Origin: Octopus vulgaris
Lineage: Eukaryota
Reading direction: 5' to 3'
DNA: 64,000 nucleotides
NCBI GenBank assembly: GCA_951406725.2
Contig: OX597814.1
Span: 36,704,001 to 36,768,000, forward strand
This document shows, piece after piece, positions 1-64,000 of this stretch (the first letter of the stretch is position 1; the number at the start of each line of letters is the position of its first letter). The position numbers and the translations under genes were made by a program. The notes beneath the pieces are model-generated. The model ran no database searches. It saw only the letters and a list, made by a program, of their open reading frames with translations, and was not told where the DNA came from.

Positions 1-119
1 AGATGCAATTTAAAACCCAAAAAAAATTAAATAATTCATCGTCACAAAACAGTGACCAAGGGTGAAGAGTGCACCGGCATTGCTAGAAATAAGAGTTATA
101 AACTCCTTAGCCACAGGAA

Positions 120-347
<228 letters not shown>

Positions 348-2097
348 CCATATATATGTATGAAGTCAGTATTTGATCTATGTGAAATAGATAGTGTAGT
401 GTTCAAATGCCTCTAGTGTCAAATCAGTCTAGTGAACATGGCCAATATTAGATCATGAGAATGATGAGGCAAATGTATTTGTTGTTCAATTTTGAATGCC
501 TCTAGGTTCATAAAGAAAGCAAGTGCTGCCAGATTCTATTTTTAGGAATAATTGCAAAAAGCGATCAGTGTGAGATCTGAAGGAGAAGAGAAAATCAGGT
601 TCTCAAGTAGAGAAAAGGCGGTAATTAATCCTGGCGTAGTTGGCAGATAGATGCCCAGTTTGCAGGAGCAGGTATTATGAGATTAGTGGTGGGATAGAAA
701 GGGCAGAACGTATTATTTAGTATTTTGTGTTTTTTGGTAGGATTTTTTAATGATTCGTCTTTTTCTTCGGGTATCATAGTTTACAATATATGTATGTTTT
801 TCACTTTTTACGTACCTACAAAGGGGAATCATTTGCTAATGTATTTCAGGTTTGCTCATTCTAAAGTAAGAGTGAGCAATTTGAAGCATTATTACACAAA
901 TGCAAATGGTAAAAAGAAGTCAATATGCATTATACATGAAAGAATGTATGGCTTGTTAAATAACCTTATGTGCTGAGATATGTGAGCAAAACCCGTCCAT
1001 ATGGTATATTTTCAGTCCATAAAATCAGAATAGAGCTAGAAACTGTCCAAATAAATACTGCATACTATTCTTGAGAAGAAGAAAACTTGCACTGTTCCAG
1101 CCACAAATCTTTTTTTTTTCATATCTCTATGGTCCACTGGGAGGAAACATGCGTAAATTTGAAAAAAAAAAGAAAAGAAAAGAAGCAACTGTTTGGCATA
1201 GTGTGCTTAGATGAACCGAAGGGGAGAATGGATTATAATTTTCATTATTGATTCATAAGCTTAATTTCGATTGCTTGAGATAACAACGTATCCCTTAAGA
1301 GGAGGTGATTTGGCTAATGAGAACCGGTGATACTTATGAATCTTGTGAGGCTCTGGTTTGGATTGCATATTCGAGTTATATGTTTTACAGCATTTTGTAA
1401 AAGTCAGAATCTAACTTTTATGCAAAATTGAGCCATATAGCTGATTAAACATTGCTGTGGGACATATCTTTGTCACTTATATTATAAAATGTTTGGAACT
1501 TACCATGGTCTACATATGTATACTTTTCTAAGAGCATAGCAATTGTCACAAACACTAACATACGCTCAATTATTTTGCATAGAAAAAACATAATTTGCAA
1601 ATGTTAAGTTTTTATTTTATCACATGAATTTTTATTTTTTACAGTCGTGACTAGAATGTTTTGTTATGTTGAACCAATTATTTTTACAGTGGACTGCTTT
1701 TGGTACAACTAATCACTTATAATTTAGTAGGAAGGAAGTCTATATATTGTCGCTCGTATAAACAAGACTAACAAACTAAGATAGTCAGTAGTTGAAAAGT
1801 TTAATCGCAAGGACATCTATGTAGTCAGTTTACCACCACACAAATTCAACGGTAATGACATGTATATAAGTATGCTTGTCTATATACACATGCACACATA
1901 GTACATATGTAGGCATTTATCTATACATGCATATGTGTATGTAGGTAAATATTTATATATGTATATGTAGCTGTGTGCACTGATGCATACACTATACGCG
2001 TCAACATCTTTCATATAAATCGGATACATACATATACATATATAAATATATACATATATAAATATATTCATATATTTACATATACAAACACACAAAT

Positions 2098-2617
2098 AAA
2101 GGAGTGGTACAGCAGGTTCCAAGACTACCACACCTCAGTGGACAGTGGGCCACGTTGTGGCCAGACAATTAACTAAGAATACTACCTGGGAGTCTTCGTG
2201 AAGCTGTGCAGTAAAAACGCCCCGACCCGTGAGTAGCGATTCCAAATGACAACGCAACCGCTCATTCATCCACGTCGTTCAAGCATTCCTCTTCAAGCAA
2301 AACACACCACTTGTTCGTCAGGCTTTCTACTGCCCAGATTTGGCCCCGTTCGACTTCTGGCTATTCCCAAAGTTAAAAAAAAACATTTATAAAAAGATTT
2401 GAGTCAACACATGACATTAAGCAAAATTCGATGGAACAGCTTTACAGCATCCTAAAATGTGATGTTTAGAAATGTTTCCAGCAGTGGCAGGAAAGCTGAC
2501 AGAAGTGTGTAGACTTCCAAGTTGAATACATTGAAGGAGACTAAATCAAAATGGTGAGTTTTATAATATTACTTGTTTTTAGGCCAAAGGTCGAATAATT
2601 TTTGCCTACACATAGTA
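2098..2617 (+). mobile_element. Degenerate, internally deleted mariner (Tc1/mariner) transposase relic with probable 3' TIR
   Basis: Manual translation gives EWYSRFQD..SVDSGPRCGQ, DNATAHS, FYCPDLAPFDFWLFPKLK (YSPDLAP motif) and KCFQQWQES*QKCVDFQVEYIEGD* ending at 2543; stops and frameshifts present. Confidence 0.85.
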
Positions 2618-4139
2618 TATACGCACACGCGCGCGTGCTCATACACACATAGTCACACACACACACACATGCACATGCACACATACACATGCACACGCAC
2701 ACACATATATAAACGAGATTATCTGCATCGGAAAAATGTTTTTCCTTCATTCTCCTTCGACCAGAAGAAATGGATCAGACAGCGTATAACAATCACGGGC
2801 TATTTTGACTGAACTTTTAAACCCTACATTTGGTAAATTGACAATAGTTAAATCGCTGCCCATCATTTCGCCCTGACGTCTAGTTTAACTCTTCTCTCTT
2901 GCTCCATAAGAAGTCAGAGGTCCTTTCTGTTGCGTCTTCTATCCAGCGCTCAGCCGCATTTATCTCTTGTCCTCATATTACAATTGTAATTATTCATCAT
3001 ACTGATCAGGTAGGAAATCTTCTGCAATCAAATTCAACTCCGATGCATTCTGTGCATACGCTCTGTAATCTTGCCAACGTTTATAGTAAGCGGGGAACTT
3101 CCATTGAGAGGCTTCGAATCATTCTACTTCCCAAGGAACAGTAAGCCTGACTTAGGGGTTATCCTTTTTGCCTTCTCCAAAAAACATCTACTTCCGGCTT
3201 CCAGGTTATTTGAGCAGATTTGGAGACCTGTAACTTTTCTCCACTTTTACTTTCGTCGAGTCGCTTATTGCAAACAGCATGGATATTTTGCTATCGTTAA
3301 ATGTTTACGTCTTCCGCGACTGATGTTGTTTATCTCTGACGTTGGAGTTTCTTGTTTCTCTTTTGATCCACAGTGCATCTCCCTTGGATAAGCGCTGTCT
3401 TATCTACCTGAGAATATATACACAACGGTACTACTTTCTTCATAAAGCCTACGCAGCTGTCCCTCTTTTATGCAATATTTATGAAATGCGAGTGTCATCA
3501 GGGAAAAAGTTTAGTATACACAGTCCTATCTATGTAATTTACCTCTTCGGATATACCACTTGATATTTGCACCCCACAGGGATACTAGCCCACAACTTTT
3601 GGTTTTGTGGGTTTTGTCCTTCATTCTGTAGGATGTCCAAAACCACTCTCTTCACAAAGAATTCTCAGTGTCGAAGGTGATTTTAGTTAGCATAGTCAAT
3701 GACTAAAGAACTGGGTTACATATACATATATGCACACACACATACATATATATACACACACAAATGTCTACCAAATCTATTCACGAGGCTTTGGCTCACC
3801 CGAAGCTATAATAGAAGACATATATCGCCTGTTGCATTCAGGCCATAAGGTCAATGTTTCCTCGCGCTCGCCAGTTACCCTCTCGTCCATGCCAGAACAA
3901 AGGCTTTCGTTCGTTTTTTTCGTTGTTCTCTTGTTTATTTTTGATTTCTCGTATTGTAATTTAATTCTCGTTATGTATTTTCGTGTGCATGTATCTTTAA
4001 TTTTGTATTTTTTTCTTGTATGTATTTTTTGTGCAGTTCTTTGTTACGTCCCTTTTTGTGTTACATTTTTCCTGCTCGTTTACCCCTCTACGAGTTTATT
4101 TTATTTTAATTCTCTCGTAGGAAGGCCTAGCTTGACCTT

Positions 4140-4196
4140 ACGTGTTCTGTCTTGCCTTCGAAACACGTGTCTGCTAGCGACAGCTGATGAAGGGGA
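4140..4196 (+). ncRNA. Candidate hammerhead ribozyme with scrambled strand order (family A, copy 1)
   Basis: ACGTGT-T-CTGTC ttg CCTTC-GAAA-CACGT ... GACAG-CTGATGA-AGGGG; stems III (6 bp), I (5 bp) and a weak II can all form; NUH = GUU. Confidence 0.55.
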
Positions 4197-5037
4197 TTTT
4201 TCGTTGTGTAGCACGTCCTGTACTTCGTTTTTCTGCTACACATAACTGTTTTTCCCGTTTTCGTTTTCGTTTCGTCTTGTTCCCCGTCTCTGTCCTTCTG
4301 TTGTAACAAAATATCTTCTCCGTTTTCGTTCTGTTGATTTTTTCGTCTTCTTGTGATGTCCTGTACGTATATATATATTTATATATGCATGTATATATAC
4401 ATGTAGATATCGGTACGTACATATATGTTTGTATGTATGCATATATTTTATTTATTACACTATTGTCTGACAGCGCTTCGCGTCGGGTTCGTTTGAATTT
4501 TCGATTTTTCGAATTCTCACTTTGTTCCGTCCCCTCCTCTTTGTCCATTTTTACAGTTTACTACAATGATGCGAAACTCTCTTCCTTTGCTTTAACTTCC
4601 CCTCTCTCTCTCTCTCTCTCTTGCTCTCTCTACCTCACCCTTCTCTCTAGCCTGTGTCTTCCTCTTTCTGTCTCTCTCTCTCTCTCCTACTTTTCCTCAC
4701 TTTCGTCACTGCTAAACCTTTCCGCCTGTTGCATTCAGGCCATAAGGTCAATGTTTCCTCGCGCTCGCCAGTTACCTATCTCGTCCCAGCCAGAACAAAG
4801 GCCTTCGTTCGTTTTTTTCGTTGTTCTCTTGTTTATTTTTGATTTCTCGTATTGTAATTTAATTCTCGTTATGTATTTTCGTGTGCATGTATCTTTAATT
4901 TTGTATTTTTTTCTTGTATGTATTTTTTGTGCAGTTCTTTGTTACGTCCCTTTTTGTGTTACATTTTTCCTGCTCGTTTACCCCTCTTCGAGTTTATTTT
5001 ATTTTAATTCTCTCGTAGGAAGGCCTAGCTTGACCTT

Positions 5038-5094
5038 ACGTGTTCTGTCTTGCCTTCGAAACACGTGTCTGCTAGCGACAGCTGATGAAGGGGA
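5038..5094 (+). ncRNA. Candidate scrambled hammerhead ribozyme (family A, copy 2)
   Basis: Identical to 4140-4196, offset by 898 bp. Confidence 0.55.
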
Positions 5095-5354
5095 TTTTTC
5101 GTTGTGTAGCACGTCCTGTACTTCGTTTTTCTGCTACACATAACTGTTTTTCCCGTTTTCGTTTTCGTTTCGTCTTGTTCCCCGTCTCTGTCCTTCTGTT
5201 GTAACAAAATGTCTTCTCCGTTTTCGTTCTGTTGATTTTTTCGTCTTCTTGTGATGTCCTGTACGTATATATATATTTATATATGCATGTATATATACAT
5301 GTAGATGTCGGTACGTACATATATGTTTGTATGTATGCATATATTTATTTATTA

Positions 5355-5409
<55 letters not shown>

Positions 5410-5412
5410 TTA

Positions 5413-5716
5413 AAGGAGCACTCCGTCGGTTACAACGACGTGGGTCCCAGCTGATGCGATCAACGGAACAGTCGGCTCGTGAAATTAACGTGCAAGTGGT
5501 GGAGCAATCCACGGGTACATGTACTGTTACTCAGGGAGATTCAGCATGACACAGAATGTGACATGGTTGGCCCTTTGAAATACATGTATTACTAATTTTT
5601 GCCTGCTGAGTGGAGTCGAGCAATGTGAAAATGAAGTGTCTCACTCAAGGACACAACGCGTTTCCAGGAATAGAACTCACGTGAGCCGAATATTCTACGC
5701 ACTAAGCCACGCACTT
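5413..5716 (-). mobile_element. tRNA-derived SINE sharing its 3' tail with the SINE at 35725
   Basis: Reverse complement matches about 35925-36107; degenerate A/B-box-like head near 5716. Confidence 0.7.
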
Positions 5717-5814
5717 TATATATAAGAGTTACTGTTACCCTGTTACTGTTAGCTGTGACATCGAGTTTTACCTGTTGTGATGCTTATTCAAGCAAACTAA
5801 ATATGTTTCCAATA

Positions 5815-6400
5815 AGCGTGGGCAGATGCAGTTTGCTGCAAATGTAAAACTTCGAATCTACCACCTTTTACGCCCTTTTATCAGAAAATGCTTTAGTCTG
5901 CTTTTTTACTTAGTTTAGGCAACTGGTCAGTAAGAAACAATTCGTACGACGACACATTCCTCGACCCGATATAGGATGATAAATAAGTTTTATCGTCAAT
6001 GCAAGCCGCTTCTAAAACGTATGGTAGCATAGATACACGATTGGAATAACTGCAGATAATATTATTTGGCACCAGATCATTGGTTAAATCGGTAGTTGGT
6101 TTTATTTCAACAGGAATTGTATATTGTAGTATATTACATCTAGCCAGACAAATGGCCATTGGAAATTCTTAGACAGTTCAAGACCCGTCTAATTATGCAC
6201 AGTGCTGGCAGCAATATATATCCGATTTGCCAAAAGCGATACCAAAGGAACTCAAAGTTTATACATACGTGTCTACAAATTGTGGTACTTAATATCTTGT
6301 CTTCCGCAACGGTGCAAAGGCAACTGAAGACTCCTTATAGCGGACCCTATAATGTTTTGCTTGCTAATTCAGAATATTTTGTGACTGATGCACATTAAAA
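5815..6400 (+). mobile_element. Possible highly decayed Gypsy LTR-retrotransposon relic
   Basis: QLKTPYSGPYNVL resembles the integrase C-terminal GPY/F motif; weak gag-like NLPPF near 5856. Confidence 0.3.
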
Positions 6401-8028
6401 ACGAAATGGTCTGTAACGACAAAAAAACAAAAAGCAAAACAATGTTGCTTTGATTCTAAAATTTCACTCACGTACTAACCCGATAATTCAAGTCCAAAAT
6501 AGCAGTTTAAAAAATCTTCAGTACCTGGTCTCCGATGCTGGCTGCGATTTATGGTGCATGTATTTCTGCTGCAAATATACATGTAGTTTTCGTGCAAATT
6601 AAAGTATATAGAAAATATAGTGTATACGTGAAAACGCCATTATACGTGTACGTGTATATATACAATTTATATTTGTGTAGATACGTTCACATAGCGTTCA
6701 TATATGTGCAAATTTATATAAATATACCAAATATACTTATATTATACCTGTATATATATACTCAAACACACATACATATGCATGCGGTATCCTATTTATA
6801 TGAAAGATTTTGAAGCATATAGTGTATGTATCAATACACGCAGCTACATATACATATATAAAGAAACACACCTACATACACATATGCATATATAGATAAA
6901 TGCCTACATACACACTTACATATATATAAATGTAATTGAACTTGCATATTAATTATTTCATAATTTAAAAAAAACACCTACAAATTCAGTAAGTTCTATG
7001 CACTTTATAAAATGTTATGCGATGCATAGGTTTTATGTATACATAGTTGAAGTTAAGAATGTGAACCTGGTTTCGTTGGTATGGTGTGTTTATGCGTGTG
7101 AAAAGGTGCGAAGGGTGTCAATGGAAGATATATGTGCTTATCCAGGCTGGGAAGGTGGATCGCAAAAAATGGAGTTCTGCTTAAAATTTTGAATTTTAAA
7201 CTGTAGCGTATGTGGGCAAAAAGAGGAAGTTTATTCGCTGATGTTCAGAATGCTCAATGTTGGCGTTAGATTATTTAGCTTCTCTGTAATATAGAGGTTA
7301 CATTCGCTGCTCCATCTCTTATACTTCCTGGTTTTACCACAGATTTTTCAGGGATTTTCTGCTCAATGCATTTCAGTCTCTATACCATTTTGCACAAATA
7401 TAGCATGGAACGATGTGGAGACTAAATGATAGGGTTTTGGAAATTAGTTTAACAACCTGGAGTGTTATACGTAAGTCCAGTAGGTGACGTTGATAAATTG
7501 TTTGTATACGAGTGCAAGATTCAATAAAAACAGTAAACTTTTCTTTTTGAGCTTGGTATCTAAGTGGGTGGACACTTGTATCAATACACAGCTGCAACTG
7601 CCGACATTTTTGCCCATACTTGTGTAAAAAAGTAAAAGAATCATCAATTATTCGTCAAAAGCCTACAACGCAAACTGTCCGTGAACATACGCTCAAAATT
7701 AAAGTACCAATTACCTTTCAAATTGTATTTTCCCCAACTCATGAACAATGCTCTCCGTATGATCTTAAACTTCTACTGAATATCCTCTAAACACGTGACG
7801 ATTCCAGTTTTTCTCAGTATGTTCTTCGTCTTACCAATACAGAAGACCTATATTTACAGTCCTGTTTTTGATTATTGAGAATTTTGTTGATACTTTTATA
7901 ACCAGATATTTCTTTTCAGCTAGCAATGGTTTTTGAATACATCGAACGAATGAATTAAGTTGTTTTGTGATAGATACACTCGTATTATTTTTAACTAAGA
8001 ATTAAATTCTTTGGTTAAAAAAATACGA

Positions 8029-8076
<48 letters not shown>

Positions 8077-8207
8077 ACATCAAGCACTAAATCTCTCATA
8101 AAGTCAATAACCATAGAAAATAAATAATTTTGTATATCGTGGTTCAGGCATTAATCTTTGTAAAAGCCACCCAGAAGAGAGAATTATTTTTCTCGCTCCC
8201 GCAAAAC

Positions 8208-8440
8208 TTTCTTTTATCCTTTTACTTGTTTCAGTCATTTCACTGCGGCTATGCTTGAGCATCGCCTTTAGTCGAACAAATCGACCCCAGAACTTATTCT
8301 CTGTAAGCTTAGTGTTTATTCTATCAGTCACTTTTTGATGAGCCGCTAGGTTACGGGGAGGTAAAAACACCAACATCGGTTGTGAAGCGATGGTGGAGGG
8401 ACAAACACAGACACAAATAACAAATACACACATACACACA
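8208..8440 (-). mobile_element. SINE family 1, 3' portion
   Basis: Reverse-complement similarity to 22320-22520 and 45650-45835. Confidence 0.8.
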
Positions 8441-8446
8441 CATATA

Positions 8447-8825
8447 TCTATGTATATAAAACTGAGAATGTGTGTCTGTCTGTGTCAATCACTAAACTTG
8501 AGAACTACATAACCATTTTCATTCAACTTTTACACATGTCTTACTTAGGGGCCTAGAATTGTCATGGGCAAAAAAATTTACTTCTTGCCTAGAGCGAGAG
8601 CGTAGCAATATCATATCTTCTCCACTATAAATCCCTAAAGCTTGAGATCTACTCAACCAATTTCATTCAAATTTTACACATGCCTTACTTTGGGTCCATG
8701 TAGTGTTATAGGCAAAACAATTTTTAACTTCATGTCTAGGGCGAGCCCACAGCAATATCACATCTTCTCCACTATTTCAGTATTACGTGTTAAAAGTGAA
8801 ACAAAAGCATCTCTCTATTGTATAT
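8447..8825 (+). mobile_element. Non-autonomous Helitron 5'-end fragment with internal ~143-bp tandem duplication
   Basis: Starts A|TCTATGTATATAAAA followed by tgtgtgtctgtctg, like the Helitron 5' end at 12264; about 8492-8630 is repeated at about 8635-8776. Confidence 0.5.
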
Positions 8826-8826
8826 G

Positions 8827-8893
<67 letters not shown>

Positions 8894-9146
8894 GTATATA
8901 TATACATGTATATGTATACATGTATATATACATGTACATATATAGATGTATATGTATACATGTATATATATAGCTGTATATGTATACATGTATTTCTATA
9001 GATATACATGTATGTCTAGATGTATATAAAGATGTACATGTAATATGTACACATATATATATACACATATATACATGCATACATATATACACCCATACAC
9101 ACATACACACAAACCGATCAACCCCACCCCACATGCACCCACATAC

Positions 9147-9470
9147 ATAGGTGCAGGTGTGGCTGTGTGGTAACAAACTTGGTTCCAAAACACATGGTCC
9201 TCAGTTCAGTCCCACTGTGTGGTAACTTGACATGTGTCTTCTGCTATAGCCTGAGACCAACCAAAGCCTTGTCAGTGGTTTTTATAGACAGAAACTGAAA
9301 GAAATCAATTGTATGTATATATATGAATATATGTAAGTCTATGTGTGTGTCTTTGTGTTACTCCCTCAACACTGCTTCATAACTGGTGCTCGTTTATTTA
9401 CATCCCCATAACTTACTGGTTTCACAAGAAGAAACTGATAGAATAAGTACCAGGCTTATCAAAATATAAA
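9147..9470 (+). mobile_element. SINE family 1 (tRNA-derived head)
   Basis: TGGCTGTGTGG A-box-like and GTTCAGTCCC B-box-like motifs; homologous to copies at 22060, 43601 and 45383. Confidence 0.8.
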
Positions 9471-9516
9471 AAAAATCACTACGCAGTGTCTCATATTTTT
9501 GTTTGCCCACTCAGTT

Positions 9517-10862
9517 GTACGTATCAATTGCTTCTCGAATGTATCCAGAATCGCAGTGTGGCTTTAGAAGAAGCAGATCAACTATTGACATGATATTCTC
9601 CATACGCCAACTTCAGAAGTCCAGAGAGCAGAAAATGCCATTATATATGGCCTTCATTGATCTGACAAAGGCCTTTGACTTGGTACGTAGAAAAGGCCTG
9701 TTCATCCTGCTCCGAAAAATCGGATGTCCACCAAAGCTGCTGAGGATCATCAAATCTTTCCATGATAAAGCAATGTTGTATCCTTGCTCCTACATTATTT
9801 GGCATCTTCTCGCTGCTGTTGTCACATGCCTTTGAGACATTAGATGATGGAGTGTTTCTGCACAGTAGAAGTGATTGGAAACTGTTCAATCTCTCGCGTC
9901 TGCCTACCAAGACCAAAATAAGAAGCATCCTGATCAAGGAGATGTTATTTGCTTATAATGCCGCTCTGGTATCACACACAGAAGAAGCCCTACAAAGGCT
10001 CATCAAACGTTTTGAGCAAGCATGTAGCAGCTTTGGCTTATTTATTAGCCTCAAGAAGACCAACATCATGGGTCAGGCTACATCGGACATCCCAAACATA
10101 CATATTGGAGACCACAGACTACAGGAGGTGGAGAAGTTTACCTATCTTGGCTCTACCGTTACCTACAACCTATTCCTTGATGCTGAGCTCAATATACACA
10201 TTGGCAAGGCAGCTGCTGTGATGGCCCAACTCTCCAACAATAAGCTGATCAAGACCACAAAAATGAAGATTTACCAGGCATGTGTACTTAGCACTCTACG
10301 GTATGGAAGTGAGAGTTGGACGCCATACACACGCCATACGACGCCATACGTCGCCTAAATATCTTTCACCTGCGCTGCCTCCGGAAAATCCTTCGCATCA
10401 AATGGCAGAATCATGTCCCCAACAAAGATGTCCTCAAGCAAGCAGGAATATTAAGCATGTTTGCACTCCTCACATAAAGACGTATGAGATGGCTTGGACA
10501 TGTTAGCCGTATGGAATATGGCAGATCCCCAAGAACATACTCAACGGAGAGCTTGCTAGGGGCACTAGGTCTGTGGCAAGACAGTTCTTACGATACAAGG
10601 AAGTTTTCAAAAGGGACAGGAATGCCTGCAACATCAATATTAGCAGTTGCCAGTGACCATGGCGATTGGCGACGTACTGTAAAAGAGGGAACACAAAGGA
10701 GTGACATAGAGGGAGAGGAGAAATGGAAAGACAAGAAAAGACGTCAACAAGAAGTATGACATTACAACCAGCCAGGCAAAGTCTTCGTTGCATTTGCGGC
10801 ACCTGCCAGAGGGAGTGTTTGTCCAGGATATGACTACACAGCCACATCAGGAGATGTATTAG
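9517..10862 (+). mobile_element. 5'-truncated RTE-clade (BovB-like) LINE, reverse-transcriptase pseudogene
   Basis: PESQCGFRRSRSTIDMIF, FIDLTKAFD, KQCCILAPTLF, LFAYNAAL (decayed FADD), FTYLGS, YGSESW, RWLGHVSRM and a C-terminal CxxC..H; frameshifts and an internal deletion. Confidence 0.93.
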
Positions 10863-13337
10863 GACATAAAATGTAAAAGCCGGGCTAGATTATTTTATGC
10901 GCAACTCTATTGTCAGCAAAAGAAGTGCAGCTCCAATATTTAAGTATTTAGGATTTGTTTTATGGTTGATTTTATTTAAGTGTTTAATTCATTTTTCTTT
11001 TTTCCTACCAAAATTCCTTAACATTTGGTGATCAACACTTCCGTTTAGATAGCTGGATGTGACCTGTAAATATCCCTTCAGAAATGAAAATAATAGCAAT
11101 TCCTATACGAAAGATATAATTTATTTGGAAAAATAGCAGCTGAGTAAAAGCATGGAATACGAAAGCATAGTTTGTTTCGAATGAGCAAAACTAATAAAAG
11201 TAATTAAAAAAATGTAATATATTTCATACCTTGACAGAATCGGATTCACGCATTTTGGACAAAACAATTTGTTTGCTGAGGGAGAGAAAACCAGGTATAT
11301 AGACCCTAGTTACGGGTAGTTGAAGAAACGTCAATGCAAATTGATGTCTGCAGTGAGGGGGCTGCACAATGCGTAAAGAAAGAGGACAATGTTTACAGCG
11401 AAATCCAGTAAGTTTCAAATGGCAAGGGCTTTGAAGATAAAATGGAAGATAAGTAAAGAGGCAGTGTGAAGAGATATGAAAGCTTTGAACACATGAATAT
11501 AAGCAAGTCAACTCTGACGCACACAAAACATAGTGAGAAAAGGAATGATAAAAAAACTGATAGAATGTTACGGAGAGAGAGCGAGTGAGGGAGAGAGAGG
11601 GAGAGAGAAGGAGGGAGAGAGAAGGCGGGAGAGAGAGGGAGTATGAGAGAGAGGGAGGGAATGAGAATGTGCGTATGTGTGTGTGTGAAAGAGAGATAAA
11701 TAGATAGAAAGATAAATAGACAGAAAGATAGATAGATAAATAGTTAGATAGATGGATCGAGGGAGGGAAAGAGAGAAAAAGAGAGGGAGATAGAGAAAGA
11801 GAGAGGGAGAGAAAGGTGTACAAGAGAACAGAAGAGAGAAGAAGTACTGGTCAGAATAATAAATTAATAAATCTTTATAGAAGAAAATACGTTTAGAAAT
11901 TTGTTTGTCTGTGATGAACTGGAACTGATAATAGTGGTCAGAATTACCATGACGTGTTTAGCCAGGCAGAAATAAAAACAACGAACCAAATCATAAGTCT
12001 TGAGGAATAAAGAAAGTCTATTACATGCATTAAATAGCCTTCTCGCACTCGCTTACAAAAGCATATACCCACATGTTCTCACATACATGTGCATATATGT
12101 GTATATATACACACACACGCGCGTGTATGCATGTTTGTACGTATGCATGCATGTAAGTATGTATGTATGTATGAATGGATGGATGGATGGATGTATGGAT
12201 GGATGGATGGATGGATGGATAGATGGATGGATAGATGAATGAATGTATGTATGTATACACGTATCTCTCTATATAAACGGCAGTTTGTCTGTCTGTGTGT
12301 CTGTCAGGTTGTACCCTCACCCTGACCACGGCTTTCAACCGATTCTGATAAAACTTAACACACACATAGCCCAATGTCATTATTCAAAACTAACGCAACG
12401 AAAAGTTTGAAAAGTTCCCCCAGTTTTGAAAATAAATCGATAAATTCGACATGGGGTCGAGAATCTAACCTTTTTATATGCAACACATTTTCTGTTGTAG
12501 TTTTCGCAACTTACAATCGATTTTCACCAAACTCATGGTGAAGCTTAATGTTACCCTAAGAAACTTAATTCTGATGTTAGTTTTCCATGCAATACCTTAC
12601 CATCAGAAAAAATCGATAAAATCATGCCATTTTGGGAAATCGCGTTCAAATTCAAGATGACATCTTTTCGACAATATCTTTCACAAATTGGCAGGAATTT
12701 TTTTTAAAATTCACAACGAGCATCATGTCTGCTCCAAGGAGCTATATAGCCCTTTTTATTCCAATAGGATACTTTATTACAGGAAAAAATCGGTTAATTA
12801 AATCATATGTGGCACACATAGCAAACCGATTTGTGTATTTAACACAAACTACAGACTGTCTAGGGGACGCAACTCGACCTTTTTAACTCTTACACTCTGA
12901 AATAACTATCAAACAGTTATCGATAATTCAACCCAACCAATTCCTACCAGGAAGAAATTACATTCGAGACTTTACCCCCAACACCGCCACTTCTGCTAAT
13001 AGCTGCTGCAGCCGCAAGTTATTTGAATACATTTTTTGTTTAAACTTTCTTTATAACTACCACCCCAAACATTTTACCTTAAATTTTTGACGTACCCTAA
13101 GGGTCCTCGGACGCTACTTGCACACTCTTGCTTTATTATAAGCCGCTTTTGTGGTATACACCAAAAAACCTTTTCCATTCGTTTGTTCAGTTTGGTCACT
13201 TTTCGCTTTTTCGTTGTTGTCACTCACATTGCTGCCCGCTTTTTTGCCGTTTTTGTACATTTTTATACATTTTCGGATACTTACTCCACGTGTTCCTTTT
13301 TATTACACCTTTGCCAAACACATTGCTATCCACCAAA

Positions 13338-16300
13338 ATGCCACCCAAGAAGAGAAGGACCCTCCTCAGCCCTCGGACGTTCAAGGCATCGGCTGCTAGG
13401 GCTAGAAGGGCACGCGAGACCCACGAGGAAACCGCCTTGCGCCTCTCGCAAAAAGCTTCCCGTTATGCCGCTGCTCAGGCATCTGAAACTACTAGCGAAC
13501 GTTCTACCCGACTTACAAGGGCCGCAGCGTACTGATCTTCCTTCCGCTCGAGGTTGACGAAAGAGCAACAGTCCAGCCAAAACATGCAGGCTTCTTCCTG
13601 TGCTTCCATCCGCAGAGCTCGCGAGAACCCCGAACAAAGGGCCATTCGGAATGCAGCTAACGCCGCTAGCGCCTCCAGGACACAATCTGTCGAAACCTCA
13701 CAGCAGAGGAAAACTCACCAAACTGCTAACGCCGCAAACACAGCCATGGCCCGATCTGTCGAAACACCTCAACAGAAGAGAGCTCGCCAAGCTGCTGACG
13801 CCGCAAACACAGCCATGGCCCGATCTGCCGAAGCACCTCAACAGAGGAGAGCTCGCCAAGCTGCTAACGCCGCAAACATAGCCATGGCTCGATCTGCCGA
13901 AACTCCAGACCAACGAACTATTCGGACATCCAGAGATGCCATTAACACTGCTTCTGTTAGGGCTTCAGAGGGTGCTGAGGCGAGAGCTGAAAGGCTTTCA
14001 AGATATGCCACTGCTACCGCTGTCGCACGCGCATCTCAATTTGCTGAGCCACGGCGCACTCGACTTGAGAGTATCAACAAACGTTGGGATATCATTCGTG
14101 GTGTACGTACCCTTGCCCCCGCTTTCTGGTCGTCACTAGCATTCAACTATGACGCCACAATCAACTTCTCCTTGCGTGACGACATCAAGATAGGGTCAAT
14201 GACAATTGTATGCCAGTTTTGCAAAGCCAAGAAATGGCCCGGAGAGCCACCTGGTTTGTGCTGCTCTGGTGGCAAAGTGGACCTGCCACCCCTACGGGAA
14301 CCACCTCAACCACTGAAGGATCTCGCGGCGGGTTTAACCCCCGAATCGTCACAATTCCTTGAAATCATTCGAAAGTACAACTGCTCATTCCAAATGACTT
14401 CTTTCGGGGCCAAAATTCCTCCTAGAGAAGGCTGGATGCCTACTTACAAAGTGCAGGGACAGGTCTATCATCTTATTGGGTCACTTCTGCCAGACGAAAT
14501 TCAGCAGTCTTCTTTCCTCCAAATCTACTTCATTGCCGACTACAACCAGCAGGTTGATGTACGCCTTGGAATAATACCGGGTACATGCTATGTTCCCCGC
14601 AAAGATGTTCTTCTCCGTCTCCAAACCATGCTTCATGATATCAACAGCTACGTCTGCAGCTTCAGGTATGCCTTGGACAGTGCTCCATCTCCAAACTTCA
14701 CCGTTGTCATTGATGCTGATAAACGGCCCCACGGGGAGCACGAACGCCGTTCAACGCACCTGCGTGCAATGAAATTGCCGCAGTCATACACGGAGAGCAA
14801 CACAACAGCCGTGACATAATCATCTCCCCCCGTGGTAACAGCCTACGCAGGATCAGCGGGACTCACAGATCTTATGACGCGCTTCAGTATCCATTGCTTT
14901 TCCCTTATGGGGAAAACGGCTACCACTTCGGAATTCCTTTACGGCAGCCCTCCAATCAAACTACTGCGGAATCAAAGACGGTTTCCTGCAGGGCGTTCTA
15001 CTCATACCCGTTCATGGTCAGGGAGGGTGAGTTCAACTTATTGCCCCGTTGTCGTCAGCTATTCAACCAGTTCGCCGTCGACATGGCCGCCAAAATGGAA
15101 TCGGAAAGGCTGCTATACATTAAACTTAATCAGACCAAACTTCGCTCCGACTCCTACATTCATCTCCGTGACGGCTTGCAACAAGAAACTGACCCTCGCA
15201 ACATCGGCAAGCCATGCATTCTACCCTCCACCTTCACGGGAGGACCGCGATATATGCGTGAAAGGACCCAAGACGCCTTGACCTACGTGCGCATTTACGG
15301 CCGGCCGGACCTCTTTATCACCTACACGTGCCATCCCAACTGCGACGAAATCTCTCGCGAACTCCTCCCGGGTCAGTCTCACACCCATCGACACGACACC
15401 GTTGCTAGGGTTTTCCGTCTGAATTTGGGCAAAATGATGGATTTGATAGTTAAGGGTCAGATTTTCGAGCATGTCAGGTGCCACATGCTTTCGGTCGAGT
15501 GGCAAAAGCGGGGCTTCCCACATGCTCACATATTAATTTGGCTAACTAATAAAATCGAGACTAATGACATTGACAAATTTATTTCCGCCGAGATTCCTGA
15601 CCCCGATGAGGACCCCGAACTGTACGAAATTGTCCACACTACCATGGTACACGGCCCTGTGGACCAATTTACGCCAACACACCATGCTGCAAAAACGGAT
15701 TAGCCTGCTCAAAGGGATTCTCTAAACAGTTCACTTTGGAGACTCAAACAGGCGGCGATGGGTATCCGCTGTACAAACGAAGGAGTCCAGCCAATAGAGG
15801 CTGCACGATTACGGTTGGGCGACATCAAGTGGACAACAGCTACATTGTCCCCTACTGTCCTCTCCTGTCGAAGATATTCAAAGCCCACGTCAACGTTAAG
15901 TTCTGCAGCTCCATCAGGTCAATACAATATGTCTGCAAACATATCAATAAGGGCAGCGATGCTGCCATGTTCAGCATCCAGAGGGCCACCAGTCGCGACG
16001 AAGTGTCCAACTACTTGGCAGGCCGGTACCTCAGCAGCAACGAAGCGTTTTGGCGCATTTACGGCTTCTCGCTCCATCAGAGACACCCGGGTGTGGTGCA
16101 GCTTGCTGTACACTTGGGAAATGGACAGCGGATTTACTTCACAGAGCAAAGTGCTGCGCAGGTAGCCACCAACCCTAAAGGCACAACGTTGACCGATTTC
16201 TTCAAATTATGCCAACGTGATGACTTCGCTCGAACGCTTTTGTACCCACAGGTTTCCATCGTACTTCGTGTGGTCTAACAACACCTGGGTTCGACGGAAA

Positions 16301-18310
16301 TCCGGCAAAAACGTCGAAGGCTTCCCAGGCGTCAAGTTTGACTCCTGCCTGGGTCGAGTTTACAACATCCCGCCAAACCAGCAAGAATGCTTCTACCTCC
16401 GTCTCCTTCTACATGAGGTCACTGGTCCAACAGGTTTCGGCAATATACGTACCGTCAATGGGGTTCTGTGCGACACCTTCAGGGAAGCATGTATGAAACT
16501 TGGCCTTCTAGAGGATGACTCCCAGTGGGACGCCACTATGGCAGAGGACGCTATACTGCAAACGCCTTCGGCCCTACGTCATGTTTTCGCAATCCTTCTT
16601 CAAAAATGTCAGCTTAGTGACCCACTAAGTCTCTGGATGAAATACAGGGATGACATGTCGCAGTACTTCTTACGTAGGGCTCAGCAACACTGCCCTTCCG
16701 CCTAGATCACGTTCACCAACTTCATTTACAATTTTGCGCTTATTCAACTCGAAGACGCTCTCATCGATATGGGTGGCTCTGCTTTAACAGAGTACGGCCT
16801 TCCACCACCCACACGTGAACACGCCAATGTTATATCTGCTGAATTGTTATACGAAACTTCCTACTGCATTGAGGAACTGCACCAGTACGTCCAAAATAAT
16901 GAACCACGACTGTTTCCAGACCAGCGCATAGCCTACAACACCATCGTAGACTGTGTCAGACAGCGACGTGGGGGGATTTACTTCCTTGACGCACCTGGCG
17001 GCACTGGCAAAACCTTCGTCACGAAACTAATTCTGGCAGGTCAGACGCAAGACGGACATTGCCCTGGCTGTAATTTCCTCTGGTATTCGCGGCCACGTTG
17101 CTTCCGGGTGGCAGAACCGCCCACTCTGCTTTCAGACTCCCGCTCGATCTGGCAAAGTCCGAGTCACCTCTCTGCAACATCGCCAAGAACTCAGAACAGG
17201 CCGACATTCTGCGCAGATGCAAACTCATCGTATGTGATGAGTGCACTATGGCACACAAAGGCGCCCTTGAGGCACTGGACAGGTCCCTGCAAGACATCAG
17301 AGAATCTACGGCCCCCATGGAAGATTGACTTTACTTCTTTCAGGAGACTTCAGGCAGACTCTACCTGTTATTCCAAAAGGAACCCGTGCCGATGCCGTGC
17401 GCGCGTGCCTTAAGTCGTCAGCTCTTTGGGAACATGTGCGGCCCTTGCACCTCCCAACTAACATGCGCGCGCAGTTGATTGGTGACAGCGGATCAGCTGC
17501 ATTCTCCAGGGATCTTTTATCGCTCGGTGAAAATGGGATGCCGGCTGATGCGGATGGCTGCGTTCAATTGGACTCACTTTGCACCACTGTCGACACCCCT
17601 GCTAGCCTCCGGGACGCTGTCTTCCACGACCTACAAAACAACTTACGCGATGTAAAATGGCTGGCAGGCAGAGCTATTCTCGCATCCCAAAATACAACCG
17701 TCAACTCCATCAATATCCAGCTACTTGAAGCTATTCCTGGTGATGTCCACGTCTACAAATCTATAGGTAGGACAGCAGACCCCGCCGAGCTTGCCGATTA
17801 TCCTGTTGAATTCCTGAATTCACTTGAACCGCCATGCCTGCCGCCACACATCCTAAAGTTAAAAGTCGGTGCGCCCATTATGCTCATCAGGAATTTGGTT
17901 CCACCTAAACAGTGCAACGGCACACGTCTGGTTGTGAAACATTTGGCACCACATTTAATAACGGCCACAATACTTACCGGTTGTGGGAAGGGAGAGGACG
18001 TCTTCATTCCACGAATGCACCTTCAACCGTCGGGCGCTGACCTACCAATCCACTTCAGGCGTTCTCAGTTTCCTGTTAAAGTCTGCTTCGCAATGTCCAT
18101 CAATAAATCCCAACGCTACAAGTCGCTGGGTTACATTTGGGCGAACAGTGCTTCGCCCACGGTCAACTCTACGTGGGCTATTCACGCGTTGGGAGGCGCA
18201 ATGATGTTTTCATGTTTTCGCCCAAAGGGACAGCTAGGAACATCGTATACACAGAAGTATTCGAGTCCAGAGAAGACACTGCAACCTACACATGCGCCTT
18301 CGTTCCCTAG
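13338..18310 (+). pseudogene. Helitron Rep/Pif1-like helicase (RepHel), disabled by 2 in-frame stops and at least 6 frameshifts
   Basis: CxxC..CC zinc region, PDLFITYTCHP, VEWQKRGFPHAHIL (HUH), YVCKHINKG, Walker A DAPGGTGKT, VCDEC, SGDFRQTLPV, CNGTR, QFPVKVCFAMSINKSQ, HGQLYVGYSRV; stops at 13533 and 16703. Confidence 0.95.
13416..14105 (+). repeat. Ten in-frame 69-bp/23-aa repeats (STPR-like) in the RepHel N-terminus
   Basis: ETHEETALRL.., ETTSERSTRL.., ENPEQRAIRN.., ETPQQKRARQ.., EAPQQRRARQ.., ETPDQRTIRT.. at exact 23-residue spacing. Confidence 0.85.
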
Positions 18311-20273
18311 AAGGAAAGGACTAGATTGGGATTAGTCGTTGCCTACTAGGGGCTCTTACATACCCGGGCAACGCCGAGCTATGCTGCTAGTATATATATA
18401 AGACAGCTCAGTCTCGTCGGTAATTCGTCACATGAATTCTTTCGACTACGCACAGACTTTATTCTATGTTACGCCTCTTGTTCATATTCTGTTAAATCAT
18501 TAGCCGTTTTTATTTGATTGCACACTAAGAGAAGCATCAAACAGCTTTTCAATATGTCTGTTGAAGGCAAGACAGTGAAATATTTACCTATTACCGACCA
18601 CTCAAATCATACCTAGTAATTATCAGTTATTTTTCGCCAACTAAAAAAGAAACCTTTGTGTAGCAATATAAAGCTGATTTCCATTTTCAAAATCAAGTGC
18701 AATTTTGTCAACCTTTATTTAGAATGAGATCTACACCCTTGAGGGGACTTTCGAACATTGAGTTTCTCTGGGATATGAAGCTGGAGCAGGTGCCACGTTT
18801 GAAAGACTAAGAAGTGTTTAATTAGTTTCTTCTTTAACTTATCGTGACGCACAGAATTCATCGAGCCGGTAATAAGGCTACAGGCTGCCTATAAGATATC
18901 CGATAGGAGCGAACTGGCAATATATAGAATCGTGTAACTTCAGATGTAATCCCAGTTTGGCAGGAGCAGAGCCATAATCTGGAGAACATAGAGAGCCGTT
19001 CATTGGTCCAAACAGCGAGGAATTTTGAAGGTTAATGGGTTATGTAAACCCCACTTTTGGATATGAAGATTATATGTCATATCCATAATAAGTATGTCAA
19101 CAATATCTAGTCTGTAAAGATGCCGAGTATTCATCGGTGGGTTTTGTGTTAGCATGTGTCTAGCCGTAAGTACATGTTACTGACAGCGCCCAACATGGCA
19201 GGAAAGGGTATCAAGTATTGCCACTGAAGCTGCAGGACGATGTTCGTCTGTTATTGATATATTTGTGTTTCTAAACAGAAATACGTCCATAAAACGTATT
19301 ATCTCGCGACGAATATCACAGTTAATTTGCTTTGTTTTCGATGCTTCTGCTTAAAGTATGATACACATCTCTCTTTCCCTCTCTCTCTTTGTCTCTCTCT
19401 ACACACACTTGCGTATGCACACACCCATGCATGCGTGTATGTATGTGTGTACGTATATATGTATATATGTATGCATGTATGTATGTATGTATGTATGTAT
19501 GTATGTATGTATGTATGTGTCCTTAGTAAAGTATGTTAGTCCTGATGGATCTGAACAAGAGATAAGAAAGTACTCTACAGAGAGAGGGCAGCAGCAGTAA
19601 GTGGTTAAGTAAGAAATTTACAATAAAATATTTACCTACAATCTCGTTTAAATTTACGATGAATGTTTATGAGCAAAATAATATGATATATAGCAAATTT
19701 TAGAATAGCTAAACATTTTTTAGGAGACTTGTTAATATGTCTGTGTGAAACATTTTCATGAGAATATTTAATGTGCTATAATATATAGGTCATGAAAATA
19801 GATAATGACCTGTAACAAACTTTGTTCAAGTCGATAACTGTGTCGGTATAAAACATTATTTATGAATACATTATCCTAGTCATCTCATGAACATGTTTTT
19901 GTGTACGATGTGTACGAGAGTTGTGTTATAATTCTGAAAGCTTGTAATTTGACGTGGCATAGATTCGTTATATGCAGCTTCAATTAAAAGCTGAATAACC
20001 GCATATGTTTTATTACTGAGGGAACTGAAATCCACTTTGAGACCTACGGAAGTGCTAAAATATCTGATCCCAATTGCGTACGACAGGATTACGTACTTTG
20101 GTTCACAAAAATTTCAATATCTGGCTTGGGGTAATACATCGAAAAGTCCTTTGCTTTTTCTATAAAAAATCTATCTACGAAACGACTGAACTAATGAAGA
20201 TACACACTGAATCAGTTTTAAAATATTGCGTTTCAATGCACTGAGATACTGACGACAATGAGATGCGCTGCCT

Positions 20274-20304
<31 letters not shown>

Positions 20305-20512
20305 TTCTTTACTACCCACAAGGGGCTAAACACAGAGGGGTCAAACAAGGACAGACAAAGGGATTAAGTCGATTACATCGACCCCAGTGCGTAACTGGTA
20401 CTTAATTTATCGACCCCGAAAGGATGAAAGGCAAAGTCGAGCTCGGCGGAATTTGAACTCGGAACATAACGACAGACGAAATACGGCTACGCATTTCGCC
20501 CGGCGTGCTAAC

Positions 20513-20513
<1 letters not shown>
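20305..20513 (-). mobile_element. SINE family 2
   Basis: Reverse complement matches about 46063-46275. Confidence 0.8.
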
Positions 20514-20549
<36 letters not shown>

Positions 20550-20574
20550 TGCATACATATATACGTATATGTAT

Positions 20575-20663
<89 letters not shown>

Positions 20664-20677
20664 CAAAATATATATAT

Positions 20678-21072
20678 ATGGCAGACGCAAGAGAGATTTA
20701 AAGAAGAATATTACGATCAAGACGTGAATCATAACGTTTTGTGTGCACAGTTTGTGACAGACCATACCTTTCTTTTGCTGAGATCAAAATCTCATTTACG
20801 AACCTATGGAAAACGAACTTCCTATATGTCTGTGTGCATCACCTTTCAATGCAATGTATGCGAGAAGGTCTACAAATCTAACGGAGGCTTCAAAAGACAA
20901 TTTAAGGATCAGACCTTAACTGCAGCTCTTGGTGGTCCAAATGGATATGCAATCTATGTGGGTGTCTTTTGAAAACATTGTCTGATTTAAAAAGCCACAA
21001 CAGATGCCATGATGGTTCTAAGGTGTACGTAGAGGAGGTAGTCAGACTCTGCATAAGGAGTAGACAACCACC
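20678..21072 (+). mobile_element. Probable LINE (RTE-like) 3' end with decayed C2H2-like zinc-finger repeats
   Basis: CTVCDRPY, FQCNVCEKVYKSNGGFKR and CNLCG motifs broken by frameshifts. Confidence 0.4.
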
Positions 21073-21083
21073 ATATATACATA

Positions 21084-21343
21084 TAACGTGGAGTAGATAA
21101 AACAGTGGACAACTGATGAAGGAAATGTTCTTTATGTTGCCTGTCTCGTTTCTCTATTTGTTTCTTTCGTTGTTCGAAAAAGAGTTCGTTTTCTATGCTT
21201 TTGTTGTTTATGTTCTCGTTTCTCATTTTGTTCACGTTTTTGTTGACGTCCTGTCCCCATATATGCATGTATATATACATATATATGTAGGTATGTACAT
21301 ATATGTCTGTATACATACATATAGTTTTATATTTAATTTATTA

Positions 21344-21348
<5 letters not shown>
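21084..21348 (+). mobile_element. Penelope pLTR-like repeat family B, 5'-truncated copy with GGACAA-CTGATGA
   Basis: Homologous to the reverse complement of about 27895-28147; tail resembles the family A tail; ends in (TA)n. Confidence 0.55.
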
Positions 21349-21389
<41 letters not shown>

Positions 21390-21465
21390 TATATATAAAG
21401 TAAAGAAACAAACGAAGTTTGCTTTAGAAGTGTTGAGATGTCTTCTTAAACATTCTAAGACAATC

Positions 21466-21513
<48 letters not shown>

Positions 21514-22059
21514 GTAGTTGCTGCAAACTCATGTTCCAGTATCGCCATCGCCTGATCGAAAATCCCACGTATGCTAAGGCTATGACCAGCCATTTTTGTG
21601 AAAGCTCTTACATTTTTTCAAGGGATGCCTGTGCATGCTGATTTTTTACGACGCGGAAAGGATTTGCACAAATCCAATCTCACTCTCTGAACATGGACAA
21701 CAAAACCTCGAAAAGAAGAACTGGTCTACATCAGCGGATTTTGTCAGTGTCGCGGGTTTTCTTTTAGAATTTCCTTCTCGTAAAACACGTGGCAATAACA
21801 AAGAGGCCTCCCACTCACAGTGAGCCAAGCGCGCGCCTGGACAACAACCCAGGTAGGTGTACGTCTCCGCGCATATATACATGCATACATACATATGTAC
21901 ATATATTTTTGGATGGCCGTTGACTGCATACGAACTCTTCCGCCCTTTGACAAGTCTTATATTTCGTCCTGCAGGGTGTCCGACAATCGCACATACACAC
22001 ACACATTCAAACACACACTCACACACGCAAACACGCACACACACACATCTATATATATA

Positions 22060-22218
22060 GAGGTACATGTGTAGCTGCGTGTTAAGCTTCCTTTCCAACC
22101 GCATGGTTCCAGGTTAACTCCTACTGCGTGGCACCTTGGGCAAATACCTTCTACTATAGTCTCGGTCCGACTAAAGTCTTATGAGCCGATATGGTGGACA
22201 GAAACTGAAAGAATCCCG

Positions 22219-22261
<43 letters not shown>

Positions 22262-22526
22262 GTATATATATGTGTGTGTGTGTTAGTGTGTGCGTGTGTG
22301 CGTATGGATTTAAGTTTTTGTTTTCCTCCCACCATCTCTTGACAGCCAGTGTTATTGAATATACGTACCCGTAACTTAGCGGTTCGGCAAAAATGACCGA
22401 TAGAATAAGTACTAAGCTTACAAAGAATAAATCCTGGTGTAGATTTGTTTGACTAAAACTTTTTTAGGCGGTGCTCCAGCATGACTCCAGTCAAATGATT
22501 GAAACAAGTAAAACAATGTAAGAAGA
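22060..22526 (+). mobile_element. SINE family 1 with internal TA/TG microsatellite
   Basis: Homologous to the 9147 and 45383 copies along head and tail. Confidence 0.8.
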
Positions 22527-22582
22527 TATATGTATTTTCTTATATATATATATACATATATAGATGTACACACACAAATACT

Positions 22583-22639
<57 letters not shown>

Positions 22640-23080
22640 ATATATATAAATTTATGTATATATACATCTATATATACTTGTATTCATGTGTGCATTGGTG
22701 TGTGTGTGGGGTGGGTGGGGGTGAGAATGTGTGCTTGTGTTAATGTTTCTCTGTATGTATATGTGCGCAGGTTGCAAATTAACGACGAAAATAATGACAT
22801 CACGAAACAAAATGCATGCGAATTATAATTATGCGAATGATAGTGAATGCAATAAAAGTGTCCTTGGTATTTCGGGCGTATGGCTCTCGTCAGAAAATCA
22901 GATAGTTTGAAGAATAAAACTTTTAACGGAAGCAAGGATTAAAACGGGAATAACGAATAAAAATAGAATTTTGTTTTATTTTTGCATCAAGTACATACCA
23001 AAATTGGGTTACATAAAGATGGACATACACACAGATACACGCAAACACTTGTATATGCATGCATGCATGTATGTATATAT

Positions 23081-23150
<70 letters not shown>

Positions 23151-25134
23151 CGTTCTTTCTCTCACTCTCTCTCTCTCTTAGTGTGTGTATGTTTGTATGT
23201 GTGTACGTGTGAGATACAGACGAACAAGTGAAAATGTCAGGAAAACGCAAAAAATAAAATGTTTTAATTTATCGATTGATATATTCTTAATACGAATAAT
23301 TTTTACGTCTTATACACTTAGATTTACCATTTACAATCTCATGACACTCCTATTTTCACAATATATTTAGTACCACACCCTCTCTATATCTTTCCCATCA
23401 TCATCGTCATCATCGTCATTTTCATAATCATCATCACCGACATTATCGTCGTGGTCATCATAGTCCTCCTCCACATCATCATCATCATCATCATCATCAC
23501 CATCATCATTCATAAGAATGACAGCGTCAACACAAAGTACAAAGTCCTAAATGGTGGTGGTAGTGATGATGACGGCAACGACGACGATTTTGATGATAAT
23601 AATATGATGACGATGACAACGACGACGACGTTGATGATAATGCTGATCTTTCTCATCATGAATGTGAATACTAAGTTGCATCGTTACTTTGAAAACCCGT
23701 GTTTTCTTCATAAATGTATTTTTATCATTAGTGCTATTAGTATTGTCACTTTTATAATTACTGTAACTGTTTGTTGAATCTCTTGATGTTTTTCATTATT
23801 AATATTTATGATGCTTTCTCATCGCTTATCTTTGCTATAACCCTGAATGTCAGCATTCGCTTGTGAGTCTTCCTCCCATTGTGTGATAGTATTTTCTTAT
23901 AGTACTATCTATTTCCGAATTGCTGATAATGATAATGGAGTCGTTGCTATTGCAGTTATTATTGTTACAGTTATTGATTACTTTGCTAACCAACATGCTA
24001 TGTTACAGGAAATATCTGACCAGATTACAGTTTATGTTGCCTTTATTTAACTTCTTGTGGATGCGACGAGTTCAATACATAGGAGATTCATCTGCTGCGA
24101 ATGTCAATTCCTAAGGGGTTTTATGATCGTATTGTTGTTGATGTGCAAACACGCACTAATGCTGATGCATCAAATGAGATTCGTATGAAGTCTTCAATTA
24201 ATGGATGATATCCGTTGCTGGTGGCTGAGAAATAGCAGCTGTTTGAGGTCATTTGTAGACTGAGGTTAGACACATTACATCTGGAAAGTTGAAAAATGCA
24301 GAATATGCTGTGAAGATACAGTTTATTATATTACAAAGATACATCTGATCGCACCGTAAAGGTACAGCTGTATTTACCCTAAAAATCCAACTATTGACTA
24401 CCTTTGGCACAGCATAATGCAAAGTACTACTCTGCCTTTAAATACGGTAAAGAAAGCTGCGTGAAGGAACAATTAAGAAGTTTAAGGAGTGGATTTTTCC
24501 ACTTAAATCAGTCATTTATCAAATTCTTCAAATAAAACTTGAAAAGGAAGATAAGAGTAGAATGAGATTTACTGCAACCCATTTTATCTAAGAGAAGTGC
24601 TGATTGTGACAAAATCGTGGACGGAACTGAAGATGACAATTGCAGAACGCGTGTCACACTTAATCCAGGATCGTGTCTAATGACATACGATTTGTTCCAT
24701 ATTGTTGTGATCACGTTTTTTTTGGGGGGGGGGCACTCTAATTTATTTTGTTATTGTAATTGTTAATGTGATTTTCACGCCATTGCTGATTTCACCTTTA
24801 TACACAATGAAAATCAGCCCCACTGTTTCTTTGTTGCTTATATTATTGTATTTCACCTTTGCACTGACGCCAACATATTGAGGTCTTCTGGACAATAAAA
24901 GAAATTATTATTGTTATTTATATCTGAAGAAGAAGGCTTATAGCAAATTGTCCAATGAAATAGTTTTATTATTCTCCTTTATTGACTATTTAAATTATAT
25001 GGCATTTCAGAAATAAAGAAAGCTGAAATGCTTCAAGGAGAAGTTAGACGGATAGATAGATGTCTTACGGTACAGCTCTCTTTCTATTTCTTTCTCTGTC
25101 CGCTGACCTGTCTACGATTATATACATCCTACAT

Positions 25135-25135
25135 T

Positions 25136-25216
<81 letters not shown>

Positions 25217-25222
25217 GTACCA

Positions 25223-25292
<70 letters not shown>
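25135..25292. repeat. (TATC)n microsatellite (another at about 23083-23146)
   Basis: Direct. Confidence 0.95.
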
Positions 25293-25800
25293 AAATCCAC
25301 ACGTCTCTCAAGCTATCTCTCCCTCTACATTATATATCACACTATTCACCTACTACTCTCTTACTCTCTCAGTTTTTCTCTGTTTGTATATGTATGACTG
25401 CGTGTGTGAATGTACGTGGGTGTGCGCGCATATGTGTGCATATATTATCGATAGACTGTTGTAAGAATTCTACCGATACAATCATGTAATGCAATACCTG
25501 TTAGGCAAAAGAAGAACAAAGAAAAAAGTATTCTCCAAGATTACTATCAGCCTTCAATTCTTATCTGATCTCAATTTCTATGTCAACACTATGAATACAA
25601 ACACTTTATTTTCGAAATGAACTCTGAACCAGTATGATTTATTTCACTTCACAAATATGAGTCCACAATCAAGTTTAAATTTGATAATTGCACTAGCAAG
25701 TCGTTTGAGTGGAATCACAGTTGTAATTGAAGACTACGATTATTTTGCTTAAAAAAAAATACCAGCTGCAACACACGCATATGCACGCGCGCGCACACAC

Positions 25801-25837
<37 letters not shown>

Positions 25838-26015
25838 CATTCTCGTTTTGGAATATTTCCAATCACACAGATAAAACTATAAATAATGGCATGTAAATAC
25901 TAGGTTGAAAAACACTTGTAGAATTAAAAAGGTCAAAGGTCGCCCATGGGATTCGGACACCAACCTCCTATAGACCTGTAAGTGTGGCACGAATCAGAAT
26001 ACACCACCACACCAG

Positions 26016-26046
<31 letters not shown>

Positions 26047-27157
26047 GCACGAATACGCACACACCAATGCACACACCAGACGTCCTCAAATATCGAAGTT
26101 TTGCATACGCATACACCAGTCACATATGAGCACACACCAATGCACACAAGTTTTGCATACGCATACACTGTATTGTAAACATGCATGCACTCGTTCATGT
26201 ATAAACGCACTCCTGCATATATACACAAATACAGAGACATACATATACATGCGTGACAAGTATATTCATACGTAAACACACGCAGGGATGCATGCCAAGC
26301 ACATACGCACACTTATATTACACGCAACAAATACTAACGCACACGTATACGCAAACATACCCGCATACAATCACATGCTTAGACATATATACACACAGTA
26401 GATACTAATCTGCACAGATAACTTCTTGTGGATGCGACGAATTCAATACATAGGAGATTCATCTGCTGCGAATGTTGAGCACACATGCACATATTTACCA
26501 ACGAGGCGATTTTGTAAGTTTACACATGCACAGGCACACAGTAAATACACATGCACACAAGATACATACCCTCACACAATCATGCACCATGTATACTTAA
26601 ACATCTAGACAAACAAATGGTGTAGCTGGCAATTCTCACTCCGTTAACCAGACTGCCAAGCGCCATGTCCAACTATGAGGACCTAGAAACATAGATTAGG
26701 ATTTCTATCTGGTGACACATCTATATCAGTATCAATATCAACAACCCAATATGACCTGTCTTATATAATAGCAGCCCAGTCTCCAGTTCACGTAAATAAA
26801 TCTTCAAGTTGCATGGAGCTAAGTGAAACTCCTATTCGATAAAATGCACACACAGACATACACACTTGTCCCCCCCCACCACCACAAATACAAAATGGAG
26901 ATCGTTGCGCCAAAATCGTATAAGTGACTATGATTCAACCAGCAAAATAGGCTTAGGGATACAAGGTAAAGGATAAAAGCGGTTGCAAATATGCCACCTG
27001 CACTCACTCGTAATCCTCGTACATGCAACATCAGCGGGCTTCTTTGTAAATCATTGGAGGGACTCAAATGTCACATTCAACATAAGCATTGTGGCTGACA
27101 AAGTGAGTGTAGGCTGTCGGACCCTCATACGGCAAAACCGAAGGGAGTGTCTATCAA

Positions 27158-27195
<38 letters not shown>

Positions 27196-27686
27196 ATATA
27201 TATGTAGGTTTGTATGTATGTATGTATGTATGTATGTATGTATGTATGTATGTAGGTAGGTATAGATGAATAGATAGATAAGCGGAGTGAAAATGCGAAG
27301 TAGTGATGTGTATAAATACAAACTTGTTACCAGTTCTAATATGCTTGAGACAAAATCGAACTCGTGTGAAAGCAACTCACTGTATTGTATCATGGAGAAA
27401 TCTTCGTTTGTAGACAAGTAGATGCAAATACACCGCGTCAGCTCCCGGTTCCACCGAACCAGATGTATGATGCATGCATATCGGAGTGATTATCTGCTCT
27501 TCAGTCACTCAGAGGGTAAAGAAGACACTGCAAACTGACACACCGAAAGTGTCCTTCTCATAATATTTCCATTACTGTTCTATGACCAGTTGCGCTGTTC
27601 GGCAGCTCACCGTAAATATATATATATATATATATATATATACGTATATCAATTAGAAATTTTATTTAATTTATACTCATACACAC

Positions 27687-27807
27687 ATGCAACATAAAGA
27701 ACATTCCGTTCATTAGTTATCCCTTGTTTTATCTCCTCCGCGTTTCGAAGGTAAGGCCAAACACGACTTCGTTCAAACAGTCCTTCCCACAAAGCAAATT
27801 AAATAAA

Positions 27808-27884
<77 letters not shown>

Positions 27885-28220
27885 ATATATTATATAATAA
27901 TATAAATAAAATATAAATATATGCATATATACATACATATATGTGCATACCTACTTCATATATATGTACATATACATACATATATGGGTACAGGACATTA
28001 AAAAAGTAGACAGAATGAGAAATGAAAACATAAACAAAAACAGAAAACGACCCTTTTTTCGAACAACGAAACGAAACAGAGAAACGAGACATGGAACATA
28101 AAGAACATTCCCTTCATCACTTGTCCCCTGTTTTATCTACCCCGCGTCCCGAAGGTAAGGACAATACGCGACTTCGTTAAAGCGGTCCTTCCCGCAAAGC
28201 AAATTAAATAAAATTTGGGA
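27687..28220 (-). mobile_element. Two copies of pLTR-like family B (about 27687-27812 and 27895-28220) separated by (TA)n
   Basis: Mutual similarity and similarity to 21084-21348; degenerate scrambled hammerhead motifs at 27704-27766 and 28109-28171. Confidence 0.6.
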
Positions 28221-29094
28221 TTTTTTGCGGAAGGTGAAATTGGTATCAAAAACAGGACAGTGAGACTAAGACAGTAAAAACAAAGAGTAAAGGCTGTTAA
28301 GCCAAGACGATGTGAAGATAATGAACGCTGGAAAACGAGCTTTGAGAATAGACGAGCATTAAGGAATTACGAAATCACTTGCGATCTGTCTATGTTTGGA
28401 TGCTGTAGGTAGCTTGCTCCCCTTGTTAGTCTTAAGATAAGTATTTTCTTGGAGCTATGAATTGTTTTAACTCTTATTTCAAGCAATACAGGGGTTAACT
28501 AGTACCCTTCGTGACTTTATTGACGTCTATATTTCTGCCTTTCGGTTGTAAATTGCGGATAAACCACGCTTCTTGCCTAACCGAAAATGTACTCTAGAAA
28601 CGGCTGTCGAATGGATTTCCTCTAATAACGGGACTTAATCGTGAATTCTTAATCCTTAGTTATAAATTTTTGAAATGTTCCAGTAAAGTAGTTATTTGCT
28701 CTCTGGACTGTCTTAGCTTTTTATCTTATATAATTTATATATGTTGTATCTTTTTGTATAGGTCGTTTATCATTTTATTTTCAATCTCTATTTCTACTTT
28801 CTTTTGCACTCACCATATTTATAACTCGCATATTTTTAGGTTCTTTTAAGTTATATTTTTATTGATATATTTATGCTATGTTTTTATATATAGAGATTTG
28901 TATTGATATGTATTAATATAGATTAATATATATGTATTCAAAAAATATTTCTGAAGCTTTACGTTTACGTGCTTTCCGTTTCGGAATTCCCTGATTGACC
29001 TAAACTCTGTTTCTGAGTTTACCTCTTCAATAATCGTTCGTCTCGGACTAATTCTGAGCACTTCATCAGTCACAGCCCATATATCTCGAAAGAA

Positions 29095-29163
<69 letters not shown>

Positions 29164-29815
29164 AAATATTAGGGAATAAATCCAAATTTACAGGGAAAAA
29201 TCAGATTTAGGATTGAATCCAATTTTATAGTAAAATATAATATAATATTAATTAGAGACAAATCAAACAAAGAAAGACTTAATCCAATACATAAAAAATT
29301 TTATATAAATTAAATATACTCTTATAATATCAATATAAGATATAAAATAATATACATTATTTAAATTATTTAAATAATATAGTAAAAAGAAATAAAAGGA
29401 AGTATTAATTATCTATTCTCATTGAACAAATGATATTTTAAATGTCCATTCTTATTGAACAAGTATACGTTCTTGCTTTCATGCAATCTTCAGGTTCATA
29501 TGGTTGTGGTGACAGTTGTGTTCATTGGTTTCAACAGTGGTTGACTGGTTAAATTTTGTCCTTTATATACATTCCTGTGGATAGAAGTAGTAGTTGCTCG
29601 AATATTTTAAAAAAATGATCCCATACCATTTTTCAGTGTTTATTTTTTTAGAAATGATGACAGCAGTACTTTATAGAAATTTTTCATTTTTAGATTTGAT
29701 GATAAGACTTTTAAGCCATAAATAAGATTATTTTTTATCGTTGTTTATTAAGTTTAGGTTTGAATTTATTAATAAAGTACAATTCTCTCGATTTCATTCG
29801 GATTGTATAGATTAT

Positions 29816-29854
<39 letters not shown>

Positions 29855-29882
29855 ATATATAAGTATGTATGTATGTATACAC

Positions 29883-29917
<35 letters not shown>

Positions 29918-29918
29918 A

Positions 29919-29950
<32 letters not shown>

Positions 29951-30179
29951 GTATGCATGTATGTATGTATACACTCGCACACACATATACATAAATACAC
30001 GCTTATATTAAAAAAGGGTGGTAGTCAGTATTTTGGATCGTTTTTCTATTTGGTCTGTTTTCTCATTCATCTAAACGAAAGTGCTAATAAAGAACTTATC
30101 CAAAACGCTGACTACCTCCTTGTTCTTTACATATAAAATCTGTACATCACTCCAGTCTCTGCATATGCGTACATTTATG

Positions 30180-30285
<106 letters not shown>

Positions 30286-30286
30286 T

Positions 30287-30335
<49 letters not shown>

Positions 30336-31275
30336 AAGAAAGAGATAGTGAGAGAAGATTGAAATACAATATATGTCTTGAACAGAAATTTAAGAAAAAC
30401 AATGGTAAATTAAACTTAAGATAAGTTTATTCAGTAACATCATGTTTTATTTTCTATGTTTATGTATCTATATTCGTGCTTATTTGTCTAAGGTTGATGA
30501 TGTGTATGCTTGCGAATGTAAGTGTATGTTCACATATATCTTGTTTGCGTGTCTCTACGCTGTGGGTGTGTACTTGCAGCAGGTGTTTGTCAAAGTCTTC
30601 TCCTATGATTAAAGTTCCGAATTGTTTAAAAACGCTGAATATTGTTTTTTAATATTTAAAATCCTTTGTTTGGTAAGAGAAAGATAAATGAAAAAATAAC
30701 AGTTTGAGAAAATGCCCAAGTTATACAAAAAAAAAACAACAAGAACTGATTTTTGATATAAAAGTTGAAGAAAGAAAAATAGGCAATACATAATTAAATA
30801 GTATTTGAAAAATGAAATGTCTTGCAATGTATTTATTATATATGATGAAAACAGTTGTGATTATCAGAATGCAAAACTCGATGGTGGTGGTGATGCTGAA
30901 AAATGATTATGATTATCAGAATGGAAAAAATGACAATAATGCTGATAATAATGTTGAGAGTAATGATGTTGATTACGAATATGATAATTTAAAAAATAGT
31001 AAAATATATGGTACTGGTAGTGATATATGTGGTGATGCAAAAAATAAACATGACAAGCATGCGCCGGGGCTTGTTGGTAATTTTGGATTTTATAGTTGAA
31101 ATCGTTATTTCGTTCGACAAATTCTCAGCGACGTTTTTCCTACGCTTTAGTTTTCTTAGTTCAAATTCCGCCAAGTCCGACTTTCCCCTTAGCCTTTCGA
31201 GGTCGATAAAGTAAGTACCAGACAAGGACTGAGGTCAAAGTAATCGACTAGCCTCTCACCCAAATTAGTAGAAAG

Positions 31276-31312
31276 CATCATTATTATTATTACTATTATT
31301 ATTATTATCATC

Positions 31313-31368
<56 letters not shown>

Positions 31369-31369
31369 T

Positions 31370-31431
<62 letters not shown>

Positions 31432-31462
31432 TATTATTATTATTATGGTTATTATTATTATT
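31276..31462. repeat. (ATC)n/(ATT)n microsatellite following a decayed family-2 SINE (about 31100-31275)
   Basis: Direct. Confidence 0.9.
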
Positions 31463-31469
31463 TCCTTTT

Positions 31470-31752
31470 ATTACAGGTTTTGTTAGAATCCCTGGAGTAT
31501 TGTATGCGTAGTGGGCTTACTACCTGCAACCTACGGTTCTATAATTTTCGTTCTTCTCAGCTATCTAATACATTACTGATTCTTGCCGTGCTAAGGTGGC
31601 AAAACTTTTGTAACAGTTCTACTGGGCACTCTATTCCAATTTCCTTGAGATTCCTCTTGGTGCCTTCTGCTACTGTTCCCAAAGATCCAACAATAACTGG
31701 CACTATTTTCACCTTTATTTTCCATAACCGGGTTATTTCGTACTTAAAAGGC
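31470..31752 (-). mobile_element. 3' end of an REL-endonuclease (R4/Dong-like) LINE
   Basis: KYEITRLWKIKVKIVPVIVGSLGTV..VELLQKFCHLSTARI; flanked by trinucleotide arrays. Confidence 0.75.
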
Positions 31753-31755
31753 TTT

Positions 31756-32047
<292 letters not shown>

Positions 32048-32529
32048 AATGAGAGAGCAGTGCATGCCATCAAAGTGGCACTGGGGTAAAATATACGAAG
32101 CCCAGTATACACATCATAGCTACCCGTCTGATAAGAGTACACCAGGTACATGCATCCCAACCAGATGTGCGCGACATGGTGATCTCATATCAAGATAAAC
32201 AGCGCATGACCTTGCAGTAGGGATCCAGTTAGAATCTCCTTCAGGATGAGTAGCCCATCCTGCTCAATAGGTCCCATTATCATTATCATTGCTGCTACAG
32301 TTAGGTGTTTGTTGGTGGTGGTGGTGTCGTGGCTGGTGTTGTTGTCAATGTTCGTCTATCGACAGGTGCTGCACATTGCTTCTGCAAGATTTTGTTATCT
32401 CTATTGTTACATAGATAAAGTAACCAGGAACTTAGGGAACGGGTTCTTCTCAATCTGTAGCCCTTAGGGGCTAATTCGTTGTTTGTTTAGGGCTGCTACG
32501 GGCCTCAATTTGAATTGATGTTTCTAGAA

Positions 32530-35162
32530 AGATGATGAACGAGGATTATTCGCCTGCTGAAAAGAACAGCCGGTCATCCGCAAAGCAGAACAAACAAGAC
32601 AGTGACAGCATTACCAGCAAAACAGCAGTAGCAGCTGCAACCACAACAACAACAACAACACCAACAACAACAGAGACGACAATAATGTTTCAGCTGCATC
32701 CAACACAACCTTCACGATCACAGGAACAAAAGAAATCAATAACAACAAAAATCAACATCAGTAAGAACACTACTACCTCCACCACCACCACCGTCACCAG
32801 TAGCAACAGGAAACCTACAACCACCAACACCAACATAATTGACAAAAACGTCAACAAAGGAAACTAGTCAAACACACCAATTCTCGGTGACTTAGCGCAA
32901 GCGACAAGGCAAGTAAGCGAAGATAGTTTTATCAACGAAAATAAATTGAAAAGTGCAAAATGTATGTTGGAAAAAATTTGGGAGAAATGTGACACTAAAT
33001 ATTCATAGATCGATCCAGCAAGAAACGAATTTACGAAGTGTTTTATGTAAGACAATTGAAGAAAAGTGTAGAAGAGTAGAACATGCAACAAAGTGTAGAA
33101 GAGTAGAACATCAAATTGAAAAGTGTTTACGACCAATTCGGGAGAGCAAAACTTATATAGCCAAGGGTAAAAAATATGTGACTGTCGAAATGAGGTTTGT
33201 TTCTGAAAAGAATGCGGAAAAATTATTCAAAAGCCACCCTAACGGGTGATGAATTCATTCTCATCCCCATCTACCTTAGCCGAAAGGTATTCAAAATGAG
33301 AATATTAAATATATCACTAGAAATAAACATCTGCTGGCTGGTGGCTGTTACTCTCTACGCATTGAAGAGAAAAACTACTCTTCTGCAGAAATAGAAAACG
33401 CAGAAGCAGAACTGGTTAGAGCAGTGCATGGAATTATAAGTATAGGCAGATTCTCTAAACCGTCGAGGCCATTTCAGATTCCATACGCCTACCAGATAGC
33501 CAAAGTTTCACGTAGCTATTGAGTGCAGAAGGCCGAGATGTTACCAGTTTGGGGACACAAATAACCTCAAAGATTTCTGCCCACAACAAAAGAGAGAAGG
33601 GAGCGCCCCGTTTGTGTCTACACATCCACCACCACCACCACCACCACCACCATCAAGACCAACACAACCAGGACCACCACAACCACCACTACCACCACGA
33701 CCACCAAAACAGCAACAACACCACCAACATCATCAACAACACCAACATCAACAACATCATCAACAACAACATCAACATCAACAACAACAACAACAACAAC
33801 AGCAACAACACCAACATCATCAACAACAACAACACCAACATCAACAACATCATCAACAACAACAACATCAACATCAACATCAACAGCAACAATAACAGCA
33901 ACAATAACAGCAACAACACCAGCAGAGGCAGGTGATCACGATAGCCGCCCAAAAAAAAGCAGTAATAGTAGCAGCAACAATAATCATAGCAACACCAAGA
34001 ACAGTAGCAGGAACTACAGCAACAACAAAATTGAAAGCAACAGCAACAAGCGGAGTAGATAACTCACCGACATCTATGGCTTCTACATACAAGCGAGATG
34101 TGCCATGTGGTGGTGGTAAAATGTCAGAAGGTCAAAGAAAAGAAAAAGAAAAACATTCAAGATAAAAATCTGACACGTATGACCACAGGGGGTAAGACGT
34201 CTTTTAGAACAAATACACAGACACTGATCCCATCAGCTGCTACACCAGTACCGTCAGCAATAACATCATCTCCATCACGACCATCACCACCACAAATGTC
34301 AAAGACACCATCATGACAAGCCCAACACAATTCACACATACGAATCTTATATCGCACATCCTAAAACCAACAAAATTCAAACATTATTAACTACTCAGCA
34401 ATAAACACGCACAATAAAGAACAGATGGGACACACATATAACCATACAGACATCACACACAGCGATTTTATCAAACCGAAAAAAAACACCGCAACACACA
34501 TAGAAGCCACCCTAACATCACAAAATACATACAACACCATAACAACTAAAATAACCTGAAGGAGTAGAAGTTTTCAGGACAAATATCAATAAAAGAGTAT
34601 ATACAGTATATAACTGCTTGTCAAAACTTCCACATATGGCCATGGGAAAGAATCATCCAACCCCACCTTGCTTGCAAAATGAAAGTAACATTCCCGGGTC
34701 TATTCATTATTCTGACATAGCCTTACTTAAGATAGGCAGTATAAATCCACGATGCCTGGGGTCGTCTTTGAAAGAATTCCATCAAATCACCACATATAGA
34801 TATAGTGGCTATCAGTAAAACTAGACTCTCTGACCGACAAGCGATCATTCCCATTTTCGGTGGATAAAATATATATATTTATCTCCATGTCAACCGGGTA
34901 CGCGAGGTGGAGCCGCTGGACGGAGGACCTGTCGAATTGCTCGTGGTCTGGTTTGGTCCAGATCTCCAGGTGGAGAAGAACTGGGACGATGTGACAAGCA
35001 AGGTAGCTAATCTCAACCAGAAATGAACTGAGAGAAAGCTATCCTTGAAAGTTTAGGCAGGGGTGGCGAATGCTTACGTCGCCTCCGTCATATATTACTT
35101 CCTGGCCGTTCTGATCTGTCCCAGATTACGTCTGACTAAACTGGTGCGCGTACTCTTCTGCT
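32530..35162 (+). mobile_element. Decayed Tx1/L1-type LINE: ORF1 with zinc knuckle, APE endonuclease start, deletion, post-RT region
   Basis: RRPRCYQFGDTNNLKDFCP (about 33527-33583); LKIGSINPRCL (about 34725); GPVELLVVWFGPDLQVEKNWDDVTSKV..RKLSLK..ANAYVASVIYY (34925-35100). Confidence 0.65.
33626..33925. repeat. (CCA/CAA/CAT)n cryptic trinucleotide tract inside the LINE relic
   Basis: Direct; it gives the poly-P/Q/H and poly-N ORFs. Confidence 0.9.
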
Positions 35163-36878
35163 TTTGTTTTGCTCGTATTTTGTTGCTATTGGCACCAGTT
35201 TTCTTTGATTCTGAGTTAGATATTCTGTAATCCTATGGTAGTCATTTTATAGTAGATTTCCAGTTGTATAATGCCTCTTCCTCCTTCAATTCGTTGTATA
35301 TATAGCCTTTCTAGGTTAAATGTTGAGTGGTGCATCATAAATTCTGCATCATTTTTCTTGTTCTGTAGTCTATTTTGGTTAGTTCATTTAGTGTCCAATT
35401 AAGAATATTGTAATTATAACTTACAACTGGGACAACGAGAGTATTGATACATAATAACTTGTTTTTTACATTGTTTTAAGTATTAATCAAACTCGTCTAT
35501 AGTATTCTTTCCTTATCTTCTCTTTCATGTGTGTGTGTTGTACCGTGTCTTGTTTATTGATTCCTAAGTAATTATATATCTGGCTTTGGTTTAATTTTGT
35601 TATTTCATCTTCTTTATTTCATTTTCTTTATCTACTCTTGACTAGTTTTCGCTCTTTCAAGGTTGCTTTGGCACATTTTCCTACGCCGAATTTCATGTTT
35701 ATTTCTTAAGTAAATCCATGCACTGTGGAGGCGCAATGGCCCAATGTTTAGGGCAGCGGACTCGCGGTCATAGGATCGCGGTTTCGATACCCAGACCGGG
35801 CGTTGTGAGTGTTTATTGAACGAAACACCTAAAAGCTCCACGCAGCTCCGGCAGGGGATGGTGGTGGTCCCTGCTATACTCTTTCACCACAACTTTCTCT
35901 CACTCTTACTTCCTGTTTCTGTTGTACCTGTATTTCAAAGGGCCGGCCTTGTCACTCTCTGTGTCACGCTGAATATCCCCGAGAACTACGTTAAGGGTAC
36001 ACGTGTCTGTGGAGTGCTCAGCCACTTACACGTTAATTTCACGAGCAGGCTGTTCCGTTGATTCGGATCAACCGGAACCCTCGTCGTCGTAACCGACGGA
36101 GCGCTTCCATTCCATAAATCCATGCACTCTATGTAGTAATGTTTTCTGTAGTTTATGATTTGCAGTATAGTTTCAGATTACCCATATACAAGAGATGGTT
36201 GTGGTTTTACCGTAGTAGTTGTATCCACATGCAGTTCTGTTTAACATGTCAGTTAAAAGCCTCAGTATCAGGTGGAAAAGAATTGCAGAGATCTATCTTC
36301 TTCGAATACTCCTGTTCTAATGGCGATGGCCTGAGTTTTTATGAGTGCCTCTTTTGTCTGGAGCTGCATCATTGTTTGTCATTTATTCATGGCATGTTTT
36401 ATATATTCTATTATTGCTGGTGCTACCTTGTTAATGGCTAGTGTTTCTAGGGTCCACACTAGAAAAACCTTTCGATAATTGATCCAAACCATGTTTAGAC
36501 GCTTCTTTGTTATTTCGGCTGTCTTCAGTTTTGGCTTACTTGATCAATAACTTATCTTTACAGCCATGTGAGCCGCCTTTGCGGCATCCCTTCTGCTCCT
36601 CTGGAAACAAGTTGTTTTCTTTCAGTTTTCTTTTCATTCTCTGCAATATTTTTGTAGTTAAGGCTTTGTAAGGTGTAGCGAGACATGTTATGGGTCTGTA
36701 ATTTTGTGGGTTTGTCGTTTCAGTGGATTTGGGAATTAAGATGATTAAGATGATTTTTCCCAAAGTGTTGGCACAGCTTCCAGTGTGTATAACTGTCACG
36801 TCTTTGGATATATTCTTTCTTAACCAGAACTGTGTATCCAGAAAGAATGTGGTTTATGGTTTCTTCCCCCATCACCTC
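35163..36878 (-). mobile_element. R4/Dong-like LINE relic (RT region), deleted, rearranged and interrupted by a SINE
   Basis: LIPKSTETTNPQNYRPITCL, LFPEEQKGCRKG; colinear with parts of 62300-63000. Confidence 0.85.
35725..36114 (+). mobile_element. SINE family 3 with 14-bp target-site duplication
   Basis: TSD taaatccatgcact at 35711-35724 and 36115-36128; tRNA-like head shared with 63670. Confidence 0.9.
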
Positions 36879-36879
36879 A

Positions 36880-36936
<57 letters not shown>

Positions 36937-36939
36937 TAT

Positions 36940-38527
36940 TTCTATAACGTGCTTTCACTGCACTACGGACTGCAGTTCTGTGCGCCCTGGGTATTTGCCG
37001 TGGTTTGTTGTGAGGCTGTGTTTTGTTGTGTTACTGTATTGTTGTGTTACTGTATTGCAAATGTTTTACGTAGAATGTGTGGGGTGTCTGGTAGTGCTAT
37101 TTTCTGTATATTACACATATTTGTTAGTCCTGGTGTTTTTGTTATGTATTTGTCTGAATATTTTTTGTATCATGCCTAATGCACCTACTATGATAGGAAT
37201 TGTTTCTGTTTTTAGATTCCACATTCGAGTTACCTCTATTTCTAGGGCTTTGTATTTTGAAGGTTTCTCCATTTCTTTTTGAGACACGCATTTTTCTTGT
37301 TTTCCTGTCTATTTTGATCAGTTCATTTAGTGTCCAGTTAAGGATATTGTAGCTGTAACTTATAACTGCGACGGCTAGTGTTGATACCTATTATCTTGTT
37401 TTTCGCATTGAGCCCTGTTTTGAGTATTAATGTATTTCGTCTGTTGTATTCCGTTTTTTATTTTCTCTTTCATTATTGTGTGTGTTGTGTCGTATCTAGT
37501 TCATTCATTCCTAAATATTTGTATCTGGCTTTTGTCAAATTCTAGTTTTCCTCTTTTCAAGGTTGCTTTGGCATACTTTTCTAAGCTAAATTTCATATTT
37601 ATTTCTTTGATAAATCCATGTACTGTCTGTAGTAATATTACCAGCTGTTTATCATTTGTAGTGTGCAGTTTTAGGTCATACATATATAAGAGGTGGCTGA
37701 TTGTTTTGTCGTAACAGTTGTATCCGCATGTCAAAAAAGATATCAATGCCAAGCAGAAAAGGAATGTTCCTCTTCTAATAGCTATGGTTTCTATGAGTCC
37801 CTCTTTTGTCTGGAGCTGTAGCACTGTCTGCCATTTATTCATGGATTGTGTTATATATTTTATGATTATTGGCGCTACTTTGTTCATGGCTAGTGTTTCT
37901 AGGATCCATGTGTGGAGAATACTATCAAAAGCCTTTTGGTAATCGATCCAGGCTATACTTAGACCCTTCTTTATGCGGCTGATCCCTTGCAGCGTTCATT
38001 CTGCTCTTCTGGAAACAGTTTGTTTTCTTCAGATGCTTGCTCATTCCCTGCGATATTATTGCTGTAAAGGCTTTGTAAATTGTAAGGAAACAACTTATTG
38101 GTCTGTAATTTTGTGAGTTTGTGGCTTCAGTGGATTTGGGAATTAGGATGGTTTTCCCTTCCGTTAACCACTCAGGCATTATCTCTGGCTCTGCTAGTAT
38201 GTCATTAAATATCTCAACCAGATTTTATGTGTGCCTGTTAGGTATTTTAACCAGAACTTAGGATCTTATCGTGCTCAGGTGCCTTCCAGTAGCTTAGTTT
38301 TTGCAGTGCCTGGGTGACTTCTTCAGTTGTTATAGGGGTCCAAAGTTGTTCCTTCACCGACCTTCTAACATTCTTCCACTTGTTCTGCTGTTGGTGCTGC
38401 ATTGATGTCTATTTTATTGTTGCCAAGTTCTAGGTAGAATCTTCTCATAAACGTTGACGTTTCTCATACCGACGTATTCTTTGTGCTGTGGCGAGGATAT
38501 CTTGCTTTAGCCGTTCCATTACCTCAG
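36940..38527 (-). mobile_element. R4/Dong-like LINE copy with internal deletion, 3' end in (TTA)n
   Basis: MPEWLTEGKTILIPKS..NYRPISC, ISHLLYMYDLKL; 3' region matches about 61070-61400. Confidence 0.88.
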
Positions 38528-38714
38528 GTTGTTGCTGTTGTTGTTGTTGTTGTTGTTGTTGTTGATCTTCTTCTTCTTCTTCTTCTTATCATTATTATTA
38601 TTATTATCATTGTTGTTGTTGTTGTTATTATTATTATTATTTTATTGTCTTTGCACAGTCTCTATTGCTGGTGATGTTCTACGGCGTCAGCTGTTCACTA
38701 TCAATGAACTAAGG

Positions 38715-38865
38715 TAACTCTCCATGTTTTCTGAGCACCATCCGGAGCGGTTCCAAGCAGTGCTGTTTTCTCCAAGTGTTCCATCCATATTATAACCCCT
38801 ATTTGTTCCATGTGCTTCTCAAGATTTTTACTCATGGTTCCTGTGGCTCCGACTATTAATTAATA
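38715..38865 (-). mobile_element. Short 3' fragment of another REL LINE
   Basis: IIVGATGTMSKNLEKHMEQIG..LEKTALLGTA; next to (TTA)n at 38890-38980. Confidence 0.6.
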
Positions 38866-38908
38866 AGCCTCCGACAATTAATTTTTATTGTTATTATTAT
38901 TATTATCA

Positions 38909-38977
<69 letters not shown>

Positions 38978-40514
38978 TTTATGACTCTTTCAGGCGTATC
39001 ATGTTAAGTGCCACTTTGGATATTATTTCAAGGAGTAACTGTTATGGAACCTTATGGATCTGTACCCAATAAAGAATTTACGTGAAAGGCTGGTTTAAAT
39101 AAAAATAAAATTTTCATTCTATGCTCTAACTCTAAGGCAAAAAATGGCTACATGCTTTCGGGGAAAAGTTGAAAAAGCGAATAAAACTGATGTAAGGAAA
39201 CAGCTTCAGAAAAAGGAAATGAATCTTATATCATGTATTAATGAATAGGAACACACATACATATGCGCGCGAACTTACACACAGTCACTCGCGCGCACAC
39301 ACATATACATACATACTCACAGATGTCCAAAAATGAAGCGATCTTTAAACCTAAAACCATAACATGGCTGACAATAATAATTTTTTTTTCGTGGCGTAAA
39401 GACTTAATCCCATCTTCGGTTTAACAACAACAACTGGCTTTGTTACAATAAAATAGCGCTCTTAAAGCATAAATTCTAATTCCTTTTTTCGAATCTCGGA
39501 CTGTCCGATGAATTCCATCAATACCACATCTAGCATTAGTAGAACCATTCAAGTTAAACCGCTATAATCCGCATGATTGCGTTACTACCGCATTTGGAAA
39601 TGAGGTGCTTTTATAACCAAATACTTGAGACTACTTTCACAAAGGAATTGACTATGTAATGCATTGATAAATCATTATCCAGCGACACAATAGATCATTA
39701 TGCATAACAGTAGTTTCTTTTATCACTTCTGCGATATCTCTTGTTCACCTGAAGCTAGGATACTGCTAAACATCACCGATTCCCTAATTCACTAAACTAT
39801 ATACACTGCTCCGTTATATCTCTTTCCTAAAACTTCACGCTAAATATCTCACACTATATTTTCTCCTCTGACACAATTAAAATTTTCCCTACAGTAACCA
39901 ATTGTATTAACCACACATGCAAGGGAAGCCCTTCCCATGTAAACACAGCTGGGGTATCTTCTAAATCCTCCTAAAATTCGCGGAAAAGATATCTATTTTA
40001 ATTTGAGCTTGTTCTGTAGATAATATTTCTACCAGAACTACTAGTGATATCAGTTGAGCAATAGCGTATAGATGATTGTTGGCATAATACTGAGGAAGAT
40101 ATCTTATCACCTTAGAAGAAATTTTGTATGAATAGCTTTTCGAAAATTACAATCATCGCTCGCGCGCACATACACTCCCGCAGGGACATACACACACACA
40201 GACACACACGCAAACACAACGCACACGCAGAGAACACACGCTCACACAATACAAAGTCTCTCAAGAGTGCATATGTGTGTTGTGCGTGTGAATTTGTGTG
40301 TGTGTGTATGTGTGCATAAGACAGAGAGAGAAAGAGCAGGAAGGGGTGAGAATGTATGGATGTCAGTATAATGTTGTTTAGTATGTGTTTAGCGTTTACT
40401 CCTCCGTCACCTTCGTTCAATGTGTGTTACTTTTATCTAAAATTGTCTGTCCATTTCTATGTTACATTATTTTACCGTATCCATATGTACGTATATGTAG
40501 GTTTTCATATATAT

Positions 40515-40587
<73 letters not shown>

Positions 40588-40637
40588 AGTATGTATGTAT
40601 ATATAGATATATATACATACATACATACATACATACA

Positions 40638-40673
<36 letters not shown>

Positions 40674-40882
40674 TACCTATATAAAATCACACAGTGCATA
40701 TTTATATTTTTGTATTGTTCTATCTATATTTTAGCTAATCTTTCTCTCTTTACCTATGTTTACAATACTGATTTCGTTCTTTTTCGTATTATCTCTTAGC
40801 AATAAGGTATTACATAAAGATTCCTGTTATTATGAATAACTTTTAGAAAAATCTATATTTTCAATATTGTTATTGACGTTCA

Positions 40883-40939
<57 letters not shown>

Positions 40940-40941
40940 CA

Positions 40942-41017
<76 letters not shown>

Positions 41018-41030
41018 CATTATTATTATT
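40883..41030. repeat. (ATT)n microsatellite
   Basis: Direct. Confidence 0.95.
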
Positions 41031-41334
41031 ACTATTTTCGGCAAAAAAAGAAAATAACAATAACAAAATGAGTGATGTATATTATAATCTCACGCAATCA
41101 TTTATATTGATAACATATGTGTATGTGCGTGTACACGGGCTTGGGCATATTGATGTATGTGTGACTATAGTTTAGACACGTTTTCTCTCTATATGTTTGT
41201 GAAGTTTAACACGGCTGTATATCATGTTATTTGTGCGTTTACGTATTCATAGGTTTCTATGAAATCTTACATTTATGTAAGTATAGATACACACAAATAC
41301 TCACACACACATACGCATACATACATACACACAC

Positions 41335-41365
<31 letters not shown>

Positions 41366-41408
41366 AGTAATACTAAGTAATTAAGGGTTTAGCAACGAAT
41401 TGCCTCAC

Positions 41409-41471
<63 letters not shown>

Positions 41472-41760
41472 GACATATGCAAATATGTATACGTATATAC
41501 ATGTATATGTATAAAGAGATGTATTCACACACCCAGGTGGTTTGGGGAATTTGTGTATGTGTGGGGTGGGTGGGGTGCTTTATGAGTTGAGAAATGAAGA
41601 GACGGAATACTGATTTGATCCGCTCTTCCACAGAGAGACAAGAAAAGCTGAGCTAATCTTTGTTTGAATATTTTAGATTCTAATTCAATAAAAAAATGAA
41701 CTTTATATATATATATATATATATATACGCACATACATGCTGACATATATACAGATATAC

Positions 41761-41888
<128 letters not shown>

Positions 41889-41930
41889 TATAGATATATT
41901 TATCTATATCTATATCTATCTATATATATA

Positions 41931-44929
41931 AATTATTGAATATGGATTATATTAATTGAGAAGCGAGTCACGGTTTTAAGAATTTCTTCCTAATATTATT
42001 CTACGGGTGCTGGATACTTTTGTATTCCTGTGGTTCTTCATATTATTTTAAGATGTCTATTATGTTATTGTCTAGCTTCTGGTCAGACACGATTCAGCAG
42101 ACCTCTGACTTAAGGCGTTGGTGTGTCTGCAGCAGCGTGGCTATCCTCCGCGGCAAAACCATCGTAGGCATTACCGAAGAGCGTTACTGAACACACCCTC
42201 ACCTCCATTTTCTGCCGCTATATCTCCACATTTTTTCATTCTTTTCCTTTATTAAAAATCTTTGTTTTCTTCAGTTTCTTTTTATCTAGATATTATAATT
42301 TAAGATGTAATATGCTGTGTAATGGACAGTAGAAACAAAAAATGGTACGGTTTAAATTCTTAACTATTTCGACTAGTTCCGACGTATCGCCTACCTAGAA
42401 CTACATTATCCAAAGAGTCCTACCACCGTTATGATAACGATGAGTTTGAATGCAATCTCGGTATTGTCCTTGCGGCTGCATCTTTATCTGGATGCGTATG
42501 TCAAACTAGATTTAATATGTACTTATACTGTCATTATATTAAATGATATAGTCTACAATGCACAATGCACCACAAAGGAAAGATGAGATGACCCCAGGTT
42601 AAATTTTCTTTAGTATAATTCTGTTTGTCAGCGTTTGACAGACAGCTATGGGATAACAAATACTCTTGAAGCAAAGAAAATCAGCTGCTTTATATAGAAT
42701 ACAGTATATTTTTACTTCAATATATAAGGATATTATTTGAAATAGAACAAAAGATGTATCCCTCACCAGCTATGTCAATATCCCGGTGACTTGTTCAGTG
42801 CTAGCATCAAACTGAGAACAAAGATCCAAATCAAAATGTCTCTAATTGATCAATCGACTTATTGCAAAAAATAAAAAAAACAAAAACAAATATTCTCAAT
42901 CGTATTCCTACCAAATTAAAAAAAAGAAGGAAGGCGGCCAAACTGGAAAATGTCGTTCTAAGTATTATATTTCAAAAATATGGTACATTGTCATAACTAT
43001 AAATCATCAGATCTCTAGATCTCCTGAAATAGGATACGATTGGTGGGAAGCAGATAGCAGCGGCAACAAACAAAAGGAATGCAACATATGTTTAAGAAAG
43101 TAACGAAAATCTTTTATTTCAGAGTTACAATACAAAAATATAAAAGAATTTTACAATGTTCTAACACACAGGCACACACACACACATACACACACACAAA
43201 CGCATACTACACACACACATACACACATATATATAGAATAGACCAATTTAAACACGAGATACTACCTTTAACAGGTAATTTTACACGCTAGAAGAAGCAG
43301 TCAAAACGACCAAAACCACATTTAGAGCAATTTCGAAGAGAATGAAAAATAAAAACTTTCACCTTGATATTTTTTTACGGTTATACATAGATTTCGAATT
43401 CTTTTAGCAAATAAAATAATTTGCTAGGCGAAATTCTCGTCAGAAACCGCGCCATGACATTAACATATAATTTAGAGACAAATAACACGTATATCATCAT
43501 TATATGTTATAACTTTTCAAATTCACCGCACAAGCGCTGTTTCAGTCGGAAGTAAAGGAAAAATACCGAACTGATCTACGAAATGCTAAAATCATATATA
43601 TTTTTTTACTTGTTTCAGTCATTTCACAGCGGCCATGCTGGAGCACCGCCTTTAGTCGAGCAAATCGACCCCAGAATTTATTCTTTGTAAGCCGAACCGC
43701 TAAGTTATGGGGACGTAAACACACCATCATCGGTCGTCAAGCGATATTGGTGGGACAAACACAGACACACAAACTTATGCATACACACACACATACATAT
43801 ATATACATATATATATATATACATACATGCCAGGTTTCTTTCAGTTTCCGTCTACCAAATCCATTCACAAGGCTTTGGTCGGCCCAAGGCTATAGTAGAA
43901 GACACTTGCCCTAGGTGCCATGCAATGGGACTGAGCCCAGAACCATGTGGTTGTTCGTAAGCAGGCTACTTACCACACAGCCGCTCCTACGTAAAATATG
44001 TAGAGTAGCGAATATTTTTAGAAATTTCAACACTGAACAAGTCACCAGAATATTGACGTAGTTGGTGAGGGAAACTTCTTTTGTTCTTTTTCAAATAATA
44101 TACTTATTTATTGAAGTAAAAATATAATGTATTCTATATGAAGCAGCTGATTTCCTTTGCTTCAAGAGTATTTGTTATCCCATAGCTGTCTGTCAAACGC
44201 TGACAAACAGAATTATACTAAAAAATTATTTAACCTGGGGGTCATCTCATCTTTCCTTTGTGGAGCATTGTGTATTTTAGACTGTATCATATAATATGAC
44301 AATATAAGTACATATTAAATCTAGTTTGACATACACGTCCAGATGAAGATACGGCTGCGAGGTTATTTAACTTGGTAGGTATAATACTGAGATTGCATTC
44401 AAACTCACTGTATCGTTATGATAACGGTGGCAGGATTCTTTGGATAATGTAGTCCAAGACAGGCGATACATTGGAACTAGTCAAAATAGTTAAGAATTTA
44501 AACTGTACCAATTTTTCTTTTATTTCTACTGTCCATTACACAACAAGTCACATCTTAAATTATAACATCTAGATAAAAAGAAACTGAAGAAAATAAAGAT
44601 ACAAAAGGAAAAGAATGACATAGTGGAGTTATAGCGGCAGAAAATGGAGATGAGGATGTGTTCAGTAACGTTCTTCGGTAGTGTCTACGATGGCGTTGCC
44701 GCGGAGGATGGCCAGTGACTCACGCTGCTGCAGACACACCAACGCCTTAAGTCAGAGGCCTACTGAATCGTGTCTGATCAGAAGCTAGACGATAACATAA
44801 AAGACATCTTAAAATAATATGAAGAACCACAGGAATACAAAAGTATCCAGCGCCCGTAGAATAATATTAGAAAGGAATTCTCAAAAGCGTGACTCGCTTC
44901 TCAATTGATATAATCCATTTTCAATAATT
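41931..44929. repeat. Long inverted repeat: arms 41931-42800 and 44031-44929, 1.23-kb spacer
   Basis: Arms are reverse complements along their length with scattered substitutions and indels (e.g. gacttaaggcgttggtgtgtctgcagcagcgtg vs cacgctgctgcagacacaccaacgccttaagtc). Confidence 0.93.
43601..43989 (-). mobile_element. SINE family 1, full length, in the spacer of the inverted repeat
   Basis: Reverse-complement homology to the 9147 and 45383 copies. Confidence 0.85.
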
Positions 44930-45382
44930 CTTTTATTGTATAGTCCAAATGATGAATCCACTTTATCAGCAGTATACCTCCACACTGCCTTCAGGTATCT
45001 CACAGTACTTTGATATTTCACTGATATCATCAGTTTTAACGACAGCGTTGATATTTGGTGCCAAAGGAGGCAACTCGCGAAGAATTAAACACTGCAAGGT
45101 ATGTCAGTCGAGGTAAATGTATAAGTATATATATGTATGTATTATTCATTAGTATTATACCAATACTATGGCACTGCCTCGGAGAATTTTAGTCCAATGA
45201 ACGGACGCTAGTACTTATTTCTTGTAAAGCACGGAACTTATTCTGTTTGTCGCTTATGTCGGTCAGCTAAGATACGGGAACGTAAACACACTCACACCGG
45301 TCGTCTAGCGGCGGTGGGGGAGAAACAGATATAGAAATTCGCACGCGCTTACACACATACACTATCTCTCTCTATCTTTATA

Positions 45383-45530
45383 TGAGTGGCTGTGTGGTAA
45401 GTAGCTTGCTTACGAACCACATGGTGGCACCTTCGGCAAGTGTCTTCTACTATACCCTCGGGCCGCCCAAAGCCTTGTGAGTGGATTTGGTAGACGAAAA
45501 CTGAAAGAAGCCCGTCGTATATTTGTATGT

Positions 45531-45580
<50 letters not shown>

Positions 45581-45835
45581 CTGTGTATGTATGTATGTAT
45601 GTATGTATGTATGTATGTGTGTGTGTATGTGTGTGTATATGTTTGTGTCTGTGTTTGTCCCCCCAACATCGCTTGACAACCGATGCTGGTGTGTTTACGC
45701 ACCCGTAACTTAGCCGTTCGGCAAAAGGGACCGATATAATAAGTACTAGGCATCCAAAGAATATATCCTGGGGTCGATTTGTTCGACTAAAGGCGGTGCT
45801 CCAGCATGGCCACAGTCAAATGACTGAAACAAATA
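45383..45835 (+). mobile_element. SINE family 1
   Basis: tggctgtgtggtaagtagcttgct head, internal TA/TG repeat, conserved tail. Confidence 0.85.
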
Positions 45836-46042
45836 ATATATATATATACATTATGCATGCACATTTACGTGTGTGAGTGTGTGCCCGCATGTGTACATAT
45901 CTATAGATGCGTTTGGTCTCATGTGTATTTGTCAAAATATATGAAGGATATCAGCACGGTTTTATATGTGAAATATTGAAATATTTCATTCCGAATGACT
46001 TGATCAACTGATCCTTTGACAAAAACAATATTCGATTCTTCT

Positions 46043-46455
46043 AAGGCGGTGAGCTGGCAGAAACGTTAGCACGCCGGGCGGAATAGTTAGCAGTATTTCG
46101 TCTGCCGCTACGTTCTGAGTTCAAATTCCGCCGAGGTCGACTTTGCCTTTCATCCTTTTGGGGTCAATTAAATAAGTACCAGTTACGCACTGCGGTCGAT
46201 ATAATCGACTTAACCCGTTTGTCTGTCCTTGTTTGTCTCCTCTGTGTGTAGCACCTTGTGGGCAATAAAGTAATAGGTATTTCGTCTGCCGTTACGTTCT
46301 GAGTTCAAATTCCGCCGAGGTCGATATTGTTTTTCTTCTTTTCGAGGTTGATTAAATAAGGTCCAGTTACGCAGTTATGTAATCGACTTAATCCCTTTGT
46401 CTGTCCTTGCTTGTCCCCTGTATGTTTAACCCCCATTTGGCAATTAAAAAATAAA
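46043..46455 (+). mobile_element. SINE family 2, full copy followed by a tandem 5'-truncated copy
   Basis: About 46093-46273 is repeated at about 46277-46453. Confidence 0.85.
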
Positions 46456-49400
46456 TATTATATTCATCTAAACTGAAGCAGATTTATCCGTTCACATGCG
46501 CGGTCTTCTAACCCTCTCGGCATCTGATTATAGTTTTCTTAAGAACAGTTTCTCAGCTGCTTATTGTTTATTTTTTCACATTATACCATCATTCCATTTA
46601 TATGTTTCGAAGTCCTACGTCAACCTTGCATGCTTGGTTTTCCAACCAACACATCCTACTACACACCAATTACTTTATTCCTTCCCCATTTACTTACCTG
46701 CAATGTGACAACTTCTCTCAATGATAAATTGTAAAAGAATTATCGAAATTTCCTATGCAAGAAAACACTAGTCAAAACGTCCACGCAGTGGGATCAAACT
46801 TCGTCGGCTTTTGTCCTATTCTTTGGTCTTAGTTGACGATATAGATGAATTTCAAAACCGTTCGCAACACTGATTTACTTGGCTGTAATAAGCAACATGA
46901 AAAAGAAAACAAACAAGTCCATTAGATATGTAATCTTTTCCTTCATAAACAAAAAAAAAACAAAACAAACAAACTGATGTTTCAATGCTTTGTTTTCCCA
47001 TTGTTTAATCACAGAGAATCGCCGCTCCACATTGGTACTGCATTTCATCCGTCAGTGAAACTAAGGGAATGTGATGATGTGGGGCCTAGTGTTTAAAGTG
47101 TTCGGTTCCGGGCTGTGAAGTTGTGGATTCACCTACAGGACCTGGCAACAGGCTCAGTACATGTTTACGTTTCTCAAGTCTACTCCACTGTCATGCGTAT
47201 CAGCCCCATATTGATGCAGGCCTTCATCTCTACATGTCACATCCACAATGTTCCACTAGGGCCAAGGTTGTATGGGCCAAGAATCTGACTAGTCTACTCC
47301 CGAGTACGTAGGTACCTGACACAGTTAGTGGAAGTACGGCCCACAATACTAAATCATGTTCACTTACAGTTGAAGACTGTTTGCGTTTTAAAAATAAAGG
47401 AATTTATATCTGCTGAACGAGCTAGAAATACTCACTATATCTCCTTTGAAGAACATCCTGCTCTCCGATAGCTTTAAAAAATGTGGTCCTACATTCACTG
47501 CAACCAAATAATCAAAACAGAAAATAAACTGTTATAGCCAGAACATTTTCAATCGTAGGTCTGCTCGATCCGTGTTAATTGGAAATATACTGTAAGAACG
47601 TCTAATCTATGTTTTCTATCTATAACATGAGTTCGACGTAAATTCCATTCCTGTCATCAATAATCTGAGGAGGCCATATAATAAGAAAGCTGTATAAATC
47701 AATTCAGACACATAAACAGTTTTTTCAGTGATTTCCATTCTCTGAACTTTTTAATCACTGCTCAACCAATGTCTAACACCTGACAACACCAATTTGTAAA
47801 AATTCAATGCATATTCATTCTCTTTTTTTAAAATGTTTATGTAGACCAAACTAATGTCTCCGCATAATACACAGGAAGACGATTATCATAGTAATTATTT
47901 CACCATTGATTTCTTTTTTGTGGTTTCAGCCCTTGAATTGCATCTATGGTAGGCCATCGCCTTCAAGGCTTTTTAGTCAATTACCTAACGATCATAGTCT
48001 GCTATTGATCGCTTTTATCGAAAGATAAACTTAACGTTTTTGTAAAAAACAACAACAACTTAGCAATAGATATCTATTGTGCTAATCACTAGCACACATA
48101 AAATTGCACACACTGATACTGATGATTGTTATGAGAATAACCCATCTATTTGCTAAATGAGTGGGTATAAAACTGTCCGACTTTTGCGTTATCTGTAGTA
48201 ATCTCAGCTAAGAAAATATTACATAGACTCCTCTGTAATATATAAACACACACACACATACACATACATGAATCAGGTCTTTTCACGGTTTCTACTTTTC
48301 AAATTAGATTCAAAGTAGTGTTCAATCCGAATTTATATAAAGTGTTCCTAGATGCCATGTTGTGAAATTAAGCCCAAAACAACATGAAAGCGAAGCGAAC
48401 TTCTTCATCACGCTACGATTCATGTTAACTAATTCCACATAATTATAGCAGAAATATATCCCTATCTCTAATGTTGAAGTCCTTCAAGCGGTTGCTTTGT
48501 ATGGAATATCGGCCTGACTAATTAGGGTTCAATTGCAATGTCAGAAAGGCACCAAAATTAAAATTTGAAGTACAATAATTAGCAGTTGGTAATATTTACA
48601 GCAACTTTTTAAAATTAAGTCGAATGCACTAGGATATTCTAATACGTTTTCCTAAGCCTGTCTATTTCATTTAACATTCATAATCAATTTACACTACCAC
48701 ATAGCGTAGTATACACTTAACAATAAAATCATATCCATTTCCACAAGTAGTATAGTATTTAAATATCTGACATATCTCCTATCGTGGCTCATCAAAATCT
48801 TTCATTAATCCTTTTGTAAGGGCAATATACTAAATTTGATCTAACAGTCTCTTCTTCTAAATTTGAGTCATTTTCTTTTTTCTTTTTCCTTTTGCAAAGC
48901 AACTGTAAAAAGAAATTCGATAAATTTCTTGTAATATTGCAAGGGTAGGATGACTAAATTATGAACGTTTCCTTCACATTTGTCATTTTTGTTTCAAATT
49001 ATATGCATATATTTATTTGCTTATTACGAAATCATATTAGCAACATTTTACACCATGTATATTTGTTGATGGATATTCCCTTGCGAATGCAGTCAGCAAA
49101 TCACATCTAGTTTTAACTGAAAATTGAAATAACTATCTGCTTAAATTTTTTTTCATAATCATATAGTTTCAAGTTCGATGCCATATTGAGCCAGTTCAGC
49201 ATTACAAATAATGCAGCACCGATAAAAGGCATGCCCATTAAATGAACTGTAGTGAATCAGTTGTAATTTGTCTGCCATTTCCACACCAGTCTTGTTTGAG
49301 ATCCGTAGAAATTATACTTTAAAAGTGATATAGTTGGTGTGTCATTATGTTGTTTCTAAGTGTTCTAGTTATTCATATAACTCAGATCTATCCGGATACA

Positions 49401-49572
49401 ATAGATGCAACATATGCTTCTAAAGAAAGTAATCATTAACTACCCACAACACAGATAAGTGATTGACGTAAACACACCAGCATCGGTTGTCTTGAAATTG
49501 CTAGGGGAACAAACACAGACACACATACATACACACATCTGATTTATATATAATATGTAATGAATCAATATG

Positions 49573-49789
49573 CAGTAATCCCTCAACAATCGTGGGTGTT
49601 ACGTTCCCAAAACTCCATGATAGGTAGAAATCCGCGAAGTAGAAGCAGCACTGTATATATTTTAAAATTATTTTTATAATTTGCATATATGTATTTTATT
49701 ATGAATGGAAAACAACACAGCGTAGGAATCGACGTAAGGTTAAATAATAAACCGTGATAGGTGAACTGTGACACGGCGAGGAATTACTG
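49573..49789. mobile_element. Tigger/pogo-like MITE (217 bp)
   Basis: TIRs CAGTAATCCCTC / GAGGAATTACTG (11 of 12 match); TA on the right flank, TG on the left. Confidence 0.7.
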
Positions 49790-50604
49790 TATATAAATCT
49801 ACTTAAAACTGAACACATCCACACTGAAAACGCTGTTAATCTTAACAGTGGTGTTACATAAATTCTTGCTTCGCTAGAATTCACTACAGAATTTGCATAT
49901 TTGTGTGAATTTGAGCTACAGTCGAAACTTTGAATTTAGAAAGAGTAACATACAAACGGAATGGGAGTGAGAAATAAAGAAAGAGAGAGGGAGACAGGGA
50001 TAGAGAAGTTGTACCATAACTATTATCATGATGGTGATGTTTGTGATGAGTTTGATGCTGATCTTGGTGACAGTTAAGTATTGTAATTAACCTCTACGTG
50101 ATGAATTATACATATGCTTATTATTTTCCTTTCGAAATGGTGGTGAATATCAGGCACAGTAAAGGGTTGGACTAAATAATATGTAGTTTAGATAACTCTC
50201 TTGAAATTTTGAATTGAAAATCTGGGTAGGTACATTTTGCTTTCCATTACCCATCCCACGTGATCGATAACAGATATTCAAGTTGATAAATGAAGTACTC
50301 TGATATGTATCATCGATTATACCCTAGAATTATTATTGTAACCTAGAAAAAAAATCAAGTAATCACAGTACCAATAATGCAAATTAGATCCTTACAGAAA
50401 ATGCTTACTTTGCCTAATTATGTCCAACAGGGTGTTACTATAGATGCGTTATTACACACGATTATGGAAGTGCATATCTTATAATGTTTTAATATACAGA
50501 GTTATACACACAAGCGTAGAAACACAAACACAAATACACACATATGTGCATGTGTTTATATGTATATATATACATACATACGTACACACACAGACACAGA
50601 CACA

Positions 50605-50642
<38 letters not shown>

Positions 50643-51164
50643 CATATATATATGTACGTATGTATACACAAACACACATAATTTTATGCGTGTATATATG
50701 TATAATAATTTGTGTATTTGTGTGATGAGTGCTCTCTGTGTCAATTTATTGTGTGATTTTTGCATTTATCTATTCAAGGCATATTTTTGGAATTATCTTC
50801 CTTTTATTTAGCCGTTAAGTTACGAAAGAACTGGTATTTACAAAACATAATCTGCTTCAGAAGTATCTATATAGATATTGATAACAATAACTTTAATTTT
50901 TTTTTTTTTGCATAGGACAATAGGCAGATCATTCAGAGCCAACGCATCAATATACAAATCTACCCTAAAGAATATTCCAGTAATATCCATCTGCATGGAT
51001 AGATTTCAAGAATGATATCAACAACAACAGTAGTAACAATATTAATAAAACAACAACAACAACAACAATAACAGTAATGATCAAATGTAAAAGAAAAAAA
51101 TAACGCATTTAGATCATTATTTTGCTAAGCAAAATATGGAATCATAGAAGTGTGGTTGTATGAG

Positions 51165-51199
<35 letters not shown>

Positions 51200-51310
51200 C
51201 ATCATTATTATTATTATCATTAATTTTTTCGTCTTTGAGTCTCTATTGTTACTGTTCTTCTGCATAGACAAGTTAAGGAAGAGAAAAGCAAAAATAAATA
51301 AAAAATCAGA

Positions 51311-51350
<40 letters not shown>

Positions 51351-51704
51351 TACATACACACACACATATATATATGCATACATATATACATACATATATA
51401 TATATATATATGAGTGTGTGTGTGTGTGTGTAATTTTTATTTACCATTAATGCTGTAGTATAAATATAACAAAGGCAATATCAAATTCATGTTCACATTA
51501 AACCGTAAAAAATAATTTGTTTATATCCACTATTCTGAACGTATGCCATTATGATACGTGCATATAAGCGTGCGTTTATATGTTGTATAAATTTGTGTGA
51601 TCATGTGTTTATTTATGACTGAACATATCTTTGAACATATGTGTATACGTACAATGATTCATACACATAACTCATGCATATATATATACGTACATACATA
51701 CCTA

Positions 51705-51760
<56 letters not shown>

Positions 51761-53689
51761 TGCATATAGAATTATACAAAGATACATTCATATGCGTGTG
51801 TCTGTATGTGTGTGTGTGTGTACATGATCACATAAAAGTTCATATATCTCGATTTGCTTGTTCTTTACATTTCACATATCTAATTTTCAAAGAATTCCAT
51901 TTCGGTAATGCATGAAACCTTTATCCACAGTAATAAAATGACCACCGCAAACTATTAAGTTAGACAGTAATAAGCTTGTAGACTAGTTGTTAACTAGCAA
52001 CTATTTTAGGTAATTCTGACTTATTATGATTTGATTTGATTAATTGAATCAGCTTGAGACGAAATTTTATCCATTCTGAAATTATGGAACATATATATAA
52101 AATCAATTTTTCTATTGCTGGAATTAAAGACCTCGAATTATGTAAAATTAAAAATCTGCTTCACTAACGTGTAATCTAATCATTGTCACTGATAGAGAAG
52201 TAACGTTTTTCGCAAATGGTACCATTTCTTTTTAACAGACTACGGAAGCAGAAAAAAATTGAATGAGTCGTCTTTTAATATAAGCTAACATATTAATATA
52301 CACCAGAGCAGCGCAGCCTAATTCACAATATCAGCTTACGGCCAGATGTTTCAATTCATTAGATTTATGGAATAATTTTGTTTCCATGTCAACAGGAGCG
52401 TAACATATTTTTCTCGTTCCCAAAATATTTCTTAAATTTGTAAAGGCCATATACGCACACACACACGTACGCATGTACACTCATCTGCATACATTCACGC
52501 ACACTCTAAGATGCTTACACCAATACACATATATAATTGCGCCAAATATAAAATGGCACCGGCCAACAGACCTGGCATATGGGGAAAATATAATTGTGAA
52601 AACTAAGTTATCCAACATATACCTGAATATTCAATTATAGTAGAAGTGCAAATATGTAGTTACAGCAGACGCGTTTTGTATTTTAAAACACTCCCGTAAA
52701 ATGCTGTACAATCCCTGTCCCGCCTACGGAGCTCCTTTGTGGTGACATGCCCTGTTAGAGATATGAACAATAATACCTTTCACAATAAAGGACACACACG
52801 TTGGAGAGAGTTGTCTTAGATACATTATATGAAACATCATTAATCAAACGACAGCTCGATTATTGAAAGTAATGATGTCTAGCTTCGGTCCAAATCAACA
52901 GATTGGTAGAGGAGTAGTAGTGTGTAACAATCTCTAGTATATTATAAGTACTTATTTTCCCCCAGACAACATTTTGCGATTTAAAATGTGAAAGGTGGGA
53001 AGATTAATTTCAAAATGTGATCGCAAGGAGAATTAAATACTGAAATAAATTCAGTCCAGTGCTATAGAGAATCTGATACACAATCACCCTAATAACGTTG
53101 GGTCTATGCAGGACCAAATGACCTGCTGTAAGCGTTAAGCAAACCTCTTAAAATATATATTGCTCTAAAATTGTGAGAGACATCATATGATATAGTTCTA
53201 GTTATATAATGCATCAAAACCGACGTTTGGGAAAGGTCTATCAAAAGACTATTCAGTGAAAAATGCTCTCATGCTAAACAGCAAAAAAAAAAAGAAAAAA
53301 ACCCCCAGCATGGTAGATAATGAATTATGTTGGCATAGGGTTACTGGAAAGTTAGAAGGAAACAATGCGTAAGTTCTTAAAACATTAAATCATTTTCAGA
53401 AGCAAGATTTGTAAAAGTGTAAGTGTAACCATTTACAAAATATACAGAATAAGAGTGGTAAGTAAATAACCTAGGAGCGCAAATGTTACCATACGTTTGT
53501 GTAAAGATAGATCTTCAGCTAACAAGTGGAACTAAATATAAAACTTTCGACACATGTCAAGCGAGTCCCAATCGCTCAATGTTTAATAAAATGGCTTGAG
53601 TATAGGACTATACCTTCTATCTTTTCAAGTTATTCCTGTAAAAACGAAGATACTGAGGTTTCATAGTAATATATAAACATTACTTTCCA

Positions 53690-55035
53690 GTGCATGAATT
53701 GATTGTAAAAAAAGCGTTTGACAGCCTTCCGCATTGTGGAATTAGGAAATCCTTGGAAATTTATAAATACCCTCCGGTTATTAGTAATTTTCTATCAAAT
53801 AATATGAAGCACAAGAAGACAGTTATAACATCGAATTTTATGAACTCTGGTGACATTTCCACAAACAATGTATGTAAACGTTTTCATATAAATAATTTAT
53901 ATAAGCTTTTGTATACAAATAATCTATATAAGCATTTATATTAAAAAATGTCTTTGCATGGCTTTCATTCTCCTAATTAAGCTGCTAAATGACACCATAT
54001 ATGGATACACGATACACAGCTGATAAAACAATCGCCCCCTTACTTAAAGAAAACTCTCGGAAATCTGATCTAAGTAAATACGGAAAGAATGCTATTGTAT
54101 ATTTAGGGATGTGCGTTTTTAACACTAAAAAATTGTCCGCCAATGCGATAAATAATATTGAAACAGCAATTACATAAGTTTCTCACGTTACGCTACACAC
54201 ATTACAAAAAAAGGCAAATGTAAACACACTAAACATCCCTCGAAAGGATGGAGGACGTGAACTTATGCAGCTGCAAGTGTCACCAAAGACAGAAACCAAA
54301 GGATTAGACATTAAATTATAAATACCATACAGGGGTCTGTGATTCTAATGTCGATACAAATCTGAGATAACTGGATGTGTATCTTAAACCAAAATGGAGA
54401 GCTTCAAGATCAGTGTCTTCCCACAAGAAATTATCAAGCCAGCATTCTTAAAAACGGTGCTGATCATTCTAGTTGCTTTTGTACTACAACCAGAGAAATA
54501 ATTGAGCAACTCATCTTTGGCTGCTGTTTGTTTGCCTCAACTGCGTATGCTAATCGGCATGAAAGACATCTTCAGTATTTGAGTTGGATCATATGCCGTA
54601 AATTTGAACTCTCATGTGAGAAAAAATTGATAGGAACATAAGACTATCAATGTAGTAGAAAATATATATATTATCCTTCTTAGGGATTTTATTATGTATA
54701 ATGATCGAGCTATCCAGAAACATAGATCAGATGTTGTAGTGAAAGATCATGCTGACAAAACGTTTGCTCATACATATATCCACCCCAGCGGATTGCAAGA
54801 TAACTGAATACTTTAAAAAACTAAATACAAATCTAATGAAACCGAGGTCACGAAAATGTGGTTCCTAAAAATCAAAACTGTACCTGTGGTGATAGAAGTT
54901 TCGTGGGTATTATCAAATGTGGTTCTTAAATTCTTCGATGAAATACCAGAAGACCTGGAAAATTAAGAGAACCCTAGAAAGTTGTTCTCATGAGTACAAA
55001 TGTCATCATACGAAAAAATACTGTCAACCTGAGAA
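53690..55035 (+). mobile_element. Older, divergent REL-type LINE relic
   Basis: KKAFDSLPH, QDQCLPTRNYQ, decayed CCHC region and YANRHE; heavily frameshifted. Confidence 0.7.
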
Positions 55036-55264
55036 TATGTGAATATTTTGACATCTTACTAAATCGCAAAAATTACAAAAAATACTATTCTTAATATTTG
55101 GTCTTCTCTCTCTGAAATATCATTACTAAACATACAGAAAATCTGCAGTAAATTGTCTAACATGCTGTTAATACAGGTCACTCGTTGAGACTTGGGAGAG
55201 CTCGAATATAACAAATGAATGACAACGAAAACATAATGATAATAATGATAATGATAATAATAAT

Positions 55265-55338
<74 letters not shown>

Positions 55339-55372
55339 TGATGATGATGATGATGATGATGAAGGTAATTAT

Positions 55373-56132
55373 ATGACTGAAAGTAAAGGGTGAGAGATTT
55401 TTAATTGCAGCACAAAGCCTTCCCACCAGAAATCCCTAAAAACAAGCATGTAATGAAATAAAATACAAGTAACTGCAGAATATGTGGAGATAGGGAAGAA
55501 GCGATAAATAATATTGTCGCTGTCTGCCCAGTCCTGGCTAAGGAGGAATATATTTACAGACATGAGAGAGGTAAGACCTATATACACTGGAGTCTATGCC
55601 AACTCTATGGTATCACAGCAGATAAAAAAAGATGGTATAGGCACACGCCAGAAAAGGTCATAGAAAATTAGAAAGCAACCATACTCTGGGATTGCCAATA
55701 CACATAGATATAGAAATTAAGGGAAATGCGCCGGGCATAGTTGCCATATATCATCGAGGAAAAATACTTTCTAATCGACATATCAATACCAACAGATTAC
55801 AATGTTTCTCTAAAAGAAACAGAAACTTTCAAAATACAAAGACCTGGAAATAGAGGTAACCCGAATGTGGATCCTGAAAACAGGTGCAATTACTATCATA
55901 GTAGGTGCATTAGGTATGATAAAAAATATTCAGACAAATACGTAACAAAAACACCAGGACTTACATAACATACAGAAAACAGCACTAATTGGCACCGCGC
56001 ACAGTCTAAATAAAACACTTTCAAAACAGTGAAAATAAGAGCTCTACACCGAAGCGCAGCATGTACCCAAGGCACATAAATCAGCGCTCGTTAGTGTAGT
56101 GAATACATGTGTTAAAATTAAAACGACTGAAT
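55373..56132 (+). mobile_element. R4/Dong-like LINE 3' portion (CCHC + REL domain) adjoining (TAA)n
   Basis: Reverse-complement homology to about 61070-61850; preceded by (TAA/TGA)n at 55232-55362. Confidence 0.88.
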
Positions 56133-56221
56133 AATAAAAATAATATTAATAACATCAGACTATTCATATCGTCATTGGGATTGAAATTACCTAGGAAGAG
56201 TCTACCGGTGTTACTTTCCTG

Positions 56222-56406
56222 TTAGTGCCGAGCGAAATGCTTTGCGGTATTTCGTCTGTCACCGAGGTCGACTTTGCTTTTCATCCTTTCGAGATTGATG
56301 AATTAAATAACCAGCTGCATACTGGGGTCGATCTAATCGACTTAATCCGTGTGTCTGTCCTTGTTTGTCCTCTCTATGTTTAGCCCCTTGCGGGTAGTAA
56401 AGAAAT
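56222..56406 (+). mobile_element. SINE family 2 fragment (another at about 60707-60890)
   Basis: Matches parts of 46063-46275. Confidence 0.75.
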
Positions 56407-56591
56407 ACGTTTCACCACATATACTCGCTGCGTCACAGCAGAGTGGACTCCAGTACAAATTCAAAGGGCTGATAATTAAACTAATTTTGTTTATGGTTGA
56501 ACCAAACATGTCCACTGCATATGATAAAAAGAATCGAATCTCTAATAGAAATATTACTGTCATTTACCTGAAGATATGCTATGAAAAATGT

Positions 56592-56631
<40 letters not shown>

Positions 56632-58185
56632 CAGTTAGCATTGGAAGGGTGAATAATTACTCAAAACACCAATATGAAACCAGGTAATGAAACGGAGAAA
56701 AGATAATTAATATAACACTAATTTGCAAATAATTTGCAAAAAAGTAATCAGTTTAGGAAAAGAAAAAGCACACCAATAGCGTAGGTTTATAGAATATTAC
56801 ATATACATTCCATGAACATTTAAAATGAAGATAATACGCATCAATAATCTAGTTTTCGTAATTGTTAGTTATTGCTAAAGCATTTTGAAATGGTGGCTAA
56901 ATGAATTAGTAATACAAGATAGAAACCGAAAACAGAAAATCTTTGACGGCATGTAGAGCAACCCTTCACAAAACTTTACCACGCATATAGAAAAGTAAGA
57001 AGCCGCTGCAAATAAAAAATACAACATATAACTATCTCCTATAAAAGAAAAAGATAATTTAACGAATAATGGAAGATTATTTTTGCAGAAGCAAAAACCA
57101 AATATAAAATGCATTACAAAAATAATGCCTACAAAACTAAATGGGGGAAATGGATAAAAATAAAGTATCAAATGTTTGGATGAGAAATGCAGGACTCAAA
57201 ACTGAAACCGATTATGTTTTATTTCTCTGTTGTAGCCCATAATCATTGATGTCCCCCTAGAAAGTATTAACTACGCGCAATGATGTCGAATAAAATAAAT
57301 AACCACAACGCATATTCATATGATTTCTGGCTGTCTAGTCTTAGACAAGAGTGAATAAGAAAATATGTATGGTAGACTTGTGGTTTTCATATATTTAAAG
57401 TTAAACCAGAATTATAAAACTCGGACGTTTAATATTTCTAGTACCAACGGAAATGATATACGTAAATACCAGAAAATGTCTCAAATAGTTAGGCAACTGT
57501 TCTATTCTATGAAACAATAGAAGACAAGGAGGTTACAGTAATCGATATTGTTGGCTAGTACCACCAGAGAATACCATTGGGACTAGTACCAAAGTACCAG
57601 CAAACTATAATATATTTTCGAAAAGAATGCGCAGACAAGGGATAAATAATGGTCATTGCACATTTCTTTATTGTAGTAAATTTGGCTTACGGCTGTTTCC
57701 AGTATTCATTATAGGTTCGTTATTGATAGATTTACATATTCGTCCTGATAGATTGAGAAAAGTTGAACGACCTAAACAATTAATGCTAATTTCGTCAGAG
57801 TCATTTCCGGTCATAAACATACACAACATATAGAAAATAGTGCGAATATGAATTTCGCATATATTACGTAGAATCATATCAAGAGAAAACACTAAGTCAA
57901 AACAAATCTCTATTGGTATTCAAAACTAACAGGGGTATATTTGGTTGAGCAATGAAAGCTCGCAATACAAATATAGCTCCTAAATATCATAAATACAGCC
58001 ATTTGTAAAGGGTGAAATATTAGTATCATGATTTGCATTGTTCGAGGGACTCTACCACTAACTTCAGCTGCAATAGTTAATGTTGTATATTTCTATAGAA
58101 CAATTGTAACTGATAAATTCTATCAACTTTTTTTTCTATGGATAGAAGGCAAGAGTTATAAACCATTTCTTGATACAAACATTAC

Positions 58186-58278
58186 CTGCAGAAAATCCAT
58201 TTTATGTAAGAACCTCTGTAAACTGGAAAACAATCTTTCATGTAAAACATGATACTTTTCCTTACAATTACCTTCTAT
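58186..58278 (-). CDS. Candidate internal coding exon (93 bp, phase 0-0) of an unidentified host gene
   Basis: Acceptor ttccttttgtttttatgcag, donor CAG|gtaatg, open frame IEGNCKEKYHVLHERLFSSLQRFLHKMDFLQ; no recognised homology. Confidence 0.3.
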
Positions 58279-60894
58279 CTGCATAAAAACAAAAGGAAAT
58301 GTAATAGTAATAAATAATAGCGAAGACTAAAAAAAAAATCTCAATTTATAAAACCTCGTGTTATTGCTATTTTCTACATGCAAAAAGTAACAAAGCAACC
58401 AACCAATTGATATTCTGTGTATCAAGAGTGCCATTATCCTTCCAAGCATCAAGTAGAAGAGTACTGAGATCAATAAAGATGTCAACTGAATTGAAGAATT
58501 GGCTATAATTTGGTTTAGTCTTTAGCAAAGGCAAGGCATAATTTCTGAACATCGTCCCAAACGAGTCGTACACATTATATACGTATGCATATACATTCCT
58601 ATGCACAATCACTCACACTCACATATACACATACACACGTATATAAATGCATATGTATATATATATATGTAGGTATGCATGCTTGTTTTTATCAATATGT
58701 ATATGGTGTGTGTGTGTACATTTGTTTGTGTGCATATGTATTTCTGTGTACACTCCTGCATATTTAGAAATGCTTAGACACATTTTTATACACACGCAGT
58801 CAAACGTGAACATAAATGCACTCACACATAGACACATAAACACATACATATGTGTGTACAGTGTGTATATTCTAATCTATATGTGAGTATTACTTGAAAG
58901 AGTTCGTCAGAGAGTGTTTTTTTCCAGTTTTGTTTGTAAATTTTTTCATGGTGTTATACAACTATCCTGACTAAAGTATCATCAGAAACAGAAAACAACC
59001 AAAAAATATCCAAGCACAAATCCATTCTAGATATATCTAATCTAATTTTCCGTTTTCTATGAATACCAATGAGATTTTGGATAGTATTTAGCTTTTTCGT
59101 CTTATAGATGTTTCCTTAAAAGTTTTTACAATATGCAACATGTCTGTTTCAATGTCACAAGTTTGCTAATGTATGATTGCCGTATTGCCGATGTTAATAA
59201 ATTCACACATATATTAACAAATGCAGCATTAGTCAGTGGCATATAATCACTTTGTTTACTGCATAGATATATTGCTTTAGTTAATATACTGTAATTTACA
59301 TAATCCTTAATTGTGATTTTATGTAAATAACTGCTTAATTATAATGTATATAGCTTTACAGAAGAATATTTTGGTATTATATACTAAAACCGTAATTCGC
59401 TTTGTCTAGTGCTACAGTTCTTTCTCATGCTTTGGATAATTAATTTCTACTAAAGACCAATTAATATATTTTTGTCTGTAGGATGTAGAAGTTTCTTTAT
59501 ATATCATAGTATTATCCATTGTATAGTTTATTGTATTATAAATGCAAATGAAGAAAACATTAATATGAAAATTGAACACACGCACACGCACATACATACA
59601 CACACTTGCATACACATACATACACACACTTGCATACACATACATACACACACAGATCAAGTAGTGGTGATCTAAATAACCATCGCAAATATGTTGGTAG
59701 TTCTCAAACGTTTATCAAGGTACTCACAAGTAATACATGAACACTCCCAATCATTCAAGCGGTCAGCAGAGGAGCCACTGTGATATTATACCGTTATAAA
59801 GTGTTCTTAACTCTCCTGTGCTGTGAATTCATATTTGTTGTAACAAGACGCTGCACATATTACATGGTTTATAATATAATAAAAGAACTAGAGTGGAGAG
59901 CTCAAATTTGTGACGGACGCGTTTCCACAGAGTGGTCATTTCTTCAATAATGCATATATTACATGCTGTTACGCAACTTACATTATTACATAAATTCACC
60001 ATTTCATTAGGCAATGTTGAGACTGTTACCAGTGAAACCAAACTATGATGAAATATATTTGCATATATTTGCAGATAAAAGTATTAAAAGCAACAGTTAC
60101 TTTGACAAAATACAATTTACAAAACCTTAAATTTTAGGTGTGTGTTTGAATCAATTCGCTTTATGTGCAACAGCAGCAAAGATAATAGTAATATCATAGT
60201 TGATGAGGCAATGGTCACTTAAACCTAACCATTTAACAGACAAAAGCATATATGAGATTGGAAGTGCAATTAGAGTTTTATCTAGTAGATATCTAGTGAA
60301 CAGAGTTCTGACATTTGAATATTGCATCGTTAGATCTTGTTAGCTCATTTTGATGTTCTATGTGACAGCTCACCTCTCATTAAGCTTGATTTGGACAAAA
60401 TTGCACCACTGTCTATAGATACATGTATCCAATGCTTTCTGTCATTATTCCTTGACCCATGTACTGAGGCACAATTGTACAGTCAGAAGTGTATCTTTGA
60501 GCCTGCATTTGCGGTATGTTTCTGATAAAAATACAGCAAATAGTGTCATAGCTATTCCTTTTTCAAACGGGATAATGTTTTCCGGTGGATCGAAAGACCT
60601 GTTGTACTCCTTACCGTGAGACGAAATCATCTTGACGGATCATTTCCTTCAGATATGTACTTAAAGCAGGAGAAATTATAAGGGTAATGATCCTAAAGAA
60701 TTGTTAGAAGGCCGGAAGAAATACTTAGCTTACCAGCATTTCTTCGGGTTTTACTTTCTGAGTTCAAATTCCGCCGAAATGAACTTTGATTTTCATCCTT
60801 TTGGGGGTAAATAAAATAAATATCAGTTGAGGATTAGGGTTGATGAAATTGACTGACCTCTTCCCACAAAATGTGCTTATATTAGAAACAATTA

Positions 60895-63038
<2,144 letters not shown>

Positions 63039-63055
63039 TATTATTATTATTATTA

Positions 63056-63101
<46 letters not shown>

Positions 63102-63340
63102 TTTTTTTTCTTCTTTCAAATTTACTTCCATTTCTTGCCGAGTGTCTTCCCGACTCCTAGGGCAAAGAAACTCATAGTATACATTGGTAGGCCATTAAAC
63201 CAAACTCAGTAGTTCGTTCATTTTTTTTTTTTTTTTAAAGTTAAAATACATGAGCAGCAACAGTTCTCACATCGACAATGCTCTTCTCAATACGTGTGAT
63301 GTACCAGTTAAGACAATCTTTTGCACTTCTTGCAGGGATG

Positions 63341-63384
<44 letters not shown>

Positions 63385-63669
63385 AAGCTACTACATGTTT
63401 TTTTAAGTAGGAGGGTTATTTACAAGCATAAGAAATCTCTTCAGATATCAAGAAAATTTCGTAGAACTCTTCCCTCCTCCTCCTCTTACACCCACTTCTT
63501 CATTTTCTTCTTCTTTTTCTTCTTCTTTTTCTTCTTCTTCTTCTTCTTCTTCTTCTTCTTCTTCTTCTTCTTCTACTTCTTCTTCTTCTTCTTCTTCTTA
63601 TTATTATTATTATTATATTTATTATTATTATTAGTAGTAGTATTAGTAGTAGTAGTAGTAGTAGCAGCA

Positions 63670-63990
63670 GTGGAGGCGCAATGGCCCAGTAGTTAGGGCA
63701 GCGGACTCACGGTCTGAAGATCGTGGTTTAGATTCCCAGACCGGGCGTTGTGTGTGTTTATTGAGCGAAAAAAACCTCAAAAGCTTTACGAGGCTTCGGC
63801 AGAGGGTGGTGGCGATTCCTGTTGTACTTTTACGCCCCAACTTTCTCTCACACTTTCTTCCTGTTTCTTGAGTAACGCTGCGATGAACTGGCCTCCCGTC
63901 CAACTGGGGGGAACACATACGTCACAGAAACCGGGAAACCGGACCCATGAGCCTGACTAGGCTTGAAAAGGGCGCATAAATAAATAAATA
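63670..63990 (+). mobile_element. SINE with family-3 head and a different tail, ending in (TAAA)n
   Basis: Head matches 35725-35918; flanked by (TAG)n on both sides. Confidence 0.8.
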
Positions 63991-64000
63991 AGTAGTAGTA

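Follow-up and report, generated by a model that had tools for sequence, protein, structure and literature searches.

Repeat copies in the window and their families in the genome

The window, the 64,000-nucleotide stretch of the Octopus vulgaris contig OX597814.1 analysed here as a whole, contains three copies of a repeat family, family B, and two head-to-tail units of a related family A (Table 1). An earlier note had described the three family B copies as mutated or truncated forms of a scrambled hammerhead ribozyme. Reading the letters at each site bore out both the positions and the damage, with core changes in copies 1 and 2 and a truncated 5' end in copy 3. The copy at 28109-28171 (-) reads CGCGT-A-TTGTCC-TTA-CCTTC-GGGA-CGCG...GGACAA-GTGATGA-AGGGA, with A13, A14, and C3 altered; its GAAGG lies on the upstream side, outside the limits previously drawn, and the cut would, by analogy with hammerheads, be placed between 28165 and 28164. 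GAAA is present at 27704-27766 (-), where the CUGAUGA block is CTAATGA and the stems are damaged. The copy at 21084-21124 (+) begins at about A14, in the zone where family B copies start most often, and its CTGATGA is intact. The six-helix motifs of family A at 4083-4195 and 4981-5093 (+) have intact cores.

Table 1. Positions of family A and B features in the window
Feature	Position	Strand	Remarks
Family B copy 1, 5'-truncated part of a ~760-nt non-coding tandem unit, (TA)n at end	27891..28352	-	Pairwise alignment with 29 other copies
Copy 1, helix X 5' strand	28234-28231	-	Part of the 28192..28234 block
Copy 1, hairpin P0	28230-28224 with 28198-28192	-	Abuts G10.1; folding prediction for this copy likewise gives P0
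Copy 1, stem II 5' strand GAAGG, from G10.1	28187..28191	-	Partner CCTTC at 28155-28151
Copy 1, helix P4 5' strand	28178..28185	-	Partner is the "long linker" TAAAACAG at 28135-28128
Copy 1, block S	28159..28170	-	Stem III 5' strand 28170-28166, position 17 at 28165, stem I 5' strand 28164-28159
Copy 1, block G: stem II 3' strand, GAAA (here GGGA: A13, A14 altered), stem III 3' strand	28143..28155	-	
Copy 1, stem I 3' strand, CUGAUGA (here GTGATGA), then AGGG as 3' strand of helix X rather than of stem II	28110..28126	-	
Family B copy 2, short, degraded (CTAATGA; stems I and III damaged), adjoins (TA)n	27685..27811	-	Model match 79.5 bits
Family B copy 3, 5'-truncated at ~A14, just 3' of A13	21085..21345	+	
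Family A, two units head-to-tail, period 898 nt	3826..5360	+	

At 27657-27672 (+), beside (TA)n, the start of copy 2 recurs in inverted form over 16 nt, which fits the inversions typical of such elements. The window also contains a broken Helitron-like element at 13536-18335 (+), with Helitron_like_N (E 1.5e-49) and with the domains PIF1 and Pif1_2B, which lie in different frames. Several fragments of a non-LTR retroelement, possibly R4/Dong-like, are located at 35162-38153, 55375-56152, and 61014-63868, mostly on the minus strand and interrupted by trinucleotide arrays; one of them matches RVT_1 at 62626-63156 (E 3e-11). A reverse-transcriptase fragment at 9744-10358 (+) falls below the cut-off (RVT_1, E 2e-4). 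An Rfam search of the window (E <=1) identified no hammerhead among the best 150 of 166 matches, only microsatellite-driven microRNA matches.

The source genome of 2.8 Gb is rich in microsatellites, and CTGATGA alone occurs in the window about as often as expected by chance (10 vs 9.7). The ordered pair CCTTCGAAA-N15-40-CTGATGAAGG gave 927+942 genome matches (1869) as compared with 0+0 for the reversed control, and the copies in the window are thus not chance occurrences. The related families that this pattern covers number at least five (A, B, C, D, and E). For family N, 501 matches were obtained (control 0), and for the family F pattern 381 (control 27). A further family (L063, L076, L448, and others) has the same fold with AUC at the cut, CUGAAGA in the core, and GGCTG/CAGCC as stem II. 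Families A and B share their flanks and are homologous, and head-to-tail units are seen in both, with a period of 898-905 nt in family A and 756-763 nt in family B.

The units of both families are non-coding and 5'-truncated, often with inverted 5' pieces, and end in (TA)n; family B, for which the first search yielded 3867 candidates (40 scored), has in addition an optional tail of ~39 nt. The non-coding tandem unit, the truncation, the inversions, the microsatellite target, and the tail are features of a non-autonomous Penelope-like element or retrozyme. The longest family B insertions (L426, L427, L428, and L429) extend back about one unit and end in or just past the previous ribozyme; these lengths would fit unit-length templates. 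No reading frame was found attached to family B or to families A-E in the surroundings of the copies.

A predicted hammerhead core with a stem II strand from upstream

The bases of the hammerhead core (C3-U4-G5-A6-N7-G8-A9, G12-A13-A14, A15.1-U16.1, and H17) are the majority bases in 11 of 11 family consensuses. The earlier note had staked its reading on GAAA and CUGAUGA being kept in a genome-wide family B consensus, and in the consensus built here every core base is the commonest one, including A13, which is yet often altered. The cleavage triplet had been given as GUA, a minority variant that is carried by the window copy. Position 17 of family B is C in 79 copies, A in 15, T in 5, and G in 1 (hand count of the first 100 of 106 rows), and C in 21/24 copies of a sample chosen without regard to this site, so the cut is predicted to follow GUC. 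The crossover, said to be kept at 3 nt, measures 1-6 nt by script and 2-4 nt by eye in families A-E. Compensation relative to family A was confirmed for stem III (U-A to C-G) and stem I (C-G to U-A), with one two-sided change in each. This covariation agrees with the claim of a selected structure, but it is not the independent support that had been assumed, because families A and B are homologous members of one lineage and differ in this way at two pairs only.

The 5' strand of stem II had been identified as the AGGG after CUGAUGA; instead it comes from a GAAGG further upstream. Families A-E keep this GAAGG ~20 nt 5' of stem III, where it is a perfect partner for CCUUC and provides the usual G10.1-C11.1 pair, and with it stems I, II, and III meet at the core. 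Stem II is near-invariant within families A-E (two-sided count 0), and the case for its covariation rests on a sub-lineage of family B and on comparison across families. In the sub-lineage, GAAGG/CCTTC has changed to GAACG/CG(T/C)TC in 5/75 copies (positions 10.4 and 11.4, G-C to C-G), probably by a single inherited event; 2/75 copies are altered upstream only, 1/75 downstream only, and 67/75 at neither site. Across families, in a comparison anchored by hand, the upstream strand covaries as GACACC/GGTGTC, GGCCG/CGGCC, and GGGCAG/CTGCCC, with further swaps to GGCCT/AGGCC, GGCTG/CAGCC, and GTGCC/GGCAC. The whole stem is exchanged in families N and F and in two families found with a descriptor. 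That descriptor, which has no stem II term, gave 141 distinct matches in 1.48 Mb of fetched DNA and none in shuffled DNA. At least four Watson-Crick pairs are formed upstream in 116 of the matches and downstream in 3; a single superfamily accounts for 99 of the 141, and pairing was tried in 18 registers upstream vs 6 downstream.

It is highly improbable that the repeats instead encode an ordinary type-SGC hammerhead, in which the CUGAUGA block would be intact and the AGGG after A9 would pair with CCUU. This pairing can be drawn in families A-E (4 pairs, 83.3% of cells paired), and the type-SGC ribozyme of Eckert et al. (PMC10085705) has such a layout with a 3-nt crossover. However, it requires an extra base and a G-U pair, and its duplex energy in families A-E is -2.6 to -3.3 kcal/mol, as against -5.7 to -8.0 kcal/mol when the partner is the one upstream. 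In families N, F1, and F3, the bases after A9 do not pair stably with the strand that precedes GAAA, and these bases differ between subfamilies in which CCTTC and GAAGG are constant. No two-sided change was seen for AGGG/CCUU, which is broken without compensation in the family B sub-lineage, where AGGGA is unaltered in 4/5 of the double-changed copies. With the 5' strand of stem II supplied from upstream, there is a break in the backbone between A9 and G10.1. In viral contigs with the same core pattern, 0/80 tested loci (80 of the 121 listed) form stems I and III.

The linker had been thought to diverge completely. It pairs with an upstream strand in 11/11 family consensuses, weakly so in family C, to form helix P4, which consists of the long linker and the strand after GAAGG (CTGTTTTA/TAAAACAG in family B and CTAGC/GCTAG in family A). 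P4 has ten pairs in family D, with only 3 found in family C, and it bridges stems I and II at their distal ends. A hairpin, P0, ends immediately 5' of G10.1, and the bases after A9 pair with those 5' of P0 as helix X. The order of strands is Xa-P0-IIa-P4a-IIIa-[cut]-Ia-IIb-GAA-IIIb-P4b-Ib-CUGAUGA-Xb, and the modelled junction would be five-way (I, X, P0, II, and III). The core stems cross, whereas types I-III as defined in Rfam require that they do not.

In an alignment of 21 copies from families A-E, 93.5% of 649 cells are paired under the six-helix model, as compared with 38-48% in slid controls. Two-sided changes were found in 9/31 pairs (P0 4, stem I 2, stem III 1, P4 1, X 1, stem II 0), which was reached in 5/500 shuffles; the rows were picked as nearest to their own family consensus, related rows can beat shuffles without structure, and the P4 columns of family B are out of register by one. 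With the family B sub-lineage and the cross-family stem II included, two-sided changes are present in all six helices. Helix X is the weakest (81.9% paired), and by eye it is partially paired in families N and F1, where the script missed it. Nested folding of family B is not unusually stable (z -0.64 and -0.34), and the nested-fold z-scores of seven sequences are mixed (-3.25 to +0.75); a fold with crossing stems lies beyond nested folding. A local hairpin after A9 had been considered as a switch, an idea that was abandoned after helix X was recognised. Taken together, the sequences support a scrambled hammerhead under selection for structure, and do so more strongly than the evidence open to the earlier note. 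The order and the core of the earlier proposal stand, but with six helices, another partner for stem II, and a cut after GUC.

The helices could be real while the active form is a dimer, made up of a pair of tandem units or of a pair of molecules, as is the case for minimal Penelope hammerheads. Units of 756-905 nt do occur head-to-tail, and dimeric cleavage is described for Penelope hammerheads (PMC4209133). Against a dimer, which we regard as very unlikely, all six helices can be drawn within one unit with gaps of 0-2 nt at the joints. The loop between stem III and P4 in families N, F1, and F3, read by eye, is presumably kink-turn-like and would supply the needed bend within a monomer.

5' ends of the copies and changes at A13

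The 5' ends of genomic copies were mapped in the first 90 of 641 copies of families A, D, and E that were anchored downstream of the ribozyme. Nine of these 90 start at most 2 nt from the predicted cut, where 0.96 were expected (P about 2e-6), and this is the fullest of the 5-nt windows scanned. Seventeen of the 90 start between -2 and +11 (2.4 expected), including one at +9 that is an internal deletion, and none starts from -3 to -14. Family B, for which the first 90 of 241 copies were used and a few "ends" are internal deletions, has a broad step only and no sharp edge. Here, a start no more than 2 nt from the cut is seen in 2/90 copies (1.44 expected), and starts are in excess at +11 to +28. 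Copies are truncated at a rate of 0.011 per base downstream and 0.0035 per base upstream; the best break is at 0, and one at +11 fits nearly as well. The seven family B copies that start at the cut were too few to compare for core quality. Since many sister-family copies begin at the predicted cut, the split-core ribozyme likely cuts in the animal, and we infer that the RNA folds and cleaves as drawn.

The fold might also be without catalysis, a signal or a relic such as a binding site for reverse transcriptase, at which 5' ends accumulate because the enzyme stalls. The accumulation of family B ends at +11 to +28 over a stable hairpin that only this family has (-6.2 kcal/mol) is in line with this, as is the spread of many family B copies with an altered A13. 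Against it stand the core bases, all of which are in the majority in the 11 consensuses. Nor would stalling be expected to produce the sharp edge of families A, D, and E at the predicted cut, where, with every downstream partner strand already copied, an open fold would be expected. We consider a non-catalytic fold unlikely and retain the self-cutting hammerhead as the preferred reading.

A13 is altered in 17/49 family B copies spanning the site (6 T, 3 G, 2 C, and 6 gaps), and substitutions there (11/43) exceed the 5.4% seen at other adenines (P 1e-5). The corresponding base is altered in 1/63 copies of families A, D, and E. In a second sample, chosen on the upstream body, about 6/21 family B copies are altered but none of those from families D (0/14), A (0/17), and N (0/9), and among near-perfect family B copies 60/100 are altered. 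On a tree with weak support, the changes fall in scattered places (15 on 39 rows vs 17.6 when shuffled). Descent of the variants from single lineages was rejected as the sole cause on these counts, at low support and with starred branches forcing one or two changes per class. No other core base of family B is enriched in changes except G12, where 9/12 are of the CpG type. Selection for any dead ribozyme would be expected to affect several core bases.

The lesion at A13 is recurrent, and it most likely reflects either a modified base met by reverse transcriptase or selection of uncut RNA. N1-methyladenosine (m1A) leaves marks of misreading and of stopping one base 3' in reverse transcription (PMC4787781), and skipping is reported as a further mark. 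TRMT6/61A methylates GUUCRA in stem-loops (10.1101/202747). The context of A13, CUUCGA, is one base off this motif, and a stable local hairpin surrounds it in family B only (-6.2 vs -0.2 to -3.4 kcal/mol). Placed in UUCG-A-AAC, A13 would resemble A58 of the tRNA T-loop and might attract the host tRNA methyltransferase, and the genomic copies of family B would then retain the signature of m1A in ancient reverse transcription, namely stops, skips, and misreads. Against this reading, CUUCGA is common to the other families, the family B hairpin is not a 7-nt T-loop, and only 3/90 ends lie exactly at A14. RNA modification is a tentative explanation of the hot spot, enzyme error driven by RNA structure is equally tentative, and selection of uncut RNA is only slightly less likely.

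Relation to Naiad elements and other hammerheads

Of 30 loci found with a fragment of a Naiad reading frame, eight have the GACACC-type motif of family N at 949-1383 nt downstream, and a ninth carries the motif of another family. A single copy of another family at L473:3030 (+), with stem II GTGCC/GGCAC and, by eye, helix X AATTCT/AGAATT, lies 1358 nt downstream of a Naiad fragment. Remains of reverse transcriptase precede family N only, with RVT_1 below the cut-off (E 2e-4). The 3' end of family N agrees by eye with the Naiad_Ovul consensus of Craig 2021, and at least three more published Naiad ends, among the matches listed, show by eye the same order with an upstream stem II of their own. 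The same split-core fold is found at the end of Naiad retroelements, downstream of their reading frames. Craig et al. 2021 (PMC8557442) reported no canonical hammerhead in Naiads and marked Naiad_Ovul as "HHR_half_core", a mark that corresponds to the split-core fold, which is itself not described in the part of that paper available. Naiads and family B both target (TA)n, are truncated at the 5' end, occur as tandem and as inverted pieces, and may carry a tail of 30-40 nt. Unlike Naiads, family B has no reading frame, and a frame with an N-terminal GIY-YIG and a C-terminal reverse transcriptase, by which Naiads are recognised, was found neither in family B nor in families A-E.

A young Penelope-like family (L141:1745-4087 and L142) has intact frames of 781 residues with reverse transcriptase plus GIY-YIG at the C-terminus, and an upstream open frame. 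Elements of this type were considered as the coding partner and set aside, as a scan of 20 regions with C-terminal-endonuclease elements, found by a GIY-YIG search and including these two, gave no permuted hammerhead.

Among known ribozymes, type SGC (Eckert et al. 2023, PMC10085705; HRIMA-1 and variants) is the closest. It shares the S-G-C order, the short crossover between stems I and II, and the core bases, and its "I" helix connects stems I and II at their distal ends, as P4 would do. However, its CUGAnGA is contiguous with the stem II strand, whereas in the octopus fold block C is interrupted, the 5' end holds that strand together with one half of the joining helix, and two extra helices occupy the break. 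Type SGC cleaves at 0.007-0.13 per minute and, as far as the available text goes, is derived from metatranscriptomes and from none of the genomes of known organisms, in contrast to the thousands of copies in this animal genome. The six-permutation scheme assumes that CUGAnGA is inseparable from its stem II strand, and by its sequence the split-core wiring lies beyond those six permutations. The fold resembles a working hammerhead as predicted, but it is neither one of types I-III nor type SGC as defined.

In non-LTR retrozymes and Penelope pLTR hammerheads (10.64898/2026.07.22.740005, PMC4209133), the units are likewise short, non-coding, and arranged in tandem, with a single hammerhead in each, and they are thought to depend on Penelope-like elements. 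Positions 9 and 10.1 are often separated by an extra base in them already. The fold described for them is canonical or minimal, unlike the split core, and the available text of 10.64898/2026.07.22.740005 does not name a permuted form and has 0 mentions of SGC or pseudoknot. No earlier description of the split-core wiring was found in the literature covered, mainly open-access papers and the body text of bioRxiv preprints.

We consider it likely that the window copies are decayed, non-coding Penelope-like insertions, whose RNA is predicted to form a split-core hammerhead that likely cut itself after GUC. In this model the 5' strand of stem II would be supplied from upstream with A9 not joined to G10.1, helix X and P0 would close the gap, and P4 would hold stems I and II together at their distal ends. 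The insertions may be mobilised by a Naiad-type or other retroelement protein. The ribozyme may serve to cut multimeric transcripts to unit length, and the 3' product of the cut would sometimes be copied into the genome. That this seventh wiring, with its break between A9 and G10.1 and its five-way junction, is the missing ribozyme of Naiads and cuts in vivo is, in our view, likely. The combined proposal, in which this holds and A13 of family B is in addition marked by the host tRNA methyltransferase, silencing the ribozyme, is rather unlikely.

New in this study are the test of stem II within a family, the corrected cleavage site of family B, the 5'-end test on families A, D, and E and on family B, and the A13 hot spot. 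The predicted constructs of ~120 nt are of a size that can be assayed directly. The wiring breaks the rule used for listing hammerhead permutations and would explain why descriptor searches gave only "half cores" in Naiads. If the A13 hot spot is a trace of modification, RNA modification and the silencing of a ribozyme would be readable from genomic retrocopies. Standard ribozyme searches miss thousands of copies of this fold in a single animal genome.
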